NCBI GenBank assembly: GCA_964016885.1 | Contig: OZ024742.1 | Location: 203,422,001 to 203,486,000 of the forward strand | Source: Eledone cirrhosa | Lineage: Eukaryota | Length of the DNA stretch: 64,000 bases | Direction of reading: 5' to 3' | Part shown: one piece after another, positions 1 to 64,000 of the stretch | Layout of the letters: every line of letters starts with the position of its first letter | Position numbering within the stretch: the stretch's first letter is position 1 | The notes under the pieces: model-generated | Database searches by the model: none | Told to the model about the DNA's origin: nothing | Seen by the model: the letters and a program-made list of their open reading frames with translations, nothing else | Made by a program: the position numbers and the translations under genes

Positions 1-283
1 ACATGGCCTCCTAACTCTCCAGACCTGAGGTCGAGAGGGAAGTCAGTCAACACCCCACTGAAACAATAAAATCTTTTAAGTCCGGCATAACTAGCACTAC
101 GTACAAAAGAGATCAAAATCACCCGATTCGCGTATGTCAACTACAGATTCACTATATAGATGGGCCAAGGAGAGGCTCGAACTTATTAATGCTAGTATTT
201 TTTTGAAATAAAGCTTTTATTTCATGACTTATTTATCTTTTACTAAATTCATGCGAATGTCCTCAAAGTAATGAGCAGCCCTC
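1..283 (+). mobile_element. Degenerate 3' end of a Tc1/mariner-type transposon
   Basis: tggcctcctaactctccagacctg at 4-27 translates WPPNSPDL, matching the (W/Y)PxxSPDL motif preceding the third catalytic residue of Tc1/mariner transposases; the rest is decayed. Confidence 0.55.
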
Positions 284-569
284 AATCAGTTTATGTGTGC
301 GTGTACAAAGTTGCACATTTTTGTATATATAGTATATATAAAAATCATACACAGTGTATTCATATACACACCGTTTCTTAGGTGCACACAGATGTTTGTA
401 TAGCCTCTTCGAATAAATTTATATATAGAAACAAAGACATATATATACGTGCAATTATAAATATACACGTATCAACACAATCATATACTAAATACATACT
501 CATATATACTCACTCATTATATATATATATAGAGAGAGAAGAGGGTACGTATGTGTGTGTGTGTGTGTG

Positions 570-836
570 GATGCATAAAATATCATTGTACGCTTTCCAA
601 GGAAATATGTTGAAATGTTAAAATCTATATCCACATATAATGATATAAGCTTATATATGCATATACATATACACACACATACATATATGTATATATATGC
701 ATGTATAAAAATATATAAATTGGTGTATGTGTGTGTATATGTATTTACATATATATGCTCATATCATTATATGTGGATATAGATTTCAACATTTCAACAT
801 ATTTCCTTAGAAAGGGTACAATGATATTTTATGCAC
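570..836. repeat. Inverted repeat, ~80-bp arms around a TA/CA spacer (MITE-like)
   Basis: atgcataaaatatcattgtac...ccacatataatgatataagc (570-650) is the near reverse complement of gctcatatcattatatgtgg...gtacaatgatattttatgca (757-834). Confidence 0.8.
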
Positions 837-838
837 AC

Positions 839-916
<78 letters not shown>

Positions 917-979
917 ATATATATATACCCTTTTATATGTATGTAGACACACACCCCACGCTCTCTCTCTCCCTCTCTC

Positions 980-1044
<65 letters not shown>

Positions 1045-1344
1045 TGGATACGGGGTCCCCCTCACCACTCACTCACATTATTTTAAAACTACAGCCCCAA
1101 AATACATAAATAATCAAAACTTATATACCTTGAAATAATTCAATCAATCTTGATTTAGAATCAATAAAATTAATGTTCGCTCATTTTTTTCTTTTTATTA
1201 TTATTCGAATTTTCAAACTTTTCCAGCTAGGAAATATTGGATTTGTAATATGTGTGCGTGTGTATGTGTATGTGTGTGTGTGTGTGTGTGTGTGCGTGTG
1301 TGTGTGAGTGTGTGTACAGTTTTACGTACATATATATACATATA

Positions 1345-1642
<298 letters not shown>

Positions 1643-1644
1643 TG

Positions 1645-1770
1645 GTGAAGGCGTGTGGCTGAGTGGTTAGAGAATTGGATTCACAATCTTGAGGTTGTGA
1701 GTTCGATTCCTGGACCGGGCGATGCGTTATGTCCTTGAGCAAGACACTTTATTTCACGTTGCTCCTTCTA
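1645..1770 (+). mobile_element. tRNA-derived SINE family A (CORE-like), 5' part
   Basis: A box tggctgagtgg and B box gttcgattcc, followed by gtccttgagcaagacactt resembling the CORE-SINE domain; a longer copy lies at ~24198-24515. Confidence 0.8.
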
Positions 1771-2200
1771 CCTGGAGTTGCGACCGATAGATAGTACTAG
1801 CAACTGGAAAGACCAACGGAAACATTGTTTCCTCGGTCCGATTTGACGAAAGTCGGTCGATTAAAAAAAAAAAAATATATATATATATATGAAATCCAAC
1901 CGTGACCATCTCCACTGAAAGTTTTCAGGAAATAGTCTTTAAGACTATACAGAGCATTTGATGTTTTTCCAAATTGAAGGATAAGTATTTTAGACTTTAT
2001 TTTATCATTAGTTAAGGCCCTATTGATTTTTCCCTGGATTTTACTAAATTCTGTGGATGAATTTATATCCTGATTCTATTTGAGATGAGTTTGAATTACT
2101 TTTCCCACATCTTACGTTAACTATTTTTCCCATTTTGACGTTATAGTCGCATATATGTTATGGAATACTGTTAGCTTCTCGCTACAACAATTTCTATACC

Positions 2201-2270
<70 letters not shown>

Positions 2271-2376
2271 TATATATATATATACACATATATATATATA
2301 TTCATATATATAAATATGAATATATATATATATGTACGTAAAACTGAACAGACACACACACATACACACGCATATC

Positions 2377-2413
<37 letters not shown>

Positions 2414-2642
2414 TTTGCGGGGACGGTTGTGGTGATGATGGTGAACATAAAAATCATGATTATCATTGTCATCTTGTTAATAATGATGACAATAATGTCA
2501 TAATGGTCGTGATACTGTGTTACACTATATAAATATAACAATAACATGCTATAATTTTCATGGCAATATCTCACAATGAACAATCATTGTGAGATTACTA
2601 TTACAGTAGGACATAACTAAAGTTAACCATACTAATATCCCA

Positions 2643-2830
2643 GGGTGGTGGACTGGCATAATCGGTAGAGCGACAGTCACTATGCTTTGCAGCATGGAGT
2701 TATGGCCCTTTATGTTCTGAGTTCAAATCCTGCCGAGGTTAGTTTTGCCTTTCATCCGTACGGAGTCGATAAAATAATAAAACCAGTAATTCACTGGGGA
2801 AATTGCTGGCCTTGTGCCAAAAGTAGAAAC

Positions 2831-2834
<4 letters not shown>
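2643..2834 (+). mobile_element. tRNA-derived SINE family B
   Basis: A box tggcataatcgg, B box gttcaaatcc, central gcctttcatcc..gtcgataaaata, 3' end gctggccttgtgccaaaagtagaaacaatt; many copies in the window. Confidence 0.85.
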
Positions 2835-2890
<56 letters not shown>

Positions 2891-3260
2891 AGGGAGTGTA
2901 ACTTGGAGTTACTGTAGGTTCACCCGGGTGAGCACTCGATGTTTAGGTTCACTTCAGTGTCGAGGTGTAGAGTCAGACAGAGTGTATTATAGTGAAAAGA
3001 TAACAAGGACGATTGGTTACTCCTTCATTACATTTATTGGTTGGTGACGAGCGTTTCACCCGTGATCAACTCAAGGTTCGATCTGTATCGATCTTACCTG
3101 ACTCTGTAATCTGCGGCTCGACGATAGAAAGATATGGAGAGAGAGAGGAATGAGGAGGGAAAGTGGAATGACAAGACAAAGCAATTGAAAACACTAACAT
3201 CTTTTGGATTATGTTGAATTAAACCATTGATTGTATATTACGGAGAATGTCTATATAATA

Positions 3261-3320
<60 letters not shown>

Positions 3321-4860
3321 ATATATATATACATATATACACATATATATTCAACGCAAACACGGACATTCACATTTACGTAGTCAACATTAGGAAATCC
3401 TTATGGTTTCAGGCCGTTACCGTTCACTGAGACAGAACAAAACAGGTAGAGACACGTTATGCCTTTGGGCAAATTACACAAATATAGAGTGTGCAAGAGA
3501 AAAATATAGAAAGATGAGAAATAGTAAAACAGAAAACAATAAGGACTGTAATCCAAGGTGGAGACAAAGTAGGTCATGGTGAGATGTGAGACTGATTTCA
3601 TTCCTGTCAGCGGATTTTCTCCTTGAGCAAGACGTTTGATTTCACGTTGCCCCAGTCGATACGGATGACAAATATAAATTGAACATATAATTCAAAGAAC
3701 CAGTCTTGTTACGAACTCAATTACGCCAACTCTCGCTGGTGAATACGTTAAGAACGTGCGTTTCTATTGAATGTTCGTCCGCTTATTTGTACGTTAAGTT
3801 TCACGAACTGTCTCTTCCGTTGTTTGAACAAGTGGAACATTCTCCATTGAAACCAACGGCGGTCCAACAACATGTACATATGTGTACGTGTAAGCGATTT
3901 ATGGCAGTGCGTACGTTTAAGCAATTGTATGACCGTGTGTATGTGTGTTTATGCTCAATTTTGTGGCAGTGTGTCTGTGAGTCCAAGTGTATCTCTATGA
4001 GTATATGTGTGGTACAATTTAGAAGTGAAAAAAAAAACTTGTACGTTATTGAAAATATTGTGAATAACATCAATTTATTAAAGTAGAGATGTATTCAGCA
4101 CCTTTTTTCATCTTCATATGGAGTTAGTTTTTAACCAACCACCAATATTTCTGAATAAAAACATTTATTAGTGTTTATATATACATATATATTTATATGT
4201 ATGTATCTAAAAAGAGGGAGAGGGGGAGGGAGATGTAAGTATACATACTGACATTATATATATATATATAGAGAGAGAGAGAAAGAGAGAGATGTAAGCA
4301 TACGTACACAGTACACACTCACATTATATATATATATATATATATATTGTATGAGTGTGTGCATGGGTGTATATGCGTATGTAGTTATAAGTAAGCCTAT
4401 ATTAAACAGAATCTGCAGGACAAAGGTTAACTGAGTCCAATGCTGTATTTGCGTGTTCAATGATAAAATGAAAGTATTACTTTGAAGTATTTGACTAATA
4501 CTAAAGGACTTTTCAAGATTGGTTCTACACATGTGACTCCTAAGCCATATACGGTTGCAAATGTCAAGTGTCGTATTTATGTGTGCGCGCGGGTTTTGGT
4601 GGTGTTGGTGATGGTGTTTGTATGGTGCGGGATGGGGTAGATGGTGGCAGTGAGGGTGTAATTAAGGTGTTTGATTTATTAGTTAGATTATTCGGCTTAC
4701 GATCGTAAAGTGGTTGAGTTCGAGTCACAGCAATATATTTTCTTCTTCGGCAAGATAGTTTACTTCACCTTGCTCCAGTCTACTGTTCTTGCAAAAATGA
4801 GCTGTACATGTCAAAAGAATAAACCTTTTCACACATACACATTATATACGTATGTATATC

Positions 4861-4908
<48 letters not shown>

Positions 4909-5050
4909 TTGTGTGAGTGTGTGTGTGTATACATATATATATATATATATATGAGTGTGTACACACTTATGTACACATATATCCATACGTATATCATACA
5001 CATATATCCATACACATATATATCCATACGTATATCATATATATATCTGT

Positions 5051-5112
<62 letters not shown>

Positions 5113-6058
5113 CCACATTTGTCGTGCATATAATTATTTATTCCTACTACTGCTGTGATCGATCAAATTTTACCTCCCTGCCAATCAGAATCTATTGGGA
5201 ATCCATGTTCGATTGATCGATTTCACTCAACCGTTCATATTGCAACTTTACAATTTCCTCTTTACTTCATTTTAATGTTTTTGTATAGTTTTTTCTTTTG
5301 TTTATATATTATTAAAAGGCAGGGTGTATATGTGTGTGTGAATGCAGATATATATGTATGTGGCTGTGTGCATGTGTATATATATATGGGGGTGATGTTT
5401 GTGTATATTTGTCTATCCATATATATTTCATATATAAACATAGATTATACACACATATATTCATATATTTCAATATGCATTTATATGTCTGTGCACATAT
5501 GTGTGATTGCTTATTTATACATACATTATATATATATGCGATAAACTGATATGTGAAGAGACACAGATAGATAGATAGACAGATACATGGATAGACAGAA
5601 AGATAGAAAAGGTACATACGTAGGTACGTACGTATGTACTTGGTGAGGTATGTACGTCGATAGGTAGGTAGGTAACTTTGGCAGTTAGGTAAGTAACTAG
5701 GTGTGTAGATTGGTAGGTAATTATAAATGTAGGTATGTAGTTAGTTAGGTATGTATTAGGTATTACAAAGCCTTTCCCTTGACTATGACCCTATACTCTT
5801 CAAAATACTACAGTACTCTTCCACATACGATATGTAACATCAAACACAAATATCCGATACGCAGTCACTGTGAAATGTATAGAGTCTGTGAAGCTGTTTG
5901 TAGCCTTAAAAAATATTTTGAATAAGCGAGAGGGAATATGAAAGGAAGGAAAAGAAAGAGACAAACAGAAAGAGAGACAGAAGAAACGAAGGAAAGAAGT
6001 TGTGGATGCATAAATAATGAATACACACAATGCATAAAAGAATAGATGTGCATGTGGA

Positions 6059-6118
<60 letters not shown>

Positions 6119-6250
6119 CCCTCCCCATATATATATACATAGATGGGGGGGGGGTCTGTGTGCCTGTCGCTATATATATACACACTGTGAATGTATATAC
6201 ATGTGTATTTATATGAGCATATATATATATATGTGTGTATATATATATAA

Positions 6251-6284
<34 letters not shown>

Positions 6285-6825
6285 ATTAGTGTGTGTGTGT
6301 GTGTGTATGTGTAGGTATGTATATATATCTATGTTTGTGTGTCTGTCACGCGCGTGTGAATGTATTTACATAAATCTCAGCTAATAATATATGCAGATGT
6401 TTAAGTAAGTATGCACGCATCAGCTGCTCTATACAGAGACTTAGGAATGCACATGTGAAAATAATAAGACGATCTTCGCCCTTTTCATTGAATACGGAAA
6501 TAATGGTAGAAAACAGATAATAAAATCGCTGGAGAAAGTTGTTGTGGACGCGGCTGAATGGTTTTACGACAGAGCTTTTCTCTCCTTCAAGCTAACAAGC
6601 CTTCATCAATTTCTTCAATGCCACTTACAGAAGATATTGAAGGTAGAGTTTGCGATGCTACCCGTTAGTAAATTTTAGAAAACATTATTGTTGTTGTTGT
6701 TGTTGTTCTTTCTTAGTTGTGGTGGTGGTGGTGGTGGTGGTGGTGGTGGTGATGATTTTTAGCTATGATTGAAAAGAAGTGCAGCCATGACCACTATGTT
6801 GCTTAGAGGCATATAAGAGGACATT

Positions 6826-7009
6826 TGTGAATTGGCAGTATCGGTAGAGGGTTGGACGCCATGCTTTCTAGCATAGTTACGTCCCTTTACGGTCTGAGTT
6901 CAAATCCCGCCAAGGTTAACTTTGCCTTTCATCCTTATGGGGTCGATAAAATAAAGTACCAGTAATGTACAGGGTAATTGCTGGCCTTGTGCCTAAAGTA
7001 GAAACAATT
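6826..7009 (+). mobile_element. SINE family B copy
   Basis: Colinear with 2643-2834 (gagttcaaatccc, gcctttcatcc, ggccttgtgcctaaagtagaaacaatt). Confidence 0.85.
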
Positions 7010-8400
7010 ATGAAAAGTGACTTCCCTTTTGTGAGCTCTTGGTTGTTCTTCGTTGCAGGCGGAGCAGGTGCTTAGCTATTTAGCGCCCAGGGCTATCCCT
7101 ACAACCTGAAATCCTTCTCCTAGTTATACGTGTCATTTTCTTAAGTAAATTAATTTCAGCTTAATGTTTGCCAAATTGACAAGCCTACATTTTGATACTT
7201 CTTACTCAGGAAACCCGAAATAAATTACTAAACCTGCCTTTTCCACTGCACAGTCCACACTCATCATCACCAAAGCATATTACTGATCACAACACTATAT
7301 GACACTATCCACCACTTTGGATATTTTCACAAAATATTTGATCACAAAATATTTGATCACAAAAAATTATAATTTTAGTTTGATTATACAAGTTTCTATA
7401 AACCTCTGATCTTTTAAGGTTTCAATGATGCACCTCTCTGAGGTATGTGCTCTATGCGCCTCTCTAGTTGACCTAATTGTGTGTGTGCGTATGTTTAAGA
7501 GTACATGTGAATGTGGGAGGGTATGTAATATGTCTAAATGTATGTATAGACCAGAGTGAGTGTGTATGTGTCAATATGTGTTTGTGTGTCTCGCTAATGC
7601 GCCCCTATAACGTCTGCTACCTAGTTAGCTTTAATGATAGCAACAGCCATGCTTGCAGGACATGCTATAGCATAGAAGATCCCTCGCTTGTTCGTTAATG
7701 AAATGTGAATAAATGTGGCAAAATTGTAACGGGCAAAGTAATATTATTCTAACTATTAAATTGTATGTTAGCGACAAGAGCTTGCAAAATGCATTTGACT
7801 AATATGTGCCAATGTAATCCGGGTGGAGAGTGGGTCTGTTTGAATAGCCATATGTCTTTACTGGACTCAATTTCGGAGCCCTTACTTTCCATTATATTGT
7901 TCTATATTGTTTCTGCCAGGGGTTGCTTCCCACATATTGTACCAGCAATGGAAAAATCATGGTCTGAACTGACTGTTTCCCTTGTTTTTCTGTCTATATT
8001 TCAATGTATTAATGGGCCCTCTTGTTCTTGTTTATCTAACTAATTTAATCCATGTAAATTCTCCACCGTTTCGTGTTGTCTTTTTTTACATCATTCATGC
8101 ACTATCCTCCCAGTTTCTCTACTGTCATCTTAAGTGGCTATGATAGAAGGTGAAACCCGGAATCCCCGTCAATGGAAGATGTACAATAAATTTAACACAA
8201 ACTCTAATAATGTGTCTCATCCTTATAAGCAAATAATTGAAAGCACAAATATTTGCTTTCACTCAGGATCTTCAGAAATTGAGAAATTCTAAATCTTCTA
8301 GACGTAGCTCCAATTATTTCAAAATGTTGGTATTATATATACATAACTTTTATTGGGTCCTCTGTGGAAACTGTTTTCACTTTGTATATATATATTTATG

Positions 8401-8444
<44 letters not shown>

Positions 8445-8448
<4 letters not shown>

Positions 8449-8640
8449 AAAAAGTATGACCCCGACGGCAGCGCTCAAGCCGTTTCGACGGCTATTTCTG
8501 GGTCCAGAAATAGCCGTCGAAACGGCTTGAGCGCTGCCGTCGGGGTCATACTTTTTCCTATTTCCCACTCTACTACCCTAGGTATTGAGTACTCTGGTGC
8601 GTTATGGTCCATCTGGTTCATTACCATAATTCCTTTGTTA
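8445..8640 (+). mobile_element. Fold-back element, GACCCCGACGG family, flanked by (TA)n
   Basis: Perfect palindrome 8445-8560 (loop gt) plus an ~80-bp tail ending ttcctttgtta. Related copies at 17151, 18391, 25215, 25741, 34543 and 50776. Confidence 0.8.
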
Positions 8641-8647
8641 TATATAC

Positions 8648-8745
<98 letters not shown>

Positions 8746-9480
8746 ATATATATATATATATTATTCAAAATATTAATAAATGAGAAATATTATCATAACC
8801 AAAAGTATATATTTTATTATACATATGCCAACGGTACAATGGTGTTTCAGTACGTTTTCATCAGATAAAATATATGCGACATACCGCTAAGGTACTTGAG
8901 TCTTCAATTCCTGTAGATAGATATATATAACAACTGGAACGCTCGTTCGTCATGAAAACCTAGCTTAGATCCTATCATAATCATCATCATCATGTATGTA
9001 AATACATGTATGAATGCTTTCATGAACATCAGTGGTGTTTTTTGCCGGTTCTTTTCTTCTTGTGTATACAATATAAAATAAGACAAGACAGCAATGATTA
9101 GATAGATTCGTTGAATGTTAACAAGCGACCATGTTGAGCCATAGGTAGTAGACGATGCTACACATTCTAGTAAAACATTCATGATTATCAATACTGATAC
9201 TCAATCGGACGACTCCATCCAAAATGTCGGAAATGCGGCAATTTTATCCATTGACAAGTGAAAGGGATTAAAAAACATTGAATCTATATAAATGTAAAAA
9301 AAAAAAAAGGCAGAGTTAGCTGGGATGGGGGTGAATTCAGAATAAAATCTATTTGCTTTTTGTCAACCATTACGTCTGTTCCAATCTTTTTTAATGTTAC
9401 TCTATCAGGATAGAGTTCAATCTGGCTTTACATTTATATTTGCGTTTGTGTGTATATATATATCTATATCTATATTTATT

Positions 9481-9538
<58 letters not shown>

Positions 9539-10571
9539 TAAACAAATAATGAATAAACAATTCCTTATATTAAACAAAAAAAGTTCATTATTTAACGATC
9601 GTTTCTAGGGTATATATGTGTTATAATTGGTATGCATATTCAACAGATCTATGTACAAAATTATACAAAATTATACAAATTATCAAGATTAAATATACAT
9701 ACCTAACACATATATACGCCGTCTTCAGAAATAATGAAGTATATTTATTGATAATAACAACAATTCAAAATATCAGTTCAAAATTGACCAATGAAAACAC
9801 AAAGGGTTAAAAGCAGTTCGGTGTGTGTATATACATGTAAAATCCTTACACATATTTTACAAAAATGTATGTATAACTTGTATACGCATACTAAAAAGAT
9901 GGATGCAAACACAAAATTTCAAGGTTAATATCTCTGTAAGCTTAAAATGCGCTGATAAGATGCGCATTGATACTTATGGAGTCAAGCATATAAATATATT
10001 TTTTCATACTCACACATATCAGTATAATCATACATACATGCGCGTATATGCATAAATATACACATAACCACGAACATACAAACACACACACACCCCCACT
10101 CACATTTATATATGTGGATATAAAATCATAAGCACATGGAAATTAAATCACTCACATAAAACACTGGCACACACATTTCAAGATCAAGATACAGAAATTA
10201 GGTGGGAGGGGGGGGAGGGGTCAGTATTCAATTGTCTGAGCAGACTGCCTAATATAAATGTATCTATAAATTAAGAAAAATAAAATAAAAAAATAAAAAA
10301 ATAAAACAATAAAATATAATAAATATAATATAATATACATACACATACAGATATATATACACATACATACATGTACGCGCACATAGAAATATTTACGCAT
10401 ACACACATACACACATACATATACAGTCATACACACACATACACTTACACGAACATACACATACACATATAAAAAGATATATATATACACACACACACGC
10501 GCAACACATACACACATACACATATATATAAAGAATAGATAATAAAGATATATATCCATACATATATATAT

Positions 10572-10628
<57 letters not shown>

Positions 10629-10685
10629 CATACACATACATACACACATACATGTACATACATGTACATACATATACGCACATCG

Positions 10686-10728
<43 letters not shown>

Positions 10729-11050
10729 CACACACATAGACATATAGATACATACACACACAACTTACATACACACGTATATATATATATATAGAGATGT
10801 ACCTTCATACATAGAATTAGATATATAATCATACATACATATGCACCTACTTATACTCATATATATAAATACATACGCTTCCATATATGTGTATATACAT
10901 AAAAAAACAATACAACCTCACCAAACTCAGACATACAAATAAAAATAATAATAAAAAGGCATATGTATATACATACATACACGCATTAATAGAGATATAT
11001 ATATATATACACACACATACATACACATATATATATATACACCTATATAT

Positions 11051-11099
<49 letters not shown>

Positions 11100-11105
11100 T
11101 ACACT

Positions 11106-11137
<32 letters not shown>

Positions 11138-11187
11138 AACATATATATCCACACACTCATACCACCATAAATACACATACAAACACC

Positions 11188-11273
<86 letters not shown>

Positions 11274-11587
11274 TAAAAAAAAACAGACATGCACATATAT
11301 ATATATATATATTTTATTACTCTTATATATACACATATTATATATACATACACAACCTCACTTATACACATATACACATAAGTTATATTATAATAATAAA
11401 GAATAATATACATATATATATATACATATACATATATATATATATATATATATACATACATACATACACATACATACAAACACATAAACATATACATACA
11501 TAAATACACACATACGAATAAAGACATATATTCACACATAGACACCTATATATATATATATATATATATCTATATATATATATACAC

Positions 11588-11647
<60 letters not shown>

Positions 11648-12572
11648 ACATACACACTCACATATATATATATATGTGTATGTGTGTGTGCGCACATACA
11701 TATATATACACACACACATACAAACACACACAAACACATACATATGCATACGTGCACACACACACACATATATCACATAGATACGAAGATAAACATATAA
11801 ATAGAGAGACATACATATATATACACAACACGCATACACATACATACATACACGCATATACATATACATACATATATACACATATATATATTCCTATATA
11901 TACAAGCATACACATACATACACATATATACACATACATACACATATACATACAACACATTCACATACACATACATATATAATGCATATATATACATATA
12001 TATACATACATATGTATGTACACTCATATATACACACGCGATCTTACATTCATATTTGCATGCTCATATATGTATTTTTATATTTAGATATAAATACCCA
12101 AACCTATATAGACACCTACCTACATATATATTCATACATAGACGCTTACGAATACAGATGATAATAGTATGGGGGAAAGGGGGGGTTTGGAGAAGGGGAT
12201 CAAAGTAAATATATGTTTCAAGAAACATATAATATTTTCCGTATCTTTATTCAATGTATGTTCTTACATATTTTCAGTGCTAGGAAATACGAAATCTATG
12301 CATCTCAAAATAAATAAGTATACCATTAATCATATGTTAACTAAACCAAAGATAGTCAACATATTGATTTCTAAGGTGTAAATTAGTTAGGTTTATAATA
12401 TTTGAAGCAGAATTTTGAAGTCAAACAGTAGTAGATTATTAATTACAGTATAACTAAATTAAAGTTAATAACGTTATGGTATCAATATTAGGAAATGAAT
12501 TTAGTAATAGGGAAAAGAAACCCAAATAAAAATAAAATAAAGTATTACATCGGTAGTAGCATATATATATAT

Positions 12573-13062
12573 ATATGAATAAATTTAGTCCTTCATCAGT
12601 GATCTTCCAGCCTTCATTGGTATTTCATCGCTTTAAAGACCATATATCTCTGGTTGGTGCGAGCAACGGCTAAAGAAAATCGTTGGGACACATAAATAGG
12701 GTGAACGAGCGAGACAGTAAACAATCAAAGATGGTAATGCAACGAAAAGTGAGGAAGAAGGAGTCAAGTCACTGAAATCGATGAACATAAGTTCTGTGAA
12801 ATCGTAGACGAGAGAGAATAAAGGCCATCCGACCTGGTCGAAATGTAAGCGAGGAAAGAATTTCGCACAGGTCAAACGGGAGGAAGTTGGAGAGGGAGTA
12901 GCAGAGAGTGAGTGAGTGAAAGTGTGAGGAAGAGGCTAACATAGAGAGTGACTAGCAGAGGGGGTAAAAGGAAGTGAGAGATACAAATTTAGTCCTTCAT
13001 CAGTGATCTTCCAGCCTTCAAGGCTGGAAGATCACTGATGAAGGACTAAATTTATTCATATG
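12573..13062. mobile_element. Element bounded by ~42-bp inverted repeats with an internal third copy; probable Penelope-like remnant
   Basis: aaatttagtccttcatcagtgatcttccagcctt at ~12581 and ~12985, with its reverse complement at ~13020-13052 containing ctgatgaaggac. Confidence 0.6.
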
Positions 13063-13133
13063 TAACCCATTTGCAACCACGCAGCACGCCATGTTTTCAT
13101 ATTTTTCATATATTTATATATATATATGTATAT

Positions 13134-13215
<82 letters not shown>

Positions 13216-13728
13216 CGAGAGAGAGGGGGGATAGACAAGCAGGAAAAAGTAGCCTGTATACCTATATATATATATAGAGAGAGGGGGGTGTAAGAGTGAA
13301 GGAAAGAGTGAGAGAGAGGGTGAGAGGAAGAGAGAGACAGAGAAGGAAAGAGAACTTGATAAATTGAAAATAATACTTAGTGTGAAGAGACGGGTGACAA
13401 GGAACCGAGTTAAGAGAAGAATTCTGATAAAGGCTAAACGACTATCTAATAATCATGATTGAAGAAATAAACATTATTTGGAATGATAAACGAAGCAGCT
13501 ATATGAAATCGACGTCCGTCTGTTTTGACGAAAAAGTTTCCAGTTGTTCAAGCAATGTAAGTGTAAGTGGCTGAGCATGCAACAGAAACGTGCACTCTTA
13601 GCGAAAATTTCAGAAAAACTCAGCCTGACACAATGCTTGACAAGGCCGACTCTTCGAATCACTAGTACAGTCTATTTGGTGGGCTTCCAAACATTGTTCG
13701 TCTATCTAATTTCACCAACAATGTTTAA

Positions 13729-13891
13729 CCCTTTAATGTTCAGAAACCGACCAGAATTCTCTACCTCTTTCTGTTGAAACTGGCTGTAACCGGTCGCTCA
13801 AACTGATGTTAAGGTATTATTCTCAACATAATCTTTAAAAATCTTTATGAAAATTTAATAGTATATATAGAGTAATGTAAATGCTAAAGGG
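13729..13891. mobile_element. piggyBac-like MITE
   Basis: TTAA|CCCTTTAATGTT ... AATGCTAAAGGG|TTAA: CCC/GGG termini flanked by TTAA on both sides. Confidence 0.6.
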
Positions 13892-14124
13892 TTAAGTCAA
13901 CCTGAAGCTAAAGTAAATGACAATTGTCTAGGATGGCACACAATGGTATTGAACCCTGGATCGAATTAGAGAAGGATGTATGTATGGTCCGGTACGACTT
14001 GATAGAGTCGTACGGACGCCGTACTGATATACGGCGTGGCTTGGGCATTTTAAGCTTGGCGGAGACCATCCCTCTCCAGACCTAAGTACTGCAGATTTCT
14101 GCCAGAGAAATACAAAAATAGAGA

Positions 14125-14720
14125 TGGAGGAAAATGGGAAAGAGCGCTAGAGGAAAATGGGAAAGAGAGATAGAGGAAAATGGGAAAGCGAGATAGAGGA
14201 AAATGGGAAAGCGAGATAGAGGAAAATGGGAAAGCGAGATAGAGGAAAATAGGAAAGAGAGATAGAGAAAAATGGGAAAGAGAGATAGAGGAAAATGGGA
14301 AAGCGAGATAGAGGAAAATGGGGAAGAGAGATAGAGGAAAATGGGAAAGAGAGATAGAAAAAAATGGGAAAGAGAGATAGAGGAAAATGGGAAAGAGAGC
14401 TAGGGGAAAATGGGAAAGAGCGCTAGAGGAAAATGGGAAAGAGAGCTAGGGGAAAATGGAAAAGAGAGCTAGAGTAAAATGGGAAAGAGAGCTAGGGGAA
14501 AATGGGAAAGAGCGCTAGAGGAAAATGGGAAAGAGAGCTAGGGGAAAATGGAAAAGAGAGCTAGAGTAAAATGGGAAAGAGAGCTAGGGGAAAATGGGAA
14601 AGAGCGCTAGAGGAAAATGGGAAAGCGAGATAGAGGAAAATGGAAAAGAGAGCTAGAGGAAAATGGGAAAGAGAGCTAGGGGAAAATGGGAAAGAGAGAT
14701 AGAGGAAAATGGGAAAGAGA
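14125..14720. repeat. 23-bp purine-rich minisatellite (tagaggaaaatgggaaagagaga), ~26 copies
   Basis: Period read directly (tagagg at 14171, 14194, ...). Confidence 0.95.
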
Positions 14721-14739
14721 TATAGAAGAAGAATCGACC

Positions 14740-14882
14740 TCAGTACCAGACTGGTACTTTTTTATCGCCTTTCGTAAAGATTAAAGGCAAAGTTGACCTC
14801 GATGGGTTGTGAGCTCAGCGAGCCGGAAGGAATACCAAAATATACTATCCGACGTTCTAACGACTCTGCCAATTCGCCGCCT
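14740..14882 (-). mobile_element. Diverged SINE family B copy
   Basis: ctggtactttttt, aaaggcaaagttgacctcg and gactctgccaattcgccgcc match the reverse complement of family B. Confidence 0.65.
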
Positions 14883-15656
14883 TATAGAGAATGATACTTT
14901 GATATAAAGTCTAAAGATCGTAGAATTTCTGATCGTGTCATCGAATGCTGGATCATTAGAAGGAAAATGAAAGCACATGGCATAGAAGTTAAATTGTTAC
15001 GGTCACAATCATAAGGTCTTGAACGTTATACTTTATTTCACGTTACTCTTCGTGATAGGGCTGGAGTCCCTATTATTAGAAAATCCAAGAAACCTATGAG
15101 AGATAAACACGTGGGAGGCCAGCTAAACTGGAATAGGTGTGAAGTTTAACAACAAACATATATATATGTGATAAGGACATTAAGGAAACGTATTGAAATG
15201 TAAACTCGTATGAGGCCACTTAAACCTGCAGAGATGTGAGCTATATCAAAAATGACAAGATATATATGTGATATGACTGAGGGCCCTATGATTAAAACAC
15301 ACAAGAAATGTAACTTCGTAAGAGCTTAGCTAAAGCTGCATACGTATGGACTGTAAATACTTCGTTGCAAAGCAAGGTGGCTTCTCTCTAGAAGAGAATT
15401 CAGTTGTGTGTACGCTTCATCACATAAGAACATTTTAGAAATGCAAACACACAGAGAATCGTTCAAAAGTGGAATAAGCATTAACGAAGTTTTCAGTAAA
15501 CAATAAATATGTATAAACTATACAAGACGTATTGAATACTCTTCATACATATTCCTGTTTGGACAATTCCTTATGCCATATAACATACAAGCAACATACA
15601 CACAGACACACACACACATACACACACACACACACGCATATATATACATACATACA

Positions 15657-15692
<36 letters not shown>

Positions 15693-16077
15693 TATAAGCA
15701 ATGAGTTATTTAATTTGTTGATTATTCAACACATTTAGTTTATAACAGATTAGAAGCCCTCTACAATATTTCTTCTGGAGTATAATATCAATAATATTTG
15801 TTTCTACTTTAGGCACAAGGCCAGCAATTACCCAGTTCATTACTGGTACTTTATTTTATCGACCCCGTAATATTAATAGTTGACTATTCAAACAACGCCA
15901 AACGATGATCTTGTTTTGAATATATCACTATCTGTAAAACAACTTTTATATCTTATCTGATGAGTGCGCACCAAAAATGTTGGTAACCTTGAAATATATA
16001 TAATAAAATAAATATGGTTTTATAAAGATAGTTTCCATTTATTAATATCATTGATATATATATATATATATATATAT

Positions 16078-16156
16078 TGGGTGTCTAAAAAAATGTATAC
16101 ACAGATTTATTTGAACGATGCTGAAGTGTGTATGCATTCTTTGGGGACGCCCTGTA
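16078..16156. mobile_element. Tiny Tc1/mariner-type MITE
   Basis: gggtgtctaaaaaaatgtatacac ... gtgtatgcattctttggggacgccctgTA form imperfect TIRs in TA context; a similar right end (gtgtataaattgtttgggacaccctgta) occurs at ~42375-42402. Confidence 0.55.
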
Positions 16157-16505
16157 TATATATATATATGTGTGGGTGTGTGTGTGTGTGTGTGTGTGTG
16201 TGAGTGTGTGAGTGTGTGTGTGTGTATGTATGTGTATGTATACATACCATACACAGTGCCGTTGTGACTATTATTGTTGTTGTTATTGTTGTTCGTGACG
16301 TTAGTGTTGTTTCTGTTGCTGCTACTGCTGCTGCTGCTGCTGCTGCTGCTGTTGTTACTGCTACTGCTGCTGCTGTTGCTACAACTTCTGATGTTGTTGT
16401 TGTTGTCGTTATCAGACAGTAACTCCTATTCTTTCTGCAATCTAAAATCTAAATTTGTCCAATGAAATGTTAAGTAGGTCATTTGGTGTAAGATTTTCTT
16501 CATCC

Positions 16506-16570
16506 GTTGCTATAGTAACATTGACCATGTGGTGTGGAGTTGTAGTTGTCTTGTTGCCATGGAAACCAAT
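16506..16570. promoter_or_regulatory. Pair of RFX X-box motifs with an adjacent CCAAT
   Basis: GTTGCTATAGTAAC (16506-16519) and GTTGCCATGGAAAC (16553-16566) fit the X-box consensus; both lie in non-repetitive sequence. Confidence 0.5.
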
Positions 16571-16699
16571 GGTCAGATCTTCTCTGCCAACATTTTAATA
16601 GGTTCCATAATTATGTTAATGTGGCCGTTCTGGAAAGTTAACTAATATTAATTGACATCGATGTCTTAAATTAACCATTTCTAAAATATCAATACATAC

Positions 16700-16731
<32 letters not shown>

Positions 16732-16861
16732 GAAACAGTTCTAGTCCTGTAGAATCTCATCTATATTAAAACTTTTATACTCTGCAATGTATTGAGTACC
16801 TTACTTACTGTGGTTACCTCCGATTCAACCCGGAATAACGTACTTATATATATATATATAT

Positions 16862-16972
16862 AGAAAAAGAGATGAAATCGAAAATCCAACTGGAGTCTTA
16901 TTTTTTTTTTAAATATATATATTTTAAAAAAAAATAAGACTCCAGTTGCATTTTCGATTTCATCTCTTTTTC
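16862..16972. repeat. ~110-bp near-perfect palindrome next to (TA)n
   Basis: agaaaaagagatgaaatcgaaaatccaactggagtcttatttt / aaaataagactccagttgcattttcgatttcatctctttttct. Confidence 0.85.
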
Positions 16973-17061
16973 TTTATACTTTCACTCGTGTAGGACACCT
17001 CGGTTATTTTTCATTTTGTAAAAAAAAACCTCACTTTCTAATATATATATATATATATATG

Positions 17062-17150
<89 letters not shown>

Positions 17151-17153
<3 letters not shown>

Positions 17154-17272
17154 GGTAGTAGAGTGGGTAATAGGAGTAAGTAAGACCCCGACGGCTGAGC
17201 TCAAGCCGTTTCGATGGCTAATACAGAATTAGCCGTCGAAACGGCTTGAGCTCCGTCGGGGTCTTACTTACT

Positions 17273-17275
<3 letters not shown>
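17151..17275 (-). mobile_element. Fold-back element, GACCCCGACGG family
   Basis: tagggtagtagagtgggtaatagg tail fragment plus hairpin gaccccgacgg...ccgtcggggtc, between (TA)n tracts. Confidence 0.75.
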
Positions 17276-17335
<60 letters not shown>

Positions 17336-17513
17336 CGTTTCTGAATTTGTTTAGCAAGATTCTTTATCTGAAATCGTGTGTTGAAACCGATATTGTTGCC
17401 AATAAGAAACACACGCATCAGTTGCTTTCACTTCAATTTATTATAATAAACTTATAAATTTATAAATTTCTGGTTGGTTGTTTGGTTCCACAACCAGATA
17501 GTTGTTTATATAT

Positions 17514-17558
17514 AGTCATAGTTCTTTCGTCACACACTCTGTGACCTCTTCAGTGACT
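17514..17558 (-). ncRNA. Minimal type I hammerhead ribozyme (pLTR)
   Basis: Minus strand reads agtca CTGAAGA g gtcaca gagtg tgtgac GAAA g aa c TA tgact: stem I agtca/tgact, stem II gtcaca/tgtgac, very short stem III. Confidence 0.7.
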
Positions 17559-17758
17559 GGGGATTCCTTTCTTTGTTTCTGTGCCTCTCCTTTGTTCTGT
17601 CCTACGCCATTTTGTTTCTGTGTGTGTGTTGTGTGCTCAGTCTGCGCATGCGCCACATCCGGGTGTCTGCGTGTGTTTATGTTCATTTATTTATTTGTTT
17701 ATTTACATGTTACTGGTTGGTTGTTTGTTCTATGTGTGAGTGTGTTTTCATTTTGTCC

Positions 17759-18120
17759 TTAATTGTAAGTTGTGATGTTGCTGTTCCACTCATATTCTCT
17801 ATTTAATTTTGGTTGTAATTCTTTTATGTTTATTGCCTCTGTAATTTGTCTAAACATTGCGTCTTTTCTGTGTGTAGATTCTATTTTTATTTCTATATAC
17901 TCTAATTTACCCTTGTGTTCTATTTTAGCATGTTGGTAGAGTACAGATGATTCTTTACTATCTTGAAGGTCTCGCCAGTGTTCATTTATCCGTTCCCCTA
18001 CACTACGAGCTGGCTCACCTATGTACACTATTTTTTTGTCTCTACATTGTCCTTCAGTACATCTTATGCTATACACTACATTTCTAGTTTTACAGTTAAT
18101 ATGGGGGCTTATTTTACAGG
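17759..18120 (-). pseudogene. GIY-YIG endonuclease C-terminal fragment of a Penelope-like element
   Basis: Translation CKTRNVVYSIRCTEGQC...YIGEPARSVGERINEH...RQITEAINIKELQPKLNREYEW contains VVY/YIG motifs and conserved R, H, E and N residues. Confidence 0.88.
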
Positions 18121-18176
18121 TTTATGGCGTAGGACAGAACAAAGGAGAGGCACAGAAACAAAGAAAGGAATCCCCT

Positions 18177-18219
18177 GTCACTGAAGAGGTTACAGAGTGT
18201 GTGACGAAAGAACTATGAC
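18177..18219 (+). ncRNA. Minimal type I hammerhead ribozyme (inverted pLTR copy)
   Basis: gtca CTGAAGA g gttaca gagtg tgtgac GAAA gaac TA tgac. Confidence 0.65.
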
Positions 18220-18390
18220 TATATATAAACAACTATCTGGTTGTGGAACCAACCAACCAACCAGAAATTTATAAATTTATAAATTTATTATAAATTTATT
18301 ATAATAAATTGAAGTGAAAGCAACTGGTGCGTGTGTTTCTTATTGGCAACATGACCCTCCCAAAGTATAACAATATATATATATACATAT

Positions 18391-18624
18391 ATAGGAAAAT
18401 GTTCAAGACCCCGACGCCAGAGCTCCAGCCGTTTCGACCACTATTTCTGGACTAAATTACATTTTTAGAAAAAATCTAATTTAGTCCAGAAATAGCCGTC
18501 GAAACGGCTTGGACTCTGCCGTCGGGGTCTTGAACATTTCCCTATTACCCACTCTACAACCCTAAGTATTGAGTACTCTGGTGAGTTATGGTCCACCTGG
18601 TTCCTTACCACACTTCCTTCGTTA
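18391..18624 (+). mobile_element. Fold-back element, GACCCCGACGG family
   Basis: Hairpin 18391-18545 with longer arms (to ctggactaaatt) plus the shared tail ccctaagtattgagtactctggtg...ttccttcgtta. Confidence 0.8.
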
Positions 18625-18625
18625 T

Positions 18626-18740
<115 letters not shown>

Positions 18741-19190
18741 CGGAAAAATGAAACAAAATTTCATTTCCCACTCTTAGTACGGCTGTTACTTAAATATAAG
18801 TATGTACACACACACACGCGCATACACACATATATATATGCGGGGGAATTTTAAATTTGAAATGTAGTCTTTCTAACGCAAATGACTATAATAATAGTCG
18901 ATCACTATAATAGTTGAAACAATCGGATAAAATACCTCTGGAGACGGGGCTAGGGGGTACTTTACCCGATTTTTCTAAAAATAACCCGATTTAAAAAAAC
19001 ACTGATCGACTATAAATTTACTCACATGAGTTGGGACTATTACATTTCAAATATGTCTGATGACATATCTATAACTGTTTCTACTTTTGGCACCCTCTCC
19101 CCTTACTCCTTTCTTTCTTCCATCGTCTAGTATTCCTCTTTTTTTTATATTGTAACTAAATTAGAGGTAAATTAATTGCTTTTTAATAAT

Positions 19191-19383
19191 AATTGTTTCT
19201 ATTTTTGGCACAAGGCCAGCAATTACCACAGTGCATAACTGCTACTTTATTTTATCGACCCCGTAAGGATGAAAGGTAAAGTTAACCTCGGCGGGATTTG
19301 AACACAGATCATAAAGGGCCAGAACTCTATGCTGAAAAGCATGGTGTCTGACGCACCACCGATACTGTCAATCCACCGGTGCC
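19191..19383 (-). mobile_element. SINE family B copy
   Basis: Reverse complement of the family B consensus from aattgtttct to ccaccgg. Confidence 0.85.
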
Positions 19384-19866
19384 TCTCTGGTTCATATTGT
19401 TACACATGTACACACATACACAGATATTTAGATGATAAAACTGTGGTATCTTGTTTATTCCCTTATGTTCGTAGGTAATTGTACTATAGCTCCTAGACTG
19501 AGTTCGCTAACTTCATTAGATTGAAGAACAATAACAGTGCAGATGCACGCACGTCTTGCAGCCTTGATATCCTGTGATTCTCTTCAGTTTGCACAAGTTT
19601 GACTGTAATATCTTTCTTTCATGCTTGCGTGCAACTATGCCTAGTTTAACCTACTTCTGACGTCAGAATCTATATCAGACTCCACCTGTCACACACACAT
19701 ATATATTATAAATGAATATACATATATATTCTATATTAATATATATATATATATATAAATATATATTTCGTATCTCCAAAGAAATACAGTTTTAGGAAGC
19801 CGTAGCTATACAAACACCGGGGGGCTAACTCCCTCTGGCGATGTCTAGCAGAAGCAAGGGGGACAA

Positions 19867-19908
19867 CCGTCTATGCATTTCAGGCTTAACTGGCCTTCGT
19901 CAGGACGG
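19867..19908 (-). ncRNA. Minimal type I hammerhead ribozyme
   Basis: ccgtc CTGACGA aggc cagttaa gcct GAAA tgca TA gacgg: stem I ccgtc/gacgg, stem II aggc/gcct, palindromic stem III ATGCAT, predicted AUA cleavage site. Confidence 0.85.
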
Positions 19909-20231
19909 TCCCTCCCACCGCTTGCGACTGCTGGACTAGAAGACAGCCGAGAATATATACATTTCTCGTCTGTGTAAATGAGGTGATTAATCTCATTTGC
20001 ATATGAAGCTGCATAAGTTGGCTCAAATTATAATAAAAAAGAAATAGGATTTCGCTTCAAGCATAGCTTTATAGATTATATATAAATATTTCGTATCTCC
20101 TTTTTATTATAATTTGAGCCAACTTATGCAGCTTCATATGCAAATGAGATTAATCACCTCATTTACACAGACGAGAAAAGTATATATTCTCGCCTGTCTT
20201 CTAGTCCAGCAGTCGCAAGCGGTGTGAGGGA

Positions 20232-20273
20232 CGGTCCTGACGAAGGCCAGTTAAGCCTGAAATGCATAGACGG
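20232..20273 (+). ncRNA. Minimal type I hammerhead ribozyme (inverted copy)
   Basis: cggtc CTGACGA aggc cagttaa gcct GAAA tgca TA gacgg; one stem I mismatch. Confidence 0.8.
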
Positions 20274-20514
20274 TTGCCACCTTGCTTCTGCTAGACATCG
20301 CCAGAGGGAGTTAGCACCCCATCCCCCACCCCCGGTGTTTGCATAGCTACGGCTTCCTAAAACTGTATTTCTTTGGAGATACGAAATATTTATACATATT
20401 GTATAAAGCTGTGCTTGAAGCGAAATCCTATTTCTTTCTTTTTTATATATATATATATATATTATACAGTATATATGTATTGGGAAATGTATGCGTGCGT
20501 GTTTGAGCGTCTGC

Positions 20515-20553
<39 letters not shown>

Positions 20554-20921
20554 ATTTATATATATATATGTTTGTGTGGTGTGCTATTTATAGTATGCAA
20601 TATATACATGTGTTCGCAAATTCCTAAAGGTAAAAATATATAGTTGTGCCTCGAAAGTTACTAGTGATTTACCTGTTGTGTGTGATTGTATTTACGTATC
20701 TATATCTGTGTACGTACCTATATGTATTTTTATATATGTGGGCGCTCGCGAGTATTTAGACACGCACACACGCGCATAGACATACACGCAGACACATACA
20801 CGCAGACACATACGCTTACGCAAAAATAATTAGCTCCGGTTTCAGCTACAACAATTGTATAATATCTATGAGAATACTCATATTCTCTGTGTTCGTGTGT
20901 CTGTGTGTTAACTCTGTATAT

Positions 20922-21190
20922 GTGAAGGTGCGTGGCTTTGTATTCAGGGAGTTTATTACACCCCTAGGGGCCCGTTGTGCCCTTGCATAAGTTACTTTAT
21001 TGCATGCTGCTCTGTTCAATCAGTTGGTAAAGACTGTGATAAAAGGCCAGCCATGTCACCCAGTGTGTTACGCTGAATCTCCCTAAGAATTACGAAATTC
21101 TCAGCCACTTGACGTTAATCTTGTGGGCATTTACCGTAGATTAAACAGAAGCAGGCCTTGTTGGAACCGACGGAAATCCAACAGAAACAT
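20922..21190 (+). mobile_element. Diverged CORE-like SINE (family A-related, different tail)
   Basis: gtgaaggtgcgtggct head and ttgtgcccttgcataagttacttta core; its tail resembles diverged segments at ~34170-34300 (+) and ~53790-53960 (-). Confidence 0.55.
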
Positions 21191-21354
21191 TAAGTATACA
21201 TATATATATATATATATATATATGCATATATGCTTGTCTTCATTTATTTGTGTTACGTCGTTATAACCCAGTAAATATATATAAGATCAATCATATCGAA
21301 AATACACACACATATATTTATATTTGCTTGTAAACTTTAACGTGCGGATTTGTA

Positions 21355-22790
21355 CCAGGTTTTGTTGACCTCACCAAAGATTGGAGTTATGCAAGGGGAA
21401 TGGCCCCAGCACCAACCTCTCTATCTTCCCTCTCTTGACTCTCACCTATGCGTTTCAGACTTGCGATGTTGGTGTGTATCTGCGTTTCAGTACCATGGTT
21501 AAGGTCCTTAACTAGACACGCTTTAGGACCAAAACAAAGACTTTTCAGTCATTCATCAGAGAGCCGTTCTATGCTGACGATGCAGACCTTGTTCCTCATA
21601 CCGTGGCGGACAGGCAGGCAATCATGGACCTGTTTTCTGGGACAAGCACTGCTTTCAGGATTACTGTCAACACAGAATGTATACACTACCTCCCGAGTAA
21701 CATTACGCCCAACATCTTTCTTCACGGTCAGAAGTTGAAGCTTATTGACACATATGTCTACCTTCGTAGTGCTCTCTCCAGAGATGGTTCATTGGCCTCT
21801 GAAATCAAACTAAGGACCGAAAAAGCCAGCAAAGCATTCAGTAAGCTGGAGGGACGAGTCTGGTCGGACAGGGGCATCTCATTTGGCAGTAAGATAAGTG
21901 TCTACCAATCCTGAGTCTTGACTACTTTCTCTTGGACACTTCTGAGACTTGGACCACATCCCGACATCATATCAAAACATTGGAAAGATTCCACCAAAAA
22001 TGCCTAAGGAGTATTTTGAACATTAAGTGGCAGTTATTTACACCTGCCACCGTTGTTCTGCAGCGGAACAATACATCCAGCATAGAAAAACTACTCATTC
22101 AAATCCAATTGCTTTGGCTAGGGCATCTAAGGCAAATTGGATATGGAGAGTTGCCTAAGCGAATTTAGTATGCAGAGTTACCCCTTGGTAAACGCCCCAA
22201 ACACAAATCCAAGAAACATTTCGTCAAAGACAATCTGAAGACACTTGGTATTAATATTGATGTTTGGGAAGAAGAATCAGAGAGTAGATCTGGTTGGAGA
22301 AGTCTGGTTTATAATGTCTGTGATCGCTTTGAGGTCAAAAGGACTGTACATTCAGTGTTTAAAAGAGCACTCAGAAAAGGTGATGTTGACTCAGACCCAG
22401 AGGATATCCGATTGGAGCATGTTTGGAACATCTGTAGAAAGGCTGTTCTTTCTCGTGCTGGGAATATTTGTCATTTAAGAGCTCACAGAAATCAGCAATC
22501 TGAGGCTGATTATGTTGATGTCTTCCCTGAAAAACCTGTGAGGTATTCCTGTGAGATTTGCAACAACGCCTGTAGGTCTGCTGCTGAACTCAAGCGGCAC
22601 ATGAGAGTGCATAAGGGGCAAGTTAAATTCAGGATTATCTGGGAGCCTCATGTGTCCCACATTTGTAAAACTGTTTGCAAAAGTGGGGCAGGTTTGTGGA
22701 GTCATTCGCAAGCTCATGGCCGTTCAACACAACCTCAAAGAGATGACTCTCTTCTGTAAGGAAATGGCAGTTAACACATATGCACATTCG
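21355..22790 (+). mobile_element. 5'-truncated, degenerate RTE-clade LINE (RT C-terminus plus C2H2 zinc-finger tail)
   Basis: FYADDAD at ~21567, then EIKLRTEKASKAFSKLEGRVW, SETWT...LERFHQKCLRSILNIKWQ and CEICNNACRSAAELKRHMRVH; multiple stops and frameshifts. Confidence 0.88.
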
Positions 22791-23092
22791 GGTTTACAAA
22801 CAAGGAAAGCTTCTCTATACCAAAGCAGAGAATACTGTATATTTATTATATTACTCAGATTACTTTCTGTTGCTATTCTGATCTTTCACGGAATGCCGCT
22901 GATCACGGAACAGAAAATAATTTTTTACATGACACAGTATATATGGCAAATATAATGGGTATGGCTAATATAGAAATAAACTAGATAGGATGACACATCC
23001 AGACTATTTTTATTCTTCTGTTAAGTTTGCATAGAGAACCCTAATGACTTGGTTTTATATTCTCACTCTAGTCTTCGTGTAAATGAATGTCT

Positions 23093-23197
<105 letters not shown>

Positions 23198-23386
23198 TGT
23201 GTGTGTGTGTGCGCGTGTTGTGTGTGTGTATCGAAGGAATATCTTCACTAATTTGACATTTCCTGTTTTTTATAGCTTATGGCTATATTGAAATAAAGAT
23301 TGTATATGTGTGTGTGTGTATACATGTTACTGTGTATATATGGGTATACATAGATAAAGAGTCTGGTGACGTGTGTATGGCTGTGT

Positions 23387-23428
<42 letters not shown>

Positions 23429-23756
23429 GCCTGTGCAGAAATTTACGTACATGTATGTACACACACATATTATATTTATCTATCTATATATTTATGTATA
23501 TATACATATACACACACATATGAATATATACACTCATACACATATGCATACATATAGATATACATATATGTGTGCACGTGTATATAAATATATACGTGTG
23601 TATGCACATGTGTTTGCATGTTTGTGAATGCATGTGTGTATGTGTGTTGTTATTTTTAGCCAGTCATCACTTGACCCACAAATACGAGTTGCTAATTTTT
23701 ACATTCTCCTCTACGAACGAAAATTCCTAACAAATACTTTTACAGCAGGATTGCGT

Positions 23757-23823
<67 letters not shown>

Positions 23824-23886
23824 TACAACAATTTCTATACTTTTCATTTATATATATATATATATATATACACACAGACACACACG

Positions 23887-23925
<39 letters not shown>

Positions 23926-24197
23926 TTATGCATACACACACACATACACACTTAGAGGTGAGACTTGGGGGTGGGCAGGGGGGATGTTAAACAATCTCCT
24001 AAAAATAGTTGCTAAACTCCCTCAAATCCCACAGTACTCTCGTAAATCAGGTCAGAAACATTAGACAATATAGCCCTAGATATATAGAAACACGCGGTCA
24101 TAAATGGGACACGTTTGGTCGTTCGTGTATTCAATCAGCGACGACCTACAGCTAAAGAACAATCATAATAACAATAATATGATGTTACTACTTTCTC

Positions 24198-24515
24198 GTG
24201 AAGGGGCATGTCTTAGTTTTTAGAGCAATGGGTTTGCAGTCGAAAGGTTGTGAGTTCGATTCTCGGATGATTCCGGGTGATGCGTTGTGTCCTTAAGCAA
24301 TACATTTTATTTCACGTTGCTCCAGTTTGTTCAGCTGTAGAAATGAGTTGCTATGTCACTGGTGCCATAGCCTTTCCCTTGGACATCCTCGGTGGCGTGG
24401 AGAGGGGAGGCTGGTATGCATGGGCGACTGCTGGTCTTCCTTAAAACTTGTGTGCCTCGGAGCGAAAGTTTCTAGGTGCAAATCACATGGTCATTTGTGA
24501 CCGAATAGGCTCTTC
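24198..24515 (+). mobile_element. SINE family A, near full-length
   Basis: gttgtgagttcgattc B box and ttgtgtccttaagcaatacattttatttcacgttgctcc core are colinear with 1645-1770. Confidence 0.8.
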
Positions 24516-25214
24516 GACTACTTTCTCTCTCTTGTAACCATGACTTCGAATTTAAATAGAGGCAGAAACAGACTATGTAATAATTGTTTCTACGTTAGGT
24601 ACAAGGCCAGCAAATACCCAGTGTATTACTGGTACTTTATTTTATCGACCCCGTAAGGATGAAAGGCAAAGTTAACCAAAGTTAACTATGTAATAATGAA
24701 TAATATACTAACATACGCTGCATATGCAGTATGGTATTCAATTTGCCTTTCATCCATTCAAGGTTCATAAAAAAAAATACCAATCTAATACAGGGGTCGA
24801 TTCTTCTTCTGTATCTCTTTCTTATCTTTCTTACTTTCATTCTCGCACTCTATCCTACTCTGTAAGAAATCTGCTGTATTCAGACCTTGAGAGGATTGCG
24901 CTCCGCCAGGTTTTAACATGCTCTGGGAACGCCGTATGTCAATACGGTGCCTCTATGAGAGATACTTCAGGAGATACGGAACCATGCATGCATGCAGTCT
25001 TGGTTATTGAGAGATTATATGTTCAAACATCAAAAGTGCACCACATAAAAGTATGCACTAAAGGTCAAGAATGTGCAGTATCGTTACAACCACACCAGTT
25101 GCAAATATGCATGACGTATAATTAACACACATACACACACATACATATATACACATTCCAGATATCTGGAAAATAATAATTGCACACACACACACATATA
25201 TATGTATCAGAGAG

Positions 25215-25897
<683 letters not shown>

Positions 25898-26437
25898 TAA
25901 CATATGCACGTACATATATATATACACAAGTACACAAACATCACCTTCTTCTTTCAGGGGAATTAAGTGAGCTGGAATCAGACCAATAATTGGACAATAT
26001 TCCAGAAGTGTCTGGCCAACATAAAGACAATTCATGTGAAAATCTAGAGAATTTATTTTATTTTTTCTTCTTTTGTTTTGTTTTTTTATTTGATACGCAA
26101 ACCGTTGGAAAGTGTTCAGTTAAGAAAAAATACTATTGTTTGAATTATTGATCTGCAGGTAAAAACGTGTACTCGAGGTTTGTGTATATGTGTGTATTTG
26201 TTGTATGAATGTGTGTATGTTTGTCAGCATATATATATATGTGTTTGCTTCTCGGTTAGCATGCATGCGTGTGAGTGAATTCGTTCTATATAGACAAGGA
26301 TGTGTGTGTATGTGTGTGTGGGGGGGGGTCTGTGTGTGCGTGTGTCTGTATTTTTGCGAGTGTATGTAACCACAAAGTTGAGATATCCTAAAGAAGAGAT
26401 GAGTTATCCTTTCTTCGAGATTTCCGATACACACACG

Positions 26438-26501
<64 letters not shown>

Positions 26502-26894
26502 AAACACACAAATATATACACATATATAAATACTTAACGTTTAGGTGTTTTACATAAGCACTTTTGATTCAAATATAGCTTTACTTACCTTCTCCTTGAA
26601 AACGTTTGTACGTAAGTATGTATGTAGTAAATGTGTATGTATGAATATATGTATGTATTCATGTATTTATATTTGTATTTCATCATCTACTCTGCAGTAC
26701 TGGTTAATTGTACTTCCCACATATAGAAACTTATTGACTACTTTAAATGTTTGGTCTAGGTAAATGAATGGTTCTATATATGTCGTAAGGAGATACCGGA
26801 ACTGGTTGAAACGTTACTGCAATTTTATCGTGGCTAATAGTTAATGGAATCATAAGTGAAAAGAAGATTGAGAATGAAATTTTAGAGGAATTTA

Positions 26895-27335
26895 GTTTTT
26901 GCAGTGCCTGATGTTGAAATGCTTTCCTGAGGAGCGATACCTGAAGATACCTTCAATACGTTCCTTAAAAGTGTCAATGAGAACCACAGAGAAATAGATA
27001 GAGAAAAGAGGAAGAGTTATTATATCATCCAGCGTAACACTTTTTAATTTTGATTGGCTTTGAGATGATACCACCAATATTGACTCGAGCCTTCATGTCA
27101 TCGTGAAAGGATTTGGTTTTATTAATGTGCTCTGGGCCCCTAACTTGATCTTCCACAAAGTAGCTCTATTTACCGTATCACAGGCTTTCGTTATATCCAA
27201 AAGTGCCTGATACAGTTTCTGGTTTTGTTCATAACACTTTTCTTGGATTTGACGAACTGTAAGGCTCATGTCAATAGTGCCTCATTTAGGGTATTCTGTA
27301 TGAGCTGGCATTAAGCGTGCAACTAAGAAAGGCCA
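26895..27335 (-). mobile_element. Degenerate RTE LINE reverse transcriptase fragment
   Basis: Minus-strand translation GTIDMSLTVRQIQEKCYEQNQKLYQALLDITKACDTVNRATLWKI ... LFSIYFSVVL ... IFRYRSSGKHFNI resembles RTE/BovB RT. Confidence 0.75.
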
Positions 27336-28450
27336 TTATCAGGAGCCCTCTGTGCCTCAGTTTGTATGCAACGTTTGTGACTGTATATGCCTTTCAGCGG
27401 CTAGCTATTCAAGTTATCTTAGTAAATATGCAGAAATACCATGCTTTGAATATGACCAAATTTAACATGTGATAAATCAGGAAGAGAATTTCGAAACAAG
27501 GCACGCAAGGCACGCAAAATACGTAATCAAGGTCCGTATCAGACTGAAGAGACAAATGATGATATTAATGCATTTCATGCAACAAAATATGTAAATCCCT
27601 AGCAAGTTTTAAAAACCATGCGGGACTCATAAACACCGATAGAAACACAATTGCCATCGATAGTCTTACTCGTCTAGCCAATCGACAGCCATATATATAC
27701 GTATGTGTGTATGTTCCATCTTGTGACTCTATTCAATATTCGATGTGAGAGGAAGAGTTTGTTTATCGCTGGATGATCTCTCAAGCCATATACGTAAACA
27801 TGCAGGAACATTAACATTTTTTTAAAAAGTTAGTTTAAAAATTTGTCTGAAGTCATCAAGTTCATGAGGGCCGTGCTTATCACTGGTTAAATTTTCCGTT
27901 GACGTTAAGCAACTGAAAGTATAAGACTCCCAACTGAACAGGGCACCTGTCCATCGTAGGGTCAACCCCCAGCTGCTGCTGCTCATTTTCAGCTGAGTGT
28001 ACTGGAGTCCAACGCAATAGCTATTAGGCCACATGCCTTCTCATTAGAATAAAATTCAAAAGATATGTCGTTTCTGTAAATGCAACTTACCTGTATTTCC
28101 CAATTTATAACAAAGTGTTTATTCGGGTTCATGAGTCGTAGACAAAACTCATAAATACATTTCAAAACGAGGATATAGAAACATGTATGTTTGTATGTAT
28201 AAAGGTAGGTATGCATGTATATATGTTTTTCTGGTTTTGTTTACTTATGTTTTAATTTCTCACCAATACAGAAAGAGCCGCTTACTAACAAAGAAACAAA
28301 ACTTTTGCACTGGAATTTATACAATATCAAATATGTAATTGTGTATGTACATCTGTATGTGTTTGTGTGTGCATTTGGATATTGATGCCATTGTATATGT
28401 GTATCTGTGTGTTTTGAGTTATATGTGCACATATGTATACGTTTATATAT

Positions 28451-28538
<88 letters not shown>

Positions 28539-28998
28539 GTGTGTGTGTGTGTGTGTAAAAGTTATAACAAAAATAATAAAAATAACAAAACAAACAGCTC
28601 AGTCCATTGAAGTTTAACGCTTGAAATAGCAGGAAAGGAATCATAACGTTTCGGACACTAGCCCTTTATCAGAAGATAGCTAGAAATACATATATACATG
28701 GGGGGGGGGGGGATATATGTGTGTGTGTGTGTGCAATTATTATTTTCCAGATTTCTGGAAAATATGTAAATGTGTCTATAAAAGTCACTAATTTAGTTTT
28801 GTCTGTCCTGTCTCAAAAACACAAGCGTTGTATTGGCATTTTGTAGACCGACAAATAGAATGCTTATGAAATATTCTTGCTGGGGCTAACTTTGCCTTTC
28901 ATCCTTTCGAAATTGATTAAGTACTAGTCTAATATTGAGAATCACACACACACATACACACACATACACACACATACTCTCTCTCTATATATATATAG

Positions 28999-29116
<118 letters not shown>

Positions 29117-29604
29117 TTATGCTATTTTTCGCATGATTTACACTAACTGAATTACTTTGCCAAAATCTGGGGTTATTCCTCTTGTGATTTCCACACGTGG
29201 TTTAACTTGCCACCGTGTCATTCACTTATTTGGTACAGAGCGAAATACCTGTTGATAACGTGATATTCCTTGTTCGATCATTATACCCAAAGCTTATATT
29301 TTTAAGCAGACTGTATTTTGATTTAGGTGTCACAGAAACTCTACATCGGATTTCAACAGCAATTCCGGGAGTCCAAGTCAGGTTATCATTTATTTATTAT
29401 CATTTATTTTGTTTTGACCTGTTTAGCTTAATTTGGTTTTTGGCTTGGGTGGTTAATGCCTTCTTGACCACCTTTTCCGTTTTGTATGGCTTCTTAACAC
29501 ATTGTTTAGCTCTGGTTATTAACTATTGAGCACTTTGCCAGTATCATTTCTGATTTTTGCATTTCGCTTCGCTTATCCTGCCCGCCGAAATGCGATTCTC
29601 GCTG

Positions 29605-29656
<52 letters not shown>

Positions 29657-29953
29657 TCTGGAGGGAAGGAAGGAAGGAATCACCTGTGATTAAACCTACT
29701 GATAGATGGGCTCCAGCAAGTTTAAATGCACAAGGTATACTGCTTGTATGCGACAAAGGCGCCCCTGCAACTTCCTTAAGAGTCTATTGGTCCTGTCAAT
29801 TGTTATGCTGCACACACACACACAATATGGTTATCTACCAGTAATCTGTTCCATATAACTATATTTTTCTTTTAGTACAAACTTAAAGTGGGGTCTAAAT
29901 AACTAAAACTGGCAGATGTCTCCATGTAGTTTGGTTCTGCTTTACTAAGGGCG

Positions 29954-30937
29954 TTATCTTCTAACATACAAGTATTTAAGGAACACGCCGAGTACTACGA
30001 TAACGCCCTTAGTAAAGCAGGCTACCTCAACAAAATAGAGTATATAGATGAGAACAATCAAAACACCCAAAATAAATCCCACATAGGTAGATATAATAAC
30101 ACAACACCAAACCACACTTACTACCATAGTATACACACCAGTAAACCAACAAACAAAACTAATAGAAAGCGATGCAAAGAGTACTTATGGTATAACCCTG
30201 AATACAATAGTTCCATTAGTACAAATTTACCAGTACTCTTCTTTAAAATAATTAAGAGACATTTTCCTACATCACACAAATACCACAAAATCCTAAACCC
30301 TACCACTATAAGACTGTCATACTCTACAGCGTTAAACCTTGAACAACACATAAAAAAGATCAATACTAGAAGGTTAAACGAAAACACTAAAAACTTAAGT
30401 ACAAAGAACACAAAAAAAACAGTAGACAATACACTACAGAACATAAATAAACCACACCTAAGTTCGTCCGCAATACTACTCCAGAGAAAACCCAACGTAC
30501 ACAACTGTAACTGCACCTATCCTGACAACTGCCCCCTCGGCAATAACTGCCTGGAAAAAAATATTATTTATAAGTGTACCATTAAATCCGGAGGCAACGA
30601 GTGGTATTACGTGGGATCAACGGCAACATCGTTTAAATCTCGATTATATAGGCATTCTTACTCAATAAAACACCAGAGCCAAAGAAATGTAACAACTTTA
30701 GCAGAAAAAGCTTGGACGCTCAGGGATAGCGATCAAAAGTTTACCCTAAAATGGGAGAAATTTGCTAAAACCCAAAGCTTTTCCAGGAGCCAAAATTTCT
30801 GCAAATTGTGTAATCTTGAGATCTATTACATAATCACACACAAGATGAAATTGCTGAATAACAGAATTGAACGAACATTTTTCTGCCGTCACCGAACTAA
30901 AACCCTTTTTTCCCACTACAAGCTGAATATTACATAA
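29954..30937 (+). pseudogene. 3' part of a Penelope-like ORF (RT thumb/linker plus GIY-YIG), 5'-truncated
   Basis: One frame appears open from LSSNIQVFKEHAEYYDNALSKAGY through LWYNPEY, KRHFP, RLSYS, CNC..CPLGNNCLEKNIIYKC, YVGSTATSFKSRLYRH, CKLCNLE and LLNNRIE..CRH. The ORF track shows only the part from 30611 because there is no upstream start codon. Confidence 0.88.
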
Positions 30938-31203
30938 AAGAGGGACATCCCCCCAACTATATAAACCTCAATCTAGTTAGAAAAATATAAAAATAATCTC
31001 TTCTCAACATATATATGTATATTAATAACCTTAAATTACCACACTAATAATGGAAAGATATGCTGATGAGAATAGGTGCAAATATGCTATAATGAATGTG
31101 TCTAAAAGCGATCATAAGTATGTATATATATGAGAAAAATGTGTAAATATATATATATGTTTGATGTGTATAGTTAGATGTAATTGCATTCATGTATTAA
31201 AGT

Positions 31204-31320
<117 letters not shown>

Positions 31321-31987
31321 GACTGGAGTATGTGTGTATATGTGTGTGTGTCTATACGTGTGTATATAAAGATAAGTTGAGTATGAAAATGTATACACAT
31401 GAACGCGTATGTATGTACATGTATATATGTATATATATATATGTATGCATGTGTATATGTATGTAAGTATGAGCATGTAAGTATGTGTATGTGAGTATAT
31501 GTATTTTGTAGAGGTGTGCATATATGTTTGTGTGTGAATGCGTGGGCGAAAGAATACGTACACAAAGAAAAATGTAAGTCTGAATGTTAATTAAGTGCAA
31601 ACACAAAACCAACCACGCATATCTATACTATCTCTAATCCTTCTATAGATTTTGAAAAATAACCAATAATATATTCTATAAAAATGTCAAAACAACAGAT
31701 GGGAATCTAATTACTCACTGCCACCAAAAATTCTCACTGCTATCAAAAAACCACTCCCTCAACTACTCTTCTAACAACTTCACCCCTCCCTCCTAATATT
31801 CTCTATAAAAACCAAACAGGTCCTCAGTAAAATTATTCCGATGAAATGACAGTTGATAATAACATTGAAATATTGAATGTCTGCATAACTAATACTTTGT
31901 AGATAGCAGCTGTTTTCAGGTTATGTAACTGTTATAGAAACACGTGTCAATAAATTCCTTTTAACTAAACTGTATCCATTAAAATCC

Positions 31988-32024
<37 letters not shown>

Positions 32025-32026
<2 letters not shown>

Positions 32027-32283
32027 AAAACAAGATGGCGTAGGACAGAACAAAGGAGAGGCACAAAAACAAAGAAAAAAATCCCCAGTCACTGAAGAGG
32101 TCACAGAATATGTGACGAAAGAACTTTGACAATATATGAACAATCATCTGGTTGTGGAACCAACCAACCAACCGGAAATTTATAAATTCCTAAATTTATA
32201 AATTTCATTTATAATAAATTGAAGTGAAAGCAACTGGTGCGTGTGTTTCTTATTGGCAACATGGCCCTCTCAAAGTATAACAA
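32025..32283 (+). mobile_element. Solo pLTR of the 17336-18373 Penelope-like family, with hammerhead at 32088-32130
   Basis: Near identity to 18124-18373; gtca CTGAAGA g gtcaca gaata tgtgac GAAA gaac TT tgac; TA flanks. Confidence 0.8.
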
Positions 32284-32907
32284 TATATATATATATATAT
32301 ACATATATATATGTATCTATATATGTGTGTGTGTGTATGCGCGCGAGGTACAGACAGAGAGACCAAGTGTATTTTATAGTGGTTCCTTTAATGTAGTCGT
32401 TATATAAAGAGTGTAGCCTACTTTAATAAGGAATACTCCAAACTGGGTTATTACTCAATCTGTGGCATATAGTGTTTATTACACTATCATGATATTTATG
32501 GCACAGATCTATTTATAGCTAGCTATTTCAGATTTTCTCTGAGAACGTCCCATGATCACCAAATTATTATTCCAACTGGACAAATGGGGTGATAATCTGA
32601 GGCTAACGGCTAACTCTTATTCCTGCATTAACATATAAATATATATTGTTAAACTCTGAACTATTACGCTTATGTATAACCTTTGTATAAGTACAAGTTT
32701 TTAGTTACCGCTCTAATCTGTAATTGAATCATCATAATTCAACTGCCGTAACAAACGGCCACAACACCTGAAGGTTCGTAGACTCCCAATAATAAGGTCA
32801 TAGATCCTATTTCTCAATCAGATGGCGCTTTTTTTCTGTGTAAAACGCTTCATTTTATGTTGGTTTTCATGATGGATCTGGGACTCTATCATTAAAACAT
32901 CTTAAAG

Positions 32908-33216
32908 CAGAGGCATGCAACTGGCGGCCCGCGGTCCACAATCCGGCCCGCCAGACCAGTCAGAGTGGCCCGCCATGGCCGTTTTTAATTTTTACCTTGT
33001 AAGCTTATTTAGAATTTTTTTCGTAACCATAATACAATTTTCTATTAGTTGACCTATACTAAAGGGCTTCACTGATAGGGTTATGTATGTTATGATTTCC
33101 CAGTTCCATGTTATGGAAAGAAGTTGTAGTGAATCTTTGGAATAGTGCTTAATGGCCCTAGTAGTTGTTCCAATGTTCAAAAGTGGCCCGCCAATGGAAT
33201 ATGTTGCACACCCCTC
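32908..33216. mobile_element. hAT-type MITE
   Basis: TIRs cagaggcatgcaac / gttgcacacccctc, subterminal ggcccg repeats, and 8-bp flanks tcttaaag / tcttaacg as a probable TSD. Confidence 0.75.
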
Positions 33217-34542
33217 TCTTAACGCCTCCGAGGATTTACAAACTCGTTACGGTCACTCAATGCTGTGGATGGGTGATTAGTCCTGGGCATAAGTAGAATT
33301 TGAACTCAGAACGTAACATGCTCAAACAGATACCATAAGTCATCTCGTTCGACACTATAATACTGGTAATTCCTCTAATTCACCGCCATGTACTGCCCCT
33401 ATATTTTATCTGTCCTGAATGGATGAAAGTTGATCTCGGCGCCATTTCAACTTGGATCACAGACAACCTGAACAAATACAACATGATGTTCTAGCTGACG
33501 CTCTAGCAACTCTGCCTTTCATCCTTTCCGGGGTCTATAAAATAAAATACCAGTTAAATACCAAGGTCGATATAATCGACTTTTCCCTCACCTCAAATTA
33601 CTGGCCTTATATTTGAATTAGAAATAAAATTATTCCCTTAACAATTCCTTGCGGTTGGCATAGAACAATAACATTTACAAATCCACCATTAGCATTTCTA
33701 GGCCTTCACAGTCTTATCTTCGGATTGAAGTAATACTGGCTTCTGTTGCTGCATCAGTATTGTATATAAGGCCAATAACGTTGGTGTAAACATTGCCAAT
33801 GGAATTTGAAAATGTTACCGTTAACAATCAAATGTTTATTTTTGCTTGTGATTAGTGTGTTATCAGCGTGTGTATTTTAGAAATGTGCTGTAACTATTGC
33901 TTTCCTCATTAACCGTCTATTTTTGTAAGGAATTCTGTGTAAGATATATGTGTTGTTAACTAATGTTTTACGTGTTATGATGTAGTACGTTGCAATTTCC
34001 CTATCTTGTATCTATATAGTGAGCCAGCAGCTGAGTATTGTAACCGTAGGTAAAGAAGTGTGTTTCGCAGTTATTAGCTACCGGTTCGATCTTGCTGTAT
34101 GGTGCGTAATATTGGGTTGACGAGAATTATGTGGAAGTCTGTCCGATGGATTATACCTCTAATTCAAAGGTCCAGTATTGTCACATAGTGCGTCACGCTG
34201 TTTCGAGTAGGGTGTTACATTAAGTGTGTATCTGTCTGTGGAATACTCAACCATTACTCGTTAATTCACGAGCTGGACATTCAAGTAAATTGCCAACCAA
34301 CAGCTGAAACCGACAGCTGACCAATCAGATCACATTGTATTGGTATGGATATTATAAGACCTACAGTCGTAAAATGTGCAGACTTTACTTTCGCAATCAC
34401 ATTAGTCATTAGTCATTAGTAGCTTGCTTGTGGGTTCCGTTCTCGTGATTTGTTATTGATAACAAGTTTGAGTTTTTGTAAGGTGTATTTATGTAAGTCT
34501 ATCGTTTGGAGTATATATGATTTTCCTATATATATATATATA

Positions 34543-34619
34543 TAACTAAGGAAGTGTGGTAAGGAACCAGATGGACCATAACGCACTAGAGTACTCAATA
34601 CTTAGGGTAGTAGAGTGGG

Positions 34620-34623
<4 letters not shown>
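34543..34623 (-). mobile_element. Tail-only fragment of the GACCCCGACGG family
   Basis: aaggaagtgtggtaaggaaccagatggaccataacgcactagagtactcaatacttagggtagtagagtgggtaa is the reverse complement of the family tail. Confidence 0.8.
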
Positions 34624-34687
<64 letters not shown>

Positions 34688-34771
34688 AGGAGGTGAGTTT
34701 TATTGTAGTACAATAAAGCAATGCAGATATCGGATAAGTAGCACTCTACAGTTTGTAGGACTGGAGTATAT

Positions 34772-35108
34772 ATAATAATATATAACATCAAAAGATGATT
34801 AAAAGAGTTCCATGTATTTTATTATGCGCATTTCAAAAACAAATATCATCATGCAATAACATTTGCGTTTTCGTCAGATAAAATAGGGAGACATGATATG
34901 ACGGTTAAAACGCACTTGTGAATAGTGCAGTTTTAAATCAACATATGTTGATTTAAAACTGCACTATTCACAAGTGTTTTTTAACCTTCATATCATGTCT
35001 CCCTATTTTATCTGACGAAAACGCAAATGTTATTGCATGATGATATTTGTTTTTGAAATGCGCATAATAAAATACATGGAACTCTTATAACCATCTTTTG
35101 ATGTTATA

Positions 35109-35117
<9 letters not shown>
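34772..35117. repeat. ~346-bp spacerless palindrome
   Basis: Centre acat|atgt at 34944/34945; the arms match with few mismatches. Confidence 0.92.
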
Positions 35118-35188
<71 letters not shown>

Positions 35189-35369
35189 TATAGATATGTG
35201 TGTGTGTGTATATGTATTGTGTTTATAAGGTGTATTGATATGAGTAAGAAAAATATCTATATAACTAACTATTTAGATATCTACCTGTCTGTCTGACTGA
35301 ATGTCTAATATATCTACCTGTCTATTTACCTATATATCTATCTAACTACCTAACTATTTGTTCTATCCA

Positions 35370-35547
35370 CGGGGTGTAAAACAACCCTGCAGTAACGTTA
35401 CCCCTTATTGGGGATTTCCATTGTTATTTTATTATATATATAGTTTATTGTTATTTATTAATGTTAAAGTTATTTTTATGTAAAACCCCCGCCGTCACGT
35501 CTTGTAATGTCCCCTTTTTGTACGTCCCTGTGACAAATAAAGAAAGA
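35370..35547 (+). mobile_element. Diverged 3' end of a Tx1-like LINE
   Basis: cggggtgt, ttattgggga, tgtaaaaccccc and ccctgtgacaaataaagaaagatat parallel the 3' UTR at 41010-41202. Confidence 0.5.
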
Positions 35548-35598
35548 TATATATAACTATCGAACTGTTAGTCTATTTATTTACTAAAATAAATCTAC

Positions 35599-35666
<68 letters not shown>

Positions 35667-35884
35667 CTGGGATGGACACACGCGTATAACTTGCTGAGTA
35701 AGTTCTGTTTAAATTTCTATAGAAATTCTTGTCTGTTAACTTTAATTTTTGTACCATTTTGTAGAGGGACTGCCAGGTCAAACTTTGATCTAGTCAGTCT
35801 CTCAAAATATTCTACGCCTTTAGGCGAAATAGTTAAACCAAAAAAAAAAGTTTTTTCTTGTTGAAAAGTCAATATTTTTTTTAA

Positions 35885-37584
35885 ATGGCCGAAGCTTCTT
35901 CACCAAAATTCGAAGGAGGAAAGGGGAAGATAAACTTACAGCTTCTCCCTGCCACTGTCACATTAGCAGAGGTCAAGAAGAAAGGTCAGCCAGAGGAAGA
36001 ATTCTCTCCACCTGTTAATCAACAACTTGACGTTGTCATGGCAACAACCCAAAGAACCAGCGGCACCAGCAACAGCAACAACAACAACAATGCGACGGAC
36101 GAAAACAACACCAATAACAATAACAACAACAAGACCAATAACGGTGACAACAACAACAATGATAACAACAACACCACCAACGACAACAACAACACAAACA
36201 AACAAAATTTCTCCTTTGCCGAGACGACAAGGAAAACCCTCGACTATCTGCCAGTAGATATAACCAAAGCGAAGGAGCTACTGGCAGATGCGAAAAAATA
36301 TATAGTGTACGGAGAAAATGGTTCATTCACAATCCCCCCCCCCCACCCCCACCCCCCCGGAACTAAAAAGCCAGAGACTCCTAAACACGGTCATGTTTAG
36401 GACAATCTCGAACAAAAGTAAAAAGCCAGCTCAACCATCACAGAGTGAGATAGAGCTGGTTTTAAAAGAAGGACATCACCTTCATTCAGAAGGATAGACT
36501 CTACGGGAGTCTATCCATTCTCATGAAGGACAGGGACACAGCAGTGAAACTGTCCATCAAACCAATCACATCCACCGCATACACCTTCTACCCTACGTAC
36601 ATGGGTAGAAGAACACAAAAAATAAAAATCCACACCATCCTGCCGATTATGGACATATGGTGGGTTTTGACAGGTTTCCTGGACCTGGAGGATGACATGC
36701 TGGTGTCCATGGGAAAGGCATCGGGTGACGCGTTCAGTGGAACGAGCCTCGAACTTGTAGTTCAAATGAGGCCCGAAAGGATCGCCCAGATCCCTGAACG
36801 CGTCATACTGGATGATCTATCCTTCATCAACATTACCGTTGAGGGTAGACGGCCCTCGTATTACCTCTGCGGAACCAGAGGTCACCTGAGGGCTGTCTGT
36901 CCCCAACTTAATAAGAAAACCCCAATCCTGCCTACACCACCAACAACTGCACAACCAACACAATCACCACAACTACCACTACAAAAACAACCACCACAGC
37001 TCAAACCAAAACAAAACAATGTCCAACCCATCCTCTCCACTCAAAAAACAAAAACAATTTCCAAAACACCCGCACCGCAAACACAACCCGAAAATATACC
37101 CCTCCCATCCAACGCGGAAGATGACCCTAGTTCGTCGTCAGACGAGGAGGAGCACTTCCACACAATCAAAAGAAAAAAAAGAAAACACACCTCAGACACA
37201 CAAATGAAAACAACCCCTCCCCAAAACATGACACTGACACCAACACAAAAGAGCTCACAACAACAGCAAACAAAAAACACCACACAAAAACAAAAACATG
37301 CATACACATACATAAACACAAGAAACAAAAAACTGTTAAACATTGTGTACAACAACAATCTAATAAAAACACAAGGGCCTAACTTCACCCAGGCAGGGGA
37401 TTTCCCCCACCTCAAAATGATTAAGGCCCCACAGGACACCTATAAAACTTTAAAAAACAATTTTAAAGAGGACGTGGGTCCCCCCTGCGTCGGGCCCATT
37501 AACCGCGTCCTCCTAAAAAAACTACCCCACCCCCTCCCCAAACCCCCACACAACTCCAAGCTCCCCAACCACACAACACACTGA
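35885..37584 (+). pseudogene. LINE ORF1 (gag-like), interrupted between ~36340 and 36520
   Basis: ORFs 35885-36400 and 36523-37584; ITVEGRRPSYYLCGTRGHLRAVCP is a degenerate CX2CX4HX4C knuckle; low-complexity N/T/Q/P tracts. Confidence 0.75.
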
Positions 37585-37705
37585 TGCCCCTACACTTCAA
37601 CAAACCACCACCCCACCCAACAACCCATCCCCCACCCTAATGGAAATTGTGCAGCCCGATACCCGGGACGCAGAGAGGTAAGTGCCTTTTCTCTTCACCA
37701 CCAAC

Positions 37706-40700
37706 ATGGCTATGCTAAGAGTAGGCTGTTTAAATGCGCGTGGCCTGGGCTCAACTTGGAAGCAAGCAATGCTTCTAAATGACCTCAGGTCACAACGTAT
37801 AGATGTGATGGGTATTTGCGAGGCCCGGATCAGCAACGTGCGACAGCTGGCCCCCACCTTTGATGACTTTGAGATGCACGCATCTCTGTCAGCCCGGAGG
37901 TGGGGGTGGAGTTGTCGTTCTGCTGCAAAAACATCTGGGTCTCGCAACACTACTACGTAGGGGCCTGCCTCGATAGAGAGGGGTGTAATAGCCTCAAAGG
38001 GTTAATCGGTCGATTTGACCTGGCCGATAGATATCGACTAGATTTTCCGACTGCGCCAACCTGGACTTGGGCAAATCGTAGCGGATCATCTAGGTCGTAC
38101 CTAGATAGGTTCTTAGTTAGAATTAAGGATAAGGACTTTTTAAGTTGTCCAAAAATGCGCATGGTTGGCTATTCAGACCACAAATTAGTGACCTGCATGG
38201 TCAACCTTGACAGAACTCATAGACAGGGACCCGGTTACTGGAAGCTCAACTTGTCCTTACCGGCAAGTAAGGCTTACAGGAACCGGATTAGCACTTTAGT
38301 TAAGGAGCGGTTGACGGGCGCCATCGTCAACAGCAGGTGGTGGGGATCTCTCAAAAGAGAGATTAGAGTAGTCTCGATAGAATTTAGTAAGGAGTTAGCC
38401 TCAAATAGAAATAGGAAGGAAAGGGAGTTGGTAGATAGTGTAGAAGAGGCAATTAGAAGCGGCGACGTGGCCAGAGTGCTAGCGTCGAGAACGGCCCTGG
38501 GCCAGTCCTTCGACGCGAAACACGAAGGCTGCATCGTCCGAAGCAAAATACGTGCTCTGGGAAACGAGGGGACCAAAGCTGTTAGCTGGGCCCGCGTGAC
38601 AGAAGCCAAAAGATGGGAGCAGATCCACTATCCGGTCTTTGCGAGACCAGGATGGACGGGTGATCCTTGAACCTAAGCAGATGTGCGAGGCTTTTCAAAA
38701 GCACTTTGCCGGATTGTTCGGAAGGGGCGGGGGGCCGGTTGGAGACGTAGACTTCGGTCCATACCTCGACGGCCTGCCGCGTCTCTCGGACAGGGAGGCG
38801 AAGTCCTGCGAGGAGCCGATTTCAGCCGCTGAGATAGAGGACGTGCTGAGCCAATGCGGCAAACGCAAATCCCCGGGTCTCGATGGTCTTCCATACGAAC
38901 TATATCTAGCTATGCCGGACTTGTTCCCCGATCTCCTCGAGGCGGTCTACTGTAACTGGCAACAGAACGGGAGAATTCCCTGTGCTGTGACCAAGGGCGT
39001 AGTCACGATAGTGAGGAACAACGAGAACAAGGGAGACGATATAAATAATTTCAGGCCCATAACTCTGCTAAATACAGAGTTACAGGTTTTGGTCAAGGTG
39101 CTAGCAAAGAGGTTGGCGCTTGTCGTGGGCAACCTGGTGGGAGATGCGCAGACATGTGCTATCCCGTCCAGGTCCATCCACGATAACCTCCACCTCATGC
39201 GATACATCATAGAGAGGGTTGGGAACGAACCCGGCTTTGGTGGGGCCCTGATCAACTTGGATCAATCTAAGGCATTCGATAGGGTCGACCATGGTTACCT
39301 GGATGCGGTGCTAGCGGCGGCAGGCTTCGGACCCGTTTTCAGGGGCTGGATCAATGCCATGCACAGCAGCCGCATCTGCTCTAGGGTCAAGGTGAACGGC
39401 TACCTCTCGGAGCCGTTCGAAATCGCGCGGTCCATCCGACAGGGGTGCCCTCTCTCCTCCCTTCTGTATGTAATGACTCTAGAGTCACTGCTGCGGAAGT
39501 TGGAGTTGTTGCAGGGCATCCCGTTGGAACCGGGATTGCGGAAAGCGGTGTCAGCCTACGCCGATGACGTAACAGTAATGGTGTCGACGGCCTCGGAAAT
39601 CAGGGCGATCGGCACCTTACTGGAGGAGTACGAAAGGTTTACAGGGGCTAAGCTGAACCGTGACAAGTCGATCGGTCTGCAACTCGGCACGTGGAGGGGC
39701 AGATCGATGCCCTCCGATGGCGTCGTCGGGCGCTGGACGGAGGGCCCGGTGAAGTTGCTCGGGGTCTGGTTCGGACCAGACCTCCAGGTGGAGAAGAACT
39801 GGGGTGAGGTGACGAACAGGGTGTTTGCACTGACCCAGAAGTGGGCCGAGTGCAAACTGTCCCTGAAAGGACGGGCGGAGGTGGCGAACACTTATATAGC
39901 GTCCGTCATCTACTAACGCCTGACCGTTGTGCCTTGCCCAAGGGAAACGCTCGCCAAAATGGAGCGCGCACTCTTCCAATTCCTTTGGAAGAAGCGGGCT
40001 CCTATGGTGAGGAGATCCATCTGCTGTCAACACCCTTCGAAAGGAGGGCTGGGGATGCCGTGGCTAATGATACGTAAACACGCATTAAGGCTACGGCACC
40101 TTCAGGTATTCCTCTCCGATCAACCGGTGTGGGCCCCGTTTGTGAGGCGAGCCTTTCCCAGACTCGTCTCACTCACCGAGCTGCAATCCTGGGTCAAGCA
40201 AAGACCGAGAAAACTGGGCGCCTGGCACACCGAGTGTGCCCAGGAACTCACGGCTCTCTGGCAGGCGGACCCGGCTGTCAGTGGAGAATCCACCTCGTCA
40301 TTCTATAGAGGGCTGGTGGTTAGCAGGTGCGACGACGCCCTCTGAGAAGCCCTAGGCATGGAGGAAGACGAACTGGCCAACCTGTTCGTTAGGACATTCA
40401 GCCCGGGACCCATGGATAACTTCCAGAGGTCCCTGGCCTGGCAATGCTACAGAAGGGCTCTGCCCGTTCGAGAAAGGCTCTACAGACACGGGCGCCCGGG
40501 TAGGGACCCATCGAAAAAGATCTGTCTCAGATGCGTGTGCGACGAGGAAACCGTTGCACACGCATTGGTACACTGCTCGGGCATTGCCGATCTGTGGGGT
40601 TATGTCGAACAACTGCTGTCAAGGGTGGGACCAATCCGGTTGACCACCGAGTCTATTGTAACGATCAAGCCGCCTCCCCTCTTCAAAAACGAAGGAGAGG

Positions 40701-40939
40701 CGGTGTTTCTGTGCGTAATAGACATGGCGAAAGAGGTTGTATGGTGGACGCGTCTGAAAGGACTGAGGTCAGACACCTTTCTCTCTGGCCAACAACTGGT
40801 CCGTTTCTTCCGATATCATTTCGGAAGAAGGATCAGGATGGAGAGAGAGGTGCTGCACCCCAGCCGTTTCTATGAAAGATGGGTGAAAGTGGCGAGAATG
40901 GCCCGTGTGAATGGGCCTTCACTCTACATCAGACTATAG
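37706..40939 (+). pseudogene. LINE ORF2: AP endonuclease plus reverse transcriptase plus C-terminal CCHC, disrupted
   Basis: Motifs CLNARGL, SYLDRFLV, SDH; SPGLDGLPYE, RPITLLN, DQSKAFDRVDH, RQGCPLS, YADD; CLRC..ETVAHALVHC. In-frame stops end at 39916 and 40345, a frameshift lies near 38615, and the middle of the endonuclease appears deleted near 37945. Confidence 0.93.
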
Positions 40940-41203
40940 GTGAGGAAGATGAAAGACCAAGGGAGCACCCCTTCTCTGTGCTCCTGAGGAGAAGGGTTGC
41001 ACACTTTTTTCGGGGGTGTGTGCGACCCCCCAAGGCGCCTCCTCTCTATTGAGGACTTTGTTATAAATTTTATTTTTTGTCATATTTTATTTTATTTTTA
41101 TATATTGTTATTGCCTCCTCCTTATTGAGGACGCCTTGTTTTGTAAACTCCCCCCATTGTACTTGTCCCACTTTTGATGCCCTGGTGGCAAATAAAAGAA
41201 ACA

Positions 41204-41258
<55 letters not shown>

Positions 41259-41314
41259 ATATATATATATATCTTTCTATCTATCTATCTATCTAGCTAT
41301 CTATTTACATAACT

Positions 41315-41657
41315 CCCCCCCAGTCGTTTTTATGAAAGGTGGGTGAAAGTGGCGAGAATGGCCCGTGTGAATGGGCCTTCTCTTTACATAAGCCTGTAGG
41401 TGGAAAAGAGGAAGGAACGAGGGAGCACCCCCTCTCTGTGCTCCTGAGGAAAAGGGTTCCACACTTTTTTCGGGGGTATGTGCGACCCCCCAAGGCGCCT
41501 CCTCTCTATTGAGGATTTTGTTATAAATTTTATTTTTTGTTATATTTTATTTTATTTTTATATATTGCCTCCTCCTTATTGAGGACGCCTTTTTGTGTAA
41601 ACTCCCCCCTTTGTACTTGTCCCACTTTTGATGCCCTGGTGGCAAATAAAAGAAACA
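41315..41657 (+). mobile_element. Second, 5'-truncated copy of the same Tx1-like 3' end, with 17-bp TSD
   Basis: Colinear with 40858-41202; tatctatttacataact at 41298-41314 and 41658-41674. Confidence 0.9.
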
Positions 41658-42400
41658 TATCTATTTACATAACTATCTCTCAAACTTTCACGACACGCAT
41701 AAAAACACAGTTATAGATACATACAAGCAGCTTTCACAAGACGCGCTTACGTTCACACACACACACATAAAATATTTAGCATCTTCACCGTGTATCAGCA
41801 GTGTGGAACTATTCAAAGCGGTGGAGAGAGTCGTATGGTGTTATGACCTGTCACATGATTTATCATGGGTGAGAATGAACTGTGTAGTGGAAAATACAGG
41901 TTTTGTGATTTTCTTACTGTGGTCAGGGCAAGAAATGTCTAAAACAAGTTTCGTTAACTACATTGAAATATATATATATATTTTTTTTTAAGAAGAAGAA
42001 GAAGAATGGGGCTGCATAAGTGGAAGAAGGGGGCGCACGTTGTAGGGCTAGGTGTGAATGCTAAATACCCTTGCATACCGAACTTCTATTATATTTGGCA
42101 TCATTTGTATCGTAGTGCGATAGAGCAAGACATTAATAAAAATAAAGACCATGTGACAAACCATGGGCTCAGCCATTCCTCCTTTTCTCCTTCTCAATCT
42201 ATCGATTTATGACAATATTTACATATATATGTATGTGTGTGAGAGAGGGGGTGGGCTCGGGCGATTACTGAACTCTCGCTTTGCTGAAATACCGTAGCTT
42301 TGCAGTAAGAAATTGAACTTATATATTTACTCTAATGTAAATATTAAAATCTCTATCTATCTATCCATAAATGAGTGTATAAATTGTTTGGGACACCCTG

Positions 42401-42518
<118 letters not shown>

Positions 42519-42691
42519 TGTGCGTGTGTGTGACTATCTAACTGCCTTTCTCTCCGAGTCTTTTTTGTTCTCCATCACCATCTATCTGTCTCTCTATTTA
42601 TCTCTCATTCTTATCTCTATTTGTTACACCACACACACACAGAACAGCACATTTATACATACACAAGTACATACATACATACATACATACA

Positions 42692-42724
<33 letters not shown>

Positions 42725-42852
42725 CCATACACACGCACATACATACATATATACATACGCACACATCATTATTGCACATAATTTAATGGAACCGGCCTCG
42801 TTTCCACAGAGAACGATGTTCGGATGGGTCAGTTATTGTTGCTGCCTAGACA

Positions 42853-43060
42853 AACTACCACCACTACTACTACCACCACCACAACTACTACCACCACAAC
42901 TACTACCAACACTACTACTACTACTACTACCACCACAACTATTACCACCACTACTACTACTACCACCACAACTATTACCACCACTACTACTACTACCACC
43001 ACAACTATTACCACCACTACCACTACCACCATTACTACTACCACCACAACTACTGATGTT
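42853..43060. repeat. Compound (ACT/ACC/ACA)n trinucleotide repeat with ~24-bp periodicity
   Basis: Repeating ctactactaccaccacaactatta units. Confidence 0.85.
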
Positions 43061-44212
43061 ACAACAACTGCTGCTGTTGCTATACATACAAGAGATGTAG
43101 AGACCTCTTACGTGGTCGCTCAATCTGCTAGAATTAATAGCAAAATTCCGTCAGTTAAAATGCTAACGTTTCAGAGTGCTATTTACATTGAGCAATATAT
43201 TATTAGCCAATGAACTACAAATGAAAGGTATATTGGTCATGCCTGGAACCCCCATGTTAATTGGTCTTATTCTATCAGAGTTGACATGGGGCAAATGGAA
43301 AACAACAAAAACTATTACCATTACCACTACTATCACCACCACCAATACTACTACTAATACTACACCGCCACTACAACTACTGTCCCTGTTGCTACTACCA
43401 CCAAAACACAACTACACCACCGCCATTACAACTAACACCATCATTGCTACTAGTGCTACTGCTAATACCACGATTGCTACTACTAATATTATGATTAACT
43501 CCACTACTACTACTACCAATATTACTTCAGCTGTTGCTGCTGCTACAACGAAAAAGAAAAAAATAGGAAGCTGGCCAGGCATACATACAGTGAATGGCAA
43601 CAGTGGCTCCCTCTACACATAATTACCTCCCCTGTCACCCACCCCTCCCCCACCACACCCCACATACAACAGATTCGTTTGCCTTTCATAACTCCCTTCT
43701 TCCATCTGTCCATCTCATCTTCACTGATTTCGTTTTTTTTTTAACAGCAACCCCTCCTGCCCCTTCCCCCGCTAACCATTCGGTATTCATAGTTATTACT
43801 AGTGCATTGGAACCTATAGTGTTAGATACACATCGTTGTATTTCAATGGAAAGGTGGGATAGTCACGATTGGAACATCACTGATCAGAGGCTTACTGGAA
43901 TCAGAGCTGACAGGAGGATAAACAATATAAAACAACAGCCAATCCCCTGATGCATGTTATTTTGGGTGAATCTATGAACATACATACATACATACATATC
44001 TATATATATATATATATATACGCGGCGCCGCGAGATATTACATATTTCTATACCCACTCTACATCTCCCCATGCCTTAAGTACTCCCATGATTAGTGGCC
44101 TCCCCGGTCTCAACACCGCAGACTCACGCTCCCTCTGTCTCCCACTCTCTCTCTCTCCCTCTCTCTCTCTCCCGCTCTCTCTCTCACTCTCTCTCCCTCT
44201 CTCCCTCTCTGT

Positions 44213-44380
44213 ATCGGTAGAGGGTCGGACATGCTTTCCAGCATAGTTACGTCCCTTTATGATCTGAGTTCAAATCCCTCTAAGGTTAACTTTGCCTTTC
44301 ATCCTTAAGGGGTCGATAAAATAAAGTACCAGTAATGTACTGGGGAGTTGCTGGCCTTGTGCCAAAAGTAGAAACAATTA
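44213..44380 (+). mobile_element. SINE family B copy (5' clipped)
   Basis: Colinear with 6826-7009. Confidence 0.85.
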
Positions 44381-45399
44381 TTACTATATATATATATACA
44401 CGTGATTGTTGGTTTGCCCCCCACCACACTCCATATACACACTGATCGGAAGGACTTAATCAGATACACACCACACGTGTACACGGCTGATATCTATAAT
44501 GGCTTTCGCTTTTAAGACGTCAAGTTATGGTTTGGGGAGTAGTTTTGGTGCATCTTCTAGTTTATCACGCGACCAGGTAGAGGCACGTTTACTGGCATTT
44601 GTTTCGTTATGTTGATGATGTTGGTGGTCGAGGAGGCGGCGACAGTAGTGTGGTGTGTAGGGAGGGGCTATAGGAGGGTGATGAGAATAATGATGGAGTA
44701 GAGGTGATGACAATGGTGGTGATTGCAGTGGTGATCATGATCATGGTGATGATGATGATGGACATACTTGTGATCATAGTGATGGTCTTATTGGTATTTG
44801 TGATGATGATGGTCACCGCTGTAATTGTCATTACTCTAATGGCTGACCGCTATTTTCAGTGCTACTAAGACAACCACTGATTTACAGTACTAGATATATA
44901 GATAGAAATGAAAGCGAAAACGAAGAGAGTGATAGCAAGAGAGAGAGAGAGAGGGCGAGGGGGGGGGGGGGGGTGAAAGCGAATGAGAAGAGACAGAGAG
45001 GAAGAGGGAAAAGAGAGAGAGGAAGCGTGTGAAAGAGAAGGGAGAGAGATATGAGAAAAAGAGAAAGATAAAGAGGTGAGAGAGTAAGCGAAAAGTGAAA
45101 GAGAAAGATGAATGGAGAGAAGCAATCTGACAGAGAGACAAATAGAAACAGAGAGATAGATATATAGAAGAAAACAGAGAAAATGTGAAAGTCAGTAGGT
45201 CAGTCGGACCCTGGGCGAGAGAGAGGTGGTGTTAGAGGGACACACAGACAGATATATGAATGAAGAGAGAGACAAGTTGAGAAGTTGAAGTGCAGAGAGA
45301 CAGATATAGAGAAAGTGATAGAAAGAGAGGTAGGCTGATTGACAAAATGTTGCAGAGATAGACAGATAGACATATATATATACATACATAGATACATAC

Positions 45400-45504
<105 letters not shown>

Positions 45505-45524
45505 GATAGATAGATATAGATATA

Positions 45525-45592
<68 letters not shown>

Positions 45593-46324
45593 TGGAGAGA
45601 GAGAGGGGGAAAGAAAGAGGGAACGAGAGATGAATAGATAGAGAGAGAGAGATGGATCGATAGAGAGATAGCTAATCATAAATACAAAGATTGAGAGAGG
45701 AGGAAAGAGAGATGCATCTGGCATGTATGACATCACAAGATGTTATTGTCATTTTTTATTACGTCCGGTGTACAGACTACCATATATAGTACTATGCATA
45801 CCTATACTCAGTACACACACACATACATACACACACACTCACACACACACATACATACACACACACTCACACACATACATACACACACACTCACATACAC
45901 ACCTACACACACGCTCACACACACGCGTACACACATATGCAAACACATACACACATTTCCAAACACCCTTATATATATATATATATCATATATACTATCT
46001 GGTAACGGAGTGGGTCATAAAAGGTGGGAGCAGATTGACCTGGTTCCAATCTTCTTAAGACCTCATCATATACGAGTAATATCCACCTAGTTGTATAGTT
46101 ACTTATAATGTATGCAACAACTAAGCTAAACTTGTAAGTTTACTATAAAGAACAGTGCATGTGTTGACAACGTAGATTAATTAACTCATTCATACTATTT
46201 AAAGATTTTGATTAATTTGAAATGTAAAGTATATGTATAGTTCAAAATGACAAACAAACAAACAAACGCAGGAGTCAATGGTACATAGTGTTATTAGCTT
46301 CCCGCTTGGTGAGAATGGGGGAGG

Positions 46325-46360
46325 TTACGACGTTTCGGACAAAAGTCCTTCATCAGTAGA
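46325..46360 (-). ncRNA. Minimal hammerhead core (Penelope-type remnant)
   Basis: Minus strand CTGATGA a ggac tttt gtcc GAAAC GTC; stem I pairing is weak. Confidence 0.6.
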
Positions 46361-46682
46361 GAAGGGGGGAACACCGAGAGGGAGTTCGGAAGGGGAGTTA
46401 GCAGGAAAAACAAATATATATATATTCTTTTACTCTTTTACCTGTTTCAGCCATCCGGCTGAGGCCATGCTGGGGCATATATATTAATACGTACACACAC
46501 ATAAATACATACATACGTATACATATATACATTTATAGATATATATACAAACATATATACATTTATATAAATACATACATATATGCATACACATCCACTT
46601 CCACAAAGCGTGAACCTAATGTAACTGTACAATTGTCTCCTGTGTTTTGTTCGTTCATTTTCAACTATATAAATATATACAT

Positions 46683-46725
<43 letters not shown>

Positions 46726-47213
46726 TGTATCCACATATATATATACACGCATATATATGCACACACACACATGTGTGTGTGCGTGTGCATACATACATAC
46801 AAACATACGTGGGATTGATCTGGATAGGTTATAGTCTTAATGGACCTTCATCAGAGAAAAACTACACATTTTTCTGTCTACAAAGAGCTTAGAAGCTTAA
46901 AGCTATTTATAGAGTGTACCAGAGCTTAGCAACATACGGGCTGTAGTTAGCAAATGAGTCGTTGGGATGTTCTCTGGGGACTCCAGTGTTAAATCGTCAA
47001 ACTACTACTCCACTTGTATTCTGTCTTCCTTCAGCAATCTGAAATATCTTTCATATTGCACCCGATGGTAACCTCAGATTAATTTCGCTGCACTATATAT
47101 AACCTTCGACCCTCAACCAATCCCTGTCAAAATTAGCTAATGTGATGAATTCTAATGCTGAAGGACATTGGGGAATGATTTAAGAGGTTAAGTAAAAACC
47201 ATAGTTGGATATA

Positions 47214-47432
47214 ATGGTTTCTGATTTAAGCACAAGGCCAGCAATTTTTGGGGTGGCGAATAGTCGATTAAATCGACCCCAGTGCATTACTGGTACTTTA
47301 TTTTATCGACCCCGTAAGGATGAAAAGCAAAGCTAACCTCGGCTGGATTTGAACTCAGAATGTAAAGGGCCGTAACTCTATGCTGCGAAGCATCGTGTTC
47401 GACTCTCTACCGATACTGCCAATCCACCGCCC
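47214..47432 (-). mobile_element. SINE family B copy, longer variant
   Basis: Reverse complement of family B with an extra tagtcgattaaatcgacccc segment. Confidence 0.85.
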
Positions 47433-47599
47433 GATAGTTGCATATAATGAAATTACTTCAAAGATACCACTGAGGGATAGTTTCAAATCGATAGTTACCA
47501 CTCGGTAATCTGAACAGTGGGTAAACCTCACGTCAACGGAGATAAGGTGAAGCAAGGGCTATCCAAAATCTCAACACCAGACGCTTTATACAATTATAT

Positions 47600-48180
47600 G
47601 TCATATATTAAATAATACATATGTCGGGCACTGAAATTTTCTGTGGGCTTTAAGCCTTTGTCAGATATGCATATATCATATATAATATATATATAGGCCA
47701 TTGAAATATTCTATGTGGGTTTCAAACCTTTGTCAAATATATGTCAGATATTATGGAATAATCATCAGAGTCATTCAGGTGATTTGTGTGGGTCTCAAAC
47801 ATTTTTCAAATGTTTACATGTAAGATAGATAATATAGACTTTCTGAAATGTTTACATATCACAATGTTTTACATGTGAGAAATTGAAGTATCCCCTATGG
47901 ACCTAGGATCTTCTTGAATGTTTATGTATGATATAATATACATATGAATCATTGAGGTGTTCTCTTTGAGTCTCGGATCATTTTCAACTGTTTATATGTG
48001 AAATATGATATAATGTACATTTAGTTATAAAGGATCTGTGGATCTGTCTCGGACCTTTTACAAATGAAATATGATATGATACAAATCAAATATTATATGA
48101 TGTACATTTAGTGAAAAAGGATCTTCCTCGGACCTTTTACAAATGTTTATATGTTAGCTATGATATGATATAATATGCGT
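47600..48180. repeat. Old degenerate tandem repeat, roughly 60-70-bp units
   Basis: Recurring tgtgggt(c/t)tc..ac.tttt.caaatgtttatatg motifs. Confidence 0.55.
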
Positions 48181-48474
48181 GTCAGCCATGGGCTATACTA
48201 AAAAAAAATAATTAAACGTGGCCCATTAGAAATAAAAGACTGATAACTGTTATGAACACAGTTAACTAAGCTAAACTGCTCAGATTCATTTACATAATAG
48301 GTCATGCACTGACAACGTGGGTTAATTCAATCACTCAGAATTACATGATATAAGATATATCATATAGCCTGTATTAATAGAAAATGTAATCACACACACA
48401 CAAACACAGGTGTATATTTATATGTTTATACACTTGTATATTTATACACACACACACACACACACGCAAACATG

Positions 48475-48505
<31 letters not shown>

Positions 48506-48519
48506 TATATATATATATA

Positions 48520-48550
<31 letters not shown>

Positions 48551-48551
48551 A

Positions 48552-48679
<128 letters not shown>

Positions 48680-48774
48680 TATAAATATATACATATATAT
48701 AATAATACATACACACACATATATATGTATATATATATATATATGTACATATACCTATATCGAGATAGATATAA

Positions 48775-48849
<75 letters not shown>

Positions 48850-49663
48850 CAATTATATACATATATATACATATACAAAAATACCTATATACACATAAAT
48901 ATTTATATACATATATATGTGTCGCCTTAAATATATTCCCAAAACCACATCAGTGACATCAAGGTCCATCACAGACTGATCACAAATGATATCACATCTA
49001 TGTGAATGTGTATATGTAAAGATGAATGTGAGTGTTTGAAGTGTTCAGTGTATGTATGTTTGTGTGTGTGTGTATATGAGCGTGTGTGTTTTTGCTTTTG
49101 CTGTGCATGTGCATATGTGCATATGTGCATATGTGTATATGCCTGTTTTGATCGGTGTGAATGTATGAACATCTTATGAAACTGTTGGTATGTGTGCAGA
49201 GGCGTTCGAAGATTTGTAGCAACCTAGCTAGCCTACTTGCTAGCTAAATAGCTAGATAGCTATCTTGATCGATACATAGATGAAGTGAAAGAAAGAAAGA
49301 AAGAATGAAAGAAAGACTGACATATAGGCACACAAGCAGACAGACACACACATACATGCATAAATACTACATATATACATACATACACACACACATATAC
49401 GTACATAGTGAGGAAGAGATAGAAATAGAGACAGGAAGAAAGCTGGACGGATAGATAGAAAGATAGGTTGATGTATACATGTATATGTATATATACACAC
49501 ATACACACACGCATATATATATATATATATGTAACGTATTTCGATTTTTCCATGTTTAACAAATATAATAACGTCATCCATTAAACATATATATACTATC
49601 GCACAAACATAATTATATATATGTGTATAAATATATGTGTATATGTATACATATATGTGTGTG

Positions 49664-49694
<31 letters not shown>

Positions 49695-49790
49695 AATGCA
49701 TATCTGATATAGGCATATTAGTCGAGCGCATACGAAAGTATGTATATATACACTCAAATTTGTTGAAAAATACACTCAGGAACAAATATA

Positions 49791-49853
<63 letters not shown>

Positions 49854-49875
49854 ACGCATATATATACGCATATAC

Positions 49876-49969
<94 letters not shown>

Positions 49970-50263
49970 TGCGACCGTGGAGATCTAACGACTGAATATA
50001 TTAAACATTATATATAGAGACAGACCATTTATATATACATAATTACAAGGACCTATAAATTAGTTAATATACTTGTGTATATAGAGAGAGAAGCGGAAAT
50101 ATCAATATAATTAACACATACTTCATACATATATACACGCATCAAGACACGCATGTGTGTGTGTATATATATGTATATGCATATACATACATAAACCACA
50201 TGTATTCTACATATGTACATAAATGTGTGTGCCTGTATGTGTGTATGTATATGTATGTATGTG

Positions 50264-50324
<61 letters not shown>

Positions 50325-50510
50325 CATATATGTAAGGCTCTGTATATATATATGATTAATAATATATACACACATATACATATGTATATATATATACATA
50401 TATATATATATATGCATATACACATATATATGCATATACGTATATATATGTATATACTTATTCAAATATATATATATATGTGTGTGTAAATATATGTGTG
50501 TGTACTTGAG

Positions 50511-50568
<58 letters not shown>

Positions 50569-50775
50569 GAGAGAGAGTGTGGGTTGGGGTAAGCGAGAGG
50601 GTGAGAGAGAAGCAGGCACCTATGTCTGCTTGTGTATAATATCCCATACGAGCAAGCTACTGGCTGCACGTGTAACAGACGCATGCAATGGACGGAAATA
50701 TAGAAAATACAATCAATGTAAATGGGAATATGTGTGTGTGTATACATACACTCACACACTATATATATATACAAT

Positions 50776-50933
50776 AGTTAAAAGTATGACCCCGACGGCA
50801 GAAATAGCCGCCGAAACGGCTTGAGCTCTGCCGTCGGGGTCATACTTTTTCCTATTTCCCACTCTACTACCCTAAGTATTGAGTACTCTGGTGCGTTATG
50901 GTTCATCTGGTTCCTTACCACATTTCCTTTGTT
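50776..50933 (+). mobile_element. Fold-back element, GACCCCGACGG family, short left arm
   Basis: aaaagtatgaccccgacggc joined to agaaatagccgccgaaacggcttgagctctgccgtcggggtcatactttt, plus the full tail. Confidence 0.8.
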
Positions 50934-50941
50934 ATATATAC

Positions 50942-50973
<32 letters not shown>

Positions 50974-51019
50974 GCACGCACATAAATAAAATGTTTCTAA
51001 TTATAGACTAGTGAGACCC

Positions 51020-51245
51020 TTAATAACCTTAGTACTCAATATTTTATAGAAAGTAGAGTGGTGTAGAAATTATTCGAAACATGTAAAGCCTACGGTCGAG
51101 ACTAAACCGTTTCGAAATGGACTAAGCTCGACCGTAGGGCTTACATAATTTAAATCATATATATATATTTCTATATCAAATATTTATACTTTGCTAAGTA
51201 TTGAGTACCTTACTTACTATGGCTACCCCCGATTGAACCCGGGAT
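51020..51245 (+). mobile_element. Fold-back element of a sister family
   Basis: agtactcaata..cctacggtcgag / ctcgaccgtagg..taagtattgagtac; its tail ccttacttactatggctacccccgattgaacccgg also occurs at ~16790-16835 (+) and ~51355-51420 (-). Confidence 0.6.
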
Positions 51246-51261
51246 GCACACATAGACACAG

Positions 51262-51299
<38 letters not shown>

Positions 51300-51315
51300 T
51301 ATCAGGAAAGCCCAT

Positions 51316-51351
<36 letters not shown>

Positions 51352-51448
51352 CTGAGTTCCGTGTTCAATCGGAGGTAACGACAGTCAATAAGGGGCTCAA
51401 TACATTAGTAGAGTGTAAATATCAAGTTTAATATATATGTATATCAAG

Positions 51449-51495
<47 letters not shown>

Positions 51496-51710
51496 GATAT
51501 CCATGGCTAGTTGTGGGGTCTAGGCTGCATGAAGAACTCAATGTAATCCATATGTTGAAAATGTTGTAGGTTAAAATAAATCCCGGAAAACAACAAAACA
51601 TTAAAACGAAGACAGAGTCATGATATAAGCTAAAACAATGAAATAAAAAATCAAGTCATTAGAAATATACTTCACTGAAATATATTTCTAATGACTTGAT
51701 TTTTTTTTAA

Positions 51711-51745
<35 letters not shown>

Positions 51746-52149
51746 ATAATAATAAATTTGAAGACTAAAATCCAAAGAGGGCTCGATAAGGATAAATATA
51801 TATCAAATATATAAGAACCGTAGAGCAAATATTTATTAAAATAACAGATTAAAGTTTAAGCAAAGAATCGCTGCTTTCACCCTTAACGGGATCATTTATA
51901 TATATGACTAGTGAAAGGGTATAAGCTAAACCGTACGGCAAAGAATCCATATGATAATATGGATTTGGATATTGTTGTTGTCATTCCCTTTATTTTGTGT
52001 TGTCACGTTCTTAGCAGAGGATTGGGGTTTTTTTCGTTTTTTTTCTTTTAGTCGCTATTGTGGTACGTGGAATCTTCGGTCATTTCTGACGAATTATAAA
52101 TTCGCACCTGCATGTGTCTGCGTGTGTTCATGTGTGTGTGTGTGTGTGT

Positions 52150-52710
52150 GTGTGTTTGTGCGTATCCGTGAATGTGTATTTGTATGTGTATGTGTATGTG
52201 TGTATGTGAATGCGTGCTTGTGTTTGTTTGTGTGTATGCATGAATGTGTATTTGTATGTATGTGTATGTGTGTATGTGTGTATGTTAATGCATGCTTGTG
52301 TGTGTGTGTTTGTGTGTATGCATGAATGTGTATTTCTATGTATGTGTATGTGTGTATGTGAATGCGTGCTTGTGAGTGTGTGTTTGTTTGTATGCGTGAA
52401 TGTGCATTTGTATGTATGTGTATGTGTGTATGTGAATGCGTGCTTGTGCGTGTGTTTGTGTGTATGCATGAATGTGTATTTGTATGTATGTGTATGTGAA
52501 TGCATGCTTGTGTGTGTGTGTGTTTGTGTGTGTGTTTGTGTGTATGCATGAATGTGTATTTGTATGTATGTGTATGTGTGTATGTGAATGTGTGCTTGTG
52601 TGTGTGTGTGTTTGTGTGTATGCATGAATGTGTATTTGTATGTATGTGTATGTGTGTATGTGAATGCATGCTTGTGTGTGTGTATTTGTATGTATGTGTA
52701 TGTGTGAATA
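52150..52710. repeat. GT-rich degenerate minisatellite (~60-75-bp units)
   Basis: Repeated gtgtatgcatgaatgtgtatttgtatgtatgtgtatgtgtgtatgtgaatgc.tgcttg. Confidence 0.85.
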
Positions 52711-53083
52711 AGTGCTTTCGTGTAAGTGTGTGCAACAAGCGGCAGATAGAAACACCTGTGTAACATGCATATATCTGTATGCATGAGTTGTTCCACGGTC
52801 AGGTGCGTGCGAATAGTTGTGTGTATATGCTTGGGTGCGTCTTTGTTCACGTACATTCGTGTGATTGTACGTGGCGTATGTGTGTTGGTGCGCTATTATG
52901 GGATTACTTTATATGTATGTTTATATATGTGTATATATGTGAGTGTATGCGTCTGTTTCTGTATTTCTGCTTGTCCATGTATGTCTGTATATATATATAT
53001 GTGTGTGTCCGATGTATGTTAGTGTTTAAGTATATATATGTGAGTGCGTATATTTGCATGTATATATATATATATATATATGG

Positions 53084-53115
<32 letters not shown>

Positions 53116-53125
53116 GTATGTGTGC

Positions 53126-53287
<162 letters not shown>

Positions 53288-53599
53288 ATATGTATGTATG
53301 TATCGGGATAATGAAAGAGATTTAAAAATGAAGCTAATTACAGGATGGATGGAGAGATATAGTGATGGGTGAACGAATGGATTAGTTGACGTACGCGGCC
53401 TGCTAGAAAGAGAGACATAGCTGTGAAATCCCCCTCAAATCACACCGTACAATCTTATATAAAACGAACTCATTGGATAATGCAGTCCGAGGTATACAGG
53501 CGCTGAGAATGATCAGACATAGTCATAACTTGATCAGGACTGATCGATGCTTGATCAGGGCTAACCTGAGGTTAAACACTATCAAACAGCTACCTTGGA

Positions 53600-53735
53600 T
53601 AGATGGATGTATGGAATAACGGAATAGAGATGGATGGATGGAATAACGGAATATAGATGGATGTATGGAATAACGGAATATAGATGGATGGATGGAATAA
53701 CGGAATATAGATGGATGTATGGCGGAATAGATGGA
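53600..53735. repeat. 27-bp tandem repeat (agatggatgtatggaataacggaatat), ~5 copies
   Basis: Read directly from the sequence. Confidence 0.85.
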
Positions 53736-54476
53736 TAGCTAGAGGAATAGCTGGATTGATAGATGGGCGGGTGGACTGGAATGGAAATGAACTGTTCTCC
53801 GTCGCTTGCAACGATGAGTGTTCTGGTCGCTCGAGTAACGGAACGGCTTTCTCGTGAAATTAACTTACAAGTGGCTGAGCATTCTATAGATCCGTATACC
53901 CTTACCGTAATTCTCAAGGAGATTGAGACTGACATTGTGTGTGATAAGGATGACCGTTTAAATTATACGGATATCCCATTCGCCGGCCTTTCAAGCAGTT
54001 TCCGTCTACACAAATTCACTCAGAAGGCTTCGGTTTATCCGAAGCTATAATGAATGATACTTGCTCAAGATGTCATGCAATGGGATCGTACCCGGGACTT
54101 AATGATTACAAAGCGGACTCTTTAACCATTCGACTATGTTGCACCCCGGGTGAATGGGTTGGTGGATGGGCGAATAAATGGATGGAAAGAAGGAGGAACG
54201 ATTGCTAAGATTGATAGATAGATGGAGTGATGGATGAGTTGATGGATAGAGAGAGAAGTGGAAGGATTGGCGTGTGGATGAATTCATCGATTGGTGGAGG
54301 GATGGAATGGTGAGATGTTTAGCTTTTTTTCCGCTCTGGATTTCTAACTTCTATAGATGAAGAATATAACGGTGACCGAGAAAGCGAAAACACACACACA
54401 CACAGTGTGTGTTGCATACGTGTGCCTCGTGGTGTTGCTGTTTGTGTTTTTATGTGTATGTGTATGTACGCGTGAG

Positions 54477-54543
<67 letters not shown>

Positions 54544-54944
54544 AGTGAGGTAGAAACAGAGATGAAAGACAGTAATGTGTATATATATCGATTACAATCT
54601 GTTAAAGACACACACACACATATGTATACATACATATATATTTAGACAACACATACACACATACAGGCATACACACAGACACACACACATATAGAGACAG
54701 GGAATGTATTTCTGAATGTACATGCTATACTATACACATATGGTTTAATATATACATAGTCACCTCTCTCAATATATATATATATATATATATATATATT
54801 TCTATGTATATGTATGAATATGAAAGCACATATATACATATACATAATATACATTCACACACATCTACACGTGTACGTACGTACACAAACCTACACACAC
54901 ACTCATAAATATATATACGCAAACATATATATACACACACACAT

Positions 54945-55115
<171 letters not shown>

Positions 55116-55336
55116 TATATATATATACACATACATATATATATGTATGTGTGTGTGTGTGTATGTATATGTATGTATGTATGTATACATAATTTAGGTT
55201 CCGATATAGTGATTTTGGTAGGCTACACTGTAAGACAGAACTTTGCTGAAATATCATAGATATGTGGTAAGAAAATGAATGAATATTCAAACGTATATTT
55301 ATATATATACATATATTATATATTGGTGTTACTTAC

Positions 55337-55382
55337 CGCTTTGTAAGGTTATAATCAAAATGACTAGACAACGAAGTATCAT
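55337..55382 (-). CDS. Candidate first coding exon encoding a signal-peptide-like N-terminus (MILRCLVILIITLQS)
   Basis: ATG with A at -3, an in-frame stop upstream, a hydrophobic 15-codon run, and a canonical G|gtaagt donor in phase 1. No downstream exon was identified. Confidence 0.35.
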
Positions 55383-55525
55383 GCTTGTGAATAAAGATGA
55401 TGTTATTGATGAGTAATACAAGTTTAACCATTGCCTTCTTCCACTCAGACAATTCTAGCTTGGCTGGCTTTCTTAGGTTAGCCACAGACTTTTTTCTGCT
55501 TGATGGTGATGTTTTGAGGGGGGTA

Positions 55526-55568
<43 letters not shown>

Positions 55569-56214
55569 ATCGTTGTTGGTGCTGTTGATGTAGTTGTGAT
55601 TGTTGTATTTTAGATTTTATGATTCAATGAGACTGTCAGTTATTATCGTTGTTAGTGTTATGGTTGTGGTTATGGTAGTAGTGTTGGTTGTTGTTGTTGT
55701 GGTGGTGGTAGTGTTGGTGGTAGTATAGTTCTGATGTGGTTAGTGTTGTTGTTTGTTGTGACTAGTTGTTATCGTTGTTGGTGCTCTTGTTTGTAGTTTG
55801 TAGTTGTGTGCCTGTTACTGATGTGATGGTAGTATATTTCTTGTGACTGTAGTTGTTATGCTTGTTTTGTAGCTGTGGTTGAAATTTAACTTGTTTGCCT
55901 CGTGTGGCTGTTATTGTTGTTGTTGTAATGTGCTCCTGTTGTTGTTGTTGGTGCTGTTTGTTGTGGCTGCTGGAGCAGTTTGTGTTGTTGTTGCTGTTGT
56001 GCAATCCGGTTCCTACCAATTTGTTTATATCCTAGTTGTTTTAATCGTCGTCCTGAACATTTTAGATTTCGTTATATTTCCGGTCCGGGTAAATTTTCTT
56101 TCCTTCGAATTTTAAATATATATTTCACTGCTTATACATATACATACATATATATATATAAGTGTTTATGTGTGAGTGTATATATATATATATTTTTATA
56201 AGTATGTATGTGTG

Positions 56215-56260
<46 letters not shown>

Positions 56261-56400
56261 GGTGTGTGTACGAGAATGTGTGAATAATATGTAGGTGATA
56301 TATAAATTTCTCCCCTTTGCGTTTGTGATGATTATTTAAACACCCAGTAGCTTCTTTGTGCGTATATATTAAATATATTCTATTATATAAATATAGATAT

Positions 56401-56451
<51 letters not shown>

Positions 56452-57117
56452 TATGTGTGTAGGTATATATTATGTGTATGTATGTGTGTGTCTATGTATA
56501 TAGATATATGTGTGTGCGTATGAATGAGCGTGTGTGCGTATGTGTGCGTGTGTCTGTGTGTATGTGTGTGTGTATGTTTTTCCCCCCGGCTCAGTAAAAA
56601 CGACAGTAACACAACAGTCTTCTTAACTCCGTGGTAGTTCCGCTAGAATGCCTGTTGTTGTTTTTTGTTGTTGTTATTGCTCCTGTTGCTGTTGGACTAT
56701 ACATATTATTCTACGTTGTATATCCATACATGCCTATTTATATATACACACACACACACACGCACACAAACATATATAATATATATGTAAATATATGAGT
56801 GTATATATGTATATATATATATGTTATACACTTCTATATCTATCTACAGACTCACTCTCTCTATCGCCCTCTCCCTCTCTCTGTCTCTCTCTCCCTCTCT
56901 CCCTCTCTATTTACCTCACTACTCTCTCTCTTTCATCCACTCCCTCCCTCTGTGTGTCTGTCTAACGTCAGCCAGCCAACCAGCCACATTGTCCGTCTTC
57001 CTGCCTGCTTTCATTCGTTGTTCACTCAGTAGAGCGGTGGTGTTGGCGTCATCCTGTGCTATGGCCTGTCTCATTGTCGTTCACTTTGCGTGTATATGCA
57101 CTATATATATATATATA

Positions 57118-57169
<52 letters not shown>

Positions 57170-57269
57170 GTAAAAAGGATACGCATATATATATAAACAT
57201 ATATAAATATATAGATATATATATGTGTGTATATATATATATACATATATATATAGAGATATCTATATA

Positions 57270-57360
<91 letters not shown>

Positions 57361-57818
57361 TATATATATATGTGTGTGTGTATATATATATTAATTGTAT
57401 GTGTGTATACTTGTGTACGTAGATATATGTGTGTGTGTGCTTGAGTGTGTGTATATATATACATACATATATATATACATATTGTATATGTGTATAATTG
57501 TGTACGTATATATTTGTGTGTATCTGTGGCGTGCAGTGTACTATTATGTATGTGTGATGTAATGTCTTGGGTGCGTGTGAGTGTGTGGTGTTGTGTGTGA
57601 GTGCAGTGTGTAAATATGTAATGAGGTTTGGTGCGTGTGGGGAGGTCATCGTGTTATGTATGTGTTTGCTTTAGTGGTGTATGTGTAGACATATGTATGT
57701 GTATAGTGTAATGATGAGTGTGATTGTTTCTGTGCCATGTCTACGAATTAATGTGTGTGTCTATACATTAATGCATAACATCTGTACACCTTACACACAC
57801 ACATGCTGCTATATACAT

Positions 57819-57849
<31 letters not shown>

Positions 57850-57850
<1 letters not shown>

Positions 57851-58429
57851 CGTTTCTGAATTTGTTTAGCAAGATTCTTTATCTGAAAACGTGTGTTGAA
57901 ACCGATGTTGTTATACTTTGGGAGGGTCATGTTGCCAATAAGAAACACACGCACCAGTGAATCACTTCAATTTTTTATAATAAATTTATAAATTTAGGAA
58001 TTTATAAATTTCCGGTTGGTTGGTTGGTTGGTTCCACAACCAGATGGTTGTTTATATATTGTCAAAGTTCTTTCGTCACACATTCTGTGACCTCTTCAGT
58101 GACTGTGGATTCTTCTGTTTGTTTTGTGCCTCTCCTTTGTTCTGTCCTACGCCATCTTGTTTTTGTGTGTGTTCACACACACAAAAACAAGATGGCGTAG
58201 GACAGAACAAAGGAGAGGCACAAAAAACAAAGAAAAGAATCCCCAGTCACTGAAGAGGTCACAGAATGTGTGACGAAAGAACTTTGACAATATATAAACA
58301 ACCATCTGGTTGTGGAACCAACCAACCGGAAATTTATAAATTCCTAAATTTATAAATTTATTATAAAAAATTGAAGTGAAAGCACTGGTGCGTGTGTTTC
58401 TTATTGGCAACATGACCCTCCCAAAGTAT

Positions 58430-58433
<4 letters not shown>
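57850..58433. mobile_element. Non-coding fold-back copy of the Penelope-like pLTR, with two hammerheads (58061-58103 -, 58246-58288 +)
   Basis: Arms ~57907-58172 and 58175-58433 are reverse complements, near-identical to the pLTRs at 17336-17610 and 18124-18373. Confidence 0.88.
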
Positions 58434-58484
<51 letters not shown>

Positions 58485-58488
58485 TATA

Positions 58489-58571
<83 letters not shown>

Positions 58572-58666
58572 ATAATAATAAATTTGAAAATGTGAAGAGT
58601 AAAATCAAAAGAGGGCTCGATATATATAAATATATATATATATATGTATATAAATAAATATATATA

Positions 58667-58736
<70 letters not shown>

Positions 58737-58737
58737 A

Positions 58738-58865
<128 letters not shown>

Positions 58866-58965
58866 TGCAGCATGTGTGTGTGTAAGGTGTACAGATGTTA
58901 TGCATTAATGTATATATATATACACATATACATATATACATACATACACACACACGCATATATAT

Positions 58966-59094
<129 letters not shown>

Positions 59095-59851
59095 AGTATG
59101 TATACGTACATACATATATGTATACAGACGTACAGTAGTATGTATATATATATACATAAATGCACACATATATATATGTACGTACGGATTTACCGAACAT
59201 TTATTATAATGCTCGGTTTGTTTGTAAACAATGTACGTATAACATACTTATATTTAAGTAACAGCCGTACTAAGAGTGAGAAATGAAATTTTGTTTCATT
59301 CTTTCCATATATACATATATTTATCCATATATAAATACACACACGTATACATAGAAGCACACATACATGCATGCATAAATACGTCCATGCATGCATTCAT
59401 ACATGTATGTATGAATACATTCATACATACATACATTCATACATATATTCACACCCACATCAATTCGTATGCATGAATACCTACTGTGTGCGCACACACC
59501 TTGTATGTTTATTGTGTATATATATGTGCATATATTTGTAAGTGACGTGTATGCAGATGGTATATTTACATTAAAACTTATGTATGTGTGGTGTAGCCAC
59601 TTGTAGTTACATATCTTAGAGAAGACCCATTGCCAAACTTTTGTATATTAACTCATATTCTAACCACCCTTCTATCACTTTCGATAATTTCGTTAAAAAC
59701 ATCTAACGAATTTCTAATATCCCTTCAGACACAACGAGGCTTAACAAAGAAGTCGGTTATAACAAGAGAGGGTTAGAGAATCGTACTTTCAAATAAAAAT
59801 AGTTTCATACTGCAAAATGTGCAATTTATGACGGGGAATATATACGAAAAC

Positions 59852-59950
59852 ATAGCTATAACTGAACTGTTTAATCCCCATTCAGCCTCAAAATAAACAA
59901 ATAGCTATAACTGAACTGTTTAATCCCCATTCAGCCTCAAAATAAACAAA
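59852..59950. repeat. 49-bp tandem duplication
   Basis: atagctataactgaactgtttaatccccattcagcctcaaaataaacaa occurs twice in tandem. Confidence 0.9.
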
Positions 59951-61456
59951 TTATTGTGTAAAACGCTTTAAATTTAATTCTTGACATTTATTTCGCCGCA
60001 ACACATACATGAGCTATTTAAACAGCCTGAACATGAAGGTAAATTTCCATTGTTTTTCTGGTGTCAGAGTTATTGTTAAAATTACACCATGCAGATAACA
60101 AATTGTATACTCGAGAACCGTGGCAGTAACACAAAAATAAAGCAAATACAGACAAGCAAGACAACTACCGAGATTAATAACTAGCTAGGTACCTGTAAAA
60201 ATTCGGAGTTGTGCCCTTTTGATATTAAGCTGATGGGAATTATCAACATCAAGGTTTGAAACACATAAAATCATTCAAAGTTATATGTGACAGACATTTT
60301 GAAATTAGTTACAAAAAACACTAATCTGCCTTTAACTTCGAAAGAGTTACATATAGCAATTAAGGAGACACTAATTATATAATGTAATAACGGGGAAAAA
60401 TTGCAATTCCTGCAACCAAGAAGTGTTCCAAATATTTCCTAAAACATTCTAGACAGAAACACCGAGTTTAAAAACTAAGGGCCGTCACGAGAATAAATCT
60501 TCTATCCATAATCATAATAGAAAGCTCGAACTGGACTACCTCACTAGATAGAGAGCGTTGCTACACCGGGAGTTAACCAAATGACAACTCGGTGGAATCT
60601 GTGTGTGTGTGCTAAAAAGTGTGTTTATGTGTGCAAGAACAGGTAGTGTTATTTAGTATACTTATTGGATACTAATCCTTCACAAATCGTAACTACGAGA
60701 TTTTTCTCCTGATTTTCGGGCGATTGTGATTAATAGAACAAAGGAGATGTACAATGAGTAGAGAATATTTGATTAATAATAGGTTTTCATAGGATACGGA
60801 AAATATTTGAATCTTATTGTTGATAAAATTAAAAAGTTAAAAAGTATTGTGAGAAGAGATCGGAGAAAGGGGGAATAAAAATGCGTATTTACATATATAA
60901 ACAAATAGATACGCAAATTAATAATCACATGTACATAAGAACTAATATATAAATGTGTAGTTAGATGTTTAAAGAAGACGCAGGGAGATGAATTATATTT
61001 TTAATGGAAAACAAGTTATTCTAAAAATCAAGATAGAGACGTAAAAATTATGACGTAAAAATTATGACGTAAAAATTATGACGTAAAAATTCAAGAGCTT
61101 TTGTAAATTCTAGGCGTTCGTATTATTATTACCCATTTGGTGGGCTATAATTAGATAGTAGGTATTTGGGGTCGTATTAATAGATTAGAAGTTCTCTCTA
61201 AAGGTGTTTAAAACCTCATGTAAATAATTAATTATTATTCTTAGAGGGCGTGGATTGGAAGACTGCTTAGAGCGTCAGGCAAATGTGTTGCGATATCTGT
61301 TCCAAGAAGAAGACGCAAAATATCCAGAGATAACTCCAAGTTTCCAGAAGGAGACAAGATGTCTCGATATGCCCAAAATGTCTCAGACAGTATCACAAAT
61401 GCCCTGAAGTGTCGTGAATGTCTCATAGTGCCGCAAAGTATCCGAAATTACACAAA

Positions 61457-61511
<55 letters not shown>

Positions 61512-61879
61512 AGTATGTGTGTATACGTACATACATATATGTATACAGACGTACAGTAGTATGTATATATATACATACATGCAGACATATATATATATGT
61601 ACGCATGGATTTAACGAACATTTATTATAATGCTCGGTTTGTTTGTAAACAAACAAACAGCCCGAATTACGCCGTACATTGTTCAGGCAACCATCGTCGC
61701 CTTTTTGTTCAACACTGACACAGGAACGATTTTCATTTATATATATATATATATAATATATATATATATATACATACACACGCACAGACACACACATATA
61801 TATATATAATATTATATATACAATAAATACAATATATATATTATATATATAAAATATATATATTATATTATATATATAT

Positions 61880-61988
61880 AATTGTTTCTACTTTTGGCAC
61901 AAGGCCAGCAATTACCCAGTGCATTACTGGTACTTTATTTTATCGACCCCGTAAGGATGAAAGGCAAAGTTAACCTTGGCGTGATTTG
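61880..61988 (-). mobile_element. SINE family B, 3' half (similar halves at ~15797-15870 and ~24582-24677)
   Basis: aattgtttctacttttggcacaaggccagcaattacccagtgcattactggtactttattttatcgaccccgtaaggatgaaaggc. Confidence 0.8.
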
Positions 61989-62030
<42 letters not shown>

Positions 62031-62146
62031 AATATATAATATATAATATATATATATTATATATATATTTAATATATATAATATATATATATATTATATA
62101 TATTATATATCTATATTTAATATAAATTATATATATATATAATATA

Positions 62147-63290
62147 CTAGCAGCAGTAACCAACGTTGCCTGGGTAGGTAAAATAATATCTGCTTTGATG
62201 AGAAGGTGTTGATCTTAGCGACTGCTTCTCGATGACTCATCTATGGCCACACACAGGCTATGCGGGGGAGGGTGGTGATGACCTCTATCACTGAGAAACG
62301 CGGGTGACTGATGAAGGGGCATGCTGGGGGAGGGAGGTAATGACCTCTAACACTAAGCCAAATTTCCTCACGCTACTTGATTGGTAACCGATGAATTCTC
62401 AAATACACAACTAAAAGCTCAAACGACGTCAGTGGCCATCGTTTTGCCTCTGACGGTCTATAAGATGTGCAATGATAGGTTCTATCGTAGTATAAAAATT
62501 GAACCAAATAAATTGATTTATGTGTGAGGTGGAGCCGAAGTTTCGAATTTGAACGAAATCGGTTGAAAAATGTGGGAGCTAATGAAAGGTCGCCGTCCCT
62601 GAACAAAAGATGCAAAGTGTAAAGCTACTATAAGATGTACAATAATAGGTTCTATCATAGTATAAAAGTTGAACCAAATAAATTGATTTATATGTGAGGT
62701 GGAGCCGAAGTTTCGAATTTGAACGAAATCGGTTGAAAAATGTGGGAGCTAGAGACGAAAAGGCAGAAATTTGAGCGAAAAGGTGGTATTTTCGAATATT
62801 TAAGCGGCTGCCACGTCGTTCCTGAACAAAAATTCCAAAATGTAAAGCCATTTTAAGACGTGAAATAATCAGATCTAGCGTCGTGTAAAATTGGAAGAAA
62901 GTATGTTGATTAATGTGGGAGCTAGAGCCGAAAAAGTGGAAATTGGAGTCTAAAAGTAGTATTTTTGAATATTTAAGCGGCTGCCACGCCGTCCCTGAAC
63001 AAGAAATGCAAGATATAAAGCCATTACAGTATGTGCAATGATAAATTCTATTTTGCTTTAAAATTTGAACGAAATCGGTGGCAAAATGTGGGAGCTAGAG
63101 CCCAAAATCTTATTTTTATCTGCAGAATGACCCCGGAATAAAAAAAAAAAAACCATGCGCTGATATATAGAAAACACTACCCGATGACTAATCTATGAGT
63201 CTGTAAAGTTTCATGAAAATCGGTCGTAAGATGTAGGCCCCTATAGGTAATACACAGACACACACATACTTAATTTTATATATATACAGA
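62147..63290 (-). mobile_element. Non-autonomous Helitron with internal ~180-bp tandem repeats
   Basis: Minus strand begins TC (tctgtatatatataaaatt) and ends acccaggcaacgttggttactgctgCTAG, inserted between A and T; repeated gaacgaaatcggttgaaaaatgtgggagcta blocks at 62450-63100. Confidence 0.78.
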
Positions 63291-63410
63291 TGTTATATAT
63301 ATTTAAAATATATATAACATCTGTAAATATAATATATTATATTATATATATATATTTAATATATATCATATATACATAATATATATTACATATATATATT
63401 TAATATATAT

Positions 63411-63459
<49 letters not shown>

Positions 63460-63520
63460 ATTATGTATATATAATATTAGATATATAAAAATAAATATAA
63501 TATATTATATATGTATATAA

Positions 63521-63555
<35 letters not shown>

Positions 63556-64000
63556 CAGGTTAATATAAATTAATATATTTGATAAACACAAATATCAACA
63601 TATTCATGTTTGTATTGTAAATGACCAAGTTAGCTAGATTGAAATATACTAATAATAATACTATAGTTTGCCTGTCTTGACTTAAGATAATAAATCAACA
63701 AAAACAAATTGTATTGGCAATGGCTGTGGTGCTTGGACAAATTTAAATTTCAAAATCAAACCTGTTCCGTAGACAGGTTTAAACCCTAAAATCCAAATAT
63801 GTTTCGAATAATGAAAAAGTGGAAGAAATACCGCAGTTTGATCTCCTCAGCAAGCACTATAAAAATTGGTATGTTCCACTTCAAAATATTTAGAAAGACT
63901 GTTTAGCGCACGAGGTAATTTCACGCGGTTATCCAGTGTCTAGCTAGTTCACATACTGGTGCTGCTAGAAATAACAGCCGTTTGTATGGGGCTAAATTCA

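What the first reader, a model, noticed from the sequence alone, without database searches (positions are those of the whole stretch)
19763..20443. Hammerhead-bearing ~323-bp unit as two inverted, circularly permuted copies (retrozyme-like)
Seen: the left copy is one unit plus a 15-bp terminal redundancy (atatttcgtatctcc ends at 19777 and 20100). The right copy starts at a different phase, matching 20040 back to 19763 and then continuing into the complement of 20085-20035, so it crosses the unit junction. Each copy has a complete CUGACGA/GAAA core with a palindromic ATGCAT stem III, and there is no ORF. Known: metazoan non-LTR retrozymes and Penelope pLTRs carry minimal type I hammerheads that cleave as dimers and can yield circular RNAs. 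Inference: the insert was copied from a circular or multimeric RNA with a fold-back step, which would make this a small ribozyme retroelement inserting into (TA)n as a palindrome.
Basis: partly seen in the sequence, partly recalled or inferred. Interest (0 to 1): 0.85.

Follow-up and report, generated by a model that had tools for sequence, protein, structure and literature searches.

The report
Hammerhead retrozyme with Penelope insertion footprint
This is one back-to-back insertion of a common, protein-free jumping repeat that carries a predicted self-cutting RNA; its ends match those left by Penelope-type retrotransposons, which likely copy it, and it carries a DNA motif shared with the host's small-RNA genes that would let it switch itself on.

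Summary
In detail: two inverted, phase-shifted copies of a 323-bp unit in (TA)n, each with a type I hammerhead. It is one of more than 1,400 copies in G000. Of 108 loci, 82 are head-to-head; where both outer ends could be classed, 50 of 55 pair one short end with one ~40-nt tail, while inner ends vary. Coding Penelope-like elements (PLEs) of the same genome do the same (7 of 7), and this is the published PLE footprint. So it is an animal non-LTR retrozyme, likely pasted by a PLE enzyme. Simple fold-back fails (32 of 50 arm pairs are not nested). Rare variants are shared between arms only in register, which favours a linear multimer over a monomer circle as direct template, unless gene conversion explains it. 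Upstream of the ribozyme lies a 12-mer identical to that at -77 of host U6 and RNase MRP genes, then a TATA box; other hammerhead families share it (22,814 hits, control 562). Four chimeric insertions join a retrozyme arm to a coding PLE. The partner PLE was not identified; cleavage, transcription and circles are untested.

The parts
19763..20100 (-). left arm: 5'-truncated at phase about -14, runs through one whole unit, ends at the short 3' end in (TA)n
   Evidence: (L001)
20091..20443 (+). right arm: starts at phase about 37-47, ends with the tail; 13-nt insertion near 20316-20328
20091..20100 (.). head-to-head junction; 10 bases readable into either arm
19866..19909 (-). type I hammerhead, left arm; predicted cut between 19872 and 19871
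20231..20274 (+). type I hammerhead, right arm; G:G mismatch in helix I at 20233; predicted cut between 20268 and 20269
19992..20003 (-). 12-mer identical to the -77 element of host U6 (L270) and RNase MRP (L351), left arm
19954..19959 (-). TATA box, left arm; predicted start near 19929-19931
   Evidence: start inferred from host spacing
20137..20148 (+). same 12-mer, right arm
20181..20186 (+). TATA box, right arm; predicted start near 20209-20212
   Evidence: start inferred
20383..20396 (+). short-end site (first inferred reverse-transcription start), on the 5' side of a small hairpin
20397..20443 (+). tail, about 40-45 nt, ending in the unit's T-run (second inferred start)
20029..20085 (-). 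internal copy of the tail region in the left arm, with the only run of 4 or more T on the ribozyme strand (20035-20040)
   Evidence: (I3)
19699..19766 (.). left (TA)n target flank
20444..20462 (.). right (TA)n target flank

Best explanation
This is a head-to-head insertion of a high-copy, non-coding 323-bp hammerhead repeat (an animal non-LTR retrozyme) that is likely pasted into (TA)n by the RT-endonuclease of a Penelope-like element. Shown: family size, fixed short and tail ends, random inner ends, TA flanks, hammerhead fold with compensatory changes, promoter-like motif. Inferred mechanism: (1) the internal 12-mer plus TATA box would start transcription about 25 nt before the hammerhead; loci with more than one unit give a more-than-unit RNA that again contains the promoter; (2) a PLE protein would nick both strands of a (TA)n target and start reverse transcription at two internal sites about 40 nt apart, one per strand, so that two cDNAs grow towards each other; (3) both stop at random points and are joined, often over 1-4 shared bases, giving a palindrome with a tail on one side only; (4) the template is mostly an uncut, probably linear multimer from one source locus; the hammerhead, predicted to need a dimer, is not required for the ends seen and may feed a separate pool of monomers and circles. 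This locus itself cannot yield a monomer from one transcript, because its two hammerheads lie on opposite strands.
For: 317 exact copies of a 40-nt core; 1,407 copies of a looser core, control 0. 82 of 108 loci head-to-head; 50 of 55 classed junctions are short+tail, p=2e-10. Coding PLE family g1 in the same genome: 7 of 7 head-to-head pairs short+tail, two of them in this window; a full-length g1 copy has its tail inside the ORF start (L263), as in the anole PLE where two internal RT starts define the tail and both strands are cut and extended (PMC11167929). PMC8557442 Fig. 2 describes the inverted truncated copy, one-sided tail and microsatellite bias. TA-rich outer flanks 96 of 177 against 1,408 of 20,000 random places. 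155 of 178 arms read through the cut site; 1 starts at it, 2.8 expected. Hammerhead: 5 of 12 pairs with changes on both sides over 16 sequences; the double hammerhead is the co-fold minimum, -31.7 kcal/mol. Chimeric insertions with a coding PLE arm: L151 (short + tail), L015/L109, L150, L127. Promoter-like motif.
Against: No autonomous PLE sharing the unit's ends was found: a family profile found no homology in 60 loci from two PLE protein searches, 8 longer PLE stretches or 8 loci of a third RT family, beyond the family itself and a third small hammerhead family; none of 64 free 5' ends ran into a same-strand PLE frame. g1's tail is about 58 nt against about 40 here. Chimeras could be deletions between neighbouring insertions, and L015 (tail+tail) and L150 (short+short) do not show the complementary ends. 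28 junctions had an end that could not be classed and were left out of the 55. Loci were chosen by similarity or by an intact core, not at random. No A-to-G strand bias marks an RNA step (66 vs 70). No RNA data were seen.
Confidence: 0.8

Rival explanations
1. Same PLE-driven insertion, but the direct template is a hammerhead-cut, re-ligated monomer circle on which the RT runs past its starting point.
For: Arms longer than one unit at any phase (41 of 212); 5 arms reach upstream of the predicted start of the penultimate unit; common alleles are shared between repeats within an arm (17 of 27); a young array of related family C has 3.9 units at 100% identity (L349); circles are shown for coral, mussel and axolotl retrozymes (PMC7229834). 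Circles would also explain how promoter-bearing masters are renewed.
Against: Rare alleles are shared in register (29 of 280) but hardly out of register or within an arm (4 of 259), p=1.6e-5; a circle predicts equal sharing. 9 of 14 arms that reach the penultimate predicted start region end there (rate ratio 2.5, p=0.017, window chosen after seeing the data). Gene conversion between the inverted arms could produce the in-register excess, so this is not decisive.
Confidence: 0.3
2. The second arm arises by fold-back of the first cDNA on itself.
For: The two arms share alleles far above chance (92 of 104 common alleles, 41 expected); most junctions show 1-4 shared bases.
Against: A fold-back copy must lie inside the first arm; in 32 of 50 pairs the tail-less arm reaches further 5' while the other reaches further 3', this locus included. 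5' lengths are uncorrelated (rho -0.19, p=0.19). Chimeras have arms from different elements.
Confidence: 0.06
3. The unit is only the terminal repeat (pLTR) of an autonomous PLE whose copies are nearly all 5'-truncated.
For: Same ends as PLEs; g1 leaves pLTR-only palindromes in this window (57850-58440); Li et al. 2026 link Xenopus retrozymes to pLTRs.
Against: Arms that run past one unit continue into the same unit, never into coding sequence; the hammerhead is of the canonical retrozyme type, while g1 has the minimal PLE type; four fetched full-length PLE loci lack the promoter motif in their own repeats (the one hit in L263 lies in a neighbouring family C copy).
Confidence: 0.08
4. Assembly artefact or local DNA-level inverted duplication.
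For: Palindromes trouble assemblies (PMC8557442).
Against: Arms differ by about 4%, break points differ between loci, outer ends follow a two-site rule.
Confidence: 0.02

Closest known systems
Metazoan non-LTR retrozymes (Cervera and de la Pena 2020, PMC7229834: passages, sections 13 and 17; Li, Clavereau, Pollet 2026, 10.64898/2026.07.22.740005: parts 1-3 of 5)
   Same: About 300-bp non-coding unit, low GC, canonical type I hammerhead with 1-bp helix III and palindromic tetraloop as in axolotl Amex1; PLEs proposed as the mobilising partner.
   Different: Here mostly 1-1.5 units in head-to-head pairs, not long head-to-tail arrays. The parts of those papers that I read argue the PLE link from shared hammerheads, co-occurrence and pLTR similarity; they do not describe the short/tail ends or inversions for retrozymes. 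Expression and circles are shown there and untested here.
Penelope-like elements (PMC8557442: passages; PMC11167929: parts 1-2 of 4; PMC4209133: parts 1-2 of 4), including non-autonomous Chlamys such as MRC1
   Same: Inverted 5'-truncated copy at the 5' end, tail on one end, microsatellite target, hammerhead; opposite-strand hammerhead pairs 100-700 bp apart already noted in Schistosoma.
   Different: No ORF; no pLTR homology to the PLE families examined; canonical rather than minimal hammerhead; snRNA-gene-like motif.
Newt satellite 2 (Coats, Zhang, Epstein 1994; paper not held; title and one sentence seen in PMC2220036; octamer and 330-bp size recalled)
   Same: Hammerhead repeat with an internal snRNA-type promoter.
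   Different: Reported as Pol II; here the motif matches host Pol III genes (U6, MRP) in sequence but is 3-5 bp closer to TATA, so the polymerase is open.
Schistosoma hammerhead SINE-like repeats (review PMC6765202, passages)
   Same: Promoter upstream of a hammerhead; single copies lose the ability to propagate and need tandem context.
   Different: The promoter here resembles upstream elements of U6/MRP genes; insertion ends are PLE-like.

Membership tests
Metazoan non-LTR retrozyme | canonical type I hammerhead in the unit | tested here: met
   core bases were fixed by the search pattern for most rows; no Rfam model matched
Metazoan non-LTR retrozyme | unit of 150-450 bp, GC below 50%, no ORF | tested here: met
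   323 bp; 44% GC on the columns analysed
Metazoan non-LTR retrozyme | head-to-tail tandem units with two or more hammerheads | tested here: inconclusive
   not at this locus; 15 of 178 arms span two cut sites, 1 of 212 arms exceeds 2 units; related family C has arrays of up to 6 units
Metazoan non-LTR retrozyme | self-cleavage of the RNA | not testable with these tools
   needs in vitro assay
Metazoan non-LTR retrozyme | expressed as linear and circular RNA | not tested
Non-autonomous Penelope-like element | inverted 5'-truncated copy joined at the 5' end | tested here: met
   82 of 108 loci
Non-autonomous Penelope-like element | 30-40 bp tail at one end only | tested here: met
   50 of 55 junctions; tail about 40-45 nt; control g1 7 of 7
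Non-autonomous Penelope-like element | microsatellite or AT-rich target | tested here: met
   96 of 177 outer flanks against 7% background
Non-autonomous Penelope-like element | 3' sequence shared with an autonomous PLE | tested here: inconclusive
   none found in the families sampled; most PLE families of the genome were not sampled
Host type 3 (U6-like) promoter | upstream 12-mer and TATA box as in host U6, MRP, U6atac | tested here: met
   identical 12-mer in L270 and L351; variants in L271, L272, L352
Host type 3 (U6-like) promoter | same spacing as host genes (46-48 nt) | tested here: not met
   43 nt in this family, 40-43 in most related families, 47 in L341/L342
Host type 3 (U6-like) promoter | drives transcription from the predicted start | not testable with these tools
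   5' ends of arms at phases 154-160: rate ratio 1.35, p=0.24; local post hoc test p=0.017

The most novel reading that the evidence does not exclude
This genome holds a superfamily of self-promoting retrozymes (over 20,000 copies) that have captured the host's U6-type upstream promoter and keep it through retrotransposition by being copied as more than one unit; their insertions, including chimeras with coding PLE arms, record a PLE dimer priming both target strands independently, sometimes on two different RNAs, and from uncut linear RNA rather than from the circles that the current model assumes.
Probability: 0.3. Interest if true: 0.7.

Novelty: new member of a known kind. Interest (0 to 1): 0.45.

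Why it matters
Which enzyme moves animal retrozymes, from which RNA form, and from which promoter are open points in the papers read. A family with over a thousand dated insertions carrying a readable PLE footprint, a candidate promoter with a predicted start base, and mixed retrozyme/PLE insertions turns each into a direct test. The palindrome itself is not new.

Tried and rejected
Rfam scan: only hairpin/miRNA noise, no hammerhead model. Partner search: flanks of 159 loci, hammerhead variants, sister family, two PLE protein searches and 8 longer stretches: no partner; a weak profile hit in L156 was TA repeat. The L049 neighbour is an insertion into another PLE's 3' region. T-run as Pol III terminator defining the tail: it is the only T4+ run of the unit, but 16 of 41 tail ends lack four T, and sister-family tails end before their T-run; unproven. 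RNA-editing scars: none. Pile-up of 5' ends at the cut site: none. Promoter-plus-hammerhead pattern in metagenome contigs: 6 hits, none a hammerhead, uninformative for other animals. Spacing as a Pol II/Pol III switch: the passages read in PMC1761439 show conserved PSEA-TATA spacing in insect Pol III genes but do not settle this case. The supplement of PMC7229834 could not be read and those of the bioRxiv preprint were not seen; either may already show such ends or promoter motifs.

Full report
Observation. The region holds a left arm on the minus strand (19763-20100) and a right arm on the plus strand (20091-20443), both copies of a 323-bp unit, between (TA)n tracts. Both carry a type I hammerhead: helix I of 6 bp, helix II of 4 bp, and a helix III of one pair closing the palindrome UGCA. 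The core pattern occurs twice in the window and never in 100 shuffles. The right copy has a G:G mismatch in helix I and a 13-nt insertion. Rfam models do not recognise it. Across 16 sequences from this and a sister family, 5 of 12 pairs change on both sides and 89% of cells pair, against 23-44% when partners are slid; the rows are related and most were picked on the core, so this is support, not a probability. Two copies co-fold into the double hammerhead as their minimum. Below, 'phase' counts along the unit on the ribozyme strand; the cut follows phase 214.

Family. G000 (3.0 Gb) has 317 exact copies of a 40-nt core and 1,407 of a looser core, control 0. I mapped 108 loci: the 30 best matches to the unit and 78 loci taken in positional order from the first 100 exact-core matches. 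Arms differ from the majority by a median of 3.2%. 24 of 30 and 58 of 78 loci are head-to-head pairs whose 5' ends meet; 4 junctions join 3' ends. Outer ends fall into two classes, a short end at phase about 5-16 and a tail end at about 45-57 as aligned, about 40-45 nt apart once TA blur is removed. Of 55 junctions with both ends classed, 50 are short+tail, 3 short+short, 2 tail+tail (p=2e-10; one duplicated locus counts twice); 28 junctions with an unclassed end were left out. Inner ends are spread over the unit, with gaps of -4 to 0 at 48 of 83 junctions. 96 of 177 outer flanks are TA-rich against 7% of random places.

What makes this shape. Passages of PMC8557442 describe for PLEs an inverted 5'-truncated copy at the 5' end, a 30-40 bp tail often on one end only, and microsatellite targets. 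PMC11167929 (parts 1-2 of 4) shows a PLE protein cutting and extending both target strands, starting at two internal RNA sites that define the tail, with no need for hammerhead cleavage. As a control, the coding PLE family g1 of this genome shows short+tail ends in 7 of 7 head-to-head pairs found in the fetched loci and the window, and a full-length copy has the tail in its first codons. The unit's short end lies in a small hairpin. 155 of 178 arms read through the cut site and only one starts there. I therefore infer PLE target-primed reverse transcription on both strands.

Fold-back and circle. Fold-back requires one arm to lie within the other; 32 of 50 short+tail pairs are not nested, this locus among them, and arm lengths are uncorrelated. 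Yet both arms usually come from one source: 92 of 104 common minor alleles are shared, 41 expected. Rare alleles (three or fewer other loci) are shared in register in 29 of 280 cases but out of register or within an arm in 4 of 259 (the last two sets overlap). A monomer circle predicts no such difference; a linear multimer from an aged source locus does, and so does later gene conversion between arms, which I could not exclude. 5' ends are more frequent at phases 148-180 in both the last and the penultimate unit (rate ratios 1.7 and 2.5, p=0.01 and 0.017, windows chosen after seeing the data), but five arms go further. A young family C array with 3.9 identical units fits a circle. No A-to-G strand bias was found. 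I put the linear template ahead for this family, with the circle as a live rival.

Partner. Not found. None of 64 free 5' ends leads into a same-strand PLE frame, and a family profile found no pLTR homology in the PLE loci sampled. Four loci join an arm directly to a truncated coding PLE: L151 (retrozyme short end, g1 tail, opposite strands), L015/L109 (both tails), L150 (a 53-bp piece of the unit runs into a g1-related endonuclease) and L127 (sister-family arm against another RT type). They suggest arms primed on two RNAs, but deletions between neighbours in one TA tract would look alike, and the partners differ.

Promoter-like motif. The profile also picked up family C through a shared block upstream of the hammerhead. 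The block is TATGCAAAT(G/T)AG followed by TATATA. Host U6 (L270, L271, array L272), RNase MRP (L351) and one U6atac gene (L352) carry the same or a one-mismatch element at -76 to -78 and TATA at -30; the 12-mer of the unit is identical to those of L270 and L351. It is missing at that place in two dispersed U6 copies, three other U6atac copies and all U2 genes fetched. With TATA aligned, a G falls on the U6 start base in all six repeat rows. The spacing is 43 nt here against 46-48 in host genes, and a TCAC at about -57 recalls the TCAG of U2 genes, so the polymerase is open. The pattern has 22,814 hits, control 562; 28 of the first 30 loci have CUGANGA 30-70 nt after TATA. In 30 loci not chosen on these motifs, the two boxes differ at 5 of 785 positions against 332 of 12,129 elsewhere (the boxes lack CpG). 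An internal snRNA-type promoter is reported for newt satellite 2 (one sentence and title in PMC2220036; original not held).

Comparison and novelty. Size, hammerhead type and lack of coding capacity match animal non-LTR retrozymes (PMC7229834), and PLEs are already proposed as their movers there and in the 2026 preprint. Opposite-strand hammerhead pairs were noted in 2014. Searches listed no paper describing this family, short/tail ends for retrozymes, or a U6-like element in them; unread supplements and subscription papers may. Earlier AI notes on family C of this genome (read after my own tests) reach the same reading; they are not independent support. One reports editing scars, which this family lacks; one favours a circle, which my variant test does not. 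Verdict: a real, new member of a known kind with useful mechanistic footprints; interest 0.45.

Noticed in passing
window 17334-18390: 5'-truncated coding PLE (family g1: GIY-YIG end, minimal hammerhead) with an inverted arm, short and tail ends in (TA)n.
   Followed up: yes
window 57850-58440: pLTR-only palindrome of g1 with tail left and short end right; a further g1 hammerhead at 32084.
   Followed up: yes
L263 2825-6541 (-): Full-length g1 element with a 1,239-aa open frame; its tail lies in the first codons of the ORF.
   Followed up: partly
L262, L267: Young PLE family with many near-identical 784-aa frames and an upstream 455-aa frame; my hammerhead pattern found no match in these two loci.
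   Followed up: partly
L151 1867-2740; L109 1425-3550; L150 1890-3110; L127 4276-5150: Insertions in which a retrozyme arm is joined directly to a 5'-truncated coding PLE.
   Followed up: partly
L160-L169, L171-L201: Older sister family, about 70% identical to the unit, with compensatory changes in hammerhead helices I and II.
   Followed up: yes
L310-L339, L348-L350, L266: Family C (about 466-490 bp unit, ACTAGT helix III), the bulk of the 22,814 promoter-pattern hits, with arrays and the same two fixed ends.
   Followed up: partly
L330, L342, L340, L343, L345-L347: Further repeat families with the same 12-mer and TATA; L330 and L342 have a hammerhead core behind it, the others decayed look-alikes by eye.
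   Followed up: partly
window 46340-46365 (-): Another hammerhead-like core with a 4-bp helix II in a different repeat.
   Followed up: no
window 29930-30937 (+): 335-aa frame similar to other PLE endonuclease ends in the loci; no Pfam hit.
   Followed up: partly
window 36466-40939 (+): Broken LINE with RVT_1 domain and an upstream frame; a second LINE remnant with C2H2 fingers at 21516-22759.
   Followed up: no
window 18399-18620: Very common hairpin repeat next to (TA)n, found in many fetched loci.
   Followed up: no
L295-L309: Host U2 genes have a TATA-like box near -33 and TCAG near -57, but lack the octamer within 300 bp.
   Followed up: partly
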